A stretch of 64,000 nt of DNA from Nitrospirota bacterium (GCA_963733375.1 CAVTDB010000009.1:128001-192000), one strand, 5' to 3'; counted from the stretch's first letter, positions 1 to 64,000 are shown. Numbers and translations are program-made. The notes: a model not told the origin generated them from the letters alone.

Positions 1-1
1 G

Positions 2-157
2 AAAAGCCCGCCCACGGCCAGCCCGCAGAAAATTGCGGTGCTCACTGCCGTCAATATAGCCGACGAGCTCTTCAAGCTCCGCAGGAGGCAGGCGGAGGTG
101 GAGAACATGGTCCAGAAGAAGACCGGAGACCTCTTCGACATCCTCGACGGCGGCTGA
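2..157 (+). CDS. zapA: Cell division protein ZapA, C-terminal part (truncated by window start)
   Basis: Frame 2 reads ...QKIAVLTAVNIADELFKLRR...DILDGG*, containing the ZapA A(V/L)LxAxNIADEL motif; lies directly upstream of 6S RNA, a conserved synteny. Confidence 0.88.
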   Translation, partial: KSPPTASPQKIAVLTAVNIADELFKLRRRQAEVENMVQKKTGDLFDILDGG

Positions 158-217
158 TTTTTCCCTTGAATTTTTCAGTCGGATAAAGTACCCTTATACT
201 TGTTAAGGGCTTTTTTA

Positions 218-391
218 TCCCCTGCCCGGTGCGTGATTACTGGGGGTTTTTTGACCAACGCTAACAAAAAGGGAGCTGGGCAGTCTGAAGAGGGTGTGCA
301 TGCCCGCAAGGGAAGCCTGAACTCTTCATCCTGGCGCCCACCTAGTTTACCTAGGTTCAAAAACACTCTCTGACACGGCTTGGGCGGGGGC
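218..391 (+). ncRNA. ssrS: 6S RNA
   Basis: Ends pair (CCCCTGCCC ... GGGCGGGGG); rod-like internal pairing (TGAAGAG/CTCTTCA); conserved GGTTCAA near the 3' side; downstream of zapA. Confidence 0.85.
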
Positions 392-394
392 TGA

Positions 395-457
395 TTTTCC
401 GGGGCGGATATTCCTCCAAGTAGTTTTCGGGCGGATATCGTTTCCGGGGCGGATATT
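395..457. repeat. Three short direct repeats TTTC(C)GGG(G)CGGATAT
   Basis: ttttccggggcggatatt, ttttcgggcggatatc and tttccggggcggatatt read directly. Confidence 0.7.
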
Positions 458-976
458 AAATCCTCGGGATGTTTTAAAGCTACCTCCGGGCGGCCCTGAA
501 TAAAAAAGCGGAAGGGCCGCAAAGGGACTTTGAGCAGGAACAAAAAAGAATAACAAGGAATTTAATGACTTTTGGGCTTCTCATCGGCATCTTCTTCATC
601 TGTCCGGCTATTTTCCGGTTAATCCCGGAATTTCCGGCAGTCAAGGGGTTTGCCGTTCATAACCTGGTCGAATGCAGGGCAACATCCTGCGCGGTCTCTC
701 CGAACCACCACGGTCCCCCGGGGAGTTATTCACCGCCGCTTTTGGGAACCCTGCGGATGCGCCAGAAGTCATAAGATCTCTTAGCTTTTCCTCTCTTTAG
801 TCCCTTCTCTTATCGACGGACCGGGGTGGTCAGTCGGGCCAGTGGTCTGTCGGGCCGCGGGCTGACAATTTATGGCAGTGGGCCGTTTTACTTGATCCGG
901 GCCATGAATGGCCAGTCTGAGCCGGTTCAACCGGTTTTCCCGTCGATATCCGCTTTACCTTTGGAAGGAAATATAC

Positions 977-2291
977 ATGCCTGACCTGTTATCCGCCTTG
1001 AAGGAGGACTCCAGCAGCTCTCCGCTCGCCTGGCGTTTAAGGCCGACGAAGCCTGGATGAGTTCGTGGGGCAGGAGCATATCCTTGGGCAGGGGAAGATG
1101 CTAAGGCGCATGATAGAGGCGGACCGTTTAGGCTCCGTGATACTGTACGGGCCTCCCGGTTCCGGGAAGACTGCCCTGGCCCATGTCATAGCGAACAGGA
1201 CCAGCGCGGTCTTCGAGCCGATAAACGCCGTGACCTCCGGCGTGGCGGACATAAGGAGGATTACCTCCCAGGCCGCCATGGAGCTTAAGCGGAGCGGCAG
1301 GAAGACCATCCTTTTTATAGACGAGATACACAGGTTCAACCGCACCCAGCAGGACGCGCTTCTGCCTGACGTGGAAAAAGGCGTGGTGGTATTGATAGGG
1401 GCCTCGACCGCAAACCCTTTTTTCTCGATAATACCGGCGCTTTCTTCCCGCTCCCAGATTTTTGAGCTAAGGCCGCTCTCGGTGCAGGATTTAAGCATAC
1501 TTATCGACAGGGGCCTTTCCGACAGTGAGCGGGGCCTGGGCGGGCATAAGGTCCGGCTGTCCGACGATGCGCGGGAGTTTATATTGTCGCGCTCCGAAGG
1601 GGACGCGAGAAGGGCCTTAAACGCGTTGGAAATAGGCGTTCTGACGACAAGGCCCGGCCCGGACGGTTTTATAAATTTCGACCTTAACGTCGCGGAAGAG
1701 TCCATCCAGAAAAAGGCGGTGGTCTATGAGGAGGATGAGCATTACGACACCATATCCGCCTTCATAAAGAGCCTCCGCGGGAGCGACCCGGACGCCGCCG
1801 TATATTGGCTGGCGAAGATGGTATACGCGGGCGAGGACCCGCTCTTCATCGCAAGACGCCTCATCATTGCGGCCTCGGAGGACGTGGGCAACGCCGACCC
1901 GCGCGCGCTCCTGGTCGCGGTGGCCGCGCTTCACGCGTTAGAGCACGTCGGGATGCCGGAAGGACGCATCGCATTAGCCCAGGCGACTACGTACATAGCC
2001 TCGGCCCCGAAATCCAACGCGTCGTATATGGCGCTTGAATCGGCAATGAGCGATATCAGGGAAGGAATAGTCCTCCCGGTGCCGGACCACCTCCGGGATG
2101 CAAGCTATAAGAGCGCCAGGAAGCTTGGGCGTGGCAAGGGGTACAAATATCCTCACGATTATCCCGGCCATTGGGTGGAGCAGGACTATCTGCCGGAAAA
2201 AAGAGATTATTACATCCCGTCGGACCAGGGTTTCGAGAACGAGATTTTGCGGGTGCAGGCCTCCCGCAAGAAGAAGGACAGAGCTTCATAA
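977..2291 (+). CDS. rarA: Replication-associated recombination protein A (AAA+ ATPase, MgsA/RarA); frameshift near 1050
   Basis: PLAWRLRP..LDEFVGQEH, Walker A GPPGSGKT, FIDEIHRFN, SAFIKSLRGSDPDAA, YKYPHDYP. Confidence 0.95.
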
Positions 2292-2320
2292 AATAACTCC
2301 CAGGGAGGGTTTAAAGCGTC

Positions 2321-3880
2321 ATGAACTTAATGAACATAGTCTGGATAGCGGTAGCGGCCATAGCGGGGCTTGTGGTCGGCATCCTGATAAAAAGAGGGAT
2401 GGCCGAATCGAAGATACGGGAAGCCGAAGAGAGCGCCAAAAAGATAATAAAAGACGCGGAACGGGACGCGGAGACGAAGAAAAAGGAACTCCTGCTGGAG
2501 GCGAAGGACAAGCTCTACCAGCAGCGCTCGGATTTCGAAAAAGAGATAAAGGACGGGCGGGCCGAACTGAACACGCTGGAGAAGCGGCTTATCCAGAAAG
2601 AAGATTACCTGGAGAAGAAAACCGACTCCCTGGAAAAGCGGGACGGCGACTTGAACCGCAAGGAAAAGGAGATGGCGAACCGTGAAAAGGCGCTCGTCGA
2701 GAAGGAGCAGCGGTACGACAACGGCCTGGCCGAACAGGTACGGAAGCTTGAGCAGGTAGCCGGGATGAGCTCCGAGGAGGCGCGGAAGGAGCTTCTGGCG
2801 CGGATGGAGGGAGAGGCGACGCTGGAAGGCGCGAAGATGGTAAAGCGCATCGAGGACGAAGCCAAGTCCACCGCGGACAAGAAGTCCAAGGAGATAATGG
2901 CGCTGGCCATCCAGAGATACGCGAGCGACTACGTCGCCGAGTCCACCACGTCGCTGGTAAACCTCCCGAACGACGAGATGAAGGGCCGCATCATAGGCCG
3001 CGAGGGCCGGAACATCCGGGCCCTGGAAGCCGCGACCGGCATCGACTTGATAATCGACGATACGCCCCAGGCGGTTATCGTTTCCGGCTTCGACCCGGTC
3101 CGGCGCGAGATCGCCAGGCTATCCATCGAGCGGCTCATGGCCGACGGGCGCATCCACCCGGGCAGGATTGAGGAAGTCGTAGACAAGGTAAGGAAGGAAC
3201 TGGACGACGCGATGCGGGAGGAAGGCGAGAAGGCGGCCTTCGACCTCGCGATACACGGCATCCATCCGGAGATAATAAAATTAATCGGGCGGCTTAAATA
3301 CCGCACAAGTTACGGCCAGAACGTCCTGATGCACTCCCGCGAGGTCGCCTTTTTAGCCGGCGTAATGGCGGCTGAACTCGGCGTGGACACAAAACTCGCC
3401 AAGCGCGCGGGTCTGCTGCACGACATAGGCAAAGCGGTCGACCACGAGATCGAAGGCACGCATGCCGGCATCGGACATGACCTTGCCAAGAAATACGGTG
3501 AAAACCAGAAGGTGCTGAACGCGATTATGGCGCACCACGGGGACGAACCCTTCTCCTGCGTCGAGTCCGTCCTTGTCGCGGCCGCCGACGCGCTGTCCGC
3601 GGCCAGGCCGGGGGCGAGGCGCGAGACGCTCGAGACCTATGTCAAACGCCTTGAGAAGCTGGAAGAGGTGGCGACATCTTTCAAGGGCGTGGAGAAGTGT
3701 TATGCCATTCAGGCGGGCCGCGAGATACGGGTCATCGTAAAGCCTGAGGACGTGGACGATATAAGCGCGGCGCAGATATCCCGCGAGATAGCCAAAAAAA
3801 TAGAAGAGGAAATGGCGTACCCCGGCCAGATAAAGGTGACTGTGATACGCGAATCGCGCTACGTGGAATTCGCCAAGTAA
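2321..3880 (+). CDS. rny: Ribonuclease Y
   Basis: N-terminal TM and coiled coil, KH domain [16 protein letters not shown] motif [18 protein letters not shown]. Confidence 0.97.
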
Positions 3881-3929
3881 TGGAGACCCTGTTCATCAGC
3901 GACCCCGGCATGAAGTGGGATTCCGACTA

Positions 3930-4709
3930 ATGGAAATCCTCTTCATAAGCGACATAGTGGGCGACCCCGGCCGGAAGGCCGTGGCCGCTCATCTGCCCGC
4001 GGTCCGCGAGAAATACGGCGTCCATGCGGTGATAGCCAACGGCGAGAACGCCGCCGGGGGTTTTGGCATAACGCCTAAAATCGCCCAGGAGCTTCTCGAT
4101 ATGGATATCGACCTCCTCACCTCCGGCAACCACATCTGGGATAAAAAAGAGATATACGAGTACCTGGACAGGACGGACAAACTGCTTCGTCCCGCCAATT
4201 TGCCGCCCGGCGTCCCGGGCACCGGCAGCGCGGTCTTCACGGCATCCGACGGCACTAAAGTCGGCGTATTGAACCTGATGGGCCGGATATTTCTGACGCC
4301 GTCCGACTGCCCGTTCAGAAGAGGGAAAGAGGAAACGGAGAAACTGAAAAAACTGGGCGCGGAGGTGATACTGGTCGATTTCCATGCGGAGGCCACCTCC
4401 GAAAAAATCGCACTCGCCCTGTATCTCGACGGCCAGGTGAGCGCGGTAGTAGGGACGCATACCCATGTCCAGACATCGGACGAGAGGCTGCTCCCAGGCG
4501 GCACGGCCTTCATCACGGACGTCGGCATGACCGGGCCGCACGATTCCGTCATAGGCGTCACCTCCGAACTCGCAATCGGCCGCTTCCTGACCCAGATGCC
4601 CGCCCGCTTCGATACCGCAAAAGGCCCCGGCACCTTCGAGGCGGTGATAATCTCGGCCGACCCTGATACCGGGCAGGCGACAAAGATACAGCGATTAAGT
4701 CTTACTTAA
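3930..4709 (+). CDS. ymdB: YmdB/TIGR00282 metallophosphoesterase
   Basis: DIVG, NGENAAGG, TSGNHIWD, DFHAEATSEK, GTHTHVQT, TDVGMTG; follows rny. Confidence 0.93.
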   Translation: MEILFISDIVGDPGRKAVAAHLPAVREKYGVHAVIANGENAAGGFGITPKIAQELLDMDIDLLTSGNHIWDKKEIYEYLDRTDKLLRPANLPPGVPGTGSAVFTASDGTKVGVLNLMGRIFLTPSDCPFRRGKEETEKLKKLGAEVILVDFHAEATSEKIALALYLDGQVSAVVGTHTHVQTSDERLLPGGTAFITDVGMTGPHDSVIGVTSELAIGRFLTQMPARFDTAKGPGTFEAVIISADPDTGQATKIQRLSLT

Positions 4710-4711
4710 GT

Positions 4712-4816
4712 CGTTACTTTTCTTTCGAGAAAGAAAAGTAACACAAAAAAAAGCTGGACTTAAAAACAAATTTAAAAGTTTTTGGCGTTACCTTTTTACC
4801 AAAAAGGTAACGGTTT
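4712..4816. repeat. Dispersed intergenic palindromic repeat (REP/BIME-like), copy 1
   Basis: Hairpin GTTACTTTTCTTTC..GAAAGAAAAGTAAC plus hairpin GTTACCTTTTT..AAAAAGGTAAC; near-identical to 49233-49344. Confidence 0.85.
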
Positions 4817-4820
4817 ATCA

Positions 4821-6022
4821 ATGCAACTTGATTTATCTTTCAGCGGCCCCATTACCGTCTCCGAGCTTACCCGGCGTATCCGGGAAAAGCTGGAGTCCGG
4901 CTTCTCCGACGTATGGATAACCGGCGAAATTTCCGGCCTGCGCATCCCACCCTCCGGCCATATATACTTCACTTTAAAGGACAAGGACGCCCAGATAAAG
5001 GCGGTTTTTTTCCGCTCCGGCAACCGCTATCTGAAGTTCGCGCCGAGGGACGGTATGGAGGTTATCCTGCGGGGCCGGGTGACGGTTTACGACCCGCGCG
5101 GCGAGTACCAGGTAGTCGCGGAATACATGGAGCCGAAAGGCATTGGCGCGCTCCAGCTCGCGTTCTTGCAGCTAAAGGAAAAACTCGAAAAGGAAGGGCT
5201 TTTCGATCAAGTCCCGGAAACGCCCCCTGCCCGCCCACCCGAGGCGCGTCGGAGTCGTAACGTCCCCGTCCGGCGCGGCGATACGGGATATATTAAATGT
5301 CCTCGGCAGGCGCGCGCCCGGCGTGAAAATATTAATCGCTCCGGCGACGGTGCAAGGCGCGTTCGCGCCGGCGGAGATAGCATCCGCGATATCGGAACTA
5401 AATAAGATAGACGGCCTGGACGTCATTATCGTAGGGCGCGGAGGAGGGTCAGTGGAAGACCTGGCCGCTTTCAATACGGAAGTGGTCGCGCGCGCTATCG
5501 CCTCGTCCGACATCCCCGTAATATCCGCCGTCGGGCACGAGACGGACTTTACGATAGCCGATTTTGCCGCCGACTTAAGGGCCCCCACCCCGTCCGCCGC
5601 CGCCGAAGTGGTTGCGAAAAACGAGGAGGATATGGCGGATATTCTCCGTTCGCTTCGCGGCAGGTTAGTTTATGCAGTAGTGCAGGAGCATCGGCGTCTG
5701 CGGGACAGGTTAAATTCCGAGGAACGGGCGCTGATAAACCCGATGAGGCGCTTGCATGACCATGCGCTCCGGCTGGACGAGCTGTCCGGGAAGGCTGATG
5801 TCGGCAGAAGCGCGGTTAATACTCACCTTGAAAAACAAGGCTGTTTCTCTCTCCCGCGCCCTGGCTCTGCTTGAGCCACTCGCGCCCTTGAAGGCCGGTT
5901 TCGCCATCGTGAAGAGCTTTTCCGACGGCCGGATAATAAAGTCGAGAGCCGAGGCAAGGGCCGCGGGCAGGTTGACGCTTCAGTTTGATGACGGAGAAAT
6001 CGACGCCGAAGTAGTGAAATAA
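4821..6022 (+). CDS. xseA: Exodeoxyribonuclease VII large subunit (frameshifted into 3 ORFs)
   Basis: [56 protein letters not shown]. Confidence 0.93.
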
Positions 6023-6033
6023 TACCCCCCAGA

Positions 6034-6113
6034 ATTCTCCCCGCTTGCATTTCGACAGGCTCATGAACTCCCCGGCCGGCGTTTAGTCCCGTATTAACCA
6101 AGGCGGGGAGAAT
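6034..6113. repeat. Inverted repeat ATTCTCCCCGC...GCGGGGAGAAT at the junction of the core block and cytochrome island
   Basis: 11-bp perfect inverted repeat enclosing ~58 bp. Confidence 0.55.
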
Positions 6114-6134
6114 ATGTGGCGGGTTACCATCGCC

Positions 6135-6173
6135 AAAAAGAAAGGCCGGCATCTCTGCCAGCCTTTTATTTTT
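6135..6173. terminator. Probable bidirectional intrinsic terminator
   Basis: A-tract, imperfect stem AAAGGCCGGCA-TCTC-TGCCAGCCTTT, T-tract, between convergent genes. Confidence 0.65.
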
Positions 6174-6192
6174 CAGATCTAACTTCGCCCGT

Positions 6193-9100
6193 TCAGCAGG
6201 GTGGACGCTGGAGCTGTACGCCGCTCCGCGCCCGCTTCAGGCTACTGGTAACTACGTTGGCAGTTGCGCCGGTCGAATATGTGTGAGCGCCGTCGTGCGA
6301 GAACGCTTTGTAATAATAATGAGTATAGTGAGTTAACGTCCCGTACGTATCCAGCTCGCCGTTCGGGGTGCCGGTGCCGGTGCCGTCATAGACAACCGTA
6401 CCCGTTCCGATGGCGCCTCCCACGGTATACGTCGTGCCGTTCGTCGGCGCCGTGAAGGTGCCGGTGGTATTGCGGAGTATCAGCACGCCCGTGAACGGAG
6501 ACGCCGGGTTTGTCCAGCCCAGCTGTATCCCCCCCGTGGTTGAATATTTCGATGTTGCTGTGAGGGTAACGTTTACCGCGGTGAGGATCACGCCCGTGGT
6601 GTTGGTGAAGGTCGTGACCGTGTAGTTACCGCCGCTGTTGCCGTCGTTGACAGTGTACGTGGCGCACCGACAGCGTCTTGCCCGTCCCGTTCTTGGTGTC
6701 GTAGGTCTCCGTCAGGCCTGTGACCGTGTCGGTGCCTGGAGGCCCGAAACCGTGGGGACTGCGACGGGCGGCGGTGGTGCCGTCGTAGGTCTTGGTGTTG
6801 GTCGCGGCCGTGATGGTCAGAGCGCCTTCGTGATGCGCCCGTGGTGTCGTGACGTCGTGACCGTGTAGTTGCCCCCGCTGTTGCCGTCGTTGACCGTGTA
6901 GGTGGCGACCGACATCGTCTTGCCCGTGCCCACGTTCTGCGTTGTCGTAGGTCTCGCGTCAGGCCGGTGACCGTGTCGCTGCCACAGGTGCCGGTAACCG
7001 TCGGCGTGCCCGTCGCGCGATGGTGCCGTCGTAGATCTTGGTGTTGGCCAGCCGCGGTGATCGTGAAGCGCGCCTTGGTGATCACGCCGGTGGTGTTGGT
7101 GAAGTCGTCACCGTGTAGTTGCCGCCGCTGTTGCCGTCGTTCACCGTGTAGCCGCGGCGACCGACAGCGTCTTGCCCGTGCCCGACGTTCTTGTTGTCAA
7201 AGGTCTCGCCAGGCCGGTGACCGTGTCGGTGCCGTCGAGGCATGCCTGTAACCGTCGAGGACCGCGGCGGCGGCGGTGGTGCCGTTGTAGACCTTGGTGT
7301 TTGTCAGGGCAGTGATGGTGATAGGCGCCTTGTGATGTTGGCCGTCGTTGATGCAGTGGTATTGCCAAGCGTGTAGTTGCCTGCGTCGGCGCCGCCGGTT
7401 ATGCTGATGCCGGTGACGCTGACCGCGATGCCGTTGGCGACGTTCTGGCTGGCAAAGGTTGCGCCGGTGTAGCTTTCCGTGACCACGTCGCTAGAAGATG
7501 GTTATCGGACAGCGTCACGGTCGCCGCCGTACTGCGGTTGTATGTCTTGTTAACACCCGTCGCGGTTACTGTAAGGGTCGCCGCCGTGATGTTGGCAGTC
7601 GTCGTGCCGACGGAAGTCAGGCTGTAGTTGCCAGACGCGGTGCCGGTAAGGCTTAAGCCGCTCCCCGTCACCGTCTTGCCGTTGGCCACGTTCTTGTCGC
7701 TGAATGTCGCCGTGCCGCCCGTCAAGGTGACGTTCGCTGTATCGCCCGCCAATACGCCTGAGAGCGACCTGCCGGTGATGCTTGCCGTGTTCGTGGCGTC
7801 GTAGGTCTTGCCTGCTGGCGGTGATGCTGCCCGTGACGCCCAGCGCGGTAATGTTGGCCGTCGTTGTCGCCGTGGTCTGGGTAAGCGTGTAGTTGCCCGC
7901 CGCCGAGCCGGTAAGGCTGAGGTTGACCGTAACCGTTTTGCCATTGGCCACGCTCGCATCCGAGAATGTCGCCGCGCTGGTGACCAGGGTGACGTTACCC
8001 ACATCGCCGGGCTGTACGCCGACCAGCGCGAGCGTATTGCCGGAGAGTGTGCCGCATTCGTGCCGTCGTAAGTCTTGCCGCTGGCGGCGATGGAACCGGA
8101 GATAGTGAGGTTCCCGGACGACACACTTGCGGTGGGGGCGGTGGTCGCCGGCGTGCTTCCGCCATAAATGTCGGAAGCCGTTATCGTGCAGGTGATGGTC
8201 TTGCCAATCTCGGAGGACGTGAGCGTATAGTCGTTAGCGTCCGCGCCGATGTTCGTCCCGGAAGCAGCCCACTGGTAGTGTAGCGTCACCGGGTCGCCGT
8301 CCGCGTCCGCAGTGCCCGTATCTGCCAGGGTCAGGTTAGTACCGAATGTCACCGAGCCGGTTATTGACGGCGTGCCCGTGAAGGTCGGCGCCGAATTGGA
8401 GGTCCTGTTCCATGAGGCCGGACTCGAGGAGTGACAGGAAGAGGTGCAAGTGCTGGTCCCGCCGTCAAAGGTGAATGCGTTAAGGGATGCCGGGGTCATG
8501 CCCAGGTTGCCCTTGGCGTTGCTGACGTTGGCGTCCGAGACTTCCGTGCCGTCGGAAGCGTGCGGGTAGGCTTTCTCGGTCCCGTTGTCCGCTCTGCCAT
8601 TGCTCCATAAATCATTTGTATTATCAGGATGGCAGGTATGGCATGCGCCGTTGCCGCCGCCTATGCGGGTAATATGGTTGACGTGGTCGCCCGAAAGCGG
8701 AGCCTCGGTGCCGGAAACGCCGGAGCCGTCCGCGTGGCAGGAGTTGCAGTTGAGCATTAAGCCTGCACTGGTGTAATTGGCCCAGCGCGCCGGGTTAGCG
8801 GAGCTTGTGCCCCTGTGACAGGCCACTGTGCAATAACCGGCGCGAGGGGCGTCCTCCATCGAAGAAATGGAATTCGGCCTGTCGCTGACGCCGCCCCGGT
8901 CGGAGGAGTACCTCATGAAGCCCTTCGTCGCCGGCCAGCCGTAGTTGGGGTTATGATAGTCGGGCGCGCTGGATGTAGTCGACGTTGTGGACCACTGCAA
9001 GAATCCGCTCAAGTGGTTCGGATGATCTGCGGCGTGGCAGACCTGGCAGACACCGCGGTTGTTATACGTGACGCCATTGATAACTGTCGTTCCGCTCCAT

Positions 9101-9443
9101 GAATTTCCGCCGATTGTCCCGGATTTGCCCGCACCCGTGGGGTAGCTGGCCGAAGAGTAGTTCGATGGATGCCATGCAGCCCGCGTTCGTTGTCGTTCTG
9201 CGGCAACAGTTTATTCTCGTACCCGGGCGCCGCGCCGGTTGCCCTGGCGTCATACGATACGCTGCCGCTTGAACCGGTCGAGGCATTGTTGAAGATCGTA
9301 CCGTGGCACTGCCCGCAGTTTATGGTAGCGGCGGAGGCGGGTGCTGGCGCTCCCAAGGTCGCCATGACGAATATTACAAGTACAAGAGCTAGGCCAATCG
9401 ACAACCCACGCTTTCTGTAGTTGATTTCGCCGGCGAATGCCAT
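6193..9443 (-). CDS. Secreted six-heme c-type cytochrome fused to an Ig-like domain, ~6 YDG/MBG-type repeats and a C-terminal FN3-like domain (multiple frameshifts)
   Basis: Signal peptide then ATINCGQCH; CQVCH, CTVACH, CNSCH, CHTCH, CTSSCH; APTFTGTPSITG..YQW Ig domain; repeated KTYDGT..NV(A/G)xGKT..GNY(T/S) units; terminal QLGWTNP..GVLILR..YYYKAFSHD. Confidence 0.8.
6595..7330 (-). repeat. Three near-identical ~245-bp tandem coding repeats (YDG-type units)
   Basis: gtcgt(g/c)accgtgtagtt..ccgctgttgccgtcgtt recurs at about 6611, 6854 and 7104. Confidence 0.8.
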
Positions 9444-9601
9444 TTTGCCTCCCAGAGTAAACTTATTAAACGTAAATATTATTTTATTATATATAAAACA
9501 AGCTTAATACTTTGAATATGCTAAAAAAAAAGCTTCACATATTCGGAAATATTATATAAGGCTTTTAGTCAGGAATGTCAAGTAACATGCACAAGAACAT
9601 G

Positions 9602-10003
9602 TTAGCCGTCTACCTTTTTTATCACGAGGCCGGTCGGCAATATGACAAGTTTATGCTCTACGCCCGTAACTACCTTGGCTTCATAAGAATACTGGTAGTC
9701 TTGGGATGACCCTTTGGGCACTACCTGGCCTCTGAAATTGAAATCTTTAAGTGCGGTCCTTCTGACAGTCACATAGCCTTTTATCATGTAGTAAGGCTTT
9801 TTCGCCCCAGGTTCGTTTTGATTGGTATGTTCGTACGTTATTGTTACAATACTGGTAGAAAGCGGCCGGGCGGGGTCTTTTAACGTCAGAACCGACCACA
9901 GCGTATAATAGACCGCTTTGTCGGCCTTTTGCTCATTGGATACGCACCCGGCCAACAGGGCAATCAAGACCACCGAAAATATAATTAGAACTATTTTTTT
10001 CAT
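9602..10003 (-). CDS. Hypothetical lipoprotein
   Basis: MKKIVLIIFSVVLIALLAG-C lipobox; intact 133-aa ORF inside the cytochrome island. Confidence 0.75.
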   Translation of the reverse strand: MKKIVLIIFSVVLIALLAGCVSNEQKADKAVYYTLWSVLTLKDPARPLSTSIVTITYEHTNQNEPGAKKPYYMIKGYVTVRRTALKDFNFRGQVVPKGSSQDYQYSYEAKVVTGVEHKLVILPTGLVIKKVDG

Positions 10004-10038
10004 CGTACTCGCTTCGTTTAATTATTTCTGGTAAAACC

Positions 10039-10068
10039 GAACATCTGCCGGTACACCGGCAGATGTTC
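10039..10068 (-). terminator. Perfect hairpin, probable terminator or mRNA stabiliser
   Basis: GAACATCTGCCGGT-AC-ACCGGCAGATGTTC downstream of the 10116-11407 gene. Confidence 0.6.
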
Positions 10069-10115
10069 TATTGCTTAATTAGCTTTGTCCCGTCCAGACG
10101 ATACGGCCCGCATTG

Positions 10116-11407
10116 TTACATCAGGGACCAGCTGCCTTCCCCGCCAACGGTATGACAACCGGCCACGCCGTCACTGGGACTGCATGTGTACGTGCTGGAA
10201 TTGTAATTCACGTCCGTATTAATGTAGGCGCCGTCCGAGCCAACCGGCAGGGTAAGCCCAGACGAACCGTCCGCCCGCTGGTGATCGCTGAGGCCGCCTG
10301 TATTGGGGTGGCAGTCAGCACACCCTGCCGCAGTGAGTGTAGAGCTTGTCGCAAGGTCGAAGACGTGGTAGTTGTGCCCTCCGACCAGCGCGCCGACGGT
10401 GATACCGTCGTTTTCTACAGAGCCGTCACTGTGGCACATGTTGCAGGACACGCTGCCGTTCCATTTTTTCGGTGCATTAGGTACGGTATGTGAATTTAAA
10501 TATTCATTCCTCGGGTGGCATTTGCTGACGCAAGTCGTACTGGTGCCGTTTTTTACCGCCGAGGAAATATTGTTCATAAGCACGACGTTGTTATCAGGGT
10601 TTGGATGTTAGTGCCGTCCGAGGCGTGCGGGTAAGCCTTGACGCTGCCGTCGTCTATGGACGCCCTGCCTTGGCTAGTATTGTCCGAGTGGCAGTTCACG
10701 CATCCGGCGTCGTTCGCCGAGTTCATCGCAACAAAGCCGCCTGGCAAGATGGCGGTGGATCCCAGATGTCCCGGATGATTGCCGGACAAGTCAGATTCGG
10801 AGCCGGACTTGCCGTTAACGTCCGCATGGCAGCTATTACAGGTCAGCCTCGCGACGGAGGAGGTGTAGTTGTTCCACTTCGCGGAGTTAGTGGCAGTCGT
10901 ACCCTTATGACAGGCCTTCGTGCAGGTCGCCGTCCCGTCCATAAGAGCGATGTTGATGCCGTTTGCACTGCTCCCGGTGCCCGTGACATTGCCTTTCAAC
11001 CCGACTGAACTGACTTTTTGCGCGCCACTGGGCGACATGCCGGAGAACGTAACAAAGCCGCTTTCATGGCTGTACTGGTTGTGGCAGTATTTGCAGTTGC
11101 CCCTGGTTGAACCGTTCATCCCGTAAGTCGCTGAGGAGTAGTTCATGTGAATGCCGTGCAGGCCGCGGCCCATTCCGCCTGTTATATTGTTGTACTGCGG
11201 AGTATTGATATCCTCGTAGGGTTTTACGCCTGGCATAAGAGATAGCGAACCATCGGCGTTATTTATGTAGGCCCCGTGACATTGACCGCAACCTATGGTC
11301 GCGGCGCCCGCCGCCCCTGCCAGCATTCCGGATAAAGCCAGCATCAGGAGAAACGCAAGCACACCTGCCGCCAACCTACGACTTTTCGCATCGATCTGAT
11401 AGTTCAT
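10116..11407 (-). CDS. Secreted multiheme c-type cytochrome, ~9 heme motifs (frameshift near 10590)
   Basis: Signal peptide, ATIGCGQCH, CKYCH, CTKACH, CNSCH, CVNCH, CVSKCH, CNMCH, CADCH, CSPSDGVAGCH. Confidence 0.85.
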
Positions 11408-11515
11408 GGGACTTCCTTTTTAGGATTATTAAGTTTACGGCCCTGTATTCCTTAAAAGATGCGCAAGACTTGCAATACCCTCGCTCCTCTTGCGCACCCT
11501 CTGAGAAGTATACCT

Positions 11516-11541
11516 GGGCCCCGCCTATAGAGGCGGGACCC
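11516..11541 (-). terminator. GC-rich intergenic hairpin
   Basis: GGGCCCCGCCT-ATAG-AGGCGGGACCC after the stop at 11564. Confidence 0.5.
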
Positions 11542-11563
11542 GTTGGCTGAATTTAAGTACAGT

Positions 11564-13542
11564 TTAGTACCAGTTCGGCGTGGTCCTGTTGAAGTGGCAC
11601 TTCGCGTTGGAGCACTGCGCCGAGGAGCCGACCGTGTGGTTGATCACGGAGAAGCCCGTGGCAGCTTTGCTCTGTATGCGGGTGTCAGCTCCGGTGTACG
11701 CCTGCGCGACGGTGACTTTGTCCATGTGCGTGATGCCGTAGTGGCACTTGCCGCACTTGGTCGTGTCACCCGTTACGCCCGCGTAGGTGTCGCCCTTCGC
11801 ATTGTACGCGCCGGCTCTGCTGAGGTGCTTCAACTGGCCAGCCAGACCAAGTACGCTGGTAGCCTCGTTGAAGGCGGACCTGACAGAGTGACCGTTCGTG
11901 GACGCCCAGTCAAGAGCAGCGCCAGGATACTCGTGGCAGGTCGCGCAGCCGGTTCCACCACCACCAGCTATCAACGTCTCCAGGGTCTCCTGCGTATTGA
12001 CGCTGTCCCAGAGCGGGGACGTGATTACGTGGCATCTGTTCGTGCAGGTGCCGTGGGTCGTAATCGTACCAGCGCCCGACCAATTCGTACCGGACTTGTT
12101 GGTAAACGTGCTGGGCCCGATACCGGCGGCGCCGTTCAGGACCGGCAGCTGGATGATGTTAACCACGCCAAGGGCGTTCGTATGCAGGCCGGTATAGACC
12201 ACGTGGCAGTCGTTGCAGGACGGAAGTCCGTGCGCGCCAACTCCTATCTTGTACGCAGAGATCTCCTCGAAGTGGAGACTGTGTGCGAAGGACAGCGGCC
12301 TGGTCGCGCTCTGATTGGCAGCCAAGGTAGCAGTGTGGTTGTGGCAAGCCTCGCAACCCGTGCTGGTGCCGCCCGTCGGCGCCGCGCCATTCCACGCCGG
12401 GTTGTTCAGCATCTTGACCGACTTGTTGAAGTGACAGTTGTTGGTGCAGCCGATGTTACCGGAGTTACGGTCGGTTGCGGACGCTACGCTCGGCGTCGCA
12501 CTGGTCGTATTCGTCCAGAGGCCGGTTATCATGCCGCCAACAACCGCGTTCGCGGACACGACATTGGTACCGTCGGTGGCGTGCGGGTAGGCCTTACCGT
12601 AGCCGTTAGTGCCGTGACGCCCCAGTCAAGCAACCTTCCATTAACACCCCTGACGAGGGTCTCCGGGCCGCCCTGGCCCCTGTTGTCCGGATGGCAGGCC
12701 TGGCAGACGGCGTTGGCAACGCCTGGTTGCTGCTGACGTCCACGCTGTTCTGCAGGCGGACAGTGGTGCCGTTTACGAAGATCTTGATGCCGCCGGTTCC
12801 AGGCGCGGCAAATTCGCTGCTCGAACCGCCCAGGGTCAGGTGAGGGTTATGGCCGTAGCTGGCCGGGGCAGACAGGCCATAGCCTGCGCCGGAGCCACCG
12901 ACATTGGTGGCGTCGCCGTGGCAGGAATTACAAGTCAGCTTTACGGAAGCCGAGGTGTAGTTGCCCCACGGAGCGGGGTTCGTTGCTGTGGTGCCCTTGT
13001 GGCAAGCCGGGGTACAAGTACCGGTGCGCGGCGCGGTCTCCATCGAGGTGAGGAGTTCGGCCTGATGCTCATGCCGCCCTGGTCGGAGTAGTACAGCAGG
13101 ACCTTGAGGGGAATGCCGGGGTTGAGTATCCATCGCTCCGCCGGAGGTGCTGTAGTCGCGGTCGATGGTGGACCACTGCAGGAAGCCGCTCTCATGGTTC
13201 GGTGGTTGTCAGCGTGGCAATTACCGCATACGCCGCTGCCATTCGTGCTGTTGCCCGGGCCATAGGTCACCGAAAAGTAGTTCATGTGGATGCCGTGCAG
13301 TCCACGGTCGTTGTCGTACGACGGCGTGAGGTGGTCTGATACGCGGGAACCGCCCTGGGGTCGCTCGAGGGCAGGGCCCTTGCGTCAACAGACATGCTGC
13401 CGCTTGCGCCGGTCGAAGCGTTGTTGAAGATCGCACCATGGCACTCGCCGCAGCTTATGGTCGCTGCGGAGGCCATCCCGGCCAGACCCAGCGTCAGGCC
13501 CAAGGCCATGACCACGGTCAATAACATTTTCATTTTACTCAT
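11564..13542 (-). CDS. Secreted multiheme c-type cytochrome, ~12 heme motifs (several frameshifts)
   Basis: GGAGG RBS, signal peptide, ATISCGECH, CGNCH, CTPACH, CNSCH, CQACH, CTNNCH, CEACH, CNDCH, CTNRCH, CATCH, CGKCH, CSNAKCH; ends TPNWY. Confidence 0.85.
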
Positions 13543-13605
13543 TTCAAAACCTCCAGTTAGTAAAAAAACTCCAACAGACAATGAACGACAAAAAAACCCT
13601 TTTTA

Positions 13606-13706
13606 CCCCTTTTTCATCACCCCTTTCATATTGTTGATTTTTGTTAACTCCATTTCACCTTTAACACAGTTCGGAGTATTTTCCTCCCCTTTTTCATCAC
13701 CCCTTT
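13606..13706. repeat. Perfect 21-bp direct repeat CCCCTTTTTCATCACCCCTTT x2, 80 bp apart
   Basis: Copies at 13606-13626 and 13686-13706 in the intergenic spacer. Confidence 0.85.
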
Positions 13707-13729
13707 ACAATCAAAGATTTTTATTATCA

Positions 13730-15924
13730 CTAATACCAGTTCGGGGTCTCCCTGTCGAAGTGGCACGTGACATGGTAGCACTGCGCGGTCGCCTTGAACG
13801 AATTACTGCTGACAATGAAGTCGACTTCTCGAGGCCCCGTTCCCGTCGGGGCCACTAGATAGTCTCGTTCGTGTGGTCTCTCGCGCTCGCCAGGTGGCAC
13901 TTCCCGCACAGGTTCTTATCTTCGTCACGTTGGGGAGGTATCCTTGTACGTGTCGTAGGCCGAGGCGGCGTTTAAATGCTTGATTGCGCCGGATGTGGCG
14001 TTAATTACGCCGGTGCCCAGGAGAGTGATGGTGCTCACTTGATCGGAGGAGGACCTGACGCAGTGGCCGTTTGTAGTTGGCCAGTCGTTAGGCGGGGAGC
14101 CGGGATATTCATGGCAGGTGTCGCAGGCCAGGCCGTAGGGTCCGTTGCCGGGGTTCCCCGCCCAAGCCTGGTGCCAGTCGTGTTATGGCATGCCACGTTG
14201 GTGCAGGTGTCGTCGGCGGTATTAACTTTGCCTATCGTGCCGCCGTCGTAGAATGTCCCCCCGTTCCAATAGGTCGTGGAAGAGGTATCGATATTGGCGG
14301 TGTCCAGTCCCTCCGGATGCGTAGTGCCGGGCTTGTTCCCGTGGCAAGTCTGGCAGATGGCGAGCCCAGACAGGCCGGGGAACTTGTTCGGGATAAAGAT
14401 CGGGAAATGAGCGGCGAGTTGCCGGTATCGTTGTTCAAGCCAGCGGGCCCGTATACGCCGCCGACGCCCGGCGGGAAGCCGTGGCAGGCGTCGCAGGTGC
14501 CGCCACTCGACTGGAAGCCGTCGATGCTTGTGGCAGATCGGTGCAGTCACCTCCGGTGTTGTGGCCCATGCCGGTCCAGTCGTTTCCGCATGTGGTTGGC
14601 TGTCACCGTATGGCAGACCTCGCAGATGCCGAAGCCTGTGTCCGGGCCGAAGCCCGGCGCCGGTGAAGTTCTGGAAATTAACGGCCTTGCCGTTTATCAC
14701 GTTCTTGATGAGCATTATATTGGTTGAGTTATGCGTGGTATGGCAGTCAAGGGATTCCGTCGCCGGTTCGGTGTTGGCCGTATGCAGATCGCGCCGTCAT
14801 GTATATTTACCGAACCGGACTGAGACGAATAGCCGTTCAAAACCGTCTTATGACAGTCGCTGCACAGCGCCGTGCCGCTTGACTCCCTCATCAACTGACC
14901 GTTATTCGAAGGGGCGTTATGCTGTTTATGGCAGGAGGTGCAGTAAACCTTGCCGCCCTCTATGTATGCGTTCCCTTGTGCCTGAGGCGTGTTGGTGTTA
15001 TTCAGGCCATTGGTATAGCCGAACAGAGCACTCCGGGTGGTTGCTCGTGACGCCGGTTCCGGGCGCATGGCTGGCTGCCAGCGACACGCGGTCGGCATGG
15101 CAGTCCACGCAGACGGCGTTGGCGGTGTTGTCGTCCCTCAGATAGGGCTCGCCGATATCAACGTTAATATAGGTGTTGCCGGGCTGGGCAATATTGAAGA
15201 CTACCAGGGCGGAGTTGTTCTTGTACGTGTACTCGGAGGGATCTACCAGAAACTGCTTCTTGGTCCGGCTGTTCGTAATCGTCGGCTGGTATCCGTTTCT
15301 GTAAACCCTTATATATTGGGCAAGGTATTGCTTGGTCGATGAAACGCTGATCTGATACCTTTTATTGTCTGATGTGTTGGTAGCGGCATAGTTGAAATTC
15401 TCAACGGTTTTCTTCATGGCCTGGTGGCAGGTCTGGCAGCGGACTCTCATAGGAAGTATTGTTAGGAGCAAGGACTCATATGGGCCGTGCCGTCGATGAT
15501 GTTCCCGTTGTAGTCCGTCTTGAAGCCCGACAGGGTCGGAATTCTCGTCCCGGCAGTCCCTATCACGCCGTTCCAGCTATGGGAATTGCCCATGGACGTG
15601 GCGTTTATGAGGATTATTCCAGTGACGTTCAGGTATTTGTTGGTGGAGGCCGTCCCCGGGTTCTTCTGGTGCGCCTCGCCCGCCAGTTGTGGCAGGACAG
15701 GCAGAAGCCGGTATAATCGGTGGCGAGGCTGTCCTCTATGTCACTTGGCAAAAATGTGCTCTTCGGGATGGAGTGGCAGGCCGCTCCCCCGCCGTTGTTG
15801 CACGAGTTATCGGTATAGCCAGGGCGGTAATCCCTGTGGGGGCTGTCGGCCGCCCTGGCTGAGCCATCAGCGCCATTATCAACACCGCAAGCGCTACCAC
15901 CACTGAGAATAAGGTCTTTTTCAT
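13730..15924 (-). CDS. Secreted multiheme c-type cytochrome, roughly 14-15 heme motifs including doubled-CXXCH-type modules (many frameshifts)
   Basis: Signal peptide MKKTLFSVVVALAVL; CNNGGGAACH, CLSCH, CQTCH, CVDCH, CTSCH, CSDCH, CEVCH, CDACH, CQTCH, CTNVACH, CDTCH, CGKCH, CYHVTCH; ends ETPNWY. Confidence 0.82.
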
Positions 15925-16103
15925 ATTCCACACCACCTTTTGTAAGAGTTAATCCTTATAAACATAAATGCCTGAAAATACTATATTTTTTAAATTTAAA
16001 TCCGGATGATTCCTCTTAAAAAGCTCAGGTCTATTATGTATAAAATAAAATAAAACACTTTATAGCAAAATACACAAAGACCTGATATTTCAACGATTTA
16101 TAA

Positions 16104-16120
16104 TTGCAACATGCATACCG
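16104..16120 (-). promoter_or_regulatory. Putative sigma-54 (-24/-12) promoter for the cytochrome island
   Basis: Minus strand CGGTATGCATGTTGCAA has GG-N10-GC spacing; AT-rich context ~180 bp upstream of the first cytochrome. Confidence 0.6.
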
Positions 16121-16397
16121 TCCAGACCAATCCGAGCTTGATGAATGCATGTTAAAATCGCACTTGATGCTAAGGCTGGGAAATATAATGGAAATTTTTT
16201 ATTAAAAAAAAAAGGCGTCGATAAAATATTTAAAAAAAAACCGGATAGAACGAAATTTCGGGTCAAAAACGCAAAAAAAATCCCGGAAAAATTGTTCCGG
16301 GGAATCTAAAGCTTCTTTTCGCGCAAATCCAGAGCGGGGCTTTTGAGCAGAACCGCGCATGCAGTCCTTCGGCTTTTCCGGTTCAGCTGCCCCGGCT

Positions 16398-17066
16398 CTA
16401 ACGGCCAGCGTCCAGCACCACGAACCCTTTCCTTATCGCGTACTTTACGAGTCCCGCCGTATCGTGTATATCGAGCTTGCTCATAATATGCGCCCTGTGG
16501 GTCTCTACCGTTTTTACGCTTATATTCATAAGGTTACCAATTTCATTATAACTATAGCAAACCGCGATAAGCTGAAGGACTTCCTTCTCGCGGTTCGTCA
16601 GCTTGTCCGGTTCTCCCCTGGTCTTTTTATCCTCGTCTTCCCGCAGGTAGCTGTCCATGATCTTTCTGGAGATGACTGGAGAGAAGTAAGGGTTTCCGCT
16701 ATGGACAGACCGTATCGCCGTTATCAGCTCGCTTGCGGAGGCGTCCTTGATTAAATACCCGGAGGCGCCGGATTTGAGTATCTGGAAGACGTATTCCTCG
16801 TCTTTGTACATGGTAAGGGCAAGCACCTTCACGTCCGGGTTAAATCTCTTTATCTGTCTTGTCGCCTCAAGGCCGTTCAGTATGGGCATGGCGATATCCA
16901 TTATAACGACGTCCGGGGCAAGCTCCTGGGCCTTTTTGGCCGCTTCGCGCCCGTTCTCGGCCTCTCCGACGACCTGAAGGCCGTCCTGCGCCTCCAGAAG
17001 TGCGCGGAGCCCCTGCCTGAAAATCGTATGGTCGTCGACGATCAGAATCCTTATGTTTTCTTCCAT
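16398..17066 (-). CDS. NarL/LuxR-family response regulator
   Basis: ILIVDDH, MDIAMP receiver; LTNREKEVLQL..ISVKTVETHR HTH. Confidence 0.95.
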   Translation of the reverse strand: MEENIRILIVDDHTIFRQGLRALLEAQDGLQVVGEAENGREAAKKAQELAPDVVIMDIAMPILNGLEATRQIKRFNPDVKVLALTMYKDEEYVFQILKSGASGYLIKDASASELITAIRSVHSGNPYFSPVISRKIMDSYLREDEDKKTRGEPDKLTNREKEVLQLIAVCYSYNEIGNLMNISVKTVETHRAHIMSKLDIHDTAGLVKYAIRKGFVVLDAGR

Positions 17067-17078
17067 GTGGCAGCCCCT

Positions 17079-18212
17079 TTATATCTCAAGTTTCCCGGAA
17101 TTTATTATGGTCTTTGTAATGCCGCCTCTTGAGACGTAAAGAGTGGGCTTGAAAAACACGAAGTCCTGATGGAAGGGAGTGCTGACGGTCCCGCCGAAAG
17201 AGCTGTTGTCGCCAAAGGCAAGGTGGATCGTCCCGAAGATTTTTTCCGATTCCAGCACGTTGTCCGGCTTCGTGGCCCGGTCGTTCGTGCCGATGCCAAG
17301 TTCGGCCAGGTTCCTGTTGCCTGAGGCGTTGTCGAGAGATGCGCGGAACTCCTCTACAAACGGTTCGTCTCCGTCCACCTCCGCCGCCCTCCCACCGCGC
17401 ACTTTTACAGTAACAGGACTTAAAAGCTTCCGGTCAGGCGCCCAAAAGAGTATCAGTTTCCCCTCGCCGGTTCCTTCCACGGGGGCCAGATATACCTCGC
17501 CCGCGGGGAGGTTCGAAAACGCGCCCGGCTCGCTCAGGATGCCGGTATCCACCATCGGCACTCTCCCCTTGATGCCGAATGTTATGTCCGTGCCGTCGGG
17601 GGTGGTTATCCTCACGCTATCGGCCCCGTCGATTGCCGCCGCGATGCGCCGGGAACGGGCCGCGACTTCTCCCCAGTCCGCTTCCATGGAGCCGAAGAGC
17701 ATGTCCTCTTCAAAAAGCGGCATGCTGGCGTACCTGGCCCCGGCTTCGGAAGTCAGAAGGTCACGGAAACGGGTGTGGCTGGTCGAGTAATTGGACAGGG
17801 CGACGACGACCGAGACCGCGGAGCTTTTCTCGGCGGATACGATATCCCTCGCCGCCCGGATATCCGCCGGCGATGCAGTTTTGAGCCTTATCTTTGAGAG
17901 CAGTCCCTTTTCATTCAGCGCCCGGACTGCGCACGCCCCGAAAGCAAGCTTCCAGAGCTCTTCACCCGGCTCGGTGCCGTGGCTCCCCAGGGCGGGGAAT
18001 TCGGAATAGACGGCTTCGACGCCGATTTCTCTTGCGGCGTCAACGGCGGCGCGGGCAATCCTGATAAGTCCCTTTCTTCTCAGGAGCCCGGTCTCGTCCG
18101 CCTTCTCCCCTTCAGCGACAAGGTCGGTAAACACCAGCACCCTGTCGCCCGGCCGGACGCTTAAATTGACCCGGTAAACCTTCTTGAGACGCTCTATAAT
18201 CTCACTCGACAT
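17079..18212 (-). CDS. Aminopeptidase, M29/thermophilic metalloprotease-like
   Basis: NLPAGEVYLAP, LAELGIGTN, LESEKIFGTIHLAFGDN, HQD. Confidence 0.85.
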   Translation of the reverse strand: MSSEIIERLKKVYRVNLSVRPGDRVLVFTDLVAEGEKADETGLLRRKGLIRIARAAVDAAREIGVEAVYSEFPALGSHGTEPGEELWKLAFGACAVRALNEKGLLSKIRLKTASPADIRAARDIVSAEKSSAVSVVVALSNYSTSHTRFRDLLTSEAGARYASMPLFEEDMLFGSMEADWGEVAARSRRIAAAIDGADSVRITTPDGTDITFGIKGRVPMVDTGILSEPGAFSNLPAGEVYLAPVEGTGEGKLILFWAPDRKLLSPVTVKVRGGRAAEVDGDEPFVEEFRASLDNASGNRNLAELGIGTNDRATKPDNVLESEKIFGTIHLAFGDNSSFGGTVSTPFHQDFVFFKPTLYVSRGGITKTIINSGKLEI

Positions 18213-18252
18213 AACCCGGCCCGCCTTTGTATTAAAAAGTGCAACGCGAAAA

Positions 18253-19229
18253 TCAATCTTCATCTCCCAGAAGTTCGAGGGCCTCGTTCGCCTTTGTCCG
18301 CACGCCGTCCGATTCGTAAACGTCCCCGGATATTTCCCGGAGCTGGCGCGCCGCATCCTTAAGCCGCAGGTTCTCTATCAGGTCGATCGCCTGCCAGCGA
18401 ACGCGCTCGCTGGCCGATTTAAGCTGGGCGATGAGCGGCTCGCCGATCCTGGGGTCCGTCGAATACTTCAGGGCTTTTATGGCGTTTAATATGACGCTGT
18501 CGTCCTTCTCGAAGTTAAGCACGTTGATGAGCGGCTCTACCGCCTTATCGCTTTCAAAAAGGCCCGCGGCCTCCGCCGCCGCCGCGCGCACCGAGGGGTT
18601 CTTATCGCCAGATAGCGCCGCGAGAAGAGGGTCCAGGGACTTATCCCCTTTATCTCCCCGAGGACGGTCGCCGCGGCCGTGCGCACTTCATAGCTTTCGT
18701 CTTTTTTCAGCGCCTGGATAAGCGCGTCTTGAAGAGCCTCGTCCTGGTGAAGCGGGTCCGGGTACCCCTCTCCGGGCTTTCCCAAGGACTGCGCCGCGTA
18801 CTGCCGCACGCGGGGCGAGGGGTCTGTCAACATGGCGTTTATGAGGGTCTTTTCCCCGCTCGCGTCCCAGAGACCGGACAGGGCCTCCGCCGCGCTCTGG
18901 CGTACCTCGCCGCTTTCGTCTTTCAGCGCCTTCAGATACGCCGGCATGGCCTGATTGTCCGATATCACGAGGAGCGCGCCCAGCGCGGCCAGCCTGACGT
19001 TCTCGTCTTTATCTCCAACCAGCATGGCCGAGAGAGCCGGGACGGCCGATTTCTCCTTCATGTCGCCCAGGCTCCTTGCCGCCGCCGCCCGCACCGCCGG
19101 GTCCGGGTCCTTCGTCGCCCCTGTCAACGCGGAGAGCGTTTCGGCCGTATGCGCGTCGCCCACGTCCGCATATGCCGCCGCGGAAACCAGGAGTATCAAA
19201 AGAGACAGGACGAATGACAACTTCTTCAT
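18253..19229 (-). CDS. Exported HEAT-repeat protein (frameshift)
   Basis: Signal peptide AAAYA-D; repeated D(P/E)xxxVRxAAAxxLG units. Confidence 0.8.
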
Positions 19230-19230
19230 A

Positions 19231-22200
19231 TCAGCCTTCTATTTTTTTCAGGGCCTTTTTCGCCTGAGGGGCCTTCACGCCGTCCGGATACGCGTCGAGA
19301 TATTTTTATATGCCGCCGCCGCCTTGTCCTTCTCGCCCAGACGCGCGTAGCTCTCCGCCACCTTGAGCATGGAGTCGGCCCTGTACGGGTTCTCTCCGAG
19401 TATCAGGCATCCCGTGTACGCGATTATCGCGGACTTGAAATCCGATTTTGCCTCCGAACATTCCCCGGAGATATAAAAACCCTTAGCCCGGACATCGAGG
19501 GTCTGGGAATGGTCCCCCGCCTTGTCCAGACAGGCGATTGCCTCGTCGTATTTCTTCTGCTCGAAGAAGGCCTCCCCCTTGCCGACCAGCGCCTCTCCGG
19601 CGAAATCGTTGTCCAGCGACGCGGTGTCGAATTCAGGCGCAGGCCTCAGGCCATTTTCCGGCTTTCGCCAGAAGCTTTCCCGCGTGCAGGGCCGAAGGGG
19701 CCCTCAGCCGCCCGCCCGCCGCCTCCGCGTCCAGGTAATCCTTTACGGCTTCGTCGTTCCTGTTCAACGCTTCGAGGGCCTCTCCCAGTTGAAAACAGGC
19801 GTCGGCCTTCAACGAACTGTCCTGGTTCAGACTGAGGAACCTCGCGAAAGCGTCCGCGGCCTCAGTGTTGTCGTTCGCGGCCATGCCATACTCGCCAACC
19901 TTGTACCAGGCGTCCGCCGCATGGGGGCCGTCCGGATATTTTATTGCCAACGACTTGAACGCCTCTTCGGCGTCCGCCGTCCGTTCCAGCTTTTCAAGAC
20001 CCCAGGCCCGCCCGTACTCCGCCTCCGGCAAGAGCTTATCCGTCTGATATTTCGAAATGAAAGACTCGTACGCATCGAGCGCGTCCTGGTATTTCTTCAG
20101 GTTATAGCAGCTGTCCGCATACCAGTAGAGCGCGCCGGGCGAAAGCTCCGGGTCCTGGGAGCCGGCTACCTTCTTCAGGCCCTCGGCAGCCGCCTCGTAG
20201 TCCTTCAGGTTCACCGCCGAAAGCGCCGCGAAATAACGCGCCTTCATTTCATCGGCGCTGCCGGGATAGCTCTGGACGAACTGGTCAAAAAGTTTTTTCG
20301 CATCGGCGAACTGCGACTGGTTGAACTTCAAGAAGGCCTGCTGGAATGCCGCTTCCTGGGCAAGGTCGCCGGAGCCGCCCTTTTTGAGCTGGTCGAGCAG
20401 GGCCTGCGCCTGTGCCTGGTCGCCCGTCGCCGTCATGGCCTTTGCGAGCGCGAGCTTCGCCCGGTTCCCGACGTCGCCCGAAGGGTCGCTGTCCGCGACC
20501 GACTTCAGGAGCGCCGCGCCTTTATCCGTCTCGCCCTGCTGGATCAGTATAAGGCCCCTCTGGTAATCCGCCTCTTTCGCCAGCGGGTCTTTGGGGTTCG
20601 CCTTCGAGAACATCCGCGAAGCCGCGCTTCCGCGTCCTTCGCGTTATTCAGCTTCAGCTCCGTCCAAGCCAGGGCGTATACCGCCTTCCTGGCGGGCTCC
20701 GCACCCGGTATTTCGCCAGCACGTCTTTGTACCGGGCTTCGGCTTCCGCGTATTTTCCCTGGTCGTACATCGCCTCGCCCGCGTCGAGCACGGCTTCCGG
20801 GACGAGCGAGCCGTCTTTCGCCTCCGCCGCGAGCTTGTCGAACGCGTCGAGGACGCCTGGTACTCCTTCAGCCCCATCAGCGACCATGCAAGGCCGTACA
20901 GGGCCTGGTCGCTGTGCGCCCCCGTCTGGGATATTTCTGGAGGTAGCTCGAAACAACTTTCCTTCGCCTTCGGATAGTCCTTGGCCCCGTAGCAGGATTC
21001 CGCCAGCCCGAAGAGCCCCTTCTCCTGATATTCCGGGGAGGAAGTCTGCGAAAGAAGAGCCGTAAAACCCTGGGCGGCCTGCGGGAAGTTTTCCTGCTCC
21101 AGGTAGTTCCGCCCTATGCCGAAGAGCGCTTCGGACTTGTTCGGGCTGTCCGGGTGATTCTTCAGCAGCCTTTCAGTACGTGTCTATGGCCTTATACAGC
21201 TCTTCGTGCCGCTCGTACGCCTCGGCCATCCCCAGCAGGGCGTCCTGGGCCAGAGGGTTCGTCCGGTATTTGTCCGCTATCTCCTCGAAGCCGGATATCG
21301 CGGGCGGGTAATCGCCAAGGTGCAGCTTGCACTGACGCACAGTAGGTTTTTCACCTCGACGCTATCCGCGATTCCTGACCCTGATGCTCCCCATCATCTC
21401 CACAAGGGCCTGCTCGGCCTCCTTGAACATCTTTGCCTGGTAATACGCCCAGGCCAGGTCGTACCTCGCGGTCTTTATGTCGGCTGGGTCCTTCGCCTTG
21501 GCGAGCGCCCGTTTGTACGCGTCCGCGGCCTGCTCGTAGTTCTTCATCCTGGCCCTTGCCTCGCCCAGCTGCATGCACGCCGTCACGGCGAGGTTGCCGA
21601 ATCCGGATACTCGTCCACCAGCCTTCCGAAGTTCTCCGCGGCCTCCTGCATGTCCCCAAGTTTAAAGCATCACAGCTCAGGCCGTAGAGGTCATTGGTCC
21701 CGTTCCTGGGCGTCCGGATATTTGGCAAGGATGCCGGTATATTTCCTTTTTCGCCTTCACGTAGTCTTTCTTCTGGTAATAGCTTTCCGCTTCGCGGGAC
21801 TCCGCCTTCCGGCAGCAGCTTGCTCGCGGCGTATTGATTGATGAACATGTCGTACTGTTTTATCGCGTCATCGAAAGAGCCCGTCTTGAAATAAGCATGA
21901 GACAAACCCAGCCTCGCGGCGGGGGCGTCCTCCGAATCCGGGGACTTCCGGAGGGATTCATCCAAGCGAGACTCTTCGCCTGCTCGTAATTCCCTACCCA
22001 GGAAATCGGCCTCGGCTATCCTGAACGCGGATTTTTCCCCGTACTTTCCCTGCGGGTAACTCGCCAAGCACGTGAGGAAATAACCCCTGGCCTTGGCGAA
22101 ATCGCCTTTCTGCACGTAACTCTCACCCGCCATGAAATTGCATTCCATCGCCTTGGGGCTGTCCGGGAACTTCGATACGGCCATGCCGAAGGCCTCCGCC

Positions 22201-22670
22201 GCCTTTTCGAAATCGCCGAGTTTAATATAGCTGTGCCCGGTCATATACAGCGCGTCACCGCGGATTTTTTATCGGGGTAGTGCGCGAAGGAAAGCCTTGT
22301 ACGCCTCCACCGCCTTCTCGTATTCCTTGAGGATATAATGGCAGTCTCCAAGGCGGAGCTTCGCGTCCGGCGCCTTCTCGGACGCCGGGTACGAGGCAAG
22401 CAGTTTCTCGAAGGTCTTCGAGCGATTCGCGCACCGAGCCCCTGGCGAAATCGGATTCGGCCAGGCCATCAAGGGCGTCGGCGACGTGCCAGTTCCAGCG
22501 GGGAACAAGCCGACGTATTTTTTGAACTGCTCAGCCGCCAGGTCATAGTCCGCGTTCTGATAGAGCTGGACCGCGGTCTTCATGATTTCGTCCGGCGTCT
22601 CGGCACAAACCAGGGTGGCGCTGGCCGCCAGATAAATCGACATCGCCGCAAGGATAAAAAGTTTTTTCAT
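19231..22670 (-). CDS. Large exported tetratricopeptide-repeat protein (BamD/CpoB-like repeats), ~1140 aa, many frameshifts
   Basis: Signal peptide; recurring YP.S...A...(L/I)G...Y units across ORFs 22269-22670, 21351-22244, 20654-20956, 19633-20613; ends KKALKKIEG*. Confidence 0.78.
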
Positions 22671-22678
22671 AGACCCCT

Positions 22679-25600
22679 CTACTCCTCCAGGAATATTCCT
22701 TCAGGCATTGCGAACGCGTGACCTCCAGGGTGTCGGACCCATCTTCGTGTCCCTCTGCAGATCGAGGGCAGGAGCGCGGACGATCTTGCGGGAGGGATTG
22801 TCGCCGTATAAGATTATCGTCACTTTCGCGTGCGCGTCGCCGTCGCCGCCGCTGTAGTATCGTTGGATTTCCACGGTATATATTCCGCGCTCCGAGTGCC
22901 CCTGGTCAAACACCTCCGGGCCGAAATTCCCCTTCGCGTCCTGTTCGAGCTGGCCTCCCGGTATCGCGTCCTTCGACTCGTAAGTGTTCGGTTGTTTATA
23001 GTCCGTATGCCACCCGACGGGCTGTAGACGTGGGCAGATCAGATCCGCGTGCGGCTTGTCCCAGGAGAGTACGACCATGATATCCTTCGGCTTCACGTAA
23101 CCGTAGCGACGGTTACGGTCTGGCTGCGCGAGACGCCGCGAGGGCCGTTCTCGGCTTCCACTACCATCGCGTTCTGCTCCCGCGACAGGGCAACCTTCTG
23201 CTCGAAGCGGCCCCTGTTTGACCACGATATCCATCGGGTTGCCGTTTAATATCAGCTTCGCGCTTTGGTTTCCCTGGTATCCAATCGTGCCCCGGACCGT
23301 AATCACGCTCTTTTCGGAGACGTCGAACACCTGCCCGTTGCTGGGCGAGATAATATTTACGGGAGCGCCCTCCAGAGGCTCGGAGTAATCCAGCGCGACG
23401 CTGTCCTTCCCGACGTTCCCGTCCACGTCGAACGCCATTACCGTTATAACGTTCCTGCCCTTGAAGAGAGATACGGTCGCCTCGAATGCGCCGTCCTCTA
23501 CAGGATATGATGCGAGAATCGCTGTTAACCGTCAGGGTCACCTTCTTTATCCGCGCGTCCGAAACAACCCCGGTAACGGTCTAAAAACTCCCTGCCGTGT
23601 CCCCTGCACCAGGCGAGACGATGCGCACCTTAGGGCCGGTCGCGTTCTCCGCGAGAAGAGTGCCGCGCGTCAGCACCGAACGTCTGTGGGCGGAGCTGTG
23701 GCGCCACCCCCGCGCGCGCCGCGGACGCGTAGCGGTTTGCGCCGGGTACACCAAGCGACCCCCCGGCGAACCGCTCCCCGCCGGTTATCCCGCCCGCCTG
23801 ATCGCCCGTATATACGGCCGCCGGCGCTTTTGCCGAAACCCAGGACGACTGTTTATGCGCGTCCCCCAAACGGACTCCGCCCGCGCCTCTGCCGTAAGAA
23901 CCAGCGCCGCCACTTCCCGCCGCCGCTTCCGGGCCCTGAGCGGCCGCCTGATGTCAGGCCCGCGACCCCGCCCCTTTTGTGGTCCGTGGCCGATGGGCCG
24001 GAAGGGCCCGCGGGCTGGCCAAAGCCTAATGCGCCGGCCATTTTCCTTGAGGCGCTTTCCATAAGGCCGCCAAGGCCGCCTTCGCTCCCGGACGGGCCCA
24101 GCGCTTTTCCGTTTATCCCTCTGGCAGTCCCGGCGTATCCGCCCGGCGCTTCCGCCGCCGCCCGCGCCAGCGCCGCGTGAAATAATTCCCGATTGAGCGT
24201 ATCCAGCCGGGGCGGTGGACGATTTCTCGTCGAGTCTCGCGACCCCCGCTCCCGGCGTCCTCGCTCCGGCGCCGGGACTTCCCTCCCCAGACCCAGGCAT
24301 TTGAAGTCCCCCCTTGCCCGGAGTCGCCATAACCTTGGCAAACCTCCTGCCGGTCGGGATGCCCATCGAGGACGCGGCCATCCTGTCGCTTCCGGACAAC
24401 ATCCTCGGCTGGCGTTTCACTTCCGCCTGGCCCATGCTGGCACGCGCCTTGGACAGCGCCGGCCCTCCTGTCCTCCGGAAGATGGCATGGGAGGCTGCAG
24501 ACTCTTCCCGCATCTTTTCGTAGGCGGGGACTTCATCCGCCATGTCGGAGAGCGACCTGAGGCCCGGAATTTTTCCGGGTGCCGCGCCCCGCCTGGAGTT
24601 ATCCGTTTCGATTTTCAGCGGCCTGGCCGGGAAGTTTTTAACGTCGTCCTGCGCCATGGCCTTAAGCAGCGGGCTGGTCAGGCCGAGGTCTTTTTCCGCC
24701 GGCCAGGCTTCTCCTTCGCGGTTTGCAAATCCTGCTCATCTAACTTCGCCAGCCTTTCCTTCTCCCGGTCCAGGCCCGCCTCCCGTCGCGCCGGATTGGC
24801 CCAGCGTCCCTCCGGCTATAGCGGCCTTATATCTCAATTTTGCCGCCTTGTACCGATTTTCCGGCGCCGCTTCCGACCCGTCGGGAAGGGCTGTCAAACT
24901 TTTCCTGGACAGTTCCCCACATCCCCCTGGAAAGCTTGCGGCCTCACATCTTTTATCTCCAGCTTCTTCCTTCCGGGCATGACGTCTACCGCCGCGATCT
25001 CTCCCGGTTCTATAGCCAGGACTTCCGCTGCGCCCTTCGCGCTGACCGCTCCCCGCGAGCCGCTGCCTCCCACTTTCATCTCCGGCGCCGCCGGGGCGGG
25101 AAGGTTCTCCATCTGCCCCCCCCGCCACTTTCGGCAGGGTTACACCAGGGCTGACTTTAGTCGGGACGGTCAGCAGTGTAAGCCCCTCCGCCGGACTGAG
25201 AACGCGGCGGGGCAGGGACGCTGGCGGGAGCCTGTTCTTCAGGCGCGGCAGGCGCGGCCGCCTGCGGGCTCCCCCCAACTGGTGTCGCCTCTCCGGCAGG
25301 CCCGGCCTCTCCCGAAGCTCCGGCTTCTCCTGCAGGTCCGGCCTCTCCAGTCTGCTGTGGCGCTTCCGCGGCGGGCTGTCCTCTTCCACGTATGTAAAGT
25401 CGGCGGCTTCTTTTTTTGAACGGCAGTTGATGGGTAGACAGATACATCATAAGCAGCAAAATGAGCGCGTGCGCGATGATGGAAGGCAGGACGAAGAACC
25501 GGACTTTCAGCCTCCTGCGTCCGTGCTCGGCGGTAAAGAACAGGCTCTTCGGCTCATCCGGTTCCGTCAGGTGCGGGCGATTCGCGCCGCTCTTTTTTTT

Positions 25601-26020
25601 GCCAGGTTCCGGTAAAACTTCAGGGCCGCCGTATGGCGCCCGTTTTTTTGCTTGTCCTGCGCGAGCGCGTATTCGAAGACCTCGCGCGCGCGGATAAATT
25701 TGGCCTGGTGGATTAGCAGGATGCCGCGGGTTTCGAGATAGCTGGTGAGGGAGCCTGGGTCAAGCGAGGCCGCCTTGTTCAGATACTCTTCCGCCTTATC
25801 GAAATCCGTGTTCTGGTGGTACAGGACGCTTGCGAGGAGGTGGAGGGCGGCGGGGTCGACCGGCCTTTGCTCAGGTATTTCTCCAGGCAGGCGCGGGCGG
25901 AAGCATAATCTTCGCCTTAAAGTATTGACCGCCCGCCGCGTAAAGCTCTTCGGGCGGAACACCCTCAAGGAGAGCCGCGGGTAAGTGGTCTTCCGGCCCG
26001 TTTATGGTTACATCGGACAT
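22679..26020 (-). CDS. Membrane protein: N-terminal TPR, TM helix, long Gly/Pro/Ala low-complexity linker, Ig-like domains and C-terminal DUF2135/YfaP-like domain (many frameshifts)
   Basis: TPR (YLNKAASLDPG..YLETRG); hydrophobic FFVLPSIIAHALILLLM; C-terminal DIMVVLSWDKPHADL..GGQLEQDAKGNFGPEVF..GIYTV; ends GIFLEE*. Confidence 0.65.
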
Positions 26021-26104
26021 CAGGGAATTCCCTTAAGTTCAAGCGCAAGAAAACGCAGCTTATTTTACGATTTTTCCGGAGAGATTTCAAGTTAAATAAG
26101 AATT

Positions 26105-26955
26105 TCAGCGACCTATGAGCCCCTGGGCAAAGTACAGGACGTTGCGCTTTTTCTCCAGGAGCCTCCTGATGCCGTAGCCGTACCAGTCCGTACCGTAGGG
26201 TATGTATTCGACTACCCTCCGGCCTTTTCGGAGAAGCTCGTCTTTCAGCGAATCCCGGACTCCCATCAGCATCTGGAACTCAAATTGCCCCCCATGGCCT
26301 TCCGAGAGCGTGAGTGCCTGCCCGACAAGGCGCCTGTCGTGCGTTCCAACGGCAAACCTGCCGGATTTATTGAATAATTCCTTAGCGAGCAAAAGCCAGT
26401 TAGAGCGCACCTCCGAAGATTTCTGAAAGGCCGTCTCCGGCGGTTCCTTGTATGCGCCCTTCACAGGCGGATTATCGCACCATCCTGTATCAGCGGTTCC
26501 AAATCCTCCCGCGTCCGCCGCAGGCATGCCTGAAGGGCGATGCCGCACTCCGGGTTGACTGCGTGCATCTCCCTGTAAATCCTGATAGTGTCCGAGGTGT
26601 GAACTGAGCCTTCCATGTCCACCCAGATGAAAATCCCTGCGTCTTTCGCGGCCTTTGCCAGCCCAAGACCATTGTCACGGGCAAGCCAGTATGAGAACCC
26701 CAGGCCCAGGTTGGTGAGCTTTACGGCAAGCGAGGCGTCCAACTTCGCCCTGCCCGCCGCTTCAAGTATCCGCGTATATTCCGCCTTGGCCCGGCTCGCC
26801 GCCTCGTGCGTGCCGACGTTTTCCCCAAGGAAATCGAGAATCGCGCCCATGCCCCGCGAGTTGACAAGCCTCGCCCGGCTTATGGCGTCCTCCAGCTTAA
26901 ACCCGGCAAAGAACTTCTTCGCGAAGGGGTAAAGCAGGCGCTGGCGGAGCTCCAT
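26105..26955 (-). CDS. Monofunctional proline dehydrogenase (frameshift)
   Basis: LDFLGE, VKLT.LGL, WVDME, LQA, IRL(V)KGAY.E, GTHD, FEFQML.GVR, YIPYGTDWYGY. Confidence 0.9.
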
Positions 26956-28132
26956 TCTCGTTGCCTCTTGCAGGGTGGGGAAATTAAGGTCTTATTTTTT
27001 TATAATACAGGACAGCGGAAATGCCGAAGAAGACGGTTACGAGTTGCGGTAGAAAATTTTCAGGGCATCACCGTCCATCCCGGAGAGCCGTCCGATGCCC
27101 CAGAGGGCGAATACCCCGACTACCGCTCCCGGACGAAGCCGGTCGTCGAAAATGAATCCTTTACCCCCCCGGGAAGGTGCGGGCTTCTCCGTTATTTTGA
27201 GGTTCCATTATGTTAAAATTCCTTTCTTTTTGAGTGTCAGCGCGGGCATTATGAGTAATCGGGGGTGTGAAGTCAAGTTAATGGTTTTAATTTTTTCGCT
27301 TCATATGGCCGGTCGGCGATAAGAAAGAGCCTTCGTGATTATCGGGTCTTAGTAGGAGTCGTTTTAGTCGTGGTGCGGTAATACGCGATTGCCGGCGGAG
27401 GCACCCTCATCATTTCCCATGTTTATCGCCTGTGGGCAATCGCTGAAACCGCTAATCATCTATCCTTATCCGTGGCGCTCAAATTGCCTCGGATACCTTG
27501 GGGGGATTTTCTAGTCAAAGACTTTGAAGGGTAGAAAGAACGGCTTTGCGATTATTCAGGAGCCGATAGAATCCGGTGGTGCGAGGGTCGCGGGCGGTTT
27601 TTCTGAATCTAACACGCGCAGGTAGTTCTTCGGTGGTGCCTTTCTATAATTAGCCACTGGCTCTGCTTGCATTTCAGATAAAATTGCGGCTTTCTCATGA
27701 GCAAGCGGCCATAAATCATGAAGCCTGGCGATTTTGGCGGTTTTCCCGGCGGTATCTATGGCGGCTATTCTTGGCGCGGCGCGAGCCTGCTATCGTCTTC
27801 GGTGCTGGGCAATGTATTAAACGACTCATCAGAGTCTCAATGCCCTGAAAGATTTCGGGTCTTGCTGAAATTCGCCCGAAAACGCTAGGATGACATTCTT
27901 TATTTTTGTTAGTTGTCTGGCTGTGGCAGTAGTCATTGCCGCGGCGCATAACCTGGCGGGCCCTTGCTGTGCACTGCTTTTAAATATTCCGTCGGTATAA
28001 ATTTAAGGATAGCTCGGTTATAGTTATCGTAGGAATTATATGTAAAATTTTATTTATCGGCGCGTTGAAAGAGGTGGGTTCAAGTTTGATTTCAGTATTA
28101 AGAATGATTGTATATGTTTTCCATATTTTTTT

Positions 28133-28312
28133 TCACGGAAAGCATCCCAACTGGCAGTTCTTTATTCTGATATTCTCTTCGTTGCAGAACGCGCCGATTT
28201 CCTTCAGCGGGACGCCCGTCTCCTTGCATAGCGCGAACGCCACCGGGCATGGCAGTTTATTGCCGTGTTCCGACGCGGCCTTGCGGATTTTTTCCTTCTG
28301 CTCCTCAGTCAT
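28133..28312 (-). CDS. Small Cys-rich conserved hypothetical protein (59 aa), absent from the ORF track
   Basis: MTEEQKEKIRKAASEHGNKLPCPVAFALCKETGVPLKEIGAFCNEENIRIKNCQLGCFP*; starts 6 bp after the nrdJ stop. Confidence 0.8.
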   Translation of the reverse strand: MTEEQKEKIRKAASEHGNKLPCPVAFALCKETGVPLKEIGAFCNEENIRIKNCQLGCFP

Positions 28313-28318
28313 GCTTTA

Positions 28319-30880
28319 CTATCCGCACTTTGAATAACCGCACGAACTGCATACCACGCAGCCTTCGGCGAAAGAGACCATCGAGCCGCATTCCGGGCAC
28401 TGCGGGCAGTGGTTCAGGAGGTTGTCAGCCGTCAGGCTCTTATCCTCCGTGGTAATCCCCTGCTTTTTTTCGAGCAGGTAGTCCTCCAGCACGGTGGCGA
28501 TGGCGTCCGCGCAGGAGTATATGGTGGAGCCGGAAATCCACGTCGGCGAGGGGCAGCGTATCCCCTTCAACTGGTCGATGATGGACGCCGGTGCACGCCC
28601 GAGCGGAGCGCGAGAGACACGAGTCTGCCAGTGGCCTCCGTCTGGGACGTCGCGCATCCGCCGGATTTGCCCATGCTGGCGAACAGCTCGCACAACCCCT
28701 TCTCGTCCTCGTTTATCGTTACGTACAGCCTGCCGCATCCGGTGTTCACCTGCCTGGTGATGCCTTTCGTGATAAGCGGGCGCGGCCTGGGAATTATCTT
28801 GCCCGGCTCGGGCGGCAGCTTCTGCTCCTGGACTGCCGGGGCCGGCTGGCCCCCTTTGGCCTCCTTGGTCTGCCGGTGGAGAGCACCTGCTCGTCCTTGG
28901 AGCCGTCCCGGTATACGGTGATGCCCTTGCAGCCGAGCTGTAGGCCAGGCGGTAGGCCTCTGCCACGTCCTCGACCGTGGCGTCGTGGGAGAAGTTCATG
29001 GTCTTGGAGACGCCGTTGTCCGATGGTCCTGGAAGGCCGCCTGCATCCGCACGTGCCACTCGGGCGTCGATGTCGTGCGCCGTGACGAAAACCCGGCGCA
29101 CGTCTTCCGGCACCTCGGCCATGTCCGTGCAGGGTGCCGTGCTGCGCGATCCTCTTCATCAGGTCGTCGGAGTAGAAACCGCGCTTCTTCGCGACCGCCT
29201 CGAAATGCGGGTTCACCTCGATGCAGCTCGCCGATGCCCACGACGTGTGGCTGTAGGACACGGCGAAGAGCGGCTCGATCCGCGAGGAGCAGCCGGCGAT
29301 GATGCAGAGCGTGCCGGTGGGGGCGATGGTGGTCACGGTGGCGTTGCGCAGCGGCGGCCGCCGTCCCGGTAGATGCTGCTCGACCAGTTCGGGAACGGTC
29401 CCCGCTCTTCCGCCAGCGCCTCGGACTCGGCCCGGCCTCCGCTGGTGATGAACTCCATCACCTTGTCGGCCAGCCAGGCCGCCTCGCTGTCGTAGGGGAT
29501 GCCGAGCTGGATCAGCAGGTCCGCCCAGCCCATCACCCCCAGACCGATCTTGCGGTTCGCGCTGCGACATCTCCGATATCTCGGGCAGGGGATAGGGGTT
29601 CACCTCGATCACGTCGTCCAGGAAGCGGACCGCCAGTCGGACGCCGCCGCCCAGCTTCTCCCAGTCGACGGCGCCGCCGTCGATCATGCCGGACGCCAGG
29701 TTGATGGAGCCCAGGTTGCAGGCCTCGTGGGCAGCAGCGGCTGCTCGCCGCACGGGTTGGTGGCCTCGATCGTCGTCCAGCTCGGGGCGTCGGGTTGTCG
29801 GCCGGTTCACCCGGTCGATGAAGACCAGCCCGGGCTCGCCGTCCTGCCAGGCGGCCCCACGATCCGGTCGAAGACCTCGCGCGCGACAGCCGGCTCGACC
29901 GACCTTGCCGGTGCGCGGGCTGATAAGGTCGTAGTCCATTCCCTCGTCCACGGCCTCCATGAATTCTCCGTGATGCGCCACGGAGATATTGAAGTTGTTG
30001 ATCCGCCTGTGCCGTCTTGCAGTTGATGAACTCCAGGATGTCCGGATGGTCCACCTTCAGGATCCCCATGTTGGCGCCGCGCCGGGTCCCGCCCTGCTTC
30101 ACGGCCTCGGTGGCCCCGTTGAAGACCCGCATGAAAGAGACCGGGCCGCTGGCGACTCCGCCGGTGGATGCGACCTTGTCGTTCGCGGGGCGAAGCCGCG
30201 AAAAAGAGAAGCCGGTGCCTCCGCCGGACTGGTGGATGAGCGCGGCCCTCTTCATGGCGTCGAAGATGCTCTCCATGGTGTCTTCTACCGGGAGCACGAA
30301 GCAGGCGGAAAGCTGCTGAAGCTCCCGTCCGGCGTTCATCAGGGTCGGCGAGTTCGGCAGGAAATCAAGCCCGATCATCATATCGTAAAACGTGCGGGCA
30401 ACCTCCCCGGCTTCCTTTTCCCCGGAGCCGTAGTTCATCTCCGCGAGGGCGATATTTTCCGCCACCCGGCGGAGCATATCCTCCGGCGTCTCTATTGGAG
30501 TGCCGTCCTCCCCTTTTTTCAGGTATCTTCTTTCGAGGACTTTTATTGCATTGGTATTCAATTGGACTTTCCTTTCATTTATGACGCGGGCGCGGCGCTT
30601 GTGCGTGATACCTGCCGGCACTGCCGGTTCGGGCGCAAGCGTGGCTGAAAATTTCGGGTCAAACGATGCTACCGGCCGCCGGTCAGCCGGTCGCCGGTCC
30701 GCATGGGGCTGTCCTGCCTGAGTCCGGTCTGTCTGGGGCAGGTCTGCTTGAGGCAGGCTCTACCCGAGGCAGGTCTGCCTGCCCGCGAGAGTCCTCGTTT
30801 CCGGACATGTTGAAGAAGTCGTCCTGCCTGTCCTTCCCACTGCCTTCCGAAACTCCCCCGCCAGATTCCTCGAATGCCAT
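28319..30880 (-). CDS. nrdJ: Class II (adenosylcobalamin-dependent) ribonucleotide reductase (many frameshifts)
   Basis: [45 protein letters not shown]-like, [21 protein letters not shown]-like YSCADAIA, C-terminal [14 protein letters not shown]. Confidence 0.93.
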
Positions 30881-30949
30881 AACCGCCTCCGAAGTATAGA
30901 TTTTATGAGGAAAACGTGGAATTTTGAAGTGCTATTTTGTACTTCGTTT

Positions 30950-30977
30950 ATTATACACCACAATATATGGGAGTCAA
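30950..30977 (-). promoter_or_regulatory. Sigma-70 promoter of nrdJ with an NrdR-box-like site in the spacer
   Basis: TTGACT-N16-TATAAT on minus; CCACAATATATGGGAG at 30958-30973 resembles the NrdR consensus acaCwAtATaTwGtgt. Confidence 0.7.
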
Positions 30978-31066
30978 TCATTTTTTAGAACTTTTTAAGC
31001 GCCCCTTCTCATTTTTCATATTTTATTGTTAAAATAGCCTTGGAGGGGAACTAAGACAAATGCAGG

Positions 31067-32569
31067 TCAGGAGTATAAGGAAACAGCAAACCGGCCGCGA
31101 CAACAAGCCGGCGTACGCAAGCTTAAGCATCTCCACCGGTTGGCGCCGGTCACTTCAAGCCCCTTCGGGTTCCGGCTCAGACAATAACTCAAGGGGACCC
31201 TGTCAATCGGATACACTTCAAGCACCACACCCTCGCCAACCCAGTTGCAGAGGATAAGAAACGCGCTTTCACCAGGCTTGCGGGTGAATTCCTCGGGGTT
31301 GTATATCCAGGATATGTCCGTCCTCTTGTAGGAGGCGCGAAGCGACTGCTGCACGTATGATCTTCCCACGGGCCCGTTTATTATGGTTACGTGCGAGTTG
31401 GGGGGGAAATCGGGCATTTCTTTCTTTATGGAGGTCAGGAAGGCCCTGAAGGGTTCCGCCTGGTCACGCCATTCGGCGCCTCTGGCCTCGACCCGGCCAA
31501 TGTTTACCCAGGCAAACAGCGCAAGCAAAGCGACTGAGACGGAGACGAAGGCCCTGGCCGAGAACTTTTCCCTGAGGCGCAGTATCGCCGCGGCAAGTAT
31601 AATCGAAGAGCCGATAGACGGAATATACAGATAGCGGCTTATCGAAGAAAGGATATATCTCGGTTCAAGCTCACCAGGCTGGTGAGGCTCATGGGCAGGA
31701 AGGAAACGAATATCCAGCCGTAACCGAAGAGAAGCGCCTTCCTGTCCTTTACCCAGAAGAAGCTGAGGACGACCCTGCGATGGTCAGGTATATCCTGGGA
31801 TTGGACATTCTGAGAAGGCCCGACGGATGCAGGAAAAAGACCGTCCATCCGCCGAAAAGCATGTAAAGCGGCCGGGGATGGAAGAACCTTAAATTATCGA
31901 CATGGGAACTGAACAGATAAACGAAGACCATGTAGACCATTACTACGGCTATAAACGGCGCGGCCCTCAGCAGTACGGCCTTCTTGTCCCTTAGCCCGTC
32001 GAAATATACCAGCTCCATCAGGATTAAAGCGAGCGGCAGCGATACAGCGTCTTCCTTGCTTAAGACGGCGCATATGAAAAAAACGACCGCCAGGACCCCT
32101 GGCTGGCTGAGCCCTTCCGCCGGTAATCAAGATAGGTGTAGAGGGTTAAAAGATAGAAAAAGAGGCTCAGCAGGCCGCTGCTCGCCGCCTTCCAGAAAAC
32201 GGCGTCGCACCCGACGGCGTTCAGCAGGAAAAACGCGCCGGCGAGAAGCACATAGCCCCTGTCATTAAGCAGTTTTGACAGAAACAGATAAAGAAGGACC
32301 GCGTTGGCGCTATACAGGACAAGGCTGTACAGGTTAAAGATGAACGGGTTAAAACCGGCTATGGAGTACAGGGGCCACCATAATGTATTGCTCAGCAACC
32401 TCAGACTATTGTAGCCGAGTAAAACGTCCAACGGACCGCGGAAGATGTTCTCGATGTACTTGAAGTCGTCCAAGTAGAAGAAATTATTCAGGAAGGGGCC
32501 GTAATATATAAATGCCACGGCAACAGAAGCCAGCGAAAAAACAAGAAGCTCTTTCTTAGCCCTATTCAT
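31067..32569 (-). CDS. Polytopic membrane glycosyltransferase-like protein (GT-C/PMT-like), frameshifted
   Basis: FFYLDDF loop after TM1, DAVFW, KEDAV, RYLYIPSIG, many TM segments. Confidence 0.65.
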
Positions 32570-32687
32570 TATTCTTTTGATCGGCGCCATTTCATATGGC
32601 AATATAACATTAATTTACGCAATCGCCAAGTAAATTATTAACAAACCGCATTTGGGTTCAAGACCCGTCCCATGACCCTGCGGCTCT

Positions 32688-33844
32688 TCAGGCCCCCGCC
32701 TTGAGTTTCTCGATTTCCTTCAGTATTATCTGCTCGGCCAGCCCAGGGACCACATCCCAGACTATTCTCTCCACTACAGCCGGCACGACTTCCCAGACAA
32801 CCTTCTCAGCCACGTCCGGCATGACCTCCCAGACTACCTTCTCGGCGGATTCTTTGGACATCCTTGAAATAACCTCCCGAATCTTCGCCTCCACCAGCCT
32901 GTGCAGATCGTCCGGTTCAAAAGCGGCCTCCGCAGCGGGAGCGGCAGGGAATGGGGCGGGTGGTGCGGACGGGATAGCAAACGGGATGGCGGAAGGCTCT
33001 GCCTCGGCTTCAGCGCCTATGGGGGCAAATGACGGCATCTGCATGAAATCGCTCACATCCGCGAGCGCGGGTTCCGCTTCTTCCGCTTCCAAAACCTCAT
33101 CGGCATCTACAAATTCTTCCGCTTCTATCGCCTCTTCCGCTTCCACCGCTTCTTCAGGGGCTTCCTCGGCCAGAAAAACCTCGTCGTCCTCGTCCGCCAG
33201 GTATGCCTGCGCGGGCTCTTCATCTTCCTCCATCACGGCGTCCATCGGCAGTTCGTCCCAGGGCAGTTTCTCTTCTTCTCCCTGGGAAGGAGTCGCGGTA
33301 AAATAAGACATGACTTCCGACGCCCCCGCCAGGGGCTGGTCCTCGGTCTGCATGTCCACGACGCTCCAGAGGTCGTCCACGGATTCCGCGTCCAGGATTT
33401 CTTCCGCCGGCAAGGCCTCCAGCGGCAGTTCATCCACCGGTACGTGCACATCCAGCGGCTCCGGGGCCGTCCTGGCCTTTCTCTCCACCAGGTCCTTGAC
33501 TTTATTTACAAGTTCGGAAGACTCGAAGGGCTTTATAATATGGCCGTCAGCCAGGGACGAAGAGGCCAGGCCGGGATCGAAATTCTCGAAGGTCCCGGCG
33601 AGAAGCAGTACCGGGATATTTTTCAGGGCCGGGTCCTGCTTTACGGCGGCGAGAGCTGATAGCCGTCCATGCGGGGCATGACGATGTCCGCGAGGATGAT
33701 GTCCGGAGCAGCCTTCCTGGCCGCGTCAAGCGCGGATTCCCCGTCACCGAAAGCGGTTACTTCAAAGTCCTCTTCGGACAGGGTAAGCTCGACGACTTTC
33801 TGTATAGTGATGCTGTCGTCTGCCAGGTAAACCTTATATGGCAT
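32688..33844 (-). CDS. romR: RomR-like polarity response regulator (receiver, acidic linker, Glu-rich C-terminus), frameshifted
   Basis: LADDSITIQKVVELT receiver, LLAGTFENFD, IIKPFES; C-terminal ERIVWDVVPGLAEQIILKEIEKL. Confidence 0.8.
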
Positions 33845-34003
33845 AGTTCCTCCAGAAGGACGCGCGTCTATCGCCTTTTTTTATAATACAAATAAGGAAT
33901 AAAATCAATTTATTTGTTAAGCGGAGGAGGCGACTAAGAGGCGGGAAGATTGCCCGTTTAGGGGGTGGCGGGCGCGGTGTGCATTAGAGCGGAAGTCGGG
34001 AGC

Positions 34004-35039
34004 TTATATCTCCGCCCAGGGCCTCGGTATGAAAAGGTCCTGGTACAGCTTCAGGGCGTACCTGTCCGTCATGCCCGCCACGAAATCGCTGACCTTGCGC
34101 GCCCGGTCGGAATTTAATTTGCCGTAGGACCCTGGCAGGGTTATATTTTCATCCAGGAAATAATTAAATATCTCGGTCAGGATTTTGGTGGCCTTTAGAA
34201 ACTCGCCGTAAGTCTTTTTGTTCTCGTACACGTTCGCGAAAAGAAACGACCGCAGCTCCTCCGTGGCCTCGCGGACGCTATCCCCCATCCTTATCTCGTC
34301 GAGTCCGGCATCCAGGCTGGAGAATATGACGTCTTTAACCATCGTGTCTATTCTCTTCGCATGGCTGTTCCCCAATGTCTTTATAATCGCCTTCGGCACG
34401 TCGGAATTTTTTATCACCTTCGCCCGGACCGCGTCGTCCAGGTCGTGGTTGGCGTAGGCTATCCCGTCCGCCACCCGCACGACCTGCCCCTCCAGCGTCT
34501 CCGCCCTGACGTTTAGCGTCATCGGGAAGCATCGCGCCCTTGCCCTTCGAGTGTCTTAGAATTCCGTCCCGCACCTCATAAGTCAGGTTCAGGCCCTGCC
34601 CGTCCCTCTCCAGCACATCCACCACCCGAAGGCTCTGCTCGTAATGGTTGAACCCGCCGGGCAAGATGGCGTTCAGTACCGACTCCCCCGCGTGGCCGAA
34701 CGGGGTATGCCCGAGGTCGTGCCCAAGCGCGATCGCCTCGGTCAAGTCTTCGTTGAGCCTAAGCGCTTTCGAAATGGTTCGAGCTATCTGGCTCACCTCA
34801 AGCGTATGCGTGAGCCTTGTGCGGTAGTGGTCGCCTTCCGGGGCCAGGAACACCTGGGCCTTGTGCTTCAGGCGGCGGAACGATTTGCTGTGGATTATGC
34901 GGTCGCGGTCGTGCTGATACGCCGTGCGGATGATCCCCTCGGTTTCAGGAATCGCCCGGCCATGGCTCATCGCCGCTCTTGCCGCGCGGGGATGCAGGAT
35001 TTGTTCTTCTATTTTTTCCGACTGCTGGCGTATGTTCAT
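34004..35039 (-). CDS. dgt: Deoxyguanosinetriphosphate triphosphohydrolase (frameshift near 34520)
   Basis: [51 protein letters not shown]. Confidence 0.93.
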
Positions 35040-35210
35040 AAATTTAAAGCGTTAATCTATTCAGCTATTTTAACTTTTGCTAAGGCGCTCGCTCTATATA
35101 TTTTCATATTCGAAAAATCCGATAATAGTAAGGTGGAAGAAACTAAAGAGATGTTTATGGGATATGGAAACCAGGCAATCACATTTATAAAAACGGGAAA
35201 CAAAACAGGA

Positions 35211-35327
35211 GTTTAAAAGTTTTTTGGCGGCAGCCCCGCGCTAACCCTTTTAGATGAAATCATAGCTACCCTACGGTATCAAAGCGGTGGGGACCCCTCC
35301 TTACCTTTTTTCCGAAAAATAGTGTAA
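35211..35327. repeat. Degenerate, interrupted copy of module B of the dispersed palindromic repeat
   Basis: GTTTAAAAGTTTTTTGGCG, ~70-bp insert, then TTACCTTTTTTCCGAAAAA. Confidence 0.5.
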
Positions 35328-36485
35328 TGAATTTAAAAAGCTCTTCCCCCTGTCGATTTTGATTTCCAGCGCCTCAGCTACCGTCGCGCCAAGGTCTGAG
35401 AAGCTTTCCCTCGTGCCGAGGTTTACGCCGCTTTTTATCCGGGGCCGTAAACGAGTAGCGGCACGTATTCGCGGGTATGGTCGGTGCCGCTAAAACCGGG
35501 GTCGGTCCCGTGGTCGCCGGTGATGAAAAACAGGTCGCCCGGCCTCATCGCGGCCATCATCTTAGGGAGCCAGCCATCGAACTCCACCAGGGCCTTATAA
35601 TACCCGACGGCGTCGTTTCTATGCCCGTAGAGCATATCAAAGTCCACCAGGTTTGTAAAAATAATTCCCTGCGTTATCTGCTCCGCCGCGCCCAGCGTCC
35701 TGTCCATGCCGTCCGTGTTGCCCGCCGTATGTACGGCTTCGGTAAGGCCCCGGCCCGCAAATAGATCTTCGATTTTCCCAATGCCGACCACGGACAGTCC
35801 CGCCGCTTTTCCTTGTCCAGCAGGGTATCGCCCGAGGGGTGAGTGAAAAATCTTTTCTATCGGTGGTGCGTCGGAAACGGCCGGGTACGCCTTTAAATGG
35901 CCTCGCGATTACCCTGCCGACGGCGTGCTTCCCAGGGAGCATCTCCCGCGCTGCCCGGCAGATATCGTAGAGTTCCGGAAGCGGTATCACGTCCACGTGC
36001 GCCGCGATCTGAAAAACGCTGTCAACGGAGGTATAGACTATCGGCTGGCCTGTTCTTAGATGCTCTTCGCCCAGCCTGTCGATTATTTCCGTGCCGGACG
36101 CGGCGACGTTGCCAAGCGCCTCCCTGCCGGTTCTTACTCTAAACTCGTCCATCAGTTCCGGCGGGAACCCGCGCGGATAGACGGGGAACGGCTTATCGAG
36201 CTTAAGGCCCGCTATCTCCCAATGCCCGGAGATGCTGTCTTTGCCCTTCGATTTTTCAGCCATGCGACCAAATGAACCCATACAATCCTGTCGCTTCGCA
36301 AGGCCCTTGAAATCACCCAGGTTCCCAAGTCCCAGAGACTCGAAATTCGGCAGGGAAAGCCCCCCCGCGGCCTCTGCCACGTGCAGGAGCGTATTCGCGC
36401 CCTCGTCGCCGTAATCCTTCGCGTCCGGGAGCGCGCCGACACCGAAGCCGTCTAAAACGATAATAAAAATTCTACCCAAGAACAA
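35301..36485 (-). CDS. deoB: Phosphopentomutase (frameshifts)
   Basis: [62 protein letters not shown]. Confidence 0.93.
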
Positions 36486-36572
36486 TACCTAATCCTGCCA
36501 AGTTAAAAATTCCGTTTTAAAAAAAACAGCGAGGGACAGAAATAATTTATCGTGCGGAAAATTCATGAAGCT

Positions 36573-37402
36573 TTATTTGAATTTCTTCAGGAGGTCCCGG
36601 CGGGCCTCGCCGATTGTGAGCGGGAGGCGGTCGAAACTTACGTGGTCTTCGTCCTTCATCTTCTCGATAAGCTCGGCAATCTGCGGGAGCCGGAGCTTTA
36701 CTCCTTTTAAGTCCGCTGAAGCGTTGAAAACTTCCGCCGGCGTGCCTTCTCTCGCCACTTTACCTTTGCTCAGGATATACAGCCGGTCTATAAAAAGCGG
36801 CACCAGGTCCACGTTGTGCGTCGCCATTACCATCGTTATCCCCTTCTCCCGGTTCAGGCGCATCAGGAGGTTCATCGTCTTGTACTCGCCCATCGGGTCC
36901 AGCCCCGCGGTAGGTTCGTCGAGTAACATTATATTCTGCCCCATAGCGAGCAGGCCGGCTATGCAGGCCCGTTTCTGCTGGCCGTAGCTAAGGCCTGGAT
37001 AGGCTTTTGTCCAAGGCCGCCAAGGCCCGCGTCCTCGATGGCCCTATCCACTCTGTCCTTCACTTCGCCCGGCGAAAAACCCATATTTACCGGGCCGAAG
37101 GCGACGTCCTCGGCAAGCGTCGCCGCGAATAGCTGGTCGGCGGGGTTCTGGAACACCATTCCCAACTGCCGGAAAAGTTCGCGCTTCGGGAATGTCGTTA
37201 ATTTTTTTCCGTTTATCTCGATTTGACCTGCGGAAGGTTTCAAAAGGCCGCACAGAAGCCTTAGCAGGGTAGTCTTTCCGGAGCCGTTGGAAGCGAGTAG
37301 CCCTATGAACTCGCCTTTTCCCGCGCGGAAATCGACGTTAGACAGGGCGGCAGTCCCGTCCGGATAGGCAAAAGAGATGGTTTCGGCCCTTACAGCGTCC
37401 AT
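36573..37402 (-). CDS. cbiO: Cobalt ECF transporter ATPase (frameshift)
   Basis: NGSGKTT, VFQNPADQLFA, LLDEPTAGLDP, ATHNVD. Confidence 0.88.
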
Positions 37403-38070
37403 TATCCTTCGTACCCGCGGAGTTCCATGGAATCGGCGGCGGCCTCGGCGCGGGAGTAAGCCCTGACGAATACCGCGCCGCAGAGCGTGCCGAGCGAGCG
37501 GACGGACACCCCCGCCCCGGAATATCCCAGGCGGATTTTCTGCGCCTGGTATATGGTTACGGCGTCGTCTAACAGGACGAATATATACCGGTAGGCAAAA
37601 AGGGACAACTCCACCAGCGCCTTCGGCATCCTGAGCCTCGCAGCCGCTGAAAGGAGCTTATGGACGGGCGTCGTCATCGTGAGGAAAAGTACTACAAATA
37701 CCGCGCCGAATACGCGTGCCATTATATGAAGCCCGCGTCGAAGACCCTGCGCGCTTAGGGAAAGGTTCAGCCCAAAAACCTCCAAGCGGGCAAGCGGCGC
37801 GCCGGCGGTTAAAAACACCTGGAACAGCACAATCATCAGCGCGAAGAACAAGGGCTCCGAGACCCTGAAAAGCACGGTCTTAACCGGCGCGCCGGATACA
37901 AGGAGCAGGGCAAAGCAGACTATCCCTATCGTAACCGGCACTGCGGGGTTGGGAGAGGCTACGGCAAGGACGAGACACGCCGCCGAGGCGATAATTTTGG
38001 CCCTGGCGTCCATGCGCCTTATAAACCCGCCATTTTCGGCGTAGGCTTCCGAAAATATCTCAACCTTCAT
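37402..38070 (-). CDS. cbiQ: Cobalt ECF transporter T component
   Basis: MDARAK, AYRYIFVL, AQKIRLGY, MELRGY. Confidence 0.88.
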   Translation of the reverse strand: MKVEIFSEAYAENGGFIRRMDARAKIIASAACLVLAVASPNPAVPVTIGIVCFALLLVSGAPVKTVLFRVSEPLFFALMIVLFQVFLTAGAPLARLEVFGLNLSLSAQGLRRGLHIMARVFGAVFVVLFLTMTTPVHKLLSAAARLRMPKALVELSLFAYRYIFVLLDDAVTIYQAQKIRLGYSGAGVSVRSLGTLCGAVFVRAYSRAEAAADSMELRGYEG

Positions 38071-38416
38071 CCGTCTCTCCTCCGGGCTTCTTTGTCGCGA
38101 TGAAATCCCGGTAATAGTAGCCAATGATGAATCCGCCGGCGACTCCCGCAACCAAAAAAACGAACAGCAACACGTCGCCCGTAGGCTCTATAAAGTGCAG
38201 CTTCGGGGGACGGCCATGTTCCACGGAGTATTTCTCCACGACAGTCTCGTCCACGCCCTGCCATTTTTCTGCGGCAGGGCCGACACCGTGAAAAGCACAG
38301 CAGAAACGAAAAGGACAGGGCGAATACCAGGCCGCCCAGGCCGATAGTGCGCTCAGGCCGGTTGCCCGGCTTCGACCGCCATGGTTTTGAACGGCAGGCC
38401 GTCCTACGGCCTTCAT
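38060..38416 (-). CDS. Small membrane accessory subunit of the cobalt transporter (CbiN-like)
   Basis: KWQGVDETVVEK..DVLLFVFLVAGVAGGFIIGY, located between cbiM and cbiQ. Confidence 0.65.
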   Translation of the reverse strand: MKAVGRPAVQNHGGRSRATGLSALSAWAAWYSPCPFRFCCAFHGVGPAAEKWQGVDETVVEKYSVEHGRPPKLHFIEPTGDVLLFVFLVAGVAGGFIIGYYYRDFIATKKPGGETDEG

Positions 38417-38450
38417 GCCTCCACCTCCCTGATCGCAGGCATTGCTGCTT

Positions 38451-39163
38451 TTACTCCAGAAGCTCCGGCCTTCGGCTTTGCAGGAACTTCACCGCCCCGG
38501 CGGTCATAAAACCTTCCAGGATGCCGAGCGGGAGCTGGGTCGGCACGAATGCGAGCGCTATAGTATAGAAAAGTTTATAGAACTCTCCCGGCCCGTGCAG
38601 TGCGGAGGCAAGCTCAAACGACGTCGTCGCGTATACGGCCCAGTCTCCGATAAGCCCCGCAAAGAACGCCGCAACGACCAGCGGCACGCTGAGTTTCGTA
38701 AGCCCCTTGAAGACTCGCATACCCGACGAAGGAACCGACTATCCCCATGGAGGTGATGTTCGCCCCCCACGTGGTTATCCCGCCGTGCGCAAGGAAAAGC
38801 GCCTGGAGCAGAAGCGCCACGGCCGTGGCAAGGATGCTGTACATCGGCCCTATGAGTATCGCCGCCATCGCGGTCCCGGCCGGGTGCGAGCACGTCCCCG
38901 CGGTCGGGACCGGGATGGGCATGCACGATACTATGAATATCGCCGCCGCCACCATGCCGAGAAGCGGCTTTTTCCTGCCGACGTTTTTGTCCTTTTTCAG
39001 TTTATAAAGCCCGAGGGCCACAAAGGGCATCGAGAGGCCATACCATAACGCGCACCAGTCAAACGGCAGGATGCCCTCGCCGATGTGCATGGCGTATGCG
39101 TTTACGGGTATGGCAAAGAGGGCGACAAGCGACCCCGCAACAAACAACTTTCTGACTTTTCAT
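38451..39163 (-). CDS. cbiM: Cobalt ECF transporter S component with leader peptide (frameshifts)
   Basis: AYA-MHIGEGILP, GTCSHPAG, LLQALFLAHGGITTWGAN, FVPTQLPLGILEG. Confidence 0.9.
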
Positions 39164-39197
39164 TCCGCGCCTCCGGTTAAGGTCAAATCCCTCGAAA

Positions 39198-39248
39198 CAA
39201 AAAAATCCTCCCCGGGAGCACCCGCAAGCGGGTTTTAAGGGGAGGATT
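39198..39248 (-). terminator. Intrinsic terminator in the riboswitch expression platform
   Basis: Minus strand AATCCTCCCC...GGGGAGGATT followed by a T run, between aptamer and cbiM. Confidence 0.65.
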
Positions 39249-39311
39249 ATACGTTTTTATAATCCAGATATGGATGCCGCCTCCTTTTCCATTAGAGGAC
39301 GGCTTTATTTT

Positions 39312-39533
39312 CCGGCAGGTCTTCTGGCTCCCGGGTCTTCCTACTCCCCACGCCTTCCCATCCCTTAAGGACAGTGGCTTATCTTATGGGTTTCGTCACC
39401 GGTTACAGCGGCGGGTCCGCTCCCGGTTTAATCTCACCCCACCTGGCCTTTCGCGCTGCCGGAGGTGGAGAGTGTAACTCGGTAAGAGGCAAATTATACG
39501 GGATTCCCTTTTAAGCCCCGAAGGGCGCCGAAA
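39312..39533 (-). ncRNA. Cobalamin riboswitch with expanded L4
   Basis: Minus strand GGCTTAAAAGGGAATCCCG...CGGGAGCGGACCCGCCGCTGTAA...GCCACTG...GGGAAGG...GAGCCAGAAGACCTGCC, upstream of cbiM. Confidence 0.92.
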
Positions 39534-39543
39534 ATCAAACCAA

Positions 39544-39572
39544 AATATATCCGAAGCGGGGAGCCATGTCAA
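39544..39572 (-). promoter_or_regulatory. Sigma-70 promoter for riboswitch-cbiMNQO
   Basis: TTGACA-N17-TATATT immediately upstream of the aptamer 5' end. Confidence 0.75.
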
Positions 39573-39593
39573 GAGATTCATTCTAAATAAGAA

Positions 39594-40173
39594 CGGCGGG
39601 TTAATTTGTAATTTTTTTTGACATGCTCTAATATTTCTTGTAGATAATCTGTGTCCCTGATTTTCCCTGTTTCATGCCAAGGAGGGTTCAATGCGGCTTT
39701 CAAAGGGTATTATCGCAGCTGCGTTTGTTTTCGTTTCGATCACGTTATCGTGCGCCTGCTCATGGGCGGGTATAAACGAAGACCTCTTCAAGGCGGCCAT
39801 ATACGGCGACGCCGAAGCAGTAAAGAGCTTGCTTGCCAAGGGCGCGGACGTGAACGCGAAGGATAAGGGCGGCGGGACGGCGCTGATGATGGCGATTAAT
39901 AACAACCATGCCGGCGTTGTGCGCCTGCTGATCGATAAGGGCGCGGACGTGAACGCGTAAGGATAAGGACGGCTGGACGGCGTCTGATGGTGGCGAGTTA
40001 TAAAGAGCCATCCGACGTTGTGCGCCTGCTGATCGATAAGGGCGCGGACGTGAACGCGAAGTCTTCCGACGGCAACACCGCGCTGTCGCTTGATATGAGC
40101 CATATGGACATTGAAAAAATGCTCAAGGCCGCGGGGGCGAAGGACGAGTAGACAAGGGCGGCGGGTTAATTTG
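39594..40173. repeat. 15-bp direct repeat CGGCGGGTTAATTTG flanking the ankyrin gene
   Basis: Copies at 39594-39608 and 40159-40173. Confidence 0.75.
39691..40151 (+). CDS. Exported ankyrin-repeat protein (indels near 39958-40010)
   Basis: Signal peptide; three KGADVNA units, G.TALM/TAL motifs; ends LKAAGAKDE*. Confidence 0.85.
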
Positions 40174-40523
40174 CAACGCTCTTAATAGCTCCTCCTGCTT
40201 CGCGCCCGAACTCATCGTAAAATAACCTCCATCAATATATAAATGACTTATCCGCCGATTTACCGGCGGGTATCGATTTCAGCCATTTTAAGGGACCGGG
40301 GCGGCTTTTGATGCATGGAAGGGGGTTTACGAATACATCGTTTTTTTGCGGGAATTAAACGAAATTCACTTTATTCCGCAAGGAGTTACGCTCGAAAATC
40401 GCCCGGTTTTTTCGCACGGAAAATCGAATTTCGAAGCTCGGAACTATTTGAAAAATAAAGGTTACTTTGCGCCTGAACCGGCTTTTCCGCCCCCGGTCAG
40501 CCTTTAATCAAAGAGTATTTATA

Positions 40524-40943
40524 TTAGACCAGGTTTTTCCCCGTGGTGGCCATGGTGAGCTTGCCGTGGACGACGCCCTTGGTGCCGATTAACCTGTCCG
40601 CGATCTTCTTCACCACCGAACTCTTTCCCCGGACGACCATCACTTCCAGGCAGTTGTGCTGGTCCAGGTGGACGTGGAGGTTGGATATTATGGAGTTATA
40701 AGAGTCGTGCTGGATGTCGTTCAAGGTATCCGGAAGCTCGCGGGTGTGGTGGTTATAGACCAGCGTAATCGTCCCCACCACCTCCTTGTCCGACTCCCAC
40801 TCCCCTTCAACTAGCGAGTCCCGGATAAGGTCGCGGACGGCCTCGGAGCGGTTCGTGTAGCCCTTTTCGTTCAGGGAGCGGTCGAACCTGTCGATGAGCT
40901 TTCTGTCTATGGATATTGCGAACCTTGCCAGTCCTTTTGTCAT
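40524..40943 (-). CDS. nikR: Nickel-responsive transcriptional regulator
   Basis: [38 protein letters not shown]. Confidence 0.95.
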
Positions 40944-41119
40944 GTTTGCCCCCCTCCTTAAGGTATTATTGCCATTTAAAAAAAACACTGTCAAGAAAAA
41001 TTCTTCGGGAAACCATCCAAAAAAAACATGGGATTTACCCTACATTTATCTTGACAAGAGAAGTATGGTATTGATATTCTGTGACCGGCGCAGTTTTTAA
41101 GAAATTATTCAGGGACTTA

Positions 41120-41860
41120 ATGTACGAAGTCAGGGCCTACAGGGATTTTTCCCGTCCGGCGGACCTTGTCCCTTTTACCGTGGTGGTAAAGGAGACGGAC
41201 CTTTTCATCCTGGCCCGGACGGACCTTAAGGAACTGGCGCTCGAAACGGTTATCAACCACCGGCACAAGCTGGAGTCTTTCATAAGGAAATACCCTGAAT
41301 TCAAGACGTCGCTTTCTCCGGTAAAGATACCCGAGGGAGCGCCCGAAGTCGCCCGCATCATGGCCGTTAGCCGGGGAAGCCGCGGGCGTGGGCCCGATGG
41401 CCGCGGTCGCCGGGACATTCTCGGAGCTTGTGGGAAACGCCTTGATGGAACGCTCCCCCGAGGTGATAGTAGAGAACGGCGGAGACATCTTCATCAATAC
41501 GGTCAAGGAACGCTCCATCGCCCTTTTTGCCGGAGATTCTCCGCTTTCCGGCAAGGTCGGGATAAAAATATCTCCCGGCGACTGCCCGCTCGGCGTCTGC
41601 ACGTCGTCGGGCAAGGTAGGGCCTTCTCTGTCGCTTGGGCTTGCGCACGCGGCCTGCATAATAGCCAAATCCGCAGCCCTTGCGGACGCCGCGGCCACGG
41701 CCGCCGGAAACGCCGTCAAGGCCGAAGGCGACGTAAAGGCGGGGTTGGACATAGCCGCGAAGATAGAGGGCGTCCTGGGCGCGGTGATAATTTCAGGCGA
41801 TAAACTGGGCGCATGGGGAAAGGTGGAACTGGTGGAAATATCCATCTCCGGGAGGGGCGA

Positions 41861-41864
<4 letters not shown>
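41120..41864 (+). CDS. UPF0280/ApbE-like protein (frameshift)
   Basis: [44 protein letters not shown]. Confidence 0.88.
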
Positions 41865-42790
<926 letters not shown>

Positions 42791-42807
42791 TTATCTGGAG
42801 GGAACGT

Positions 42808-43272
42808 ATGCAGTTATCCACTAAAGGGAGATACGCGGTACGCGCCATGTTCGACCTCTCCTTTTATTCAAAAGGGGAGCCGGTGCCGCTTTCGAGGATT
42901 TCCGAGCGCGAGGAGATATCTCTTCATTACCTTGAGCAACTCTTTAACAGGCTGAGGAAGGGCGGCGTCGTCGAGTCCGTCCGGGGCCCGTCCGGCGGTT
43001 TCAGGCTTTCGAGAAAACCGGCCGAGATTACCGTCGAGGAGATAATCCGGGTGGTCGAGGGCAACATAATGCCGGTGAACTGCGTGGAGGCCAAGGACAA
43101 GAAGAAGATATGCCACCGCGCGGACAAATGCGTGACTTTCATCCTCTGGAAGAGGCTTGGCGGCCATATCACGGACTACCTCTCCTCCGTCACGCTTCAG
43201 GACCTGGTGGACGAGGCCAGGGAGATGCAGGAGTCGGGCAAGGTAAGCCACGACTACATGTTTTACATTTAA
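42808..43272 (+). CDS. Rrf2-family regulator with three Cys (IscR-like)
   Basis: LSTKGRYAVRAM, YLEQLF, SVRGPSGG, NC..IC..KC. Confidence 0.9.
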   Translation: MQLSTKGRYAVRAMFDLSFYSKGEPVPLSRISEREEISLHYLEQLFNRLRKGGVVESVRGPSGGFRLSRKPAEITVEEIIRVVEGNIMPVNCVEAKDKKKICHRADKCVTFILWKRLGGHITDYLSSVTLQDLVDEAREMQESGKVSHDYMFYI

Positions 43273-43293
43273 GAACACCGGGGCGAGAATCCT

Positions 43294-44235
43294 ATGGACG
43301 ACCATAAGCTGAAAGTTTTTTGCACGGTCGCCGATACGAAGAGTTTTTCCAAGACTTCGGAAATAATACACCTGACCCAGCCCGCGGTGAGCCTCCAGAT
43401 ACAGGCGCTCGAAGAGCTGTACGAGACGAAACTTTTCGACCGCTCCGGCGGCTCGGTAACGCTCACGCCCGCGGGTGAGCTTCTATATAAGTACGCGAAA
43501 GATATCCTGGGGCTGTACGCCTCCGCCAGAAGGGACATAAACGCGATGATAGGCCTGGTGAAGGGAAACCTCTCCATCGGCGCCTCCACGACCGTCGGGA
43601 ACTACCTCCTGCCCTCGGTTATAGTCAGCTTCCGCAAAAACCACCCCCGCATCTGGACGAACCTCGTCGTAGGCAACACGAAGATTATCGTCGAGAAGCT
43701 CCTTTCCGGGGAGATAGACCTGGGGATAGTGGAAGGGGACGTGGCGAAGCACAACCTCGTGGTGGAGAAGCTTATCCCGGACGAGATGGTCGTCATCATG
43801 AGCCCGGACCACGAATGGGCCAAAAGGAAGAACCTCTCGATATCCGAGCTTTCGAAGGAGCCGCTGATAATGCGGGAAAAAGGCTCCGGCACAAGGCAGA
43901 TGGTGGAGAAGTTCCTGGAGGAGAACCAGGTGTCGCCGGACAGCCTGAAGGTTACGCTGGTCATGGGCTCCACGGAGGCGATAAAGACCGCCGTGGAAGA
44001 CGGACTCGGCATTTCCATCCTCTCGGCCTGGGCGGCCAGGAAAGAGCTGAAAGCGGGCCTTCTCGTGGCCAACACCTTCAAGGACGCCCGGTTAACCCGC
44101 TATTTCAGCCTCATCCAGAGGAAAAAAGGGTTCACGTCGCACACGCTGGGCGAGTTCCTGGAGTTCCTGAGGATATACCAGTACGAAGACCCGCTCATCG
44201 CTTCACAATCGTCGCAGTCATCACAATCCTATTGA
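43294..44235 (+). CDS. LysR-family regulator (CysL-like)
   Basis: SFSK..LTQPAVSLQI HTH; IGASTTVGNYLLP, REKGSGTR, GSTEAIK. Confidence 0.9.
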   Translation: MDDHKLKVFCTVADTKSFSKTSEIIHLTQPAVSLQIQALEELYETKLFDRSGGSVTLTPAGELLYKYAKDILGLYASARRDINAMIGLVKGNLSIGASTTVGNYLLPSVIVSFRKNHPRIWTNLVVGNTKIIVEKLLSGEIDLGIVEGDVAKHNLVVEKLIPDEMVVIMSPDHEWAKRKNLSISELSKEPLIMREKGSGTRQMVEKFLEENQVSPDSLKVTLVMGSTEAIKTAVEDGLGISILSAWAARKELKAGLLVANTFKDARLTRYFSLIQRKKGFTSHTLGEFLEFLRIYQYEDPLIASQSSQSSQSY

Positions 44236-44266
44236 TTTGGCATAAAGTTCGGGTATAATACCGAAT

Positions 44267-44548
44267 ATGAGATTAACTCAGCAACAGATACGCTCGGTTT
44301 CCGAAGGAGTGGTCAAAGAAGCCGTCCGGCGCCGGGCGCTTAAGCTACTCGTCCCGGACGAGGAGGCTTTCGCCCTGGTCGAGAAGGCGATAGCCGAGGA
44401 CCTGATGGTGGAAGACCGCTTGAACGAGGAAGTGAAACAGATACTGAAGACTTACGAGCGCGAGATAGAGCAGGGCCGCGCGGACTATAAGACCATGTTC
44501 GACCTGGTCAAAAAGAAGCTCGTGCGCGAGCGGGGACTGGTGCTTTAA
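44267..44548 (+). CDS. DUF507-family protein
   Basis: EDRLNEEV..DYKTMFDLVKKKLVRERGLVL. Confidence 0.8.
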   Translation: MRLTQQQIRSVSEGVVKEAVRRRALKLLVPDEEAFALVEKAIAEDLMVEDRLNEEVKQILKTYEREIEQGRADYKTMFDLVKKKLVRERGLVL

Positions 44549-44830
44549 ATGAAACTCTCCGACGACAAGGTAGCCCACCTCTCTCACGTCGTATTCGACG
44601 CGCTTGTAAAGAGCGGCGCGGCGGAAGTCCCGGACAAAGACGACGCGCGGGCCCGGCGCGAGCTTAAGCAGGCAATCGCGAAAACCGTGGCGGGTGAAGA
44701 GGAACTGGAAGAGACGGTCAGGAAAAAAGTCCTCTCTTACTCCCGGAAGGTCGTGGAAGGAAGCCAGGAGTGGGATATACTCTTCCATAAGCATTATCAG
44801 GAAGAGCTGAAAAAAAAGGGCAAGGGTTAA
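44549..44830 (+). CDS. DUF507-family protein
   Basis: MKLSDDKVAHLSH..EGSQEWDILFHKHYQEE. Confidence 0.8.
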   Translation: MKLSDDKVAHLSHVVFDALVKSGAAEVPDKDDARARRELKQAIAKTVAGEEELEETVRKKVLSYSRKVVEGSQEWDILFHKHYQEELKKKGKG

Positions 44831-44854
44831 TCCTTCGGCCGGAGGTGTACGCAG

Positions 44855-46945
44855 TTGTCAAGTTCAACCGAATCCGGCGGTTTCTTAAGAAGAAATTACC
44901 TGGCGATCTTCGTCTTCCTGGCTTACGCGGAGGCCGCCGTCAGCCCCTTCATGGACCTGAAATGGGACTCGCCGTTCCTCGTTTTCTGGTCCGCCCTGCT
45001 TTTATCACTCCTGACAATCAGTTTTTTCAAGCTGCTCCACCCCGTGGCGCAGGCGCGGGCGGACCTCTGTTTCGTCGTCTCTTTAATCCTGGCGCTGGAC
45101 CTTTTCTCCGTCCTTCTGGGTCCCGACAGCCATTGGCTCCAGCCGATGAACTATGTCTTAATCGCGCTCTGCGCGGTCTATTACTCGCTGGGCTTTAATT
45201 TCATAGTCGCCGCCCTTATCTTCGTCCTTCAGTTAATGGGCGTAATCTCCGCGGGCCCCGCGCCTAAATCCTTCGCCAGTCTTGCCGTCTTCGGCGCATA
45301 TCTTCTGGGCACCGCCATAATCCTTGGCAGGCTCTTTCAGTCTGAGCAGAAAAAGAAAGAAAAAGCCATGCTGGCGGTCCGCAGGATACATGAAGGCGCG
45401 GCGGGCCTGACCCCGGGAGAGGAGCAGCAGTTATCCTCCATCTCCCCGCAGGGCCGTTTTTCAAACCTGGTGGAGACCGCGGCGGAGCTTGACAGGGTGT
45501 TGGAGGAGCTTCTCCTGACGGTTAAAACTGCCATCCCCTGCGACAACGCGATGATTTTCATGGCTACGGAGGATGAGGGCAGGCTTTATCTGCGCCTGTA
45601 TATAGGCAGCTCCGAACTGGCCGACTCCCCGGAAATTGCCCTGGGCCAGGGACTTACGGGATGGGTGGCGAAGGAGAAGAAGCCGGTGCTGGTGAAAGAC
45701 GGCGCCCACGGCCTCGGCTACTTGAAAGACGAGCGGGAGGTAAACGCGTTTCTCGCCGTGCCTATAATGAACGGCGGTTTCCTGGAAGGCGTTATCGCGC
45801 TGGACTGCTCCACCGGCTCCTTTACTGAAAAAGATAAAGAAAGCTTGACCGGGTTCGCCTCTCTCGCCCTTCACGTCCTCCAGAACGCAAGGGCATATCA
45901 GCGGGTGGACATGTCCGCCAAGGAGTTCGAGGCCCTGCACCGGATAAGCGCGGAACTTTCCTCCAGCCTCGACCTTAAAACGATATTGGAGAAGCTGGCG
46001 ACGTGCTCGCGGGAGATAATCGCCTACGACTATCTGACCGTATCTTTCATGGAGGGGCCGGACACCGCGGCATTCAAGATATTAAAGGGATACGACGGCC
46101 TTAAAATCCCGGAAGGTCCCGTCCCTCTCGCCGGGAGCCTGCTGGGGTGGATCGTGGAGAACAGGCAGGAGCTTTGCTTCACGGACTTGGACCAGCGGGC
46201 TCAGAAACTCCCCGTCTTTCCGGACGGACTGCTGAAGACGGAGTTCAAATCTTTTCTTGGAATACCCTTCTTAAGCCAGGACGCGTGCATGGGCGTCTTT
46301 ACGATAGCCATGCGCGCGCCCGACGCGATAACAGCCTACCAGCACCAGACCCTGTCCATTATAGCGAACCAGGTAGCCGTCAATATCGCCAACGCGAAGT
46401 TCCACCACATGATGGAGAAGATGGCTACGACCGACGGCCTGACCGGGCTTACAAACCACAGGGCTTTCCAGGAGAAGGCGGACCAGGAGTTCGAAAGGGC
46501 CCAGAGATACCCTCAGTCGATCGCGCTTTTGCTCTTCGATATCGACCACTTCAAGAAGATCAACGACAGCTACGGCCACCCCGTCGGGGACGCGGTGCTG
46601 AAGAAAATAGGAAAGCTCTTAAACGAAACGGTGCGCACGGTGGATGTGGCGGCCCGCTACGGCGGAGAAGAGTTCGTCGCGCTCCTCGTAAACACCGACT
46701 TCAAGGGCGCCTCCCAGATGGCCGAGAGGATACGCGCCAGCATAGAGAAAAGCAAGTTCCTCTTAAACGGCCAGAGGATACCCGTCACCGTAAGCGTCGG
46801 CTTCGCCGTCTTCCCGGAAGACGCGAAGGAAAAGAGTGCGCTTATAGAGATGGCCGACCAGGCCTTGTATGCCGCCAAGGACGGCGGCCGCAACCAGTGC
46901 CGCGCTTACAAGGAGATCGCGGCAACGGCGTCTTCTTCGCGTTAA
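44855..46945 (+). CDS. Membrane-bound dual-GAF diguanylate cyclase
   Basis: N-terminal TM helices, two GAF domains, DGLTGL.N, DIDHFK..ND..GH, RTVD I-site, GGEEF. Confidence 0.92.
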   Translation: MSSSTESGGFLRRNYLAIFVFLAYAEAAVSPFMDLKWDSPFLVFWSALLLSLLTISFFKLLHPVAQARADLCFVVSLILALDLFSVLLGPDSHWLQPMNYVLIALCAVYYSLGFNFIVAALIFVLQLMGVISAGPAPKSFASLAVFGAYLLGTAIILGRLFQSEQKKKEKAMLAVRRIHEGAAGLTPGEEQQLSSISPQGRFSNLVETAAELDRVLEELLLTVKTAIPCDNAMIFMATEDEGRLYLRLYIGSSELADSPEIALGQGLTGWVAKEKKPVLVKDGAHGLGYLKDEREVNAFLAVPIMNGGFLEGVIALDCSTGSFTEKDKESLTGFASLALHVLQNARAYQRVDMSAKEFEALHRISAELSSSLDLKTILEKLATCSREIIAYDYLTVSFMEGPDTAAFKILKGYDGLKIPEGPVPLAGSLLGWIVENRQELCFTDLDQRAQKLPVFPDGLLKTEFKSFLGIPFLSQDACMGVFTIAMRAPDAITAYQHQTLSIIANQVAVNIANAKFHHMMEKMATTDGLTGLTNHRAFQEKADQEFERAQRYPQSIALLLFDIDHFKKINDSYGHPVGDAVLKKIGKLLNETVRTVDVAARYGGEEFVALLVNTDFKGASQMAERIRASIEKSKFLLNGQRIPVTVSVGFAVFPEDAKEKSALIEMADQALYAAKDGGRNQCRAYKEIAATASSSR

Positions 46946-47055
46946 AACCGTTACTTTCTTTTCGGGAAAAGAAAGTAACACAAAGAAAAGCTGGACTTTA
47001 ACCCCCGCTTTCTTTTGTGTTACTTTTCTTTCCCGCGAAAGAAAAGTAACGGTTT
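46945..47055. repeat. Dispersed palindromic repeat, copy 2 (two inverted A modules)
   Basis: AAACCGTTACTTTCTTTTC..GAAAAGAAAGTAACACAAAG...CTTTTGTGTTACTTTTCTTTC..GAAAGAAAAGTAACGGTTT. Confidence 0.85.
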
Positions 47056-47065
47056 GCCTTTCTCT

Positions 47066-47094
47066 TTGACACCAGCCTATACATCATATAAAAT
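47066..47094 (+). promoter_or_regulatory. Sigma-70 promoter of the acetate activation operon
   Basis: TTGACA-N17-TAAAAT. Confidence 0.75.
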
Positions 47095-47130
47095 TTAATA
47101 GAAAATACAAATACATCCGCGGGGGTTATA

Positions 47131-49222
47131 TTGCTCGACAAATTCTTCAACCCCTCTTACGTGGCCGTGATAGGCGCCGCCAGAGACCCGGCAAAAGTCG
47201 GCCACAGCATCCTCAAGAACCTGAAATCGAACGGCTATGCGGGAGCGCTCTATCCGGTCAACCCCAATGCCAAAAGGATACTTGGGCTTAAGTCTTATCC
47301 CGGCGTATTGTCTATCCCCGGGCCGGTAGACTTGGCGGTAATCGCCGTCCCAAGCAGGTTCGTGGTGGACGCGGTCAAGGATTGCGGGAAAAAAGGCGTA
47401 CCCGCCGCGATAGTCATTACCGCCGGTTTCAAGGAGACGGGCGAAGAAGGACAGATTTTGGAGCAGCGCCTGTTAGAGGTCGCCGCCGCAAACAAAGTCC
47501 GCATCCTCGGCCCGAACTGCCTGGGCCTCATCAACACCGCAAACGGGGTGAACGCGTCGTTTGCCTCCCTGATGCCAAAAAAAGGGAGCATCGCTTTCTT
47601 TTCACAATCCGGCGCGCTCTGCACGGCAATACTGGACTGGTCCCTGGTGCGCGGCGTTGGTTTTTCCAAGTTCATCTCGCTCGGCAACAAATCCGACATA
47701 AGCGAGCTGGATCTACTGGAATACCTGGCGGACGACCCGCAAACGCGGGTAATACTGGGTTATATCGAAGGCATAAGCAATGGCCGCGCGTTTATGGAAA
47801 AGGCTTCGAAGGTAGTCCGGAAGAAACCGATGGTGGTGATGAAGGGGGGCGGGACAGCCGCCGGGGCAAGGGCCGCGTCGTCTCACACCGGGTCGCTTGC
47901 CGGGTCGGAGAACGCGTTCGACGCGGCGTTCAAGCAGACAGGGGTGCTGCGGGCGCACACGATAGAGGACCTTTTCAATTTCGCTCTCGCCTTCGCCGAT
48001 AACCCCATCCCCAGGGGCCCCGGCCTTTGCATCGTCACCAACGCGGGCGGACCCGGTATAATCGCGGCTGACGCCTGCGAGCACTCTGCCGCGAAGATGG
48101 CGGAGCTGTCGTCGGATACGGTTGCCGCCCTGCGCAAAAGCCTCCCGCCGACAGCCGGTTTTTATAACCCGGTGGACGTGATAGGCGACGCAAAGGCGGA
48201 CCGGTATGCGAGCGCGATGACGACAGTGCTGGACGACCCGGGCGTGGACGGATGTCTTGTCATATTGACGCCCCAGGCGATGACGGAGGTGGAGGATACG
48301 GCGAAAGCGGTCCTCGACTTGAGTGAGCGCAAGACGAAACCGGTCCTGACCTGCTTCATGGGCGGAAACAGCATAAAAAAAGGGGTAGCGTTACTGCAGG
48401 CCGGCGGGCTTCCGACATATCCGTACCCGGAAGACGGGATAAGGGCTTTCGATGCGCTCGTGAGATACCGGGAGGCGAGAGAAAGGCCCGAGCCGAGGCT
48501 CACGCATTTTGACGTGGACAAAGAAAGGGTGCGCGGGGTAATATCCGGTGCGCGTGAGGCCCGCAAAAGAGAACTGGGCGAGAAGGACGCGCGGGAGATA
48601 ATATCCGCCTACGGCTTCCGTATTCCAAGGAACGTGCTGGCCAGGACATCCGCCGAAGCCGTGAAGGCCGCGGCCGATATCGGCTTCCCGGTCGTGATGA
48701 AGATCGCGTCCCCGGATATCCTGCACAAGACGGATATCGGCGGGGTGCGGATAGGCCTTCGGAACCGCGCGCGAGGTGGAGGCGGCTTTCCTGGAGATAA
48801 CCTCCAACGCCCACAGGTTACTGCCCGCGGCGATGGTATGGGGCTGCATGGTGCAGGAGATGGTGACGGGCGGGAAAGAGGTTATCCTGGGGATGACGCT
48901 CGACCACCAGTTCGGCCCGATGATAATGTTCGGCATGGGCGGGATATACGTGGAGGCGCTTGGGGACGTATCGTTTCGGATCGCGCCCGTCGGTGTGGAA
49001 GAGGCCTCGTCCATGATGGAGGAGACGCGTTCTTTCAGGCTTCTTAAAGGTCTTCGCGGCGAGAAACCGTCGGACTTGAACGCGACAAGGGATTATATTT
49101 TGAGGCTTTCCCAGCTCGTGACCGATTTCCCGGAAATAGTGGAGATGGATATTAACCCCCTCCTGGTGCTGCCGGAGGGCGAAGGCGCAGTCGCCATCGA
49201 CGCGAGGGTCGTGCTAAGCTAA
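47131..49222 (+). CDS. ADP-forming acetate/acyl-CoA ligase, fused alpha/beta (frameshift near 48770)
   Basis: VAVIGA, GPNCLG, SQSGA, AASSHTGSLAG, NAGGPG, NPVDVIGDA, HKTDIGGV, EMDINPL. Confidence 0.9.
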
Positions 49223-49232
49223 GCCGGTAAAA

Positions 49233-49344
49233 AAACCGTTACTTTTCTTTCAGGTGAAAGAAAAGTAACACAAAAGAAAGCCGGGACGGTAAAAGCCAGT
49301 TTAAAAGTTTTTGGCGTTACCTTTTTACAAAAAAGGTAACGGTT
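49233..49344. repeat. Dispersed palindromic repeat, copy 3
   Basis: Same A+B module order as 4712-4816. Confidence 0.85.
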
Positions 49345-49357
49345 CTGGAGGGGAAAA

Positions 49358-50445
49358 ATGGTCCCGCTATATGTAGGTTCCACTACGAGCTACTCCGGCA
49401 AAAGCCTCGTCTCTTTGGGCCTTGCGCTGAAGATGCAGGAAGACGGGCTGAAGGTAATGTACATGAAGCCTTACGGGAGGGTGCCGACAGTCGAGGGCGG
49501 CGTCCTGACGGACGGCGACGTGCTGTTCATGAAAAAAAGGCTGAACCTGCCGGGGCCGGTGGAGAGGCTCTGTCCCGTGGTATATTCGCGCGACCTGATG
49601 GCGGGGTCCCTTCATGGGCGCGACAAGGACCTTCTGAAGAAATTCATGGCCGCATATAAAGCAGTCTCCAAAGGCGCGGACGTCGTAATCCTGGGCGGGG
49701 CGCGGGATATCTTCGACGGCCAATCGATTGGCATATCCGGTGTCCGCATAATAAAGGAGACGGGCGCCAAGGCGGTCATGGTGGACCCGTTCACCGGAGA
49801 GGTATGCATCGACTGCCTGCTGTCCCTGAAGGACCTCCTGGGGGACAGCCTCATAGGCGCCGTGATAAACCGCGTCCCCCGGAAGGCATGGACTACATAA
49901 AAGAGACCGCCGGGCCATACCTTAAAAAGAAAGGCATCCCCCTGCTGGGAATACTCCCCGTCGACCTGGTCCTGAACTCGATAACCGTGCGCCAGGTGAT
50001 CGAATCCATAGGCGGGACGCTCCTGTGCTGCGAGGATAGACTGGACGAACTGGTCGAGAACCTGTCCATCGGCGCGATGGACGTGGAGAACGCGCTAAAA
50101 TATTTCAGGCGTACCCACAACAAGGCCGTCATAACCGGAGGCCACCGCGCCGACATCCAACTCGCGGCGCTGGAGACCTCGACGAAATGCCTTATCCTGA
50201 CAGGAGACCTTCTGCCAAACGCCCTTATCATCGCGAAGGCGAAGCTGTCCGGCGTCCCGGTAATATCCGTAAAGGGCGATACGCTCTCGACCGTCAATCG
50301 GCTGGAGTCGGTGCTGGGCAAGGTGCGGATACGCGAAGAAGAAAAGGTCGGACGGGCGATGGAACTCATGCAAAAGCACTTCGATTTCGATATGCTCTAC
50401 GAGAAGATGGGCATAAAGAAACCCTTAGGCAAAAGAGGCGCCTGA
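49358..50445 (+). CDS. Phosphotransacetylase N-terminal-like (BioD-like + DRTGG) protein (frameshift)
   Basis: YSGKS..GL, YMKP, IGAM, VITGGHRADIQLAALE, LILTG. Confidence 0.85.
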
Positions 50446-52401
50446 TGACGGATTCCCTGACAAACAGTTTCCCCCCACGGAAGGAATTCTCCGACAATGC
50501 CCGCATAAAGAGCATGGAGGAGTACGAGCGGCTTTACAAAAGGTCCATCGAAGACCCCGACGGCTTCTGGGCCGGGATGGCGGAAGAAAACCTGGCGTGG
50601 GAGCGGAAATGGGAAAAGGTTCTGTGAGTACGACTTTAATAAGCCGGAGGTGAAGTGGTTCAGCGGCGGGAAGCTGAACGCCTCGTATAACTGCCTGGAC
50701 AGGTTCGCCAATACAGCCTTACGGAACAAGGCGGCGCTGATATGGGAATCCGACGGCGGCAACTATAAGACGTACACCTACCAGCAGCTCTTGCTGGAGG
50801 TAAAAAAATTCGCCAACGTGCTGAAGAAGAAGGGCATAAAAAAAGGCGACAGGGTCACCATATACCTCCCGATGGTCCCGGAGCTTGTAATATCGATGCT
50901 CGCATGCGCGCGCATCGGCGCCATACACAGCGTGGTATTCGGCGGCTTCAGCGCGGACTCTCTCAGGAACAGGATACAGGACTGCGAGTCGTCTCTGCTT
51001 GTTACGGCCGACTATGGCGTCAGGGGGGGAAAGCATATCCCGCTCAAGGCCAACGCGGTCGAGGCGCTGCATGGGTGCCCGTCCGTGAAGGCGGTGATAA
51101 CGGTCCGGAGGGTCGGGTCGGAGACCGTGGACATGGAGCCGGGGATAGACTCGTGGTGGCACGAGGAGATGGCCGCGCCGGACATATCCAAAGACTGCGA
51201 GCCTGAGTGGATGGACGCCTGCGACCCTCTGTTCATACTCTACACCTCGGGCTCTACCGGCAAGCCCAAGGGTGTGCTGCATGCGACCGGCGGATATCTG
51301 CTCTATGCAAATCTGACGTTCAAATGGGTATTCGATTACCATGAGGACGACCTGCATTTCTGCACGGCGGATATCGGCTGGGTCACGGGACACAGCTACA
51401 TCGTATACGGCCCTCTCTCAAACGGCGCGACCACGCTCATGTTCGAAGGCGTGCCGACATATCCAGACCCCGGACGGTTCTGGGACATAGTGGACAAGTT
51501 CGGGGTGAGCATATTCTACACCGCCCCGACCGCCATAAGGGCGCTGATGCGTGAAGGCGATAAATGGGTGACGGGCCACGACCTGTCCTCCTTAAGGGTC
51601 CTGGGGACGGTGGGTGAACCCATAAACCCGGGCGCGTGGCTATGGTATCACGACAAGATCGGAAAGGGCAGGCTCCCATTAGTGGATACATGGTGGCAGA
51701 CAGAGACGGGAGGCATATTGATTACCCCCCTGCCCGGCGCCATGACGCTTAAACCCGGCTCCGCATGCAGGCCGTTTCCGGGAGTTTTGCCCAGGGTGCT
51801 CCGGGAAGACGGCTCCGACGCGGCGGAGGGCGAGGCGGGCTACCTGGTCATCGATAAACCGTGGCCCGGTTTTATGAGCGGCATGTACGGAGACCCCAAA
51901 GGCAAACGCTTTAAGGAAGTATATTTCAGCCGTTTCCCGGGCAGGTACTTTACCGGCGACGGCGCGAAGGTAGACGATGACGGCGACTATTGGCTGCTGG
52001 GAAGGATAGACGACGTCCTGAACGTTTCCGGCCACAGGCTGGGGACGGCGGAGCTGGAAAACGCGCTCGTTTCGCATGAGGGCGTCGCGGAGGCGGCGGT
52101 CGTCGGTTTCCCGCACGACATAAAGGGAGAAGGCATATACGCATACGTGACCGTCCAGTCCGGGTATACGCCGTCGGACGGGCTGAGGGAAGAGCTGGTG
52201 GCCCATGTGCGAAAGAAGATAGGTCCTATAGCAAGACCCGACAAGCTGCAGTTCGTTTCGGGCCTCCCGAAGACCCGAAGCGGTAAGATCATGAGGAGGA
52301 TACTGAGAAAAATCGCCCAGGGCGACGTCGAAAACATTGGCGATACTTCCACGCTCGCCGATCCGTCGGTGGTGGATTCCATTATAAAGGACAGGCTGTA
52401 A
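50445..52401 (+). CDS. acs: AMP-forming acetyl-CoA synthetase (frameshift near 50625)
   Basis: [52 protein letters not shown]. Confidence 0.96.
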
Positions 52402-53015
52402 TGCAGCAGGAAAAATACAATATCGAGTCCGGGGAAGAGAAGGCCTGGCGGGAGCTGAAGGCGGCGGACCCGAGCCAGGTGGAGAAAAACAGCGGGGCCC
52501 AATACGACGCCTCAAGAGATGCTTATAGATTAGAAATACTCGGCGGGATTTACGAGGCGTCCGTCGGCGAAAAAAAGATAACCTGCATATCCGACCCTGG
52601 CCGAAAACCCGAATATTTCATAAACCTGGCGACGCCGGTATATCTCGTGCAGGCGAAGCCCGTCGGGCCGTCGGGCGAACTGGTGAAGGAGTTAAAAGGC
52701 GGGGACTTCTTCTTCCGGGGGTCGCATACTCTGCCGCTTGGCCCCATAGCCGAAAAATACGGAAACGATAAAGAGTCATTTATAAAATCGGCGGCCTCGG
52801 TCGGAGGGACGCCTATCGGCATGGGCGACGCCGGTTTTGCCTTCAGGGCCTATCCGAGGATAGGCATGGCGTTCGTGCTATGGCTCGCGGACGATGAGTT
52901 CGAGGCCAGGGCGAGCCTGCTTTTCGATTCCCTCGCCGACCGCCACATGGCGCTTGACGCCGTATGGGCGGTGGCGCTTGTGGCCTGTCAGAGGGTATTG
53001 TCTTTCACTTCCTGA
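52401..53015 (+). CDS. DUF3786-like protein
   Basis: ELKGGDFFFRGSH.LP, LWLADDEFEARASLLFD. Confidence 0.75.
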   Translation: MQQEKYNIESGEEKAWRELKAADPSQVEKNSGAQYDASRDAYRLEILGGIYEASVGEKKITCISDPGRKPEYFINLATPVYLVQAKPVGPSGELVKELKGGDFFFRGSHTLPLGPIAEKYGNDKESFIKSAASVGGTPIGMGDAGFAFRAYPRIGMAFVLWLADDEFEARASLLFDSLADRHMALDAVWAVALVACQRVLSFTS

Positions 53016-53379
53016 CGTATTCGTTCACGAGCTTTAGAAGCTCCGCCGTCTGTATGGGCTTTGAGAGATAGGCGTTCGCGCCCAGCGCAAGACCCTTCCT
53101 CCTGTCTTCGTCCGCACCTTCCGTCGTGATTATGATTATCGGAATTTCCTTGTGCTGGTCGTTCCCCCGGATAAGGGAGACGAGCTTCAGGCCGTCCATG
53201 ATCGGCATGTTTATGTCCGTCAGCACCAGGTCGAACTTCTGCGCGGAGAGCTTCTTGAGGGCGTCTATGCCGTCCGTCGCCTCGACAATCTTCGACCCGT
53301 GCACCCTCTTAAGGGCAAATGAAATGAGCTGCCTCATCGTGGGTGAATCTTCGACTACCAGGAAATTTATTTCAGCCAT
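53005..53379 (-). CDS. cheY: CheY-like single-domain response regulator
   Basis: LVVEDS, TDINMP.MDG, ITTEG, YLSKP. Confidence 0.88.
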   Translation of the reverse strand: MAEINFLVVEDSPTMRQLISFALKRVHGSKIVEATDGIDALKKLSAQKFDLVLTDINMPIMDGLKLVSLIRGNDQHKEIPIIIITTEGADEDRRKGLALGANAYLSKPIQTAELLKLVNEYVRK

Positions 53380-53405
53380 CTACTTTATTCCTCCTTGAAG
53401 AAGGG

Positions 53406-54248
53406 TTATTCCCCCTCTGGTTTGCCTTTTATAAGGTCCAGGAAACTCTGGATGGTAACGAGCTTTCTCTCCGACTCCGAGTACAGCCTGGAAGAGAAAA
53501 CCGCCGTGGCCGCGTGTCCAGCTAACATCGAGAAGAGCTCGTAGTCCACGTCCGTGAACTCCTTCTTCTGCACGAGCAGCGTATATATTACTATCACGCC
53601 GATTACATGCTCTTTTATCTTCAATGGTATGCATACCATGGGGACGGAAAGGTCCAGGTTTTCGGCGGGCGCATCGGTCGCGTAGTAGCTTTCGCCCTCG
53701 CTTGCGACCTGGCCGATTATCCCCTCGCCCATGGATACCTGCGGCATGTCTTCGACCGCTATGCCCTCCGCGGCGATCGCGGATAAGTCCTTGGTTTTTT
53801 CGTCCAGGAGCATTAAGGCGAATTTTTCCGCGCCCACCAGGTTCATGATGATCTCCAGCACCGTCTTTACCACCTCGGAAAAATCCAGGGTGGAATGGAG
53901 CTGGTAGCTCGCGACGTAGAGGTTAGCCAGGTTGTTATTCTCCTGCTCCACCTCGAGGTACTTCTCGGCGAAACTCTTGTTCTCCAGTTCCACCTCCCGG
54001 TACCGCTCCATCAGATGCCTGTTCTCCTCCACCAGGGAGGCGACCTGCTCTTCGAGCGTCTTTACCTTGACGGGGTCCGTACTCCTGGCGCGCCTGAAAT
54101 CTTCCTCCAGCTGGACCAGCCTGAAACGGAGCTTCTCGTTTTCCTGGAGGACTTCCTGCGTAAACGCCTCGCCCTTCCTGAAGATCTGGAGGAATTCCTC
54201 CGTCCTCGACCTCAAGTCCTTATGTCCTTCTCTGCCGTCCTTTTCCAA
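53406..54248 (-). CDS. Coiled-coil + GAF-domain chemosensory accessory protein
   Basis: EQENNNLANLYVASYQLHSTLDF, GEGIIG, CIPLK. Confidence 0.85.
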   Translation of the reverse strand: MEKDGREGHKDLRSRTEEFLQIFRKGEAFTQEVLQENEKLRFRLVQLEEDFRRARSTDPVKVKTLEEQVASLVEENRHLMERYREVELENKSFAEKYLEVEQENNNLANLYVASYQLHSTLDFSEVVKTVLEIIMNLVGAEKFALMLLDEKTKDLSAIAAEGIAVEDMPQVSMGEGIIGQVASEGESYYATDAPAENLDLSVPMVCIPLKIKEHVIGVIVIYTLLVQKKEFTDVDYELFSMLAGHAATAVFSSRLYSESERKLVTIQSFLDLIKGKPEGE

Positions 54249-54276
54249 GACTACCTCCCTCGTTGGCGGCGCTTTT

Positions 54277-55323
54277 TTAAACGCATATCCTTAAAATTTC
54301 GGCGGCTATCTTGTCCAAGGGCATGGACTTTTCTACCGCCCCCGCTTCCACGGCCTCTTTCGGCATGCCGTATATCACCGCCGTCTCCTGCGATTCCGCG
54401 ATTGTCCTGCCGCCCAGCCCTCTGATCAGCGACATGCCTTCCCGGCCGTCGTTGCCCATCCCGGTCAGGATCACCCCCATCGTCCTCTTCCCGAAATTCA
54501 ACGCGGCGGAGCGCATCATCGCGTCCACCGAAGGCGTAAATTTATCTTGAGCCACCGCCTCTTTAAGCGTGGCCGCCACCCCGCCTTCAGTCCTTTTAAA
54601 GGACATGTGATAGCCGCCCGGGGCGATAAGAGCGGTCCCCGGAAGAAGCGGGTCGCCCTCACGGGCCTCCTTCACGGAAATTGCGCACAGCTTATCCAGC
54701 CTCTCCGCGAAGAACCTGGTAAATACCGGCGGCATATGCTGGCTTACCGCGATTGCCGACGGAAATTCTTTCGGCAGGTTGGCCAGTATCGCCTGTACCG
54801 CCGGGGGCCCGCCGGTGGATGCCCCTATCGCCACCAGGTCCATGCCCTGTCCGGCCGGCGCCTGCCTCTCTTTCGGAGCGCTCGGAGGCACGGTCTGCCT
54901 GAGCAGCTCCATGGACCTGCTGACCCTCGATATCTCGACGCCTGCGAAAAACCTCGCCTTCTCGATAAGGTCCGGTCCGAGTTCTTCCAGGTTCTCCGGC
55001 GAGACGGGCTTCGGCAGGAAATCCACCGCCCCGAACTCCAGGGCGGTAATGACGCTCCTGTCGTCGGCCCTCGAACTTATTACCAGCACCGGCGTCGGCA
55101 CCGCCCTCATCAGCCACCGGAGGAACGTAAAGCCGTCCATCCGCGGCATCTCGAGGTCGAGCGTAATGAGGTCGGGCCGGAGCTTCACGACCCGCTCTAT
55201 CGCTTCTTCGCCGTCCGCCGCGGCGCCTACAACCTCTATACCGTGTGCCGAACCCAGTATCCCGGTCAGGACCTTCCTGTTCTGGGGGGAGTCGTCCACC
55301 ACGAGCACTTTTATTTTCTTCAT
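54277..55323 (-). CDS. cheB: Chemotaxis methylesterase
   Basis: Receiver plus GASTGGP, QHMP, LTGMGNDG. Confidence 0.95.
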   Translation of the reverse strand: MKKIKVLVVDDSPQNRKVLTGILGSAHGIEVVGAAADGEEAIERVVKLRPDLITLDLEMPRMDGFTFLRWLMRAVPTPVLVISSRADDRSVITALEFGAVDFLPKPVSPENLEELGPDLIEKARFFAGVEISRVSRSMELLRQTVPPSAPKERQAPAGQGMDLVAIGASTGGPPAVQAILANLPKEFPSAIAVSQHMPPVFTRFFAERLDKLCAISVKEAREGDPLLPGTALIAPGGYHMSFKRTEGGVAATLKEAVAQDKFTPSVDAMMRSAALNFGKRTMGVILTGMGNDGREGMSLIRGLGGRTIAESQETAVIYGMPKEAVEAGAVEKSMPLDKIAAEILRICV

Positions 55324-56216
55324 CCGTGCCGCGTCCCCGCTTGGTTCCCTGTGGGCATCGCTTCACCGGCTGAAACCGGCTTCTGATAAACCATGTCGTT
55401 TCTTAAGTGCACCAGCCTGAATGTCGTCGTAACGTTCAAAAGCGACTCCGCGTGCCCCAGCAGAAGGTAGCCGCCGGGCGAGAGTTTATCGTAGAACATC
55501 TTTATCAGCTTCTTCTTCGACTCCGCGTCGAAATAGATCATGACGTTCCGGCAGAATATCACGTCGAACTCCCTCAGGAAGCTTAACCGGTACGGGTCGA
55601 AGAGGTTCAAGTGTGAAAACGTCACGAGCTTTTTTATTTCGTCTGAAATCCGGAAGCTCCCCGGGCTTTCCTCCTTGAAGTACTTGCGCATCATGTCTTC
55701 TTTGATGGCACGGAAAGAGCCGCGCTTGTAAACCCCTCTCCTGGCGGAAGTCAGGACCTTCTGGTTTATGTCGCTCCCTATTATCTCTACCTCTGTCTCG
55801 CCCAGACGCCCCGCCTCCGACAAGATCATGCCCACGGTATAGGGTTCCTCACCCGTCGAGCAGCCCGCGCTCCATACCCTGAGCGACTTTTTGCCTCCGG
55901 GCCGCAAAAACTCCGGGATTATCTCGTCCCTGAACGCCCTTAGCTGCGCCTCTTCCCGGAAGAAATAGGTCTCGTTCGTGGTAAGGCTGTCAACCACCTC
56001 GACAAGCTCCGCCTCTCTCCTTCTGTCGTAGGTGAGGAAGCGGTAGTAATCGAGGAAGGTGTTTAACTGATGCAGGCGGACGCGCCTCGTGAGCCTCCTT
56101 TCCAGGAGGTATTTTGAGGAATCGTCGAAATAAAGCCCGCAGTAGTCCCGGATGAAGTCCCGTAAAAGCCGGAACACGTCGTCCGGGAGTTCTATTATGT
56201 CTTCGCTAAAGATCAT
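55320..56216 (-). CDS. cheR: Chemotaxis methyltransferase
   Basis: TTNETYFFRE, WSAGCSTGEEPY, IFCRNVMIYF, LGHAE. Confidence 0.95.
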   Translation of the reverse strand: MIFSEDIIELPDDVFRLLRDFIRDYCGLYFDDSSKYLLERRLTRRVRLHQLNTFLDYYRFLTYDRRREAELVEVVDSLTTNETYFFREEAQLRAFRDEIIPEFLRPGGKKSLRVWSAGCSTGEEPYTVGMILSEAGRLGETEVEIIGSDINQKVLTSARRGVYKRGSFRAIKEDMMRKYFKEESPGSFRISDEIKKLVTFSHLNLFDPYRLSFLREFDVIFCRNVMIYFDAESKKKLIKMFYDKLSPGGYLLLGHAESLLNVTTTFRLVHLRNDMVYQKPVSAGEAMPTGNQAGTRHG

Positions 56217-58207
56217 CTGCCTACCCTGATAAGCCTCGCCGCGGCCTCTCTTACCAGCCGCTCCGGGTCGGTATCCGCCGCCTCGGCCAGAAGCTCCATA
56301 TTCCCTTCAATCCCGGCGCTTTGCAACGCTTCAAGCGCGGCCTTCCTTACACTCCAGTCCGGGTCTTTCACAAGCTTTTTTATATCGGAAAGCGTCTCGG
56401 GCTCTTTCAGGGACAGCGCGGCCGAGATGCCCGCTTTCCGTATTTCGGCGTCCTCGTCCGCCATCGCGGTCCGGATATATTCCCCGGCCTCCGGTTTGCC
56501 CGTCCTGCCTAAGCCCTCAATGGCCTCCATCCTGACAGGCCCGTAAGAATCGTGCAGGATGGTCAACAAGGCGTCGAATACCCCAGGGTCGTCCTCATAT
56601 GACAGCGCGCGGGCGGCCTGGGCGCGCACCCAGGGGTCCTCGTCCTTCAAAAGCAGAAGCATCGGCGCCGCCGCATCCGGCACATTTTTTCCCGAGAGCG
56701 CGTTCACCGCCGAAAGCCGCACTCTCGCGTCTTCGTCCACGATGCATTTCAGCACTGCTTTAAGAGATGCGCCAACGCCCGCCATCGCAATGGAATCCAC
56801 CGCCGCGGTGCGGACAACGGGGTCCTCGTCTTTTAAAAGCCCCTCTAAGACGGCCGCGTTCCCTTTTCCTAAAAGGCCGGATAAAAACGCTATATTTCTC
56901 CTGAAGGAAGGGTCCGGGTCCTGGGCCAGAGCCTTTAAATCCAGCTCTTCCCGGACGCCCGGCAAGATCGCTATGGCCTTGACCGCCACTTCCTGGACAT
57001 CCTGATATTCATCGCGCAGAAGCTCCAGCATGGAGGCCGCCGATTTTTCGACCTGAAGCCTGCCTAAGGCAAAAGCCGCGGCCGAACGGGTATGGCCGTC
57101 CTCGTCCTTTAAGAGCGGCAGCAGGAAATTGGCCGCCCTGGCGTCGCCCGCCTCGCCCAAAAGCTCCGCGCAAGCGCGTCTCACCGCCGTGTCCTGGTTA
57201 TTGAGCAAAAAGAGCAGGGGCTCTACCCCATCCTTTGATATTTCGAGAAGCGCCGCATAAGCGTCTTTCCGGAGGTCGTCATAATATAAAAGCTTTGAGA
57301 GAGCGCCAACCGCGGACCTCTCCCTCATCCATCCCATCAGGCGGGCCGCCGATTTACTCAGCTCCGGCTCATGCGATTCGATAAATCCCTTTATGGATTC
57401 CACGTCCTCCGGCTTCAGTATCCCTTTCAGCTTCCGGGCGAGCGACCCCGGATCAGGCGAAGACGACATGATTTTCGCCGCGCCCTTTACGGCAATCTCC
57501 CTTATGACCGGGACCTCGTCCGTCAGGGCTTCCTCGAACACCGGCCAGGCCGAAGTGTCTCCCAGCGTGTAAAGCGCGTCAAGCGCGGCCTCGCGCAGGA
57601 AACTGTCCTTCGAAGCCTCGATAAGCGGCAGGGCGGCCCCGGAATCCCCCAGTTCACCCAGCGCGGCGGCGGCGTTGAAAGCAAGCCACTGGTCATCCGA
57701 CTTAAGGAACTGGACGAGCGCCGGCAGCGCGGACTTCGCCTTCATCTTCCCAAGATGCTCCATAGCGGAGGACCGGACGTTCATGTCGCTGTCGCCAAGC
57801 GCCTTTATAAGGGCTCCCGCGCAGGATAAGTCGCCTATCTCTCCTATAATGTCCACTATGAACTTCCTGACGTCCTGGTCCGGCTCGTCCAGCCGGGAAG
57901 AAAGCGCTTTCGCGGCCGGGGGCCCCATCCTTATCAGCCCTTCCGCCGCCGAGTTCCGCGCGCCCGCGTTGTCCTCGGAAAAAAGCGCCCGGTACAGCCC
58001 CTCAAAGACCTTCTCGCCGCCAAAAGAGACGAGGGCGTCAAGAGCCGTCTTCCGTACGCGCCAGTCCGGGTCGAAGACGGACTTCAAAAGGGCCGGTACG
58101 TATTCGTCGGAAAGCTTTTCGGAAAGCTCCGCCGCGGCGAGACGCCGGGTCTCCGGGTCCTCCGACTCAAGTCTTTTTAATATCTCCATAGTTCGACCGT
58201 CACTCAT
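56213..58207 (-). CDS. HEAT-repeat chemosensory accessory protein
   Basis: Many D.D..VR..A..AL repeats; located between cheW and cheR. Confidence 0.88.
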   Translation of the reverse strand: MSDGRTMEILKRLESEDPETRRLAAAELSEKLSDEYVPALLKSVFDPDWRVRKTALDALVSFGGEKVFEGLYRALFSEDNAGARNSAAEGLIRMGPPAAKALSSRLDEPDQDVRKFIVDIIGEIGDLSCAGALIKALGDSDMNVRSSAMEHLGKMKAKSALPALVQFLKSDDQWLAFNAAAALGELGDSGAALPLIEASKDSFLREAALDALYTLGDTSAWPVFEEALTDEVPVIREIAVKGAAKIMSSSPDPGSLARKLKGILKPEDVESIKGFIESHEPELSKSAARLMGWMRERSAVGALSKLLYYDDLRKDAYAALLEISKDGVEPLLFLLNNQDTAVRRACAELLGEAGDARAANFLLPLLKDEDGHTRSAAAFALGRLQVEKSAASMLELLRDEYQDVQEVAVKAIAILPGVREELDLKALAQDPDPSFRRNIAFLSGLLGKGNAAVLEGLLKDEDPVVRTAAVDSIAMAGVGASLKAVLKCIVDEDARVRLSAVNALSGKNVPDAAAPMLLLLKDEDPWVRAQAARALSYEDDPGVFDALLTILHDSYGPVRMEAIEGLGRTGKPEAGEYIRTAMADEDAEIRKAGISAALSLKEPETLSDIKKLVKDPDWSVRKAALEALQSAGIEGNMELLAEAADTDPERLVREAAARLIRVGR

Positions 58208-58210
58208 AGA

Positions 58211-58718
58211 TTATTCTTCCGGTCCGGGTTCCACGCGGGCAGAGTCCAGTTCGGCCAGTTCCCGGCGGTTAAGGAGTTTTTCGGGGTCCAGCACCATTAT
58301 AAGCCTGTCCCCCGCCTTCCCGACGCCTTGCAGGAACTGCGCCTCCGGCCCCTTCACGACCTCGGGCGCCTCCTCTATCTCGCCCAGGTCCATATATATT
58401 ATTTCCTTGACCTCATCCACAACGGCGCCCAGCATCTTCCCTTCCACGAGCAGGATAAGGACCTTATCCCTGGACACGCCATCAGACGCGGAGCTTACGC
58501 CCAGCCTTTTGCGGACATCGATTATGGGGACCACGCTGCCGCGCAGGTTTATGATGCCCTCGATGAACTCCGGGGCCTTCGGCAACGCTGGTCAGCTTCT
58601 GGGGCCTGATGATCTCCATGATCTTCATGATGTCCACGCCGTACTCGCCCGTTCCTGCGCGAAATACCGCGAGCTGCACCCGCCCCTTTTCTTTTTTGAC
58701 GGCAACGTCAGTCTGCAT
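58211..58718 (-). CDS. cheW: CheW coupling protein (frameshift)
   Basis: EYGVDIMKIMEII, PKAPEFIEGIINLRG.VVPIID. Confidence 0.92.
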
Positions 58719-58719
58719 C

Positions 58720-61633
58720 TTACCTGCCTCCGGCGACGGCGTACTCTATGCCGTACAGCCTTTTTACCATCCTCCTTATCGCATCGTACTCATCGTCGTG
58801 TTACGTCCGTGAAGCCCTCGCATTCCGAGTCTATCGCCTGGAGGATCCGCGTATGGGCGGGGTCGGAGCCGGAGAGTCCGAGGAACGCCTTTCTTAACTT
58901 CTCCCTGGTTTCCAGGTCCACCTTCTTGCACGCGGAGAAATTGAAGTTCGCGATCGAGTCGGAGAAATAGATTATCTTCAGCCCGCTGCCTACATACTGC
59001 TTGGCCACCGACTCCATCATCCCTCCGGCGTCGCATTCCCCGGTAAGGACGGCCTTGGCCACGGCGTCATGACGGCCGAAGTACTTGTACGATTTCAGGT
59101 CGTAGAGCCTTATCCCCGCGTCGCTCAAAATGGCCCTTGGCATCAGGTGTGAAGAAGTCGATTTTTCGCTTCCGAAGCCGAAACTCCTGCCGCGGATATC
59201 TTTTATATCCTTAATGTCCGAGCCTTCCCTGGTGACGATGACCGAGCGCGTGAAGATATTCCCTTTGCCTATGGACTTCACGATGGCCTCGACCCCGTAC
59301 TTGTGCCTCGCTTCCACGTATGTCGTGGGGCCCAGCCAGCAGATATCGGTAACGCCCAGGCCCAGGTCGTTTACCGCCGAGGCCATATCCTGCCCGGGCA
59401 CTATATCCACCTCCACGCCCAGCTTATCCGAGAGGTAGTTCGCCAGCGGCGTGAAGCGTCTTATCATCGCCTCGGGATCTTCGAGCGGGAGCACTCCCAG
59501 GCGCATCCTGCCCGAAGAAAGGCTGTACTGCTCCATCAGCGCGAAGTGGTTTATCTCTTTCCTTAAGAGGTCCGCCTGCGAAGTGAGTTCGGAGACGGAC
59601 AGGTCCATTTCTTCAGCTAACTTCACGGAGGCGAAAGTTATATCCCTTATCTTGCCGAGCGAGCGCACAATTTCCTGGCTCCCCTTCCTCTGCTCAGAAG
59701 TCGCCGAGGCTATATTCTGCACCTTGTCGGAGACGTTTTCGACAGCAATGGTAATCTCCTTGCTGCCCTTGGTCTGCTCGGACATGGCGTTTTTCACCTG
59801 CTGGGTGATATCGTTCATGTTCTCGGAGGCCACCATGATCTGTTCGGACCCCCGGCTCTGTTCCTGGGTGGCCGTCAGTATCTGCTGGACCATGTTTGAA
59901 ATGGACATCATCGCCGCCGATACCTGGCGTATCCCCTCGGCCTGTTCCACGGTCGCCTTCTCGATACCCTTGGACATCGCGGCGGCGCGGGTGGAGCTCT
60001 GGACTATCTTTACAAGCGCCTCTTTGGCCTCGAGAGCTATCTTTACCCCCTGCTCGACGCTCTCCCGCCCCGTCTTGATGGATTTCACGGCGTCTTTAGC
60101 CTCGCTCTGCACGGCGCTTATCAGCTTCGCTATTTCCTGGGTGGAGGAGGAGGTGCGCTCCGCCAGGTCTTTTATCTCGTTTGCCACGACGGCAAAGCCC
60201 TTGCCGTGCTCGCCGGCCTGGGCCGCGAGTATCGCGGCGTTAAGCGCAAGGAGCGAGGTCTGGTCGGTGACGTCGTCGATAACGGTCAATATCTCGCCTA
60301 TCTCCTCGGAGCGGCCGCCGAGCTGCTCGATGACCTTCGCCGCCTTTTCTACGGTCTCCTTGATGTTGCCCATGCTCTCGATGGTCTTCTGGACAGAGCT
60401 CATGCCAAGCCCGGCCGCCTCCTCCGTCACCTGTTCGGACAGGGAAGCCGACTCCTTCGAAATCGCCTCGACCTCTTTTATGGAGGCGCCCATCTGCGTG
60501 GCCGAAGCGGTAGTCTCCTCCGCCGCGCTCGACAGCACGTCCATGTTCTCCGCCACCTGCTTTATCGAAGCCGCCATCTCCATGATGGAAGACGATGTGG
60601 ACTCCGCCGAGCCGGAGAGCTGGCTGGTGCTTCCGGCGACCTCGTCTATCGAAGCGGCCATCTCCATAATGGAGGAGGACGAGGATTCGGCGCTTGCCGA
60701 GAGGGATTCCGCGCTTTCCGCGACTTCCTTTATCGAGGCGTTCATCTCGTCCATCGAGGAAGACGTGGTCTCCGTCAGCTCGTGCTGGGCCTCGGAACCT
60801 TCGGATATTTTCTTCGCGTTCATGGCTATCCGCTCGGTTGCGTTCGCGACGCTTATGGAGGCGTCTTTTACCCTTGCCAGCATGTTCTTCAGGTTGGATA
60901 CCATCGCGTTTATAGCATTGCCAAGCTCGCCCAGCTCGTCATCCGAATCGGCCTCTATCGATTTCGTCAGGTCGCCGCCCGCTATCTGCTTGGCCGTCAA
61001 TACCAGCTTGGATATCCTGCCGGTGATGAACCTGGAGACGAAGAAGGCGAATATCACGATAGCGATGATCAGCGAGCATAACGCTATCAACGTGGACCGG
61101 AACATCAGCAGCCGCTTTGCGGCGTAAACTTCATCGTAGCTGAGCCCCAGCCTGATGGCTCCTAGATGTTTTCCTTCGGGGTCGGTAAGCGGGATGACCG
61201 TATCGTAGTATTTCTTCTGCCCGTACGTGAAGACCGGCGCCTGGTCCTTCACTTCCTTCAGGGCCTTCGCGGCGGCCATGCTGACCGGGTCGCTATAGAC
61301 TTTCCCTATATGGGCCGCATTGTCGGCGAAGAGTATTTTTCCCGTGGAGTCAACGACCATGCAGTACCCTATGTTCGGGTTCTTTTTGGTCAATTCGACG
61401 CAGCGTTCGCTGACGCCGGAAAGGGATTCAAGCGGAAGCCCCAGGCTCAGCGAGTCCTGCAAGCCCCCCCTGAAAGAATCGCCTATCGCGAACGACTTCC
61501 CTAACAAGGCCTTCGTGTAAAGGGTCGTGAACCCGTACGTGAGGGCGATCGTAGAGGCGGATATGACGCCCAGCAGCACAAGGGTCACGATCACCAGCAC
61601 CCTCATCTGGAGGGATTTAAGACCTGTCTTCAT
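58720..61633 (-). CDS. Methyl-accepting chemotaxis protein with C-terminal PhnD/phosphonate-binding-like domain
   Basis: TM-sensor-TM-HAMP, extended helical bundle, [27 protein letters not shown]; then [26 protein letters not shown]; true end [14 protein letters not shown] after an indel near 58800. Confidence 0.9.
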
Positions 61634-61642
61634 TCTTTCCTC

Positions 61643-62581
61643 CTACTTTATTACCTTCGTCGCCGCATTCAGGACCTCGAACGGCACCTTCAGGGAGAGT
61701 GAGTTCGCGGCCTTCAGGTTAAGCACCAGGTCTATCTTCCTGGCGCTTTCCACGGCTATGCTTGAGACAGGCGCGCCCTTCAGTATCCTTGCCACGATCC
61801 CCGCGGCCATCTCACCCTGCTCCGAGGCGGAAGGGGCCAGCGCGAGGAGCGCCCCTTTCTCCGCCATGCCCGAAACCTGGGCCATCGCCGGGATCTTCTT
61901 CCTGTTGCTGGCCTCGATTATTCCGGAAGCGTCCTTGTCCACCGCCGCGCTGCACGATATGTACACGCAGTCCGCGGCGGCCTTCTGCACCCCGGGCCGC
62001 GCCTGGGATGTGCTCCTCACCTTTACCTCCACCGGCTGAAACCCGAGGGCGGGCGCGTTCTTTATCACCTCGTCCAACTGGACCACGGAGTCCTTTTCAT
62101 CGGGGTTATAGACCACGGCGAGCCTGGTGAAAGGTTTTATCGACTTCATGGTCCTGAGCAGGGTAACCATCGGGACCTTGGAACTGGCCCCGGTGGAATT
62201 TTGCGTTTTGGACCCGCAGGCGGCGGGGTCGTACACGTCGGCGAAGACGACGGGTATCTTGCTCGTCTCCCTTACCGCGGTCAATGCGGCGGCCGCCCCG
62301 TACGCGACTATAACGTCGGCTTCCACCCCTATGAACTTCCGGACGCTGTTCGTCCATGACATCTGGTCCGGGTTTGGTGATTGGACATAGACCGAGACCT
62401 TGCTCGGGTCGTACCCCGCCCTTGCAAGCGTTGCCATAAACGCCTTATGCGCCTCCTGGTACCGAGGCAGGTCGCCAGAAAAAATCACGCCTATGGTTTT
62501 TTCCGCCGCGAATGCGCCGGGGACGCAAATAGCCGTGACCATCATGAATAGGAGGACGAGAATTAATTTTTTGAAAGACAT
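61643..62581 (-). CDS. Periplasmic ABC-type solute-binding protein (ABC_sub_bind family), no cognate permease adjacent
   Basis: Signal peptide, IPVVFADVYDP, VYNPDEKDS, EQGEMAA..ILKG, LVLNLKAA. Confidence 0.85.
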   Translation of the reverse strand: MSFKKLILVLLFMMVTAICVPGAFAAEKTIGVIFSGDLPRYQEAHKAFMATLARAGYDPSKVSVYVQSPNPDQMSWTNSVRKFIGVEADVIVAYGAAAALTAVRETSKIPVVFADVYDPAACGSKTQNSTGASSKVPMVTLLRTMKSIKPFTRLAVVYNPDEKDSVVQLDEVIKNAPALGFQPVEVKVRSTSQARPGVQKAAADCVYISCSAAVDKDASGIIEASNRKKIPAMAQVSGMAEKGALLALAPSASEQGEMAAGIVARILKGAPVSSIAVESARKIDLVLNLKAANSLSLKVPFEVLNAATKVIK

Positions 62582-62594
62582 GTTTCATTTCCCC

Positions 62595-64000
62595 TTACCA
62601 TTTTTTGGATGCCACTATCATGACCGTCTGGGCCGTGCCGTTCTGAGGCCCATCCTGCGGGTTGTTCTTAAAGTCCACGTAGTTGTTTATATCGTAGGTG
62701 AGGGATAACCCCCAATTCCTTGGGCAGCGCGTATCTTCCGGTTATCCTGCCGCCGGTCTCCCTGACAGCCATGTCCGCAAGCAAGCCCACATCCAGGGTA
62801 TTGAACGCGCCGAGCGTCTCGTTTACCCTGAAACTCCCGCTGCCGAAGCTCTGGTAGAATTCCATATCCGCCGTCAACGGTATAGCGAACGAATAAGTGC
62901 CCCCGATAGAATATACGTGGGCCTGGTCCGTATATGGCGCGCGCTCCACCGGGAACGGTACGGCTGCCCCGTGCCCCGAACAGCGCGACATCTCTTTTTA
63001 TCCTGTACCTGAAATAATCGTAGTTCGCGGATATCGTAATCGGCCCGGCCGGGCTCCATACCGCCTGGACGCCAGGGTTGTCGTACTTCGTATGCATGTC
63101 GGCCTGGCCGTTTTCTTCCGAGGAGAACCTGTAATGGGCGTTGGCGGTAACCTCCGGAAGCGGCATGAAATTAGCGTCCGCGCGGGCCTTGTAGGAGTTT
63201 TTCGGCTTTATCGCGTAGGCGGGCTCTTCCGTGTACGCATATTCGAAGCTGCCATTGAAATCGACCCATCTCGCCGGCCTTGAAGTCACCCCCGCCGTTA
63301 TTTTATGTATGTTCTGCTCCGAAGGTATCGTCCCGAACGGCGCGAGTATGGTCGAGGTGATGAGTGACTGATTGCTCCATAAGTCGGCGTTGTATCTCTT
63401 CTTGTTATCGAACGAGTATTCGGCCTTGAAGGCGATCAGGCTTACGGGGCTGTACCGGAACGCCACCTCGGCCTTGTTCTCCCTTGTATTTATAGGGTTG
63501 TTGGGGAAACCCGTCCTCCCGGGATCTACCGTCACCGAAGCCGGGACATTTTCAGTGGTATTGTTGTAGCGGTAGCGGACCACCATCGTCAGGCCCGGGA
63601 GCGGTATGAGGTTGAAGTCGCCGTATGCCCGCTGATAATTCACTTCCGCCTGCGAATGCTCGATTTTCGCGCTCGCCGTTTATGTACTGCGCGTCGGCGG
63701 AGATCCTTCCGGTATAATCGGTATGGACTTTCACCGAGTCCAGGTTCTCGTCGAACTCGGGCACCACGCTGTGGTGAAGCTGGACGCCGCTCATCGTATC
63801 CACCAGCGCGACCTGATCGTGCGGCTCGAAGGTCTTGGCCGTATGGCTGTATTCGGCCTCGACGGGGCCGAAATGGCCGTTGATCCCGACGGTAAGGTCT
63901 CTGGTTATCCAGTCTATATCCCTGGAGCGGGACCCTTTCACGCTTGGTCCCCTCGTAAAACCTCGCCTGCACCGTCCCGTCCTTCTCGAACTGCCGCAGA
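62595..64000 (-). CDS. Outer-membrane beta-barrel protein, possibly the porin of a porin-cytochrome conduit (partial, frameshifted)
   Basis: Alternating amphipathic strands rich in Y/F; C-terminal ...QTVMIVASKKW* beta-signal at 62595. Confidence 0.65.

Follow-up and report, generated by a model that had tools for sequence, protein, structure and literature searches.

Cytochromes of the CxxxxCH/CxxCH-domain superfamily (TIGR01904/PF09698), which was defined on proteins of Geobacter sulfurreducens, have to our knowledge been catalogued but not studied. Better described are the nanowire cytochromes: in OmcS the first haem motif lies close to the mature N-terminus, and the OmcS filament displays inter-subunit His ligation and haem stacking, while PDB entry 7TFS is the OmcE nanowire of G. 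sulfurreducens. [quoted passage not shown] Finally, the 'wire' cytochromes of the Desulfuromonadia (a 27-haem protein of G. metallireducens, GSU2884/OmcA, OmcH and OmcG) are portrayed in a further study (BMC Genomics 2024, PMC11492766) as predicted extracellular proteins with linear haem chains, encoded outside porin-cytochrome operons.

The window analysed here, i.e., the whole 64-kb stretch of DNA from the genome of an uncultured, sulfur-cycling Nitrospirota bacterium (completeness 81%, contamination 5%), carries on its minus strand at 6193-15931 four co-oriented genes for multihaem c-type cytochromes (g4, g3, g2, g1) together with a small lipoprotein gene. By motif count this region contains 28 CXXCH, ten CX3-5CH and one CX8CH motif, the last at the end of g2, and thus about 39 haem motifs (about six in g1, nine in g2 and twelve each in g3 and g4), close to the roughly 40 given in the initial annotation. 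Since 28 of the 32 CXXCH motifs found in the six frames of the entire window fall into this region and on this strand, their density is far beyond chance. The features are:

16398..17066, minus strand: LuxR/NarL-type response regulator, an open reading frame (ORF) directly upstream of g4 and a conserved neighbour of the cluster
13730..15931, minus strand: g4, 12-haem-type secreted cytochrome without the shared head; at least four frame changes; C-terminus ...CYHVTCHFDRETPNWY-stop
15629-15931, 14998-15471, 14715-15098 and 14035-14715, minus strand: the pieces of g4 obtained by ORF calling
11564..13581, minus strand: g3, head cytochrome with a six-motif tail, about 12 haem motifs; four frame changes; C-terminus ...CSNAKCHFNRTTPNWY-stop
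10116..11407, minus strand: g2, head cytochrome with a three-motif tail; one frame change near 10590-10604; end ...GCHTVGGEGSWSLM-stop
9602..10003, minus strand: 133-aa lipoprotein with lipobox LLAGC, a conserved ORF between g2 and g1
6193..9443, minus strand: g1, head followed by putative Ig-like, YDG-repeat and Fn3-like parts; at least eight frame changes; no C-terminal half unit
~8440-9443, ~8100-8440, ~6590-8050 and 6193-6590, minus strand: head, Ig-like part, YDG repeats and C-terminal Fn3-like part of g1, respectively

The conserved lipoprotein gene, which had been left out of the earlier inventory of the cluster, gave no Pfam match and could be assigned to no known family; it recurs at 58-66% identity in the matching place of L001, L002 and L004, three loci of relatives, and again in their duplicate loci. 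The regulator occupies the identical position in L001, L003, L005 and L006 and is preceded in the latter two by a Cache-GAF-HisKA_3 kinase. In 20 window ORFs and in the neighbouring genes of relatives, Pfam scanning recognised nothing beyond a regulator and aminopeptidase-like, HEAT, TPR and housekeeping genes, and no porin, secretin or other export gene was found beside the cluster in the window.

With respect to the cytochromes themselves, the mature N-termini ATINCGQCHG (g1, 9329), ATIGCGQCHG (g2, 11302) and ATISCGECHG (g3, 13464) directly follow the A-x-A end of a signal peptide on the minus strand, and RGLHGIH, CT.ACH[KR]GT..W.NYTS, CNSCH and AYPHA[ST]DGT each occur there three times, all as originally listed. 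The six-haem head described on the basis of these motifs is indeed present in three genes, but only four of its six motifs are canonical CXXCH, the other two being CX3CH or CX4CH; nor is it common to all four genes, as g4 lacks it and codes for a different 12-haem protein with a TIGR01905 (doubled-CXXCH) domain (31.6 bits). Alignment A1 agrees with the proposed design of a conserved module with interchangeable tails, the head being continued by a YDG-repeat stalk in g1, by three extra motifs in g2 and by six in g3. Also in line with the first description, signal peptides for export are present, none of the three head signal peptides is followed by a lipobox, and Thr, Gly, Asn and Ser make up 41-45% of four cytochrome pieces versus 16-27% of five other window proteins. 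The stalk of g1 matches PF18657 (YDG, 65.6 bits) and includes a 250-nt tandem repeat in three copies (6586-7336), whereas the Ig-like part has 28 matches, exclusively in large adhesin-type proteins, each covering 17-42% of the query and none taking in the haem head. Among the proteins and genomes searched, no other shows the head-plus-stalk architecture, which therefore rests on one error-prone assembly.

Judged by their motifs and profile scores, the proteins are members of the TIGR01904/PF09698 superfamily, and the shared head is a rare, lineage-specific sub-family within it; to speak of a new system, as had been done, is accordingly too strong. The repeated unit consists of CX3-6CH, a conserved Trp and then CXXCH, which is the pairing that characterises TIGR01904. 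The head of g2 scores 30.9 bits against this model, above the curated cut-off of 27 bits, and fragments of g3 and g4 do not attain it (20.9, 18.0 and 22.6 bits), in keeping with their broken ORFs; intact relatives reach 45.8 bits (P0005), 58 and 70.9 bits (L001) and 120.3 bits (the giant protein of L001). A strict rule places W...CXXCH behind 49 of the 94 CX3-6CH motifs that 27 complete relatives contain; ten more are paired by eye at longer spacing, and 27 are the C-terminal ones. Language-model neighbours in the ESM Atlas carry PF09698 together with Cytochrome_C7 and belong mostly to Thermodesulfobacteriota clusters, and the head-family profile also matches members of 1000-4000 aa in up to 23 stretches each. 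For the six-motif head itself (RGLHGIHMNYSS, KAYPHASDGT), a search of 1.84 billion representatives gave 33 clusters with E<=1e-30.

The mapping of head distribution and synteny that had been suggested as a check points in the same direction: all six loci found in genome_contigs are Nitrospirota MAGs, and a sample of 401 genomes from the phylum has the head in seven, every one from a single GTDB family, i.e., beyond the present genome in six of the 11 others of that family and in none of 389 elsewhere in the phylum. Gene order does not vary among the relatives, a regulator being followed by a 12-haem protein, one or more head proteins and further cytochromes, and their cluster ends in a protein of 2200-2400 aa with 21-23 CXXCH motifs, Fn3 and an MtrC/MtrF-like domain (75 bits). 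As the G + C content is ordinary and gene order is conserved in relatives, the term 'island' has to be abandoned; the cluster is most likely vertically inherited and the core of a locus in one uncultured, dsrAB-carrying Nitrospirota family.

What is new here are the complementary half-unit ends of neighbouring genes. At their C-termini the products of g4, g3 and g2 stop exactly with the first half of a CxxxxCH/CxxCH unit, while the second half opens those of g3, g2 and g1, four residues past the signal cleavage site; the last 22 residues of g4 align to positions 18-45, and the C-terminal 24 residues of g3 to positions 16-45, of the 73 positions of the TIGR01904 model. Genome-wide, first-half ends are found only in g4, g3 and g2, and starts with signal, four residues and CG.CH only in g3, g2 and g1, both sets being in gene order. 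The same bookkeeping of end types is seen in L001, L002, L005 and L006, and an unpaired first half forms the C-terminus in 27 of 27 complete relatives. Furthermore, the relative P0025 is an in-frame fusion, free of a signal peptide, of a 12-haem protein to a head protein (...TPTWY-GTIICGQCHG, residues 686-711), and its best TIGR01904 stretch (675-717, model positions 13-63) crosses the fusion junction. The matching ends may allow the proteins to join into an ordered end-to-end chain, or may only mark domain boundaries; together with the one natural in-frame fusion they lend indirect support to the earlier idea of a docking domain.

As to function, we consider it rather likely that the cluster codes for four Sec-exported, vertically inherited cytochromes, interrupted by assembly errors only, which make up the outer section of a route for extracellular electron transfer and probably carry electrons out of the cell. 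Haem would be attached in the periplasm and the proteins then placed at or beyond the outer membrane, where electrons might run along closely spaced haems from the 12-haem protein g4 to the head proteins g3 and g2 and on to the stalk-fused head protein g1, whose adhesin-like stalk would anchor the chain to the surface of a mineral, matrix or partner. The YDG and Fn3-like stalk supports the view that at least one protein, g1, is built like a surface protein, and the fusion of g1 to YDG, Ig-like and Fn3-like domains, the giant Fn3 and MtrC/MtrF-like protein of the relatives and the Thr/Gly/Asn/Ser-rich composition would favour a surface location. With two MtrB/PioB-type porin loci, four secretin loci and many other multihaem clusters elsewhere, the genome appears able to move both electrons and proteins across the outer membrane.

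This reading presupposes functional genes, and the initial annotation had read all four straight through, the frameshifts having gone unnoticed. In fact none of them is an intact ORF, and the 9.7 kb contain 17 or more frame changes due to small indels, which could be taken as the mark of a decaying cluster of four true pseudogenes. We regard this as very improbable, and the genes as real and probably intact in the organism, the breaks most likely being errors of an indel-prone assembly, because housekeeping neighbours are broken as well (xseA, 4782-6022; the ribonucleotide reductase large subunit, 28794-30621), as are the HEAT-repeat and 1139-aa TPR neighbours, and because orthologues in the relative L003, 87% identical over 11 kb, are intact, that of g4 comprising 746 aa (L003:7564-9804). 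In-frame decay is not seen, and the motifs and all haem-ligand residues are kept. The g3 gene can be followed through frames -2/-1/-3/-2/-1 against intact relatives, its full-length relative P0032 (712 aa) sharing its C-terminus, and g2, whose head ORF is unbroken (10574-11407, 277 aa), lacks a single C where the continuous, 85% identical P0001 reads Pro-Asn-Pro. Moreover, single-base indels distinguish independent contigs at several sites within g1 and g4. One of these is 8050, where a g1 frame breaks and contigs from two runs have one extra base; no contig reached the frame breaks of g2 and g3. However, the comparison with L003 shows 45 non-triplet gaps over 7.1 kb of neighbouring genes and 42 over 3.4 kb of cytochrome genes, and since the latter have roughly double the density of frame changes, some true damage may be present. 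A different objection concerns location, as in diderms a Sec signal without lipobox by default yields a periplasmic protein. Because the genome has dsrA (585.8 bits; a dsrB-like gene is also present), the proteins might instead be periplasmic cytochromes for electron transfer or storage in sulfur or sulfate respiration, comparable to high-molecular-weight cytochrome c, which is the best PDB match of profile A3 (1.6e-12), and the cluster has no export gene of its own. Nevertheless, we find this quite unlikely: the HmcA model NF045713, with its cut-off at 400 bits, gives the g3 tail a score of 20.7 bits, and a membrane quinol-oxidising partner (HmcBCDEF-like set) was not seen among the scanned window proteins, while the adhesin-type domains of g1, the Fn3 and MtrC-like domains of the relatives' giant neighbour and the amino acid composition fit a surface protein better. 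No strong match to a known periplasmic enzyme cytochrome emerged, the best PDB hit of the head profile A1 having an E-value of 0.067.

If the proteins act outside the cell, the question arises of how they are arranged. In an ordered chain each C-terminal half unit (CX4-5CH...TPNW[WY]-end) would pair with the N-terminal half (four residues, CG.CHG) of the next protein, so that a complete CxxxxCH/CxxCH unit would be restored at each interface and g4, g3, g2 and g1 would line up as a single wire, about 39 haems long and tipped by an adhesin. The restriction of the end types to the cluster genes, their recurrence in relatives, the C-termini of g3 and g4 stopping at model position 45 and the P0025 fusion all speak for such a chain, which we nevertheless hold to be unlikely: the ends might be no more than the borders of structural domains, the HMM being out of phase with the fold, a strict rule also finds a terminal first half in 24 of 98 large proteins from the wider superfamily, N-end and C-end types show no association in a crude test, the fusion was seen once among 159 retrieved proteins, and the AlphaFold2 models, built without the full haem complement, are too poor for use (pLDDT 38 and 54). 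Its more elaborate form, a self-ordering heteromeric wire of about 39 haems with g4 as starter, g3 and g2 as extenders that could lengthen it without limit and g1 as adhesin-tipped terminator, we deem unlikely; as many giant superfamily members end alike, docking would perhaps be general in TIGR01904 and, if so, a hitherto unnoticed property of that family. Since g3 and g2 carry both end types they could also self-associate, and the head protein might polymerise head-to-tail into micrometre-long conductive filaments of the OmcS/OmcE/OmcZ kind. Similarities exist for profile A4 of the 12-haem family to the OmcE chain 9yuq_N (E 2.6e-6, 29.5 bits, through doubled-CXXCH segments in two stretches, profile positions 277-347 and 424-514, not over the full length) and for A3 to 8e5g_A (2e-4) and the OmcE chain 7tfs_A (0.0097), but they are weak, partial and, for A3, ranked below the generic high-molecular-weight cytochrome. 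The head profile and the single g3 tail sequence match nothing in PDB, no OmcS or OmcZ chain appeared with profiles A1, A3 and A4 and two single sequences at E up to 1-10, and the relatives P0020 and P0023 have Fn3-like domains ahead of the head, which thus lies inside the protein; all of this renders a homopolymer improbable.

Among known systems, MtrCAB and PioAB-type porin-cytochrome conduits have a counterpart in the two MtrB/PioB-family porin loci of the genome, which could feed the cluster; these, however, lie on other contigs, and the MtrC/MtrF domain (PF22113) in g2 remains under its cut-off (23 versus 30 bits), as does TIGR03507 in a g4 piece (17.6 versus 209 bits). With OmcE the cluster shares secreted multihaem subunits, but OmcE is a tetrahaem protein of about 220-230 residues, versus six to 12 motifs here, the match is limited to the two short stretches of the 12-haem family with none in the head family, and the barrel and beta-propeller companions of omcE were not seen among the scanned window ORFs. 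OmcS and OmcZ of Geobacter are likewise exported and haem-rich, OmcS also with an early first haem motif, yet haem numbers and motif types (CX3-5CH here) differ. The closest relationship is to other TIGR01904/PF09698 cytochromes, with which the repeated unit is shared, although the cluster proteins are short (about 430-750 aa) and not giant, the head is confined to one Nitrospirota family and one member is fused to an adhesin stalk; the PDB searches with the head profile and the g3 tail linked no superfamily member to a solved structure. The predicted single-chain wires of the Desulfuromonadia find a parallel in the 21-23-haem giant neighbour of related loci, whereas in the present cluster a comparable haem count is spread not over one polypeptide but over four genes with matching ends.

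The minus strand between positions 6193 and 15931 of the window carries four co-oriented cytochrome genes, here called g4, g3, g2 and g1 in the order of transcription, and one small gene:

15931 to 13730, minus strand: g4, cytochrome
13581 to 11564, minus strand: g3, cytochrome
11407 to 10116, minus strand: g2, cytochrome
10003 to 9602, minus strand: lipoprotein gene, 133 aa
9443 to 6193, minus strand: g1, cytochrome

In a six-frame scan, the minus strand of this region shows 28 CXXCH and 10 CX3-5CH motifs, and with the terminal CX8CH of g2 the total for the cluster comes to about 39, in agreement with the approximately 40 haem motifs counted for the four cytochrome genes in the initial annotation; elsewhere in the 64-kb window there are only four CXXCH in all six frames together. 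Also the sequence motifs named in that annotation were recovered, each of them three times with one copy apiece in g1, g2 and g3, and they form invariant or near-invariant columns when the N-terminal six-motif module common to these three proteins (the head) is aligned with 13 relatives. In g1, the head is followed by an Ig-like domain, whose matches are confined to large adhesin-type proteins, by a stalk of about seven YDG-like repeats with a period of 250 nt (YDG domain, 65.6 bits), and by an Fn3-like domain at the C-terminus. The stretch 9444-9600, directly upstream of g1 and behind the lipoprotein gene, is very AT-rich, which suggests that g1 may have its own promoter.

With respect to family membership, the g2 head belongs to the CxxxxCH/CxxCH-domain c-type cytochromes (TIGR01904, NCBIfam; 30.9 bits at a cut-off of 27), fragments of g3 and g4 score just under the cut-off, and intact relatives reach 45.8-120 bits; g4 additionally contains the doubled-CXXCH domain. 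Neither the g2 head nor its relative P0005 has a structural model in the ESM Atlas, where the neighbours of both fall into clusters with PF09698 and Cytochrome_C7, mostly from Thermodesulfobacteriota. The MccSep sulfur reductase, described as a five-haem selenoprotein (PMC13510729), is unrelated.

The head itself is rare. Among 5.8 billion proteins, 19 relatives of 152-485 aa came up in a word-indexed search, and a head profile run against 1.84 billion cluster representatives gave 389 matches at E<=0.001, of which 155 reach E<=1e-10 and 33 reach E<=1e-30. Past roughly the first 35, the matches are cytochromes of 1000-4000 aa hit in many short stretches, and therefore reflect the common repeat unit and not the head. 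A search of genome contigs yielded six loci (L001 to L006), all six in Nitrospirota MAGs, and in a sample of 401 genomes from the whole phylum seven have the head, all of them in the window's own GTDB family (six of its 11 other members, as against none of the 389 genomes outside). Outside the cluster, some 65 kb ahead of the window (G000:C9:63286-64135, plus strand; G000 being the window's own genome), there is a fourth head-like sequence, which tblastn aligns to the g2 head at 31-39% identity. Literature searches, covering main texts, turned up no description of the head family, nor of TIGR01904 proteins as carriers of split units as outlined below. Overall, g1-g4 are genuine genes for conserved, exported multihaem cytochromes; the superfamily is a known one, and their arrangement is lineage-specific.

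None of the four genes forms a single open frame: compared with intact relatives, g2 shows one frame change and g3 four, while g4 has at least four and g1 at least eight. At the break in g2, one C is missing where the 85% identical relative P0001 has Pro-Asn-Pro. Genes nearby are likewise split across two or more frames:

4782-6022, plus strand: xseA
18253-19229, minus strand: HEAT-repeat protein
19234-22670, minus strand: TPR/BamD-like protein, 1139 aa
28319-30621, minus strand: ribonucleotide reductase large subunit, broken over 28794-30621

In L003, which is 87% identical to window positions 23506-12533, the orthologues are intact, and the non-triplet gaps in this comparison, part of which are alignment noise, number 45 in 7.1 kb of neighbouring genes versus 42 in 3.4 kb of cytochrome genes. 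No RNA run is listed as containing the sequence. Three DNA runs from one study contain 5-22% of the sampled words, in the form of short contigs of low depth; at several sites in g1 and g4 these contigs depart from the window by indels of one base, including an extra base at 8050 in two runs that coincides with a frame break in g1; the breaks in g2 and g3 lie outside the coverage of these contigs. Applying the 10 listed run indels altered some open frames of g1 and g4 and did not restore full genes. We read the frame breaks in g1-g4 as assembly errors, although a few may be genuine lesions, since such breaks are about twice as dense in the cytochrome genes. The assembly (2.39 Mb in 26 contigs, completeness 81%, contamination 5%) seems to suffer a frame-breaking indel roughly every 1-2 kb, so that any ORF-based annotation of it will be fragmented.

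The most interesting lead is provided by the ends of these proteins. Internal units of the family, of which 663 were compared, consist of a first half, CX3-6CH followed after 6-13 residues by Trp, and, 5-7 residues further on, of a second half, CXXCH, often followed by Gly. All 27 complete relatives examined terminate in an unpaired first half, most of them as ...C..V.CH.G..TPNW[WYF]-stop; g4 and g3 end in ...TPNWY-stop and g2 in ...GCHTVGGEGSWSLM-stop. On the 73-position TIGR01904 model, g3 and g4 match with their C-terminal residues at positions 16-45 and 18-45, respectively, so that both proteins terminate ahead of its CXXCH part. In turn, g3, g2 and g1 carry CG.CHG four residues past the A-x-A cleavage site. 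Genome-wide, the first-half (donor) end is found only in g4, g3 and g2, and the CG.CHG-type (acceptor) start only in g3, g2 and g1, both sets following gene order. Donor and acceptor ends are also balanced in related loci, at 3/3 in L001 and 2/2 each in L002, L005 and L006. Moreover, in P0025, found in genome G079 as well, a 12-haem protein and a head protein are fused in frame without a signal peptide (...TPTWY-GTIICGQCHG), and its best TIGR01904 stretch, 675-717, crosses the fusion junction. Taken as short peptides on their own, the N-termini of g1, g2 and g3 and the C-terminus of g2 have no TIGR01904 match.

Gene order is conserved in L001, L002, L005 and L006, where a LuxR-type regulator, accompanied in L005 and L006 by a Cache-GAF histidine kinase, is followed by a roughly 700-aa protein with 12 haems, one or two head proteins, cytochromes of a third class (545-567 aa) and a protein of 2200-2400 aa with 21-23 CXXCH, Fn3 and an MtrC/MtrF-like domain. 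The small lipoprotein recurs in L001, L002 and L004 with 58-66% identity. The third-class cytochromes have the same N-terminal half unit as the head proteins:

L001:11941-13644: third-class cytochrome
L002:12365-14032: third-class cytochrome
L005:11618-13255: third-class cytochrome
L006:11555-13258: third-class cytochrome

Their C-termini (four proteins) share a conserved variant with an extra Cys and His, C..V.CHYG.S.NWDC.P.H. The third class is absent from the window's genome, as is, by tblastn against the whole genome, any counterpart of the giant terminal protein, in place of which the window's cluster ends with the stalk-bearing g1. This head-plus-stalk architecture was found in no other protein or genome searched: 28 matches of 941-2685 aa were all limited to the Ig-like part, and the same-genus genomes G030 and G039 have no colinear g1 orthologue. 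In L002, the cytochrome cluster is closely preceded on its upstream side, at L002:2873-4360, by three small pseudopilin-like genes with prepilin-type N-termini and by a two-component system.

The genome as a whole is unusually cytochrome-rich for 2.4 Mb, with many multihaem clusters besides g1-g4. It encodes dsrA (585.8 bits, over the cut-off) next to a dsrB-like gene at G000:C26:177972-180237 (plus strand), and the organism is of a sulfite-reducing, sulfate-reducing or sulfur-disproportionating Nitrospirota type. Apart from four secretin loci, it contains:

G000:C12:15443-17350, plus strand: MtrB/PioB-family outer-membrane porin gene, split over frames, beside CXXCH-rich bins
G000:C13:137481-139482, minus strand: MtrB/PioB-family outer-membrane porin gene, split over frames, beside CXXCH-rich bins
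G000:C2:15000-36000, minus strand: dense multihaem region, 38 CXXCH in one 3-kb bin
G000:C25:96000-120000, plus strand: dense multihaem region
G000:C26:3000-15000, minus strand: dense multihaem region, TIGR01904 match in a 901-aa open frame

Therefore, parts for the passage of electrons and proteins over the outer membrane are present, and the cluster could be fed through the two MtrB/PioB loci, which are candidate porin-cytochrome conduits; among the window proteins scanned, no porin, secretin or other transfer locus was found beside the cluster. Most likely, the cluster cytochromes make up the outward section of a route for extracellular electron transfer.

How they might be organised there is a separate question, for which the initial annotation had proposed a nanowire or conductive matrix with a docking head. 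An ordered heteromeric chain, in which each donor end meets the acceptor start of the next protein, would account for the match of the ends in number and gene order and has a natural counterpart in the P0025 fusion; the variant C-terminus of the third-class cytochromes could then be a chain cap. However, by a strict rule 24 of 98 larger superfamily members have a like C-terminal end, a crude test on 133 retrieved proteins of at least 300 aa showed no association between N-end and C-end types, and P0020 and P0023 carry the head internally, behind Fn3-like domains. We consider such a chain rather improbable at present, and the matching ends may be mere domain boundaries. Complex prediction with the g2 head (36-277), the g3 C-terminal module (195-331) and four haems gave no answer, with scores of 0.01 and 0.00, and speaks neither for nor against docking.

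An OmcS-like homopolymer appears more doubtful still. Neither OmcS nor OmcZ appeared in PDB searches with cluster profiles and sequences; the head profile reached a best E of 0.067 and the g3 tail alone had no match in the PDB. A broader profile retrieved generic multihaem proteins, i.e. high-molecular-weight cytochrome c (1.6e-12), octahaem nitrite reductases, 8e5g_A (2e-4) and 7tfs_A (0.0097). A profile of the 12-haem, g4-type proteins matched 9yuq_N at E 2.6e-6, confined to two short stretches; 9YUQ is given in the data-availability statement of PMC13712944 as the OmcE nanowire bundle of D. soudanensis. AlphaFold2 models of the g2 head (pLDDT 37.9 with 14 sequences, 54.0 with 46) are too low for interpretation, and Foldseek with the latter, low-confidence model found no PDB match at E<=0.001.

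If the end rule marks no real contacts, the region simply adds a further member to a catalogued family, and its assembly is in need of polishing. If it does, sequence alone could suffice to predict haem wires made of several proteins. The rule is simple and open to bench tests: a C-terminal half unit and its complementary half four residues past signal cleavage, matched by number and gene order. The cluster bears on how uncultured bacteria organise their very numerous and diverse extracellular multihaem cytochromes, and connects extracellular electron transfer with a sulfur-cycling Nitrospirota lineage from soil, sediment and groundwater. To our knowledge, cytochrome nanowires are known only in a few families and are homopolymers throughout; compared with an OmcS-like homopolymer, the matching ends favour an ordered heteromeric chain.
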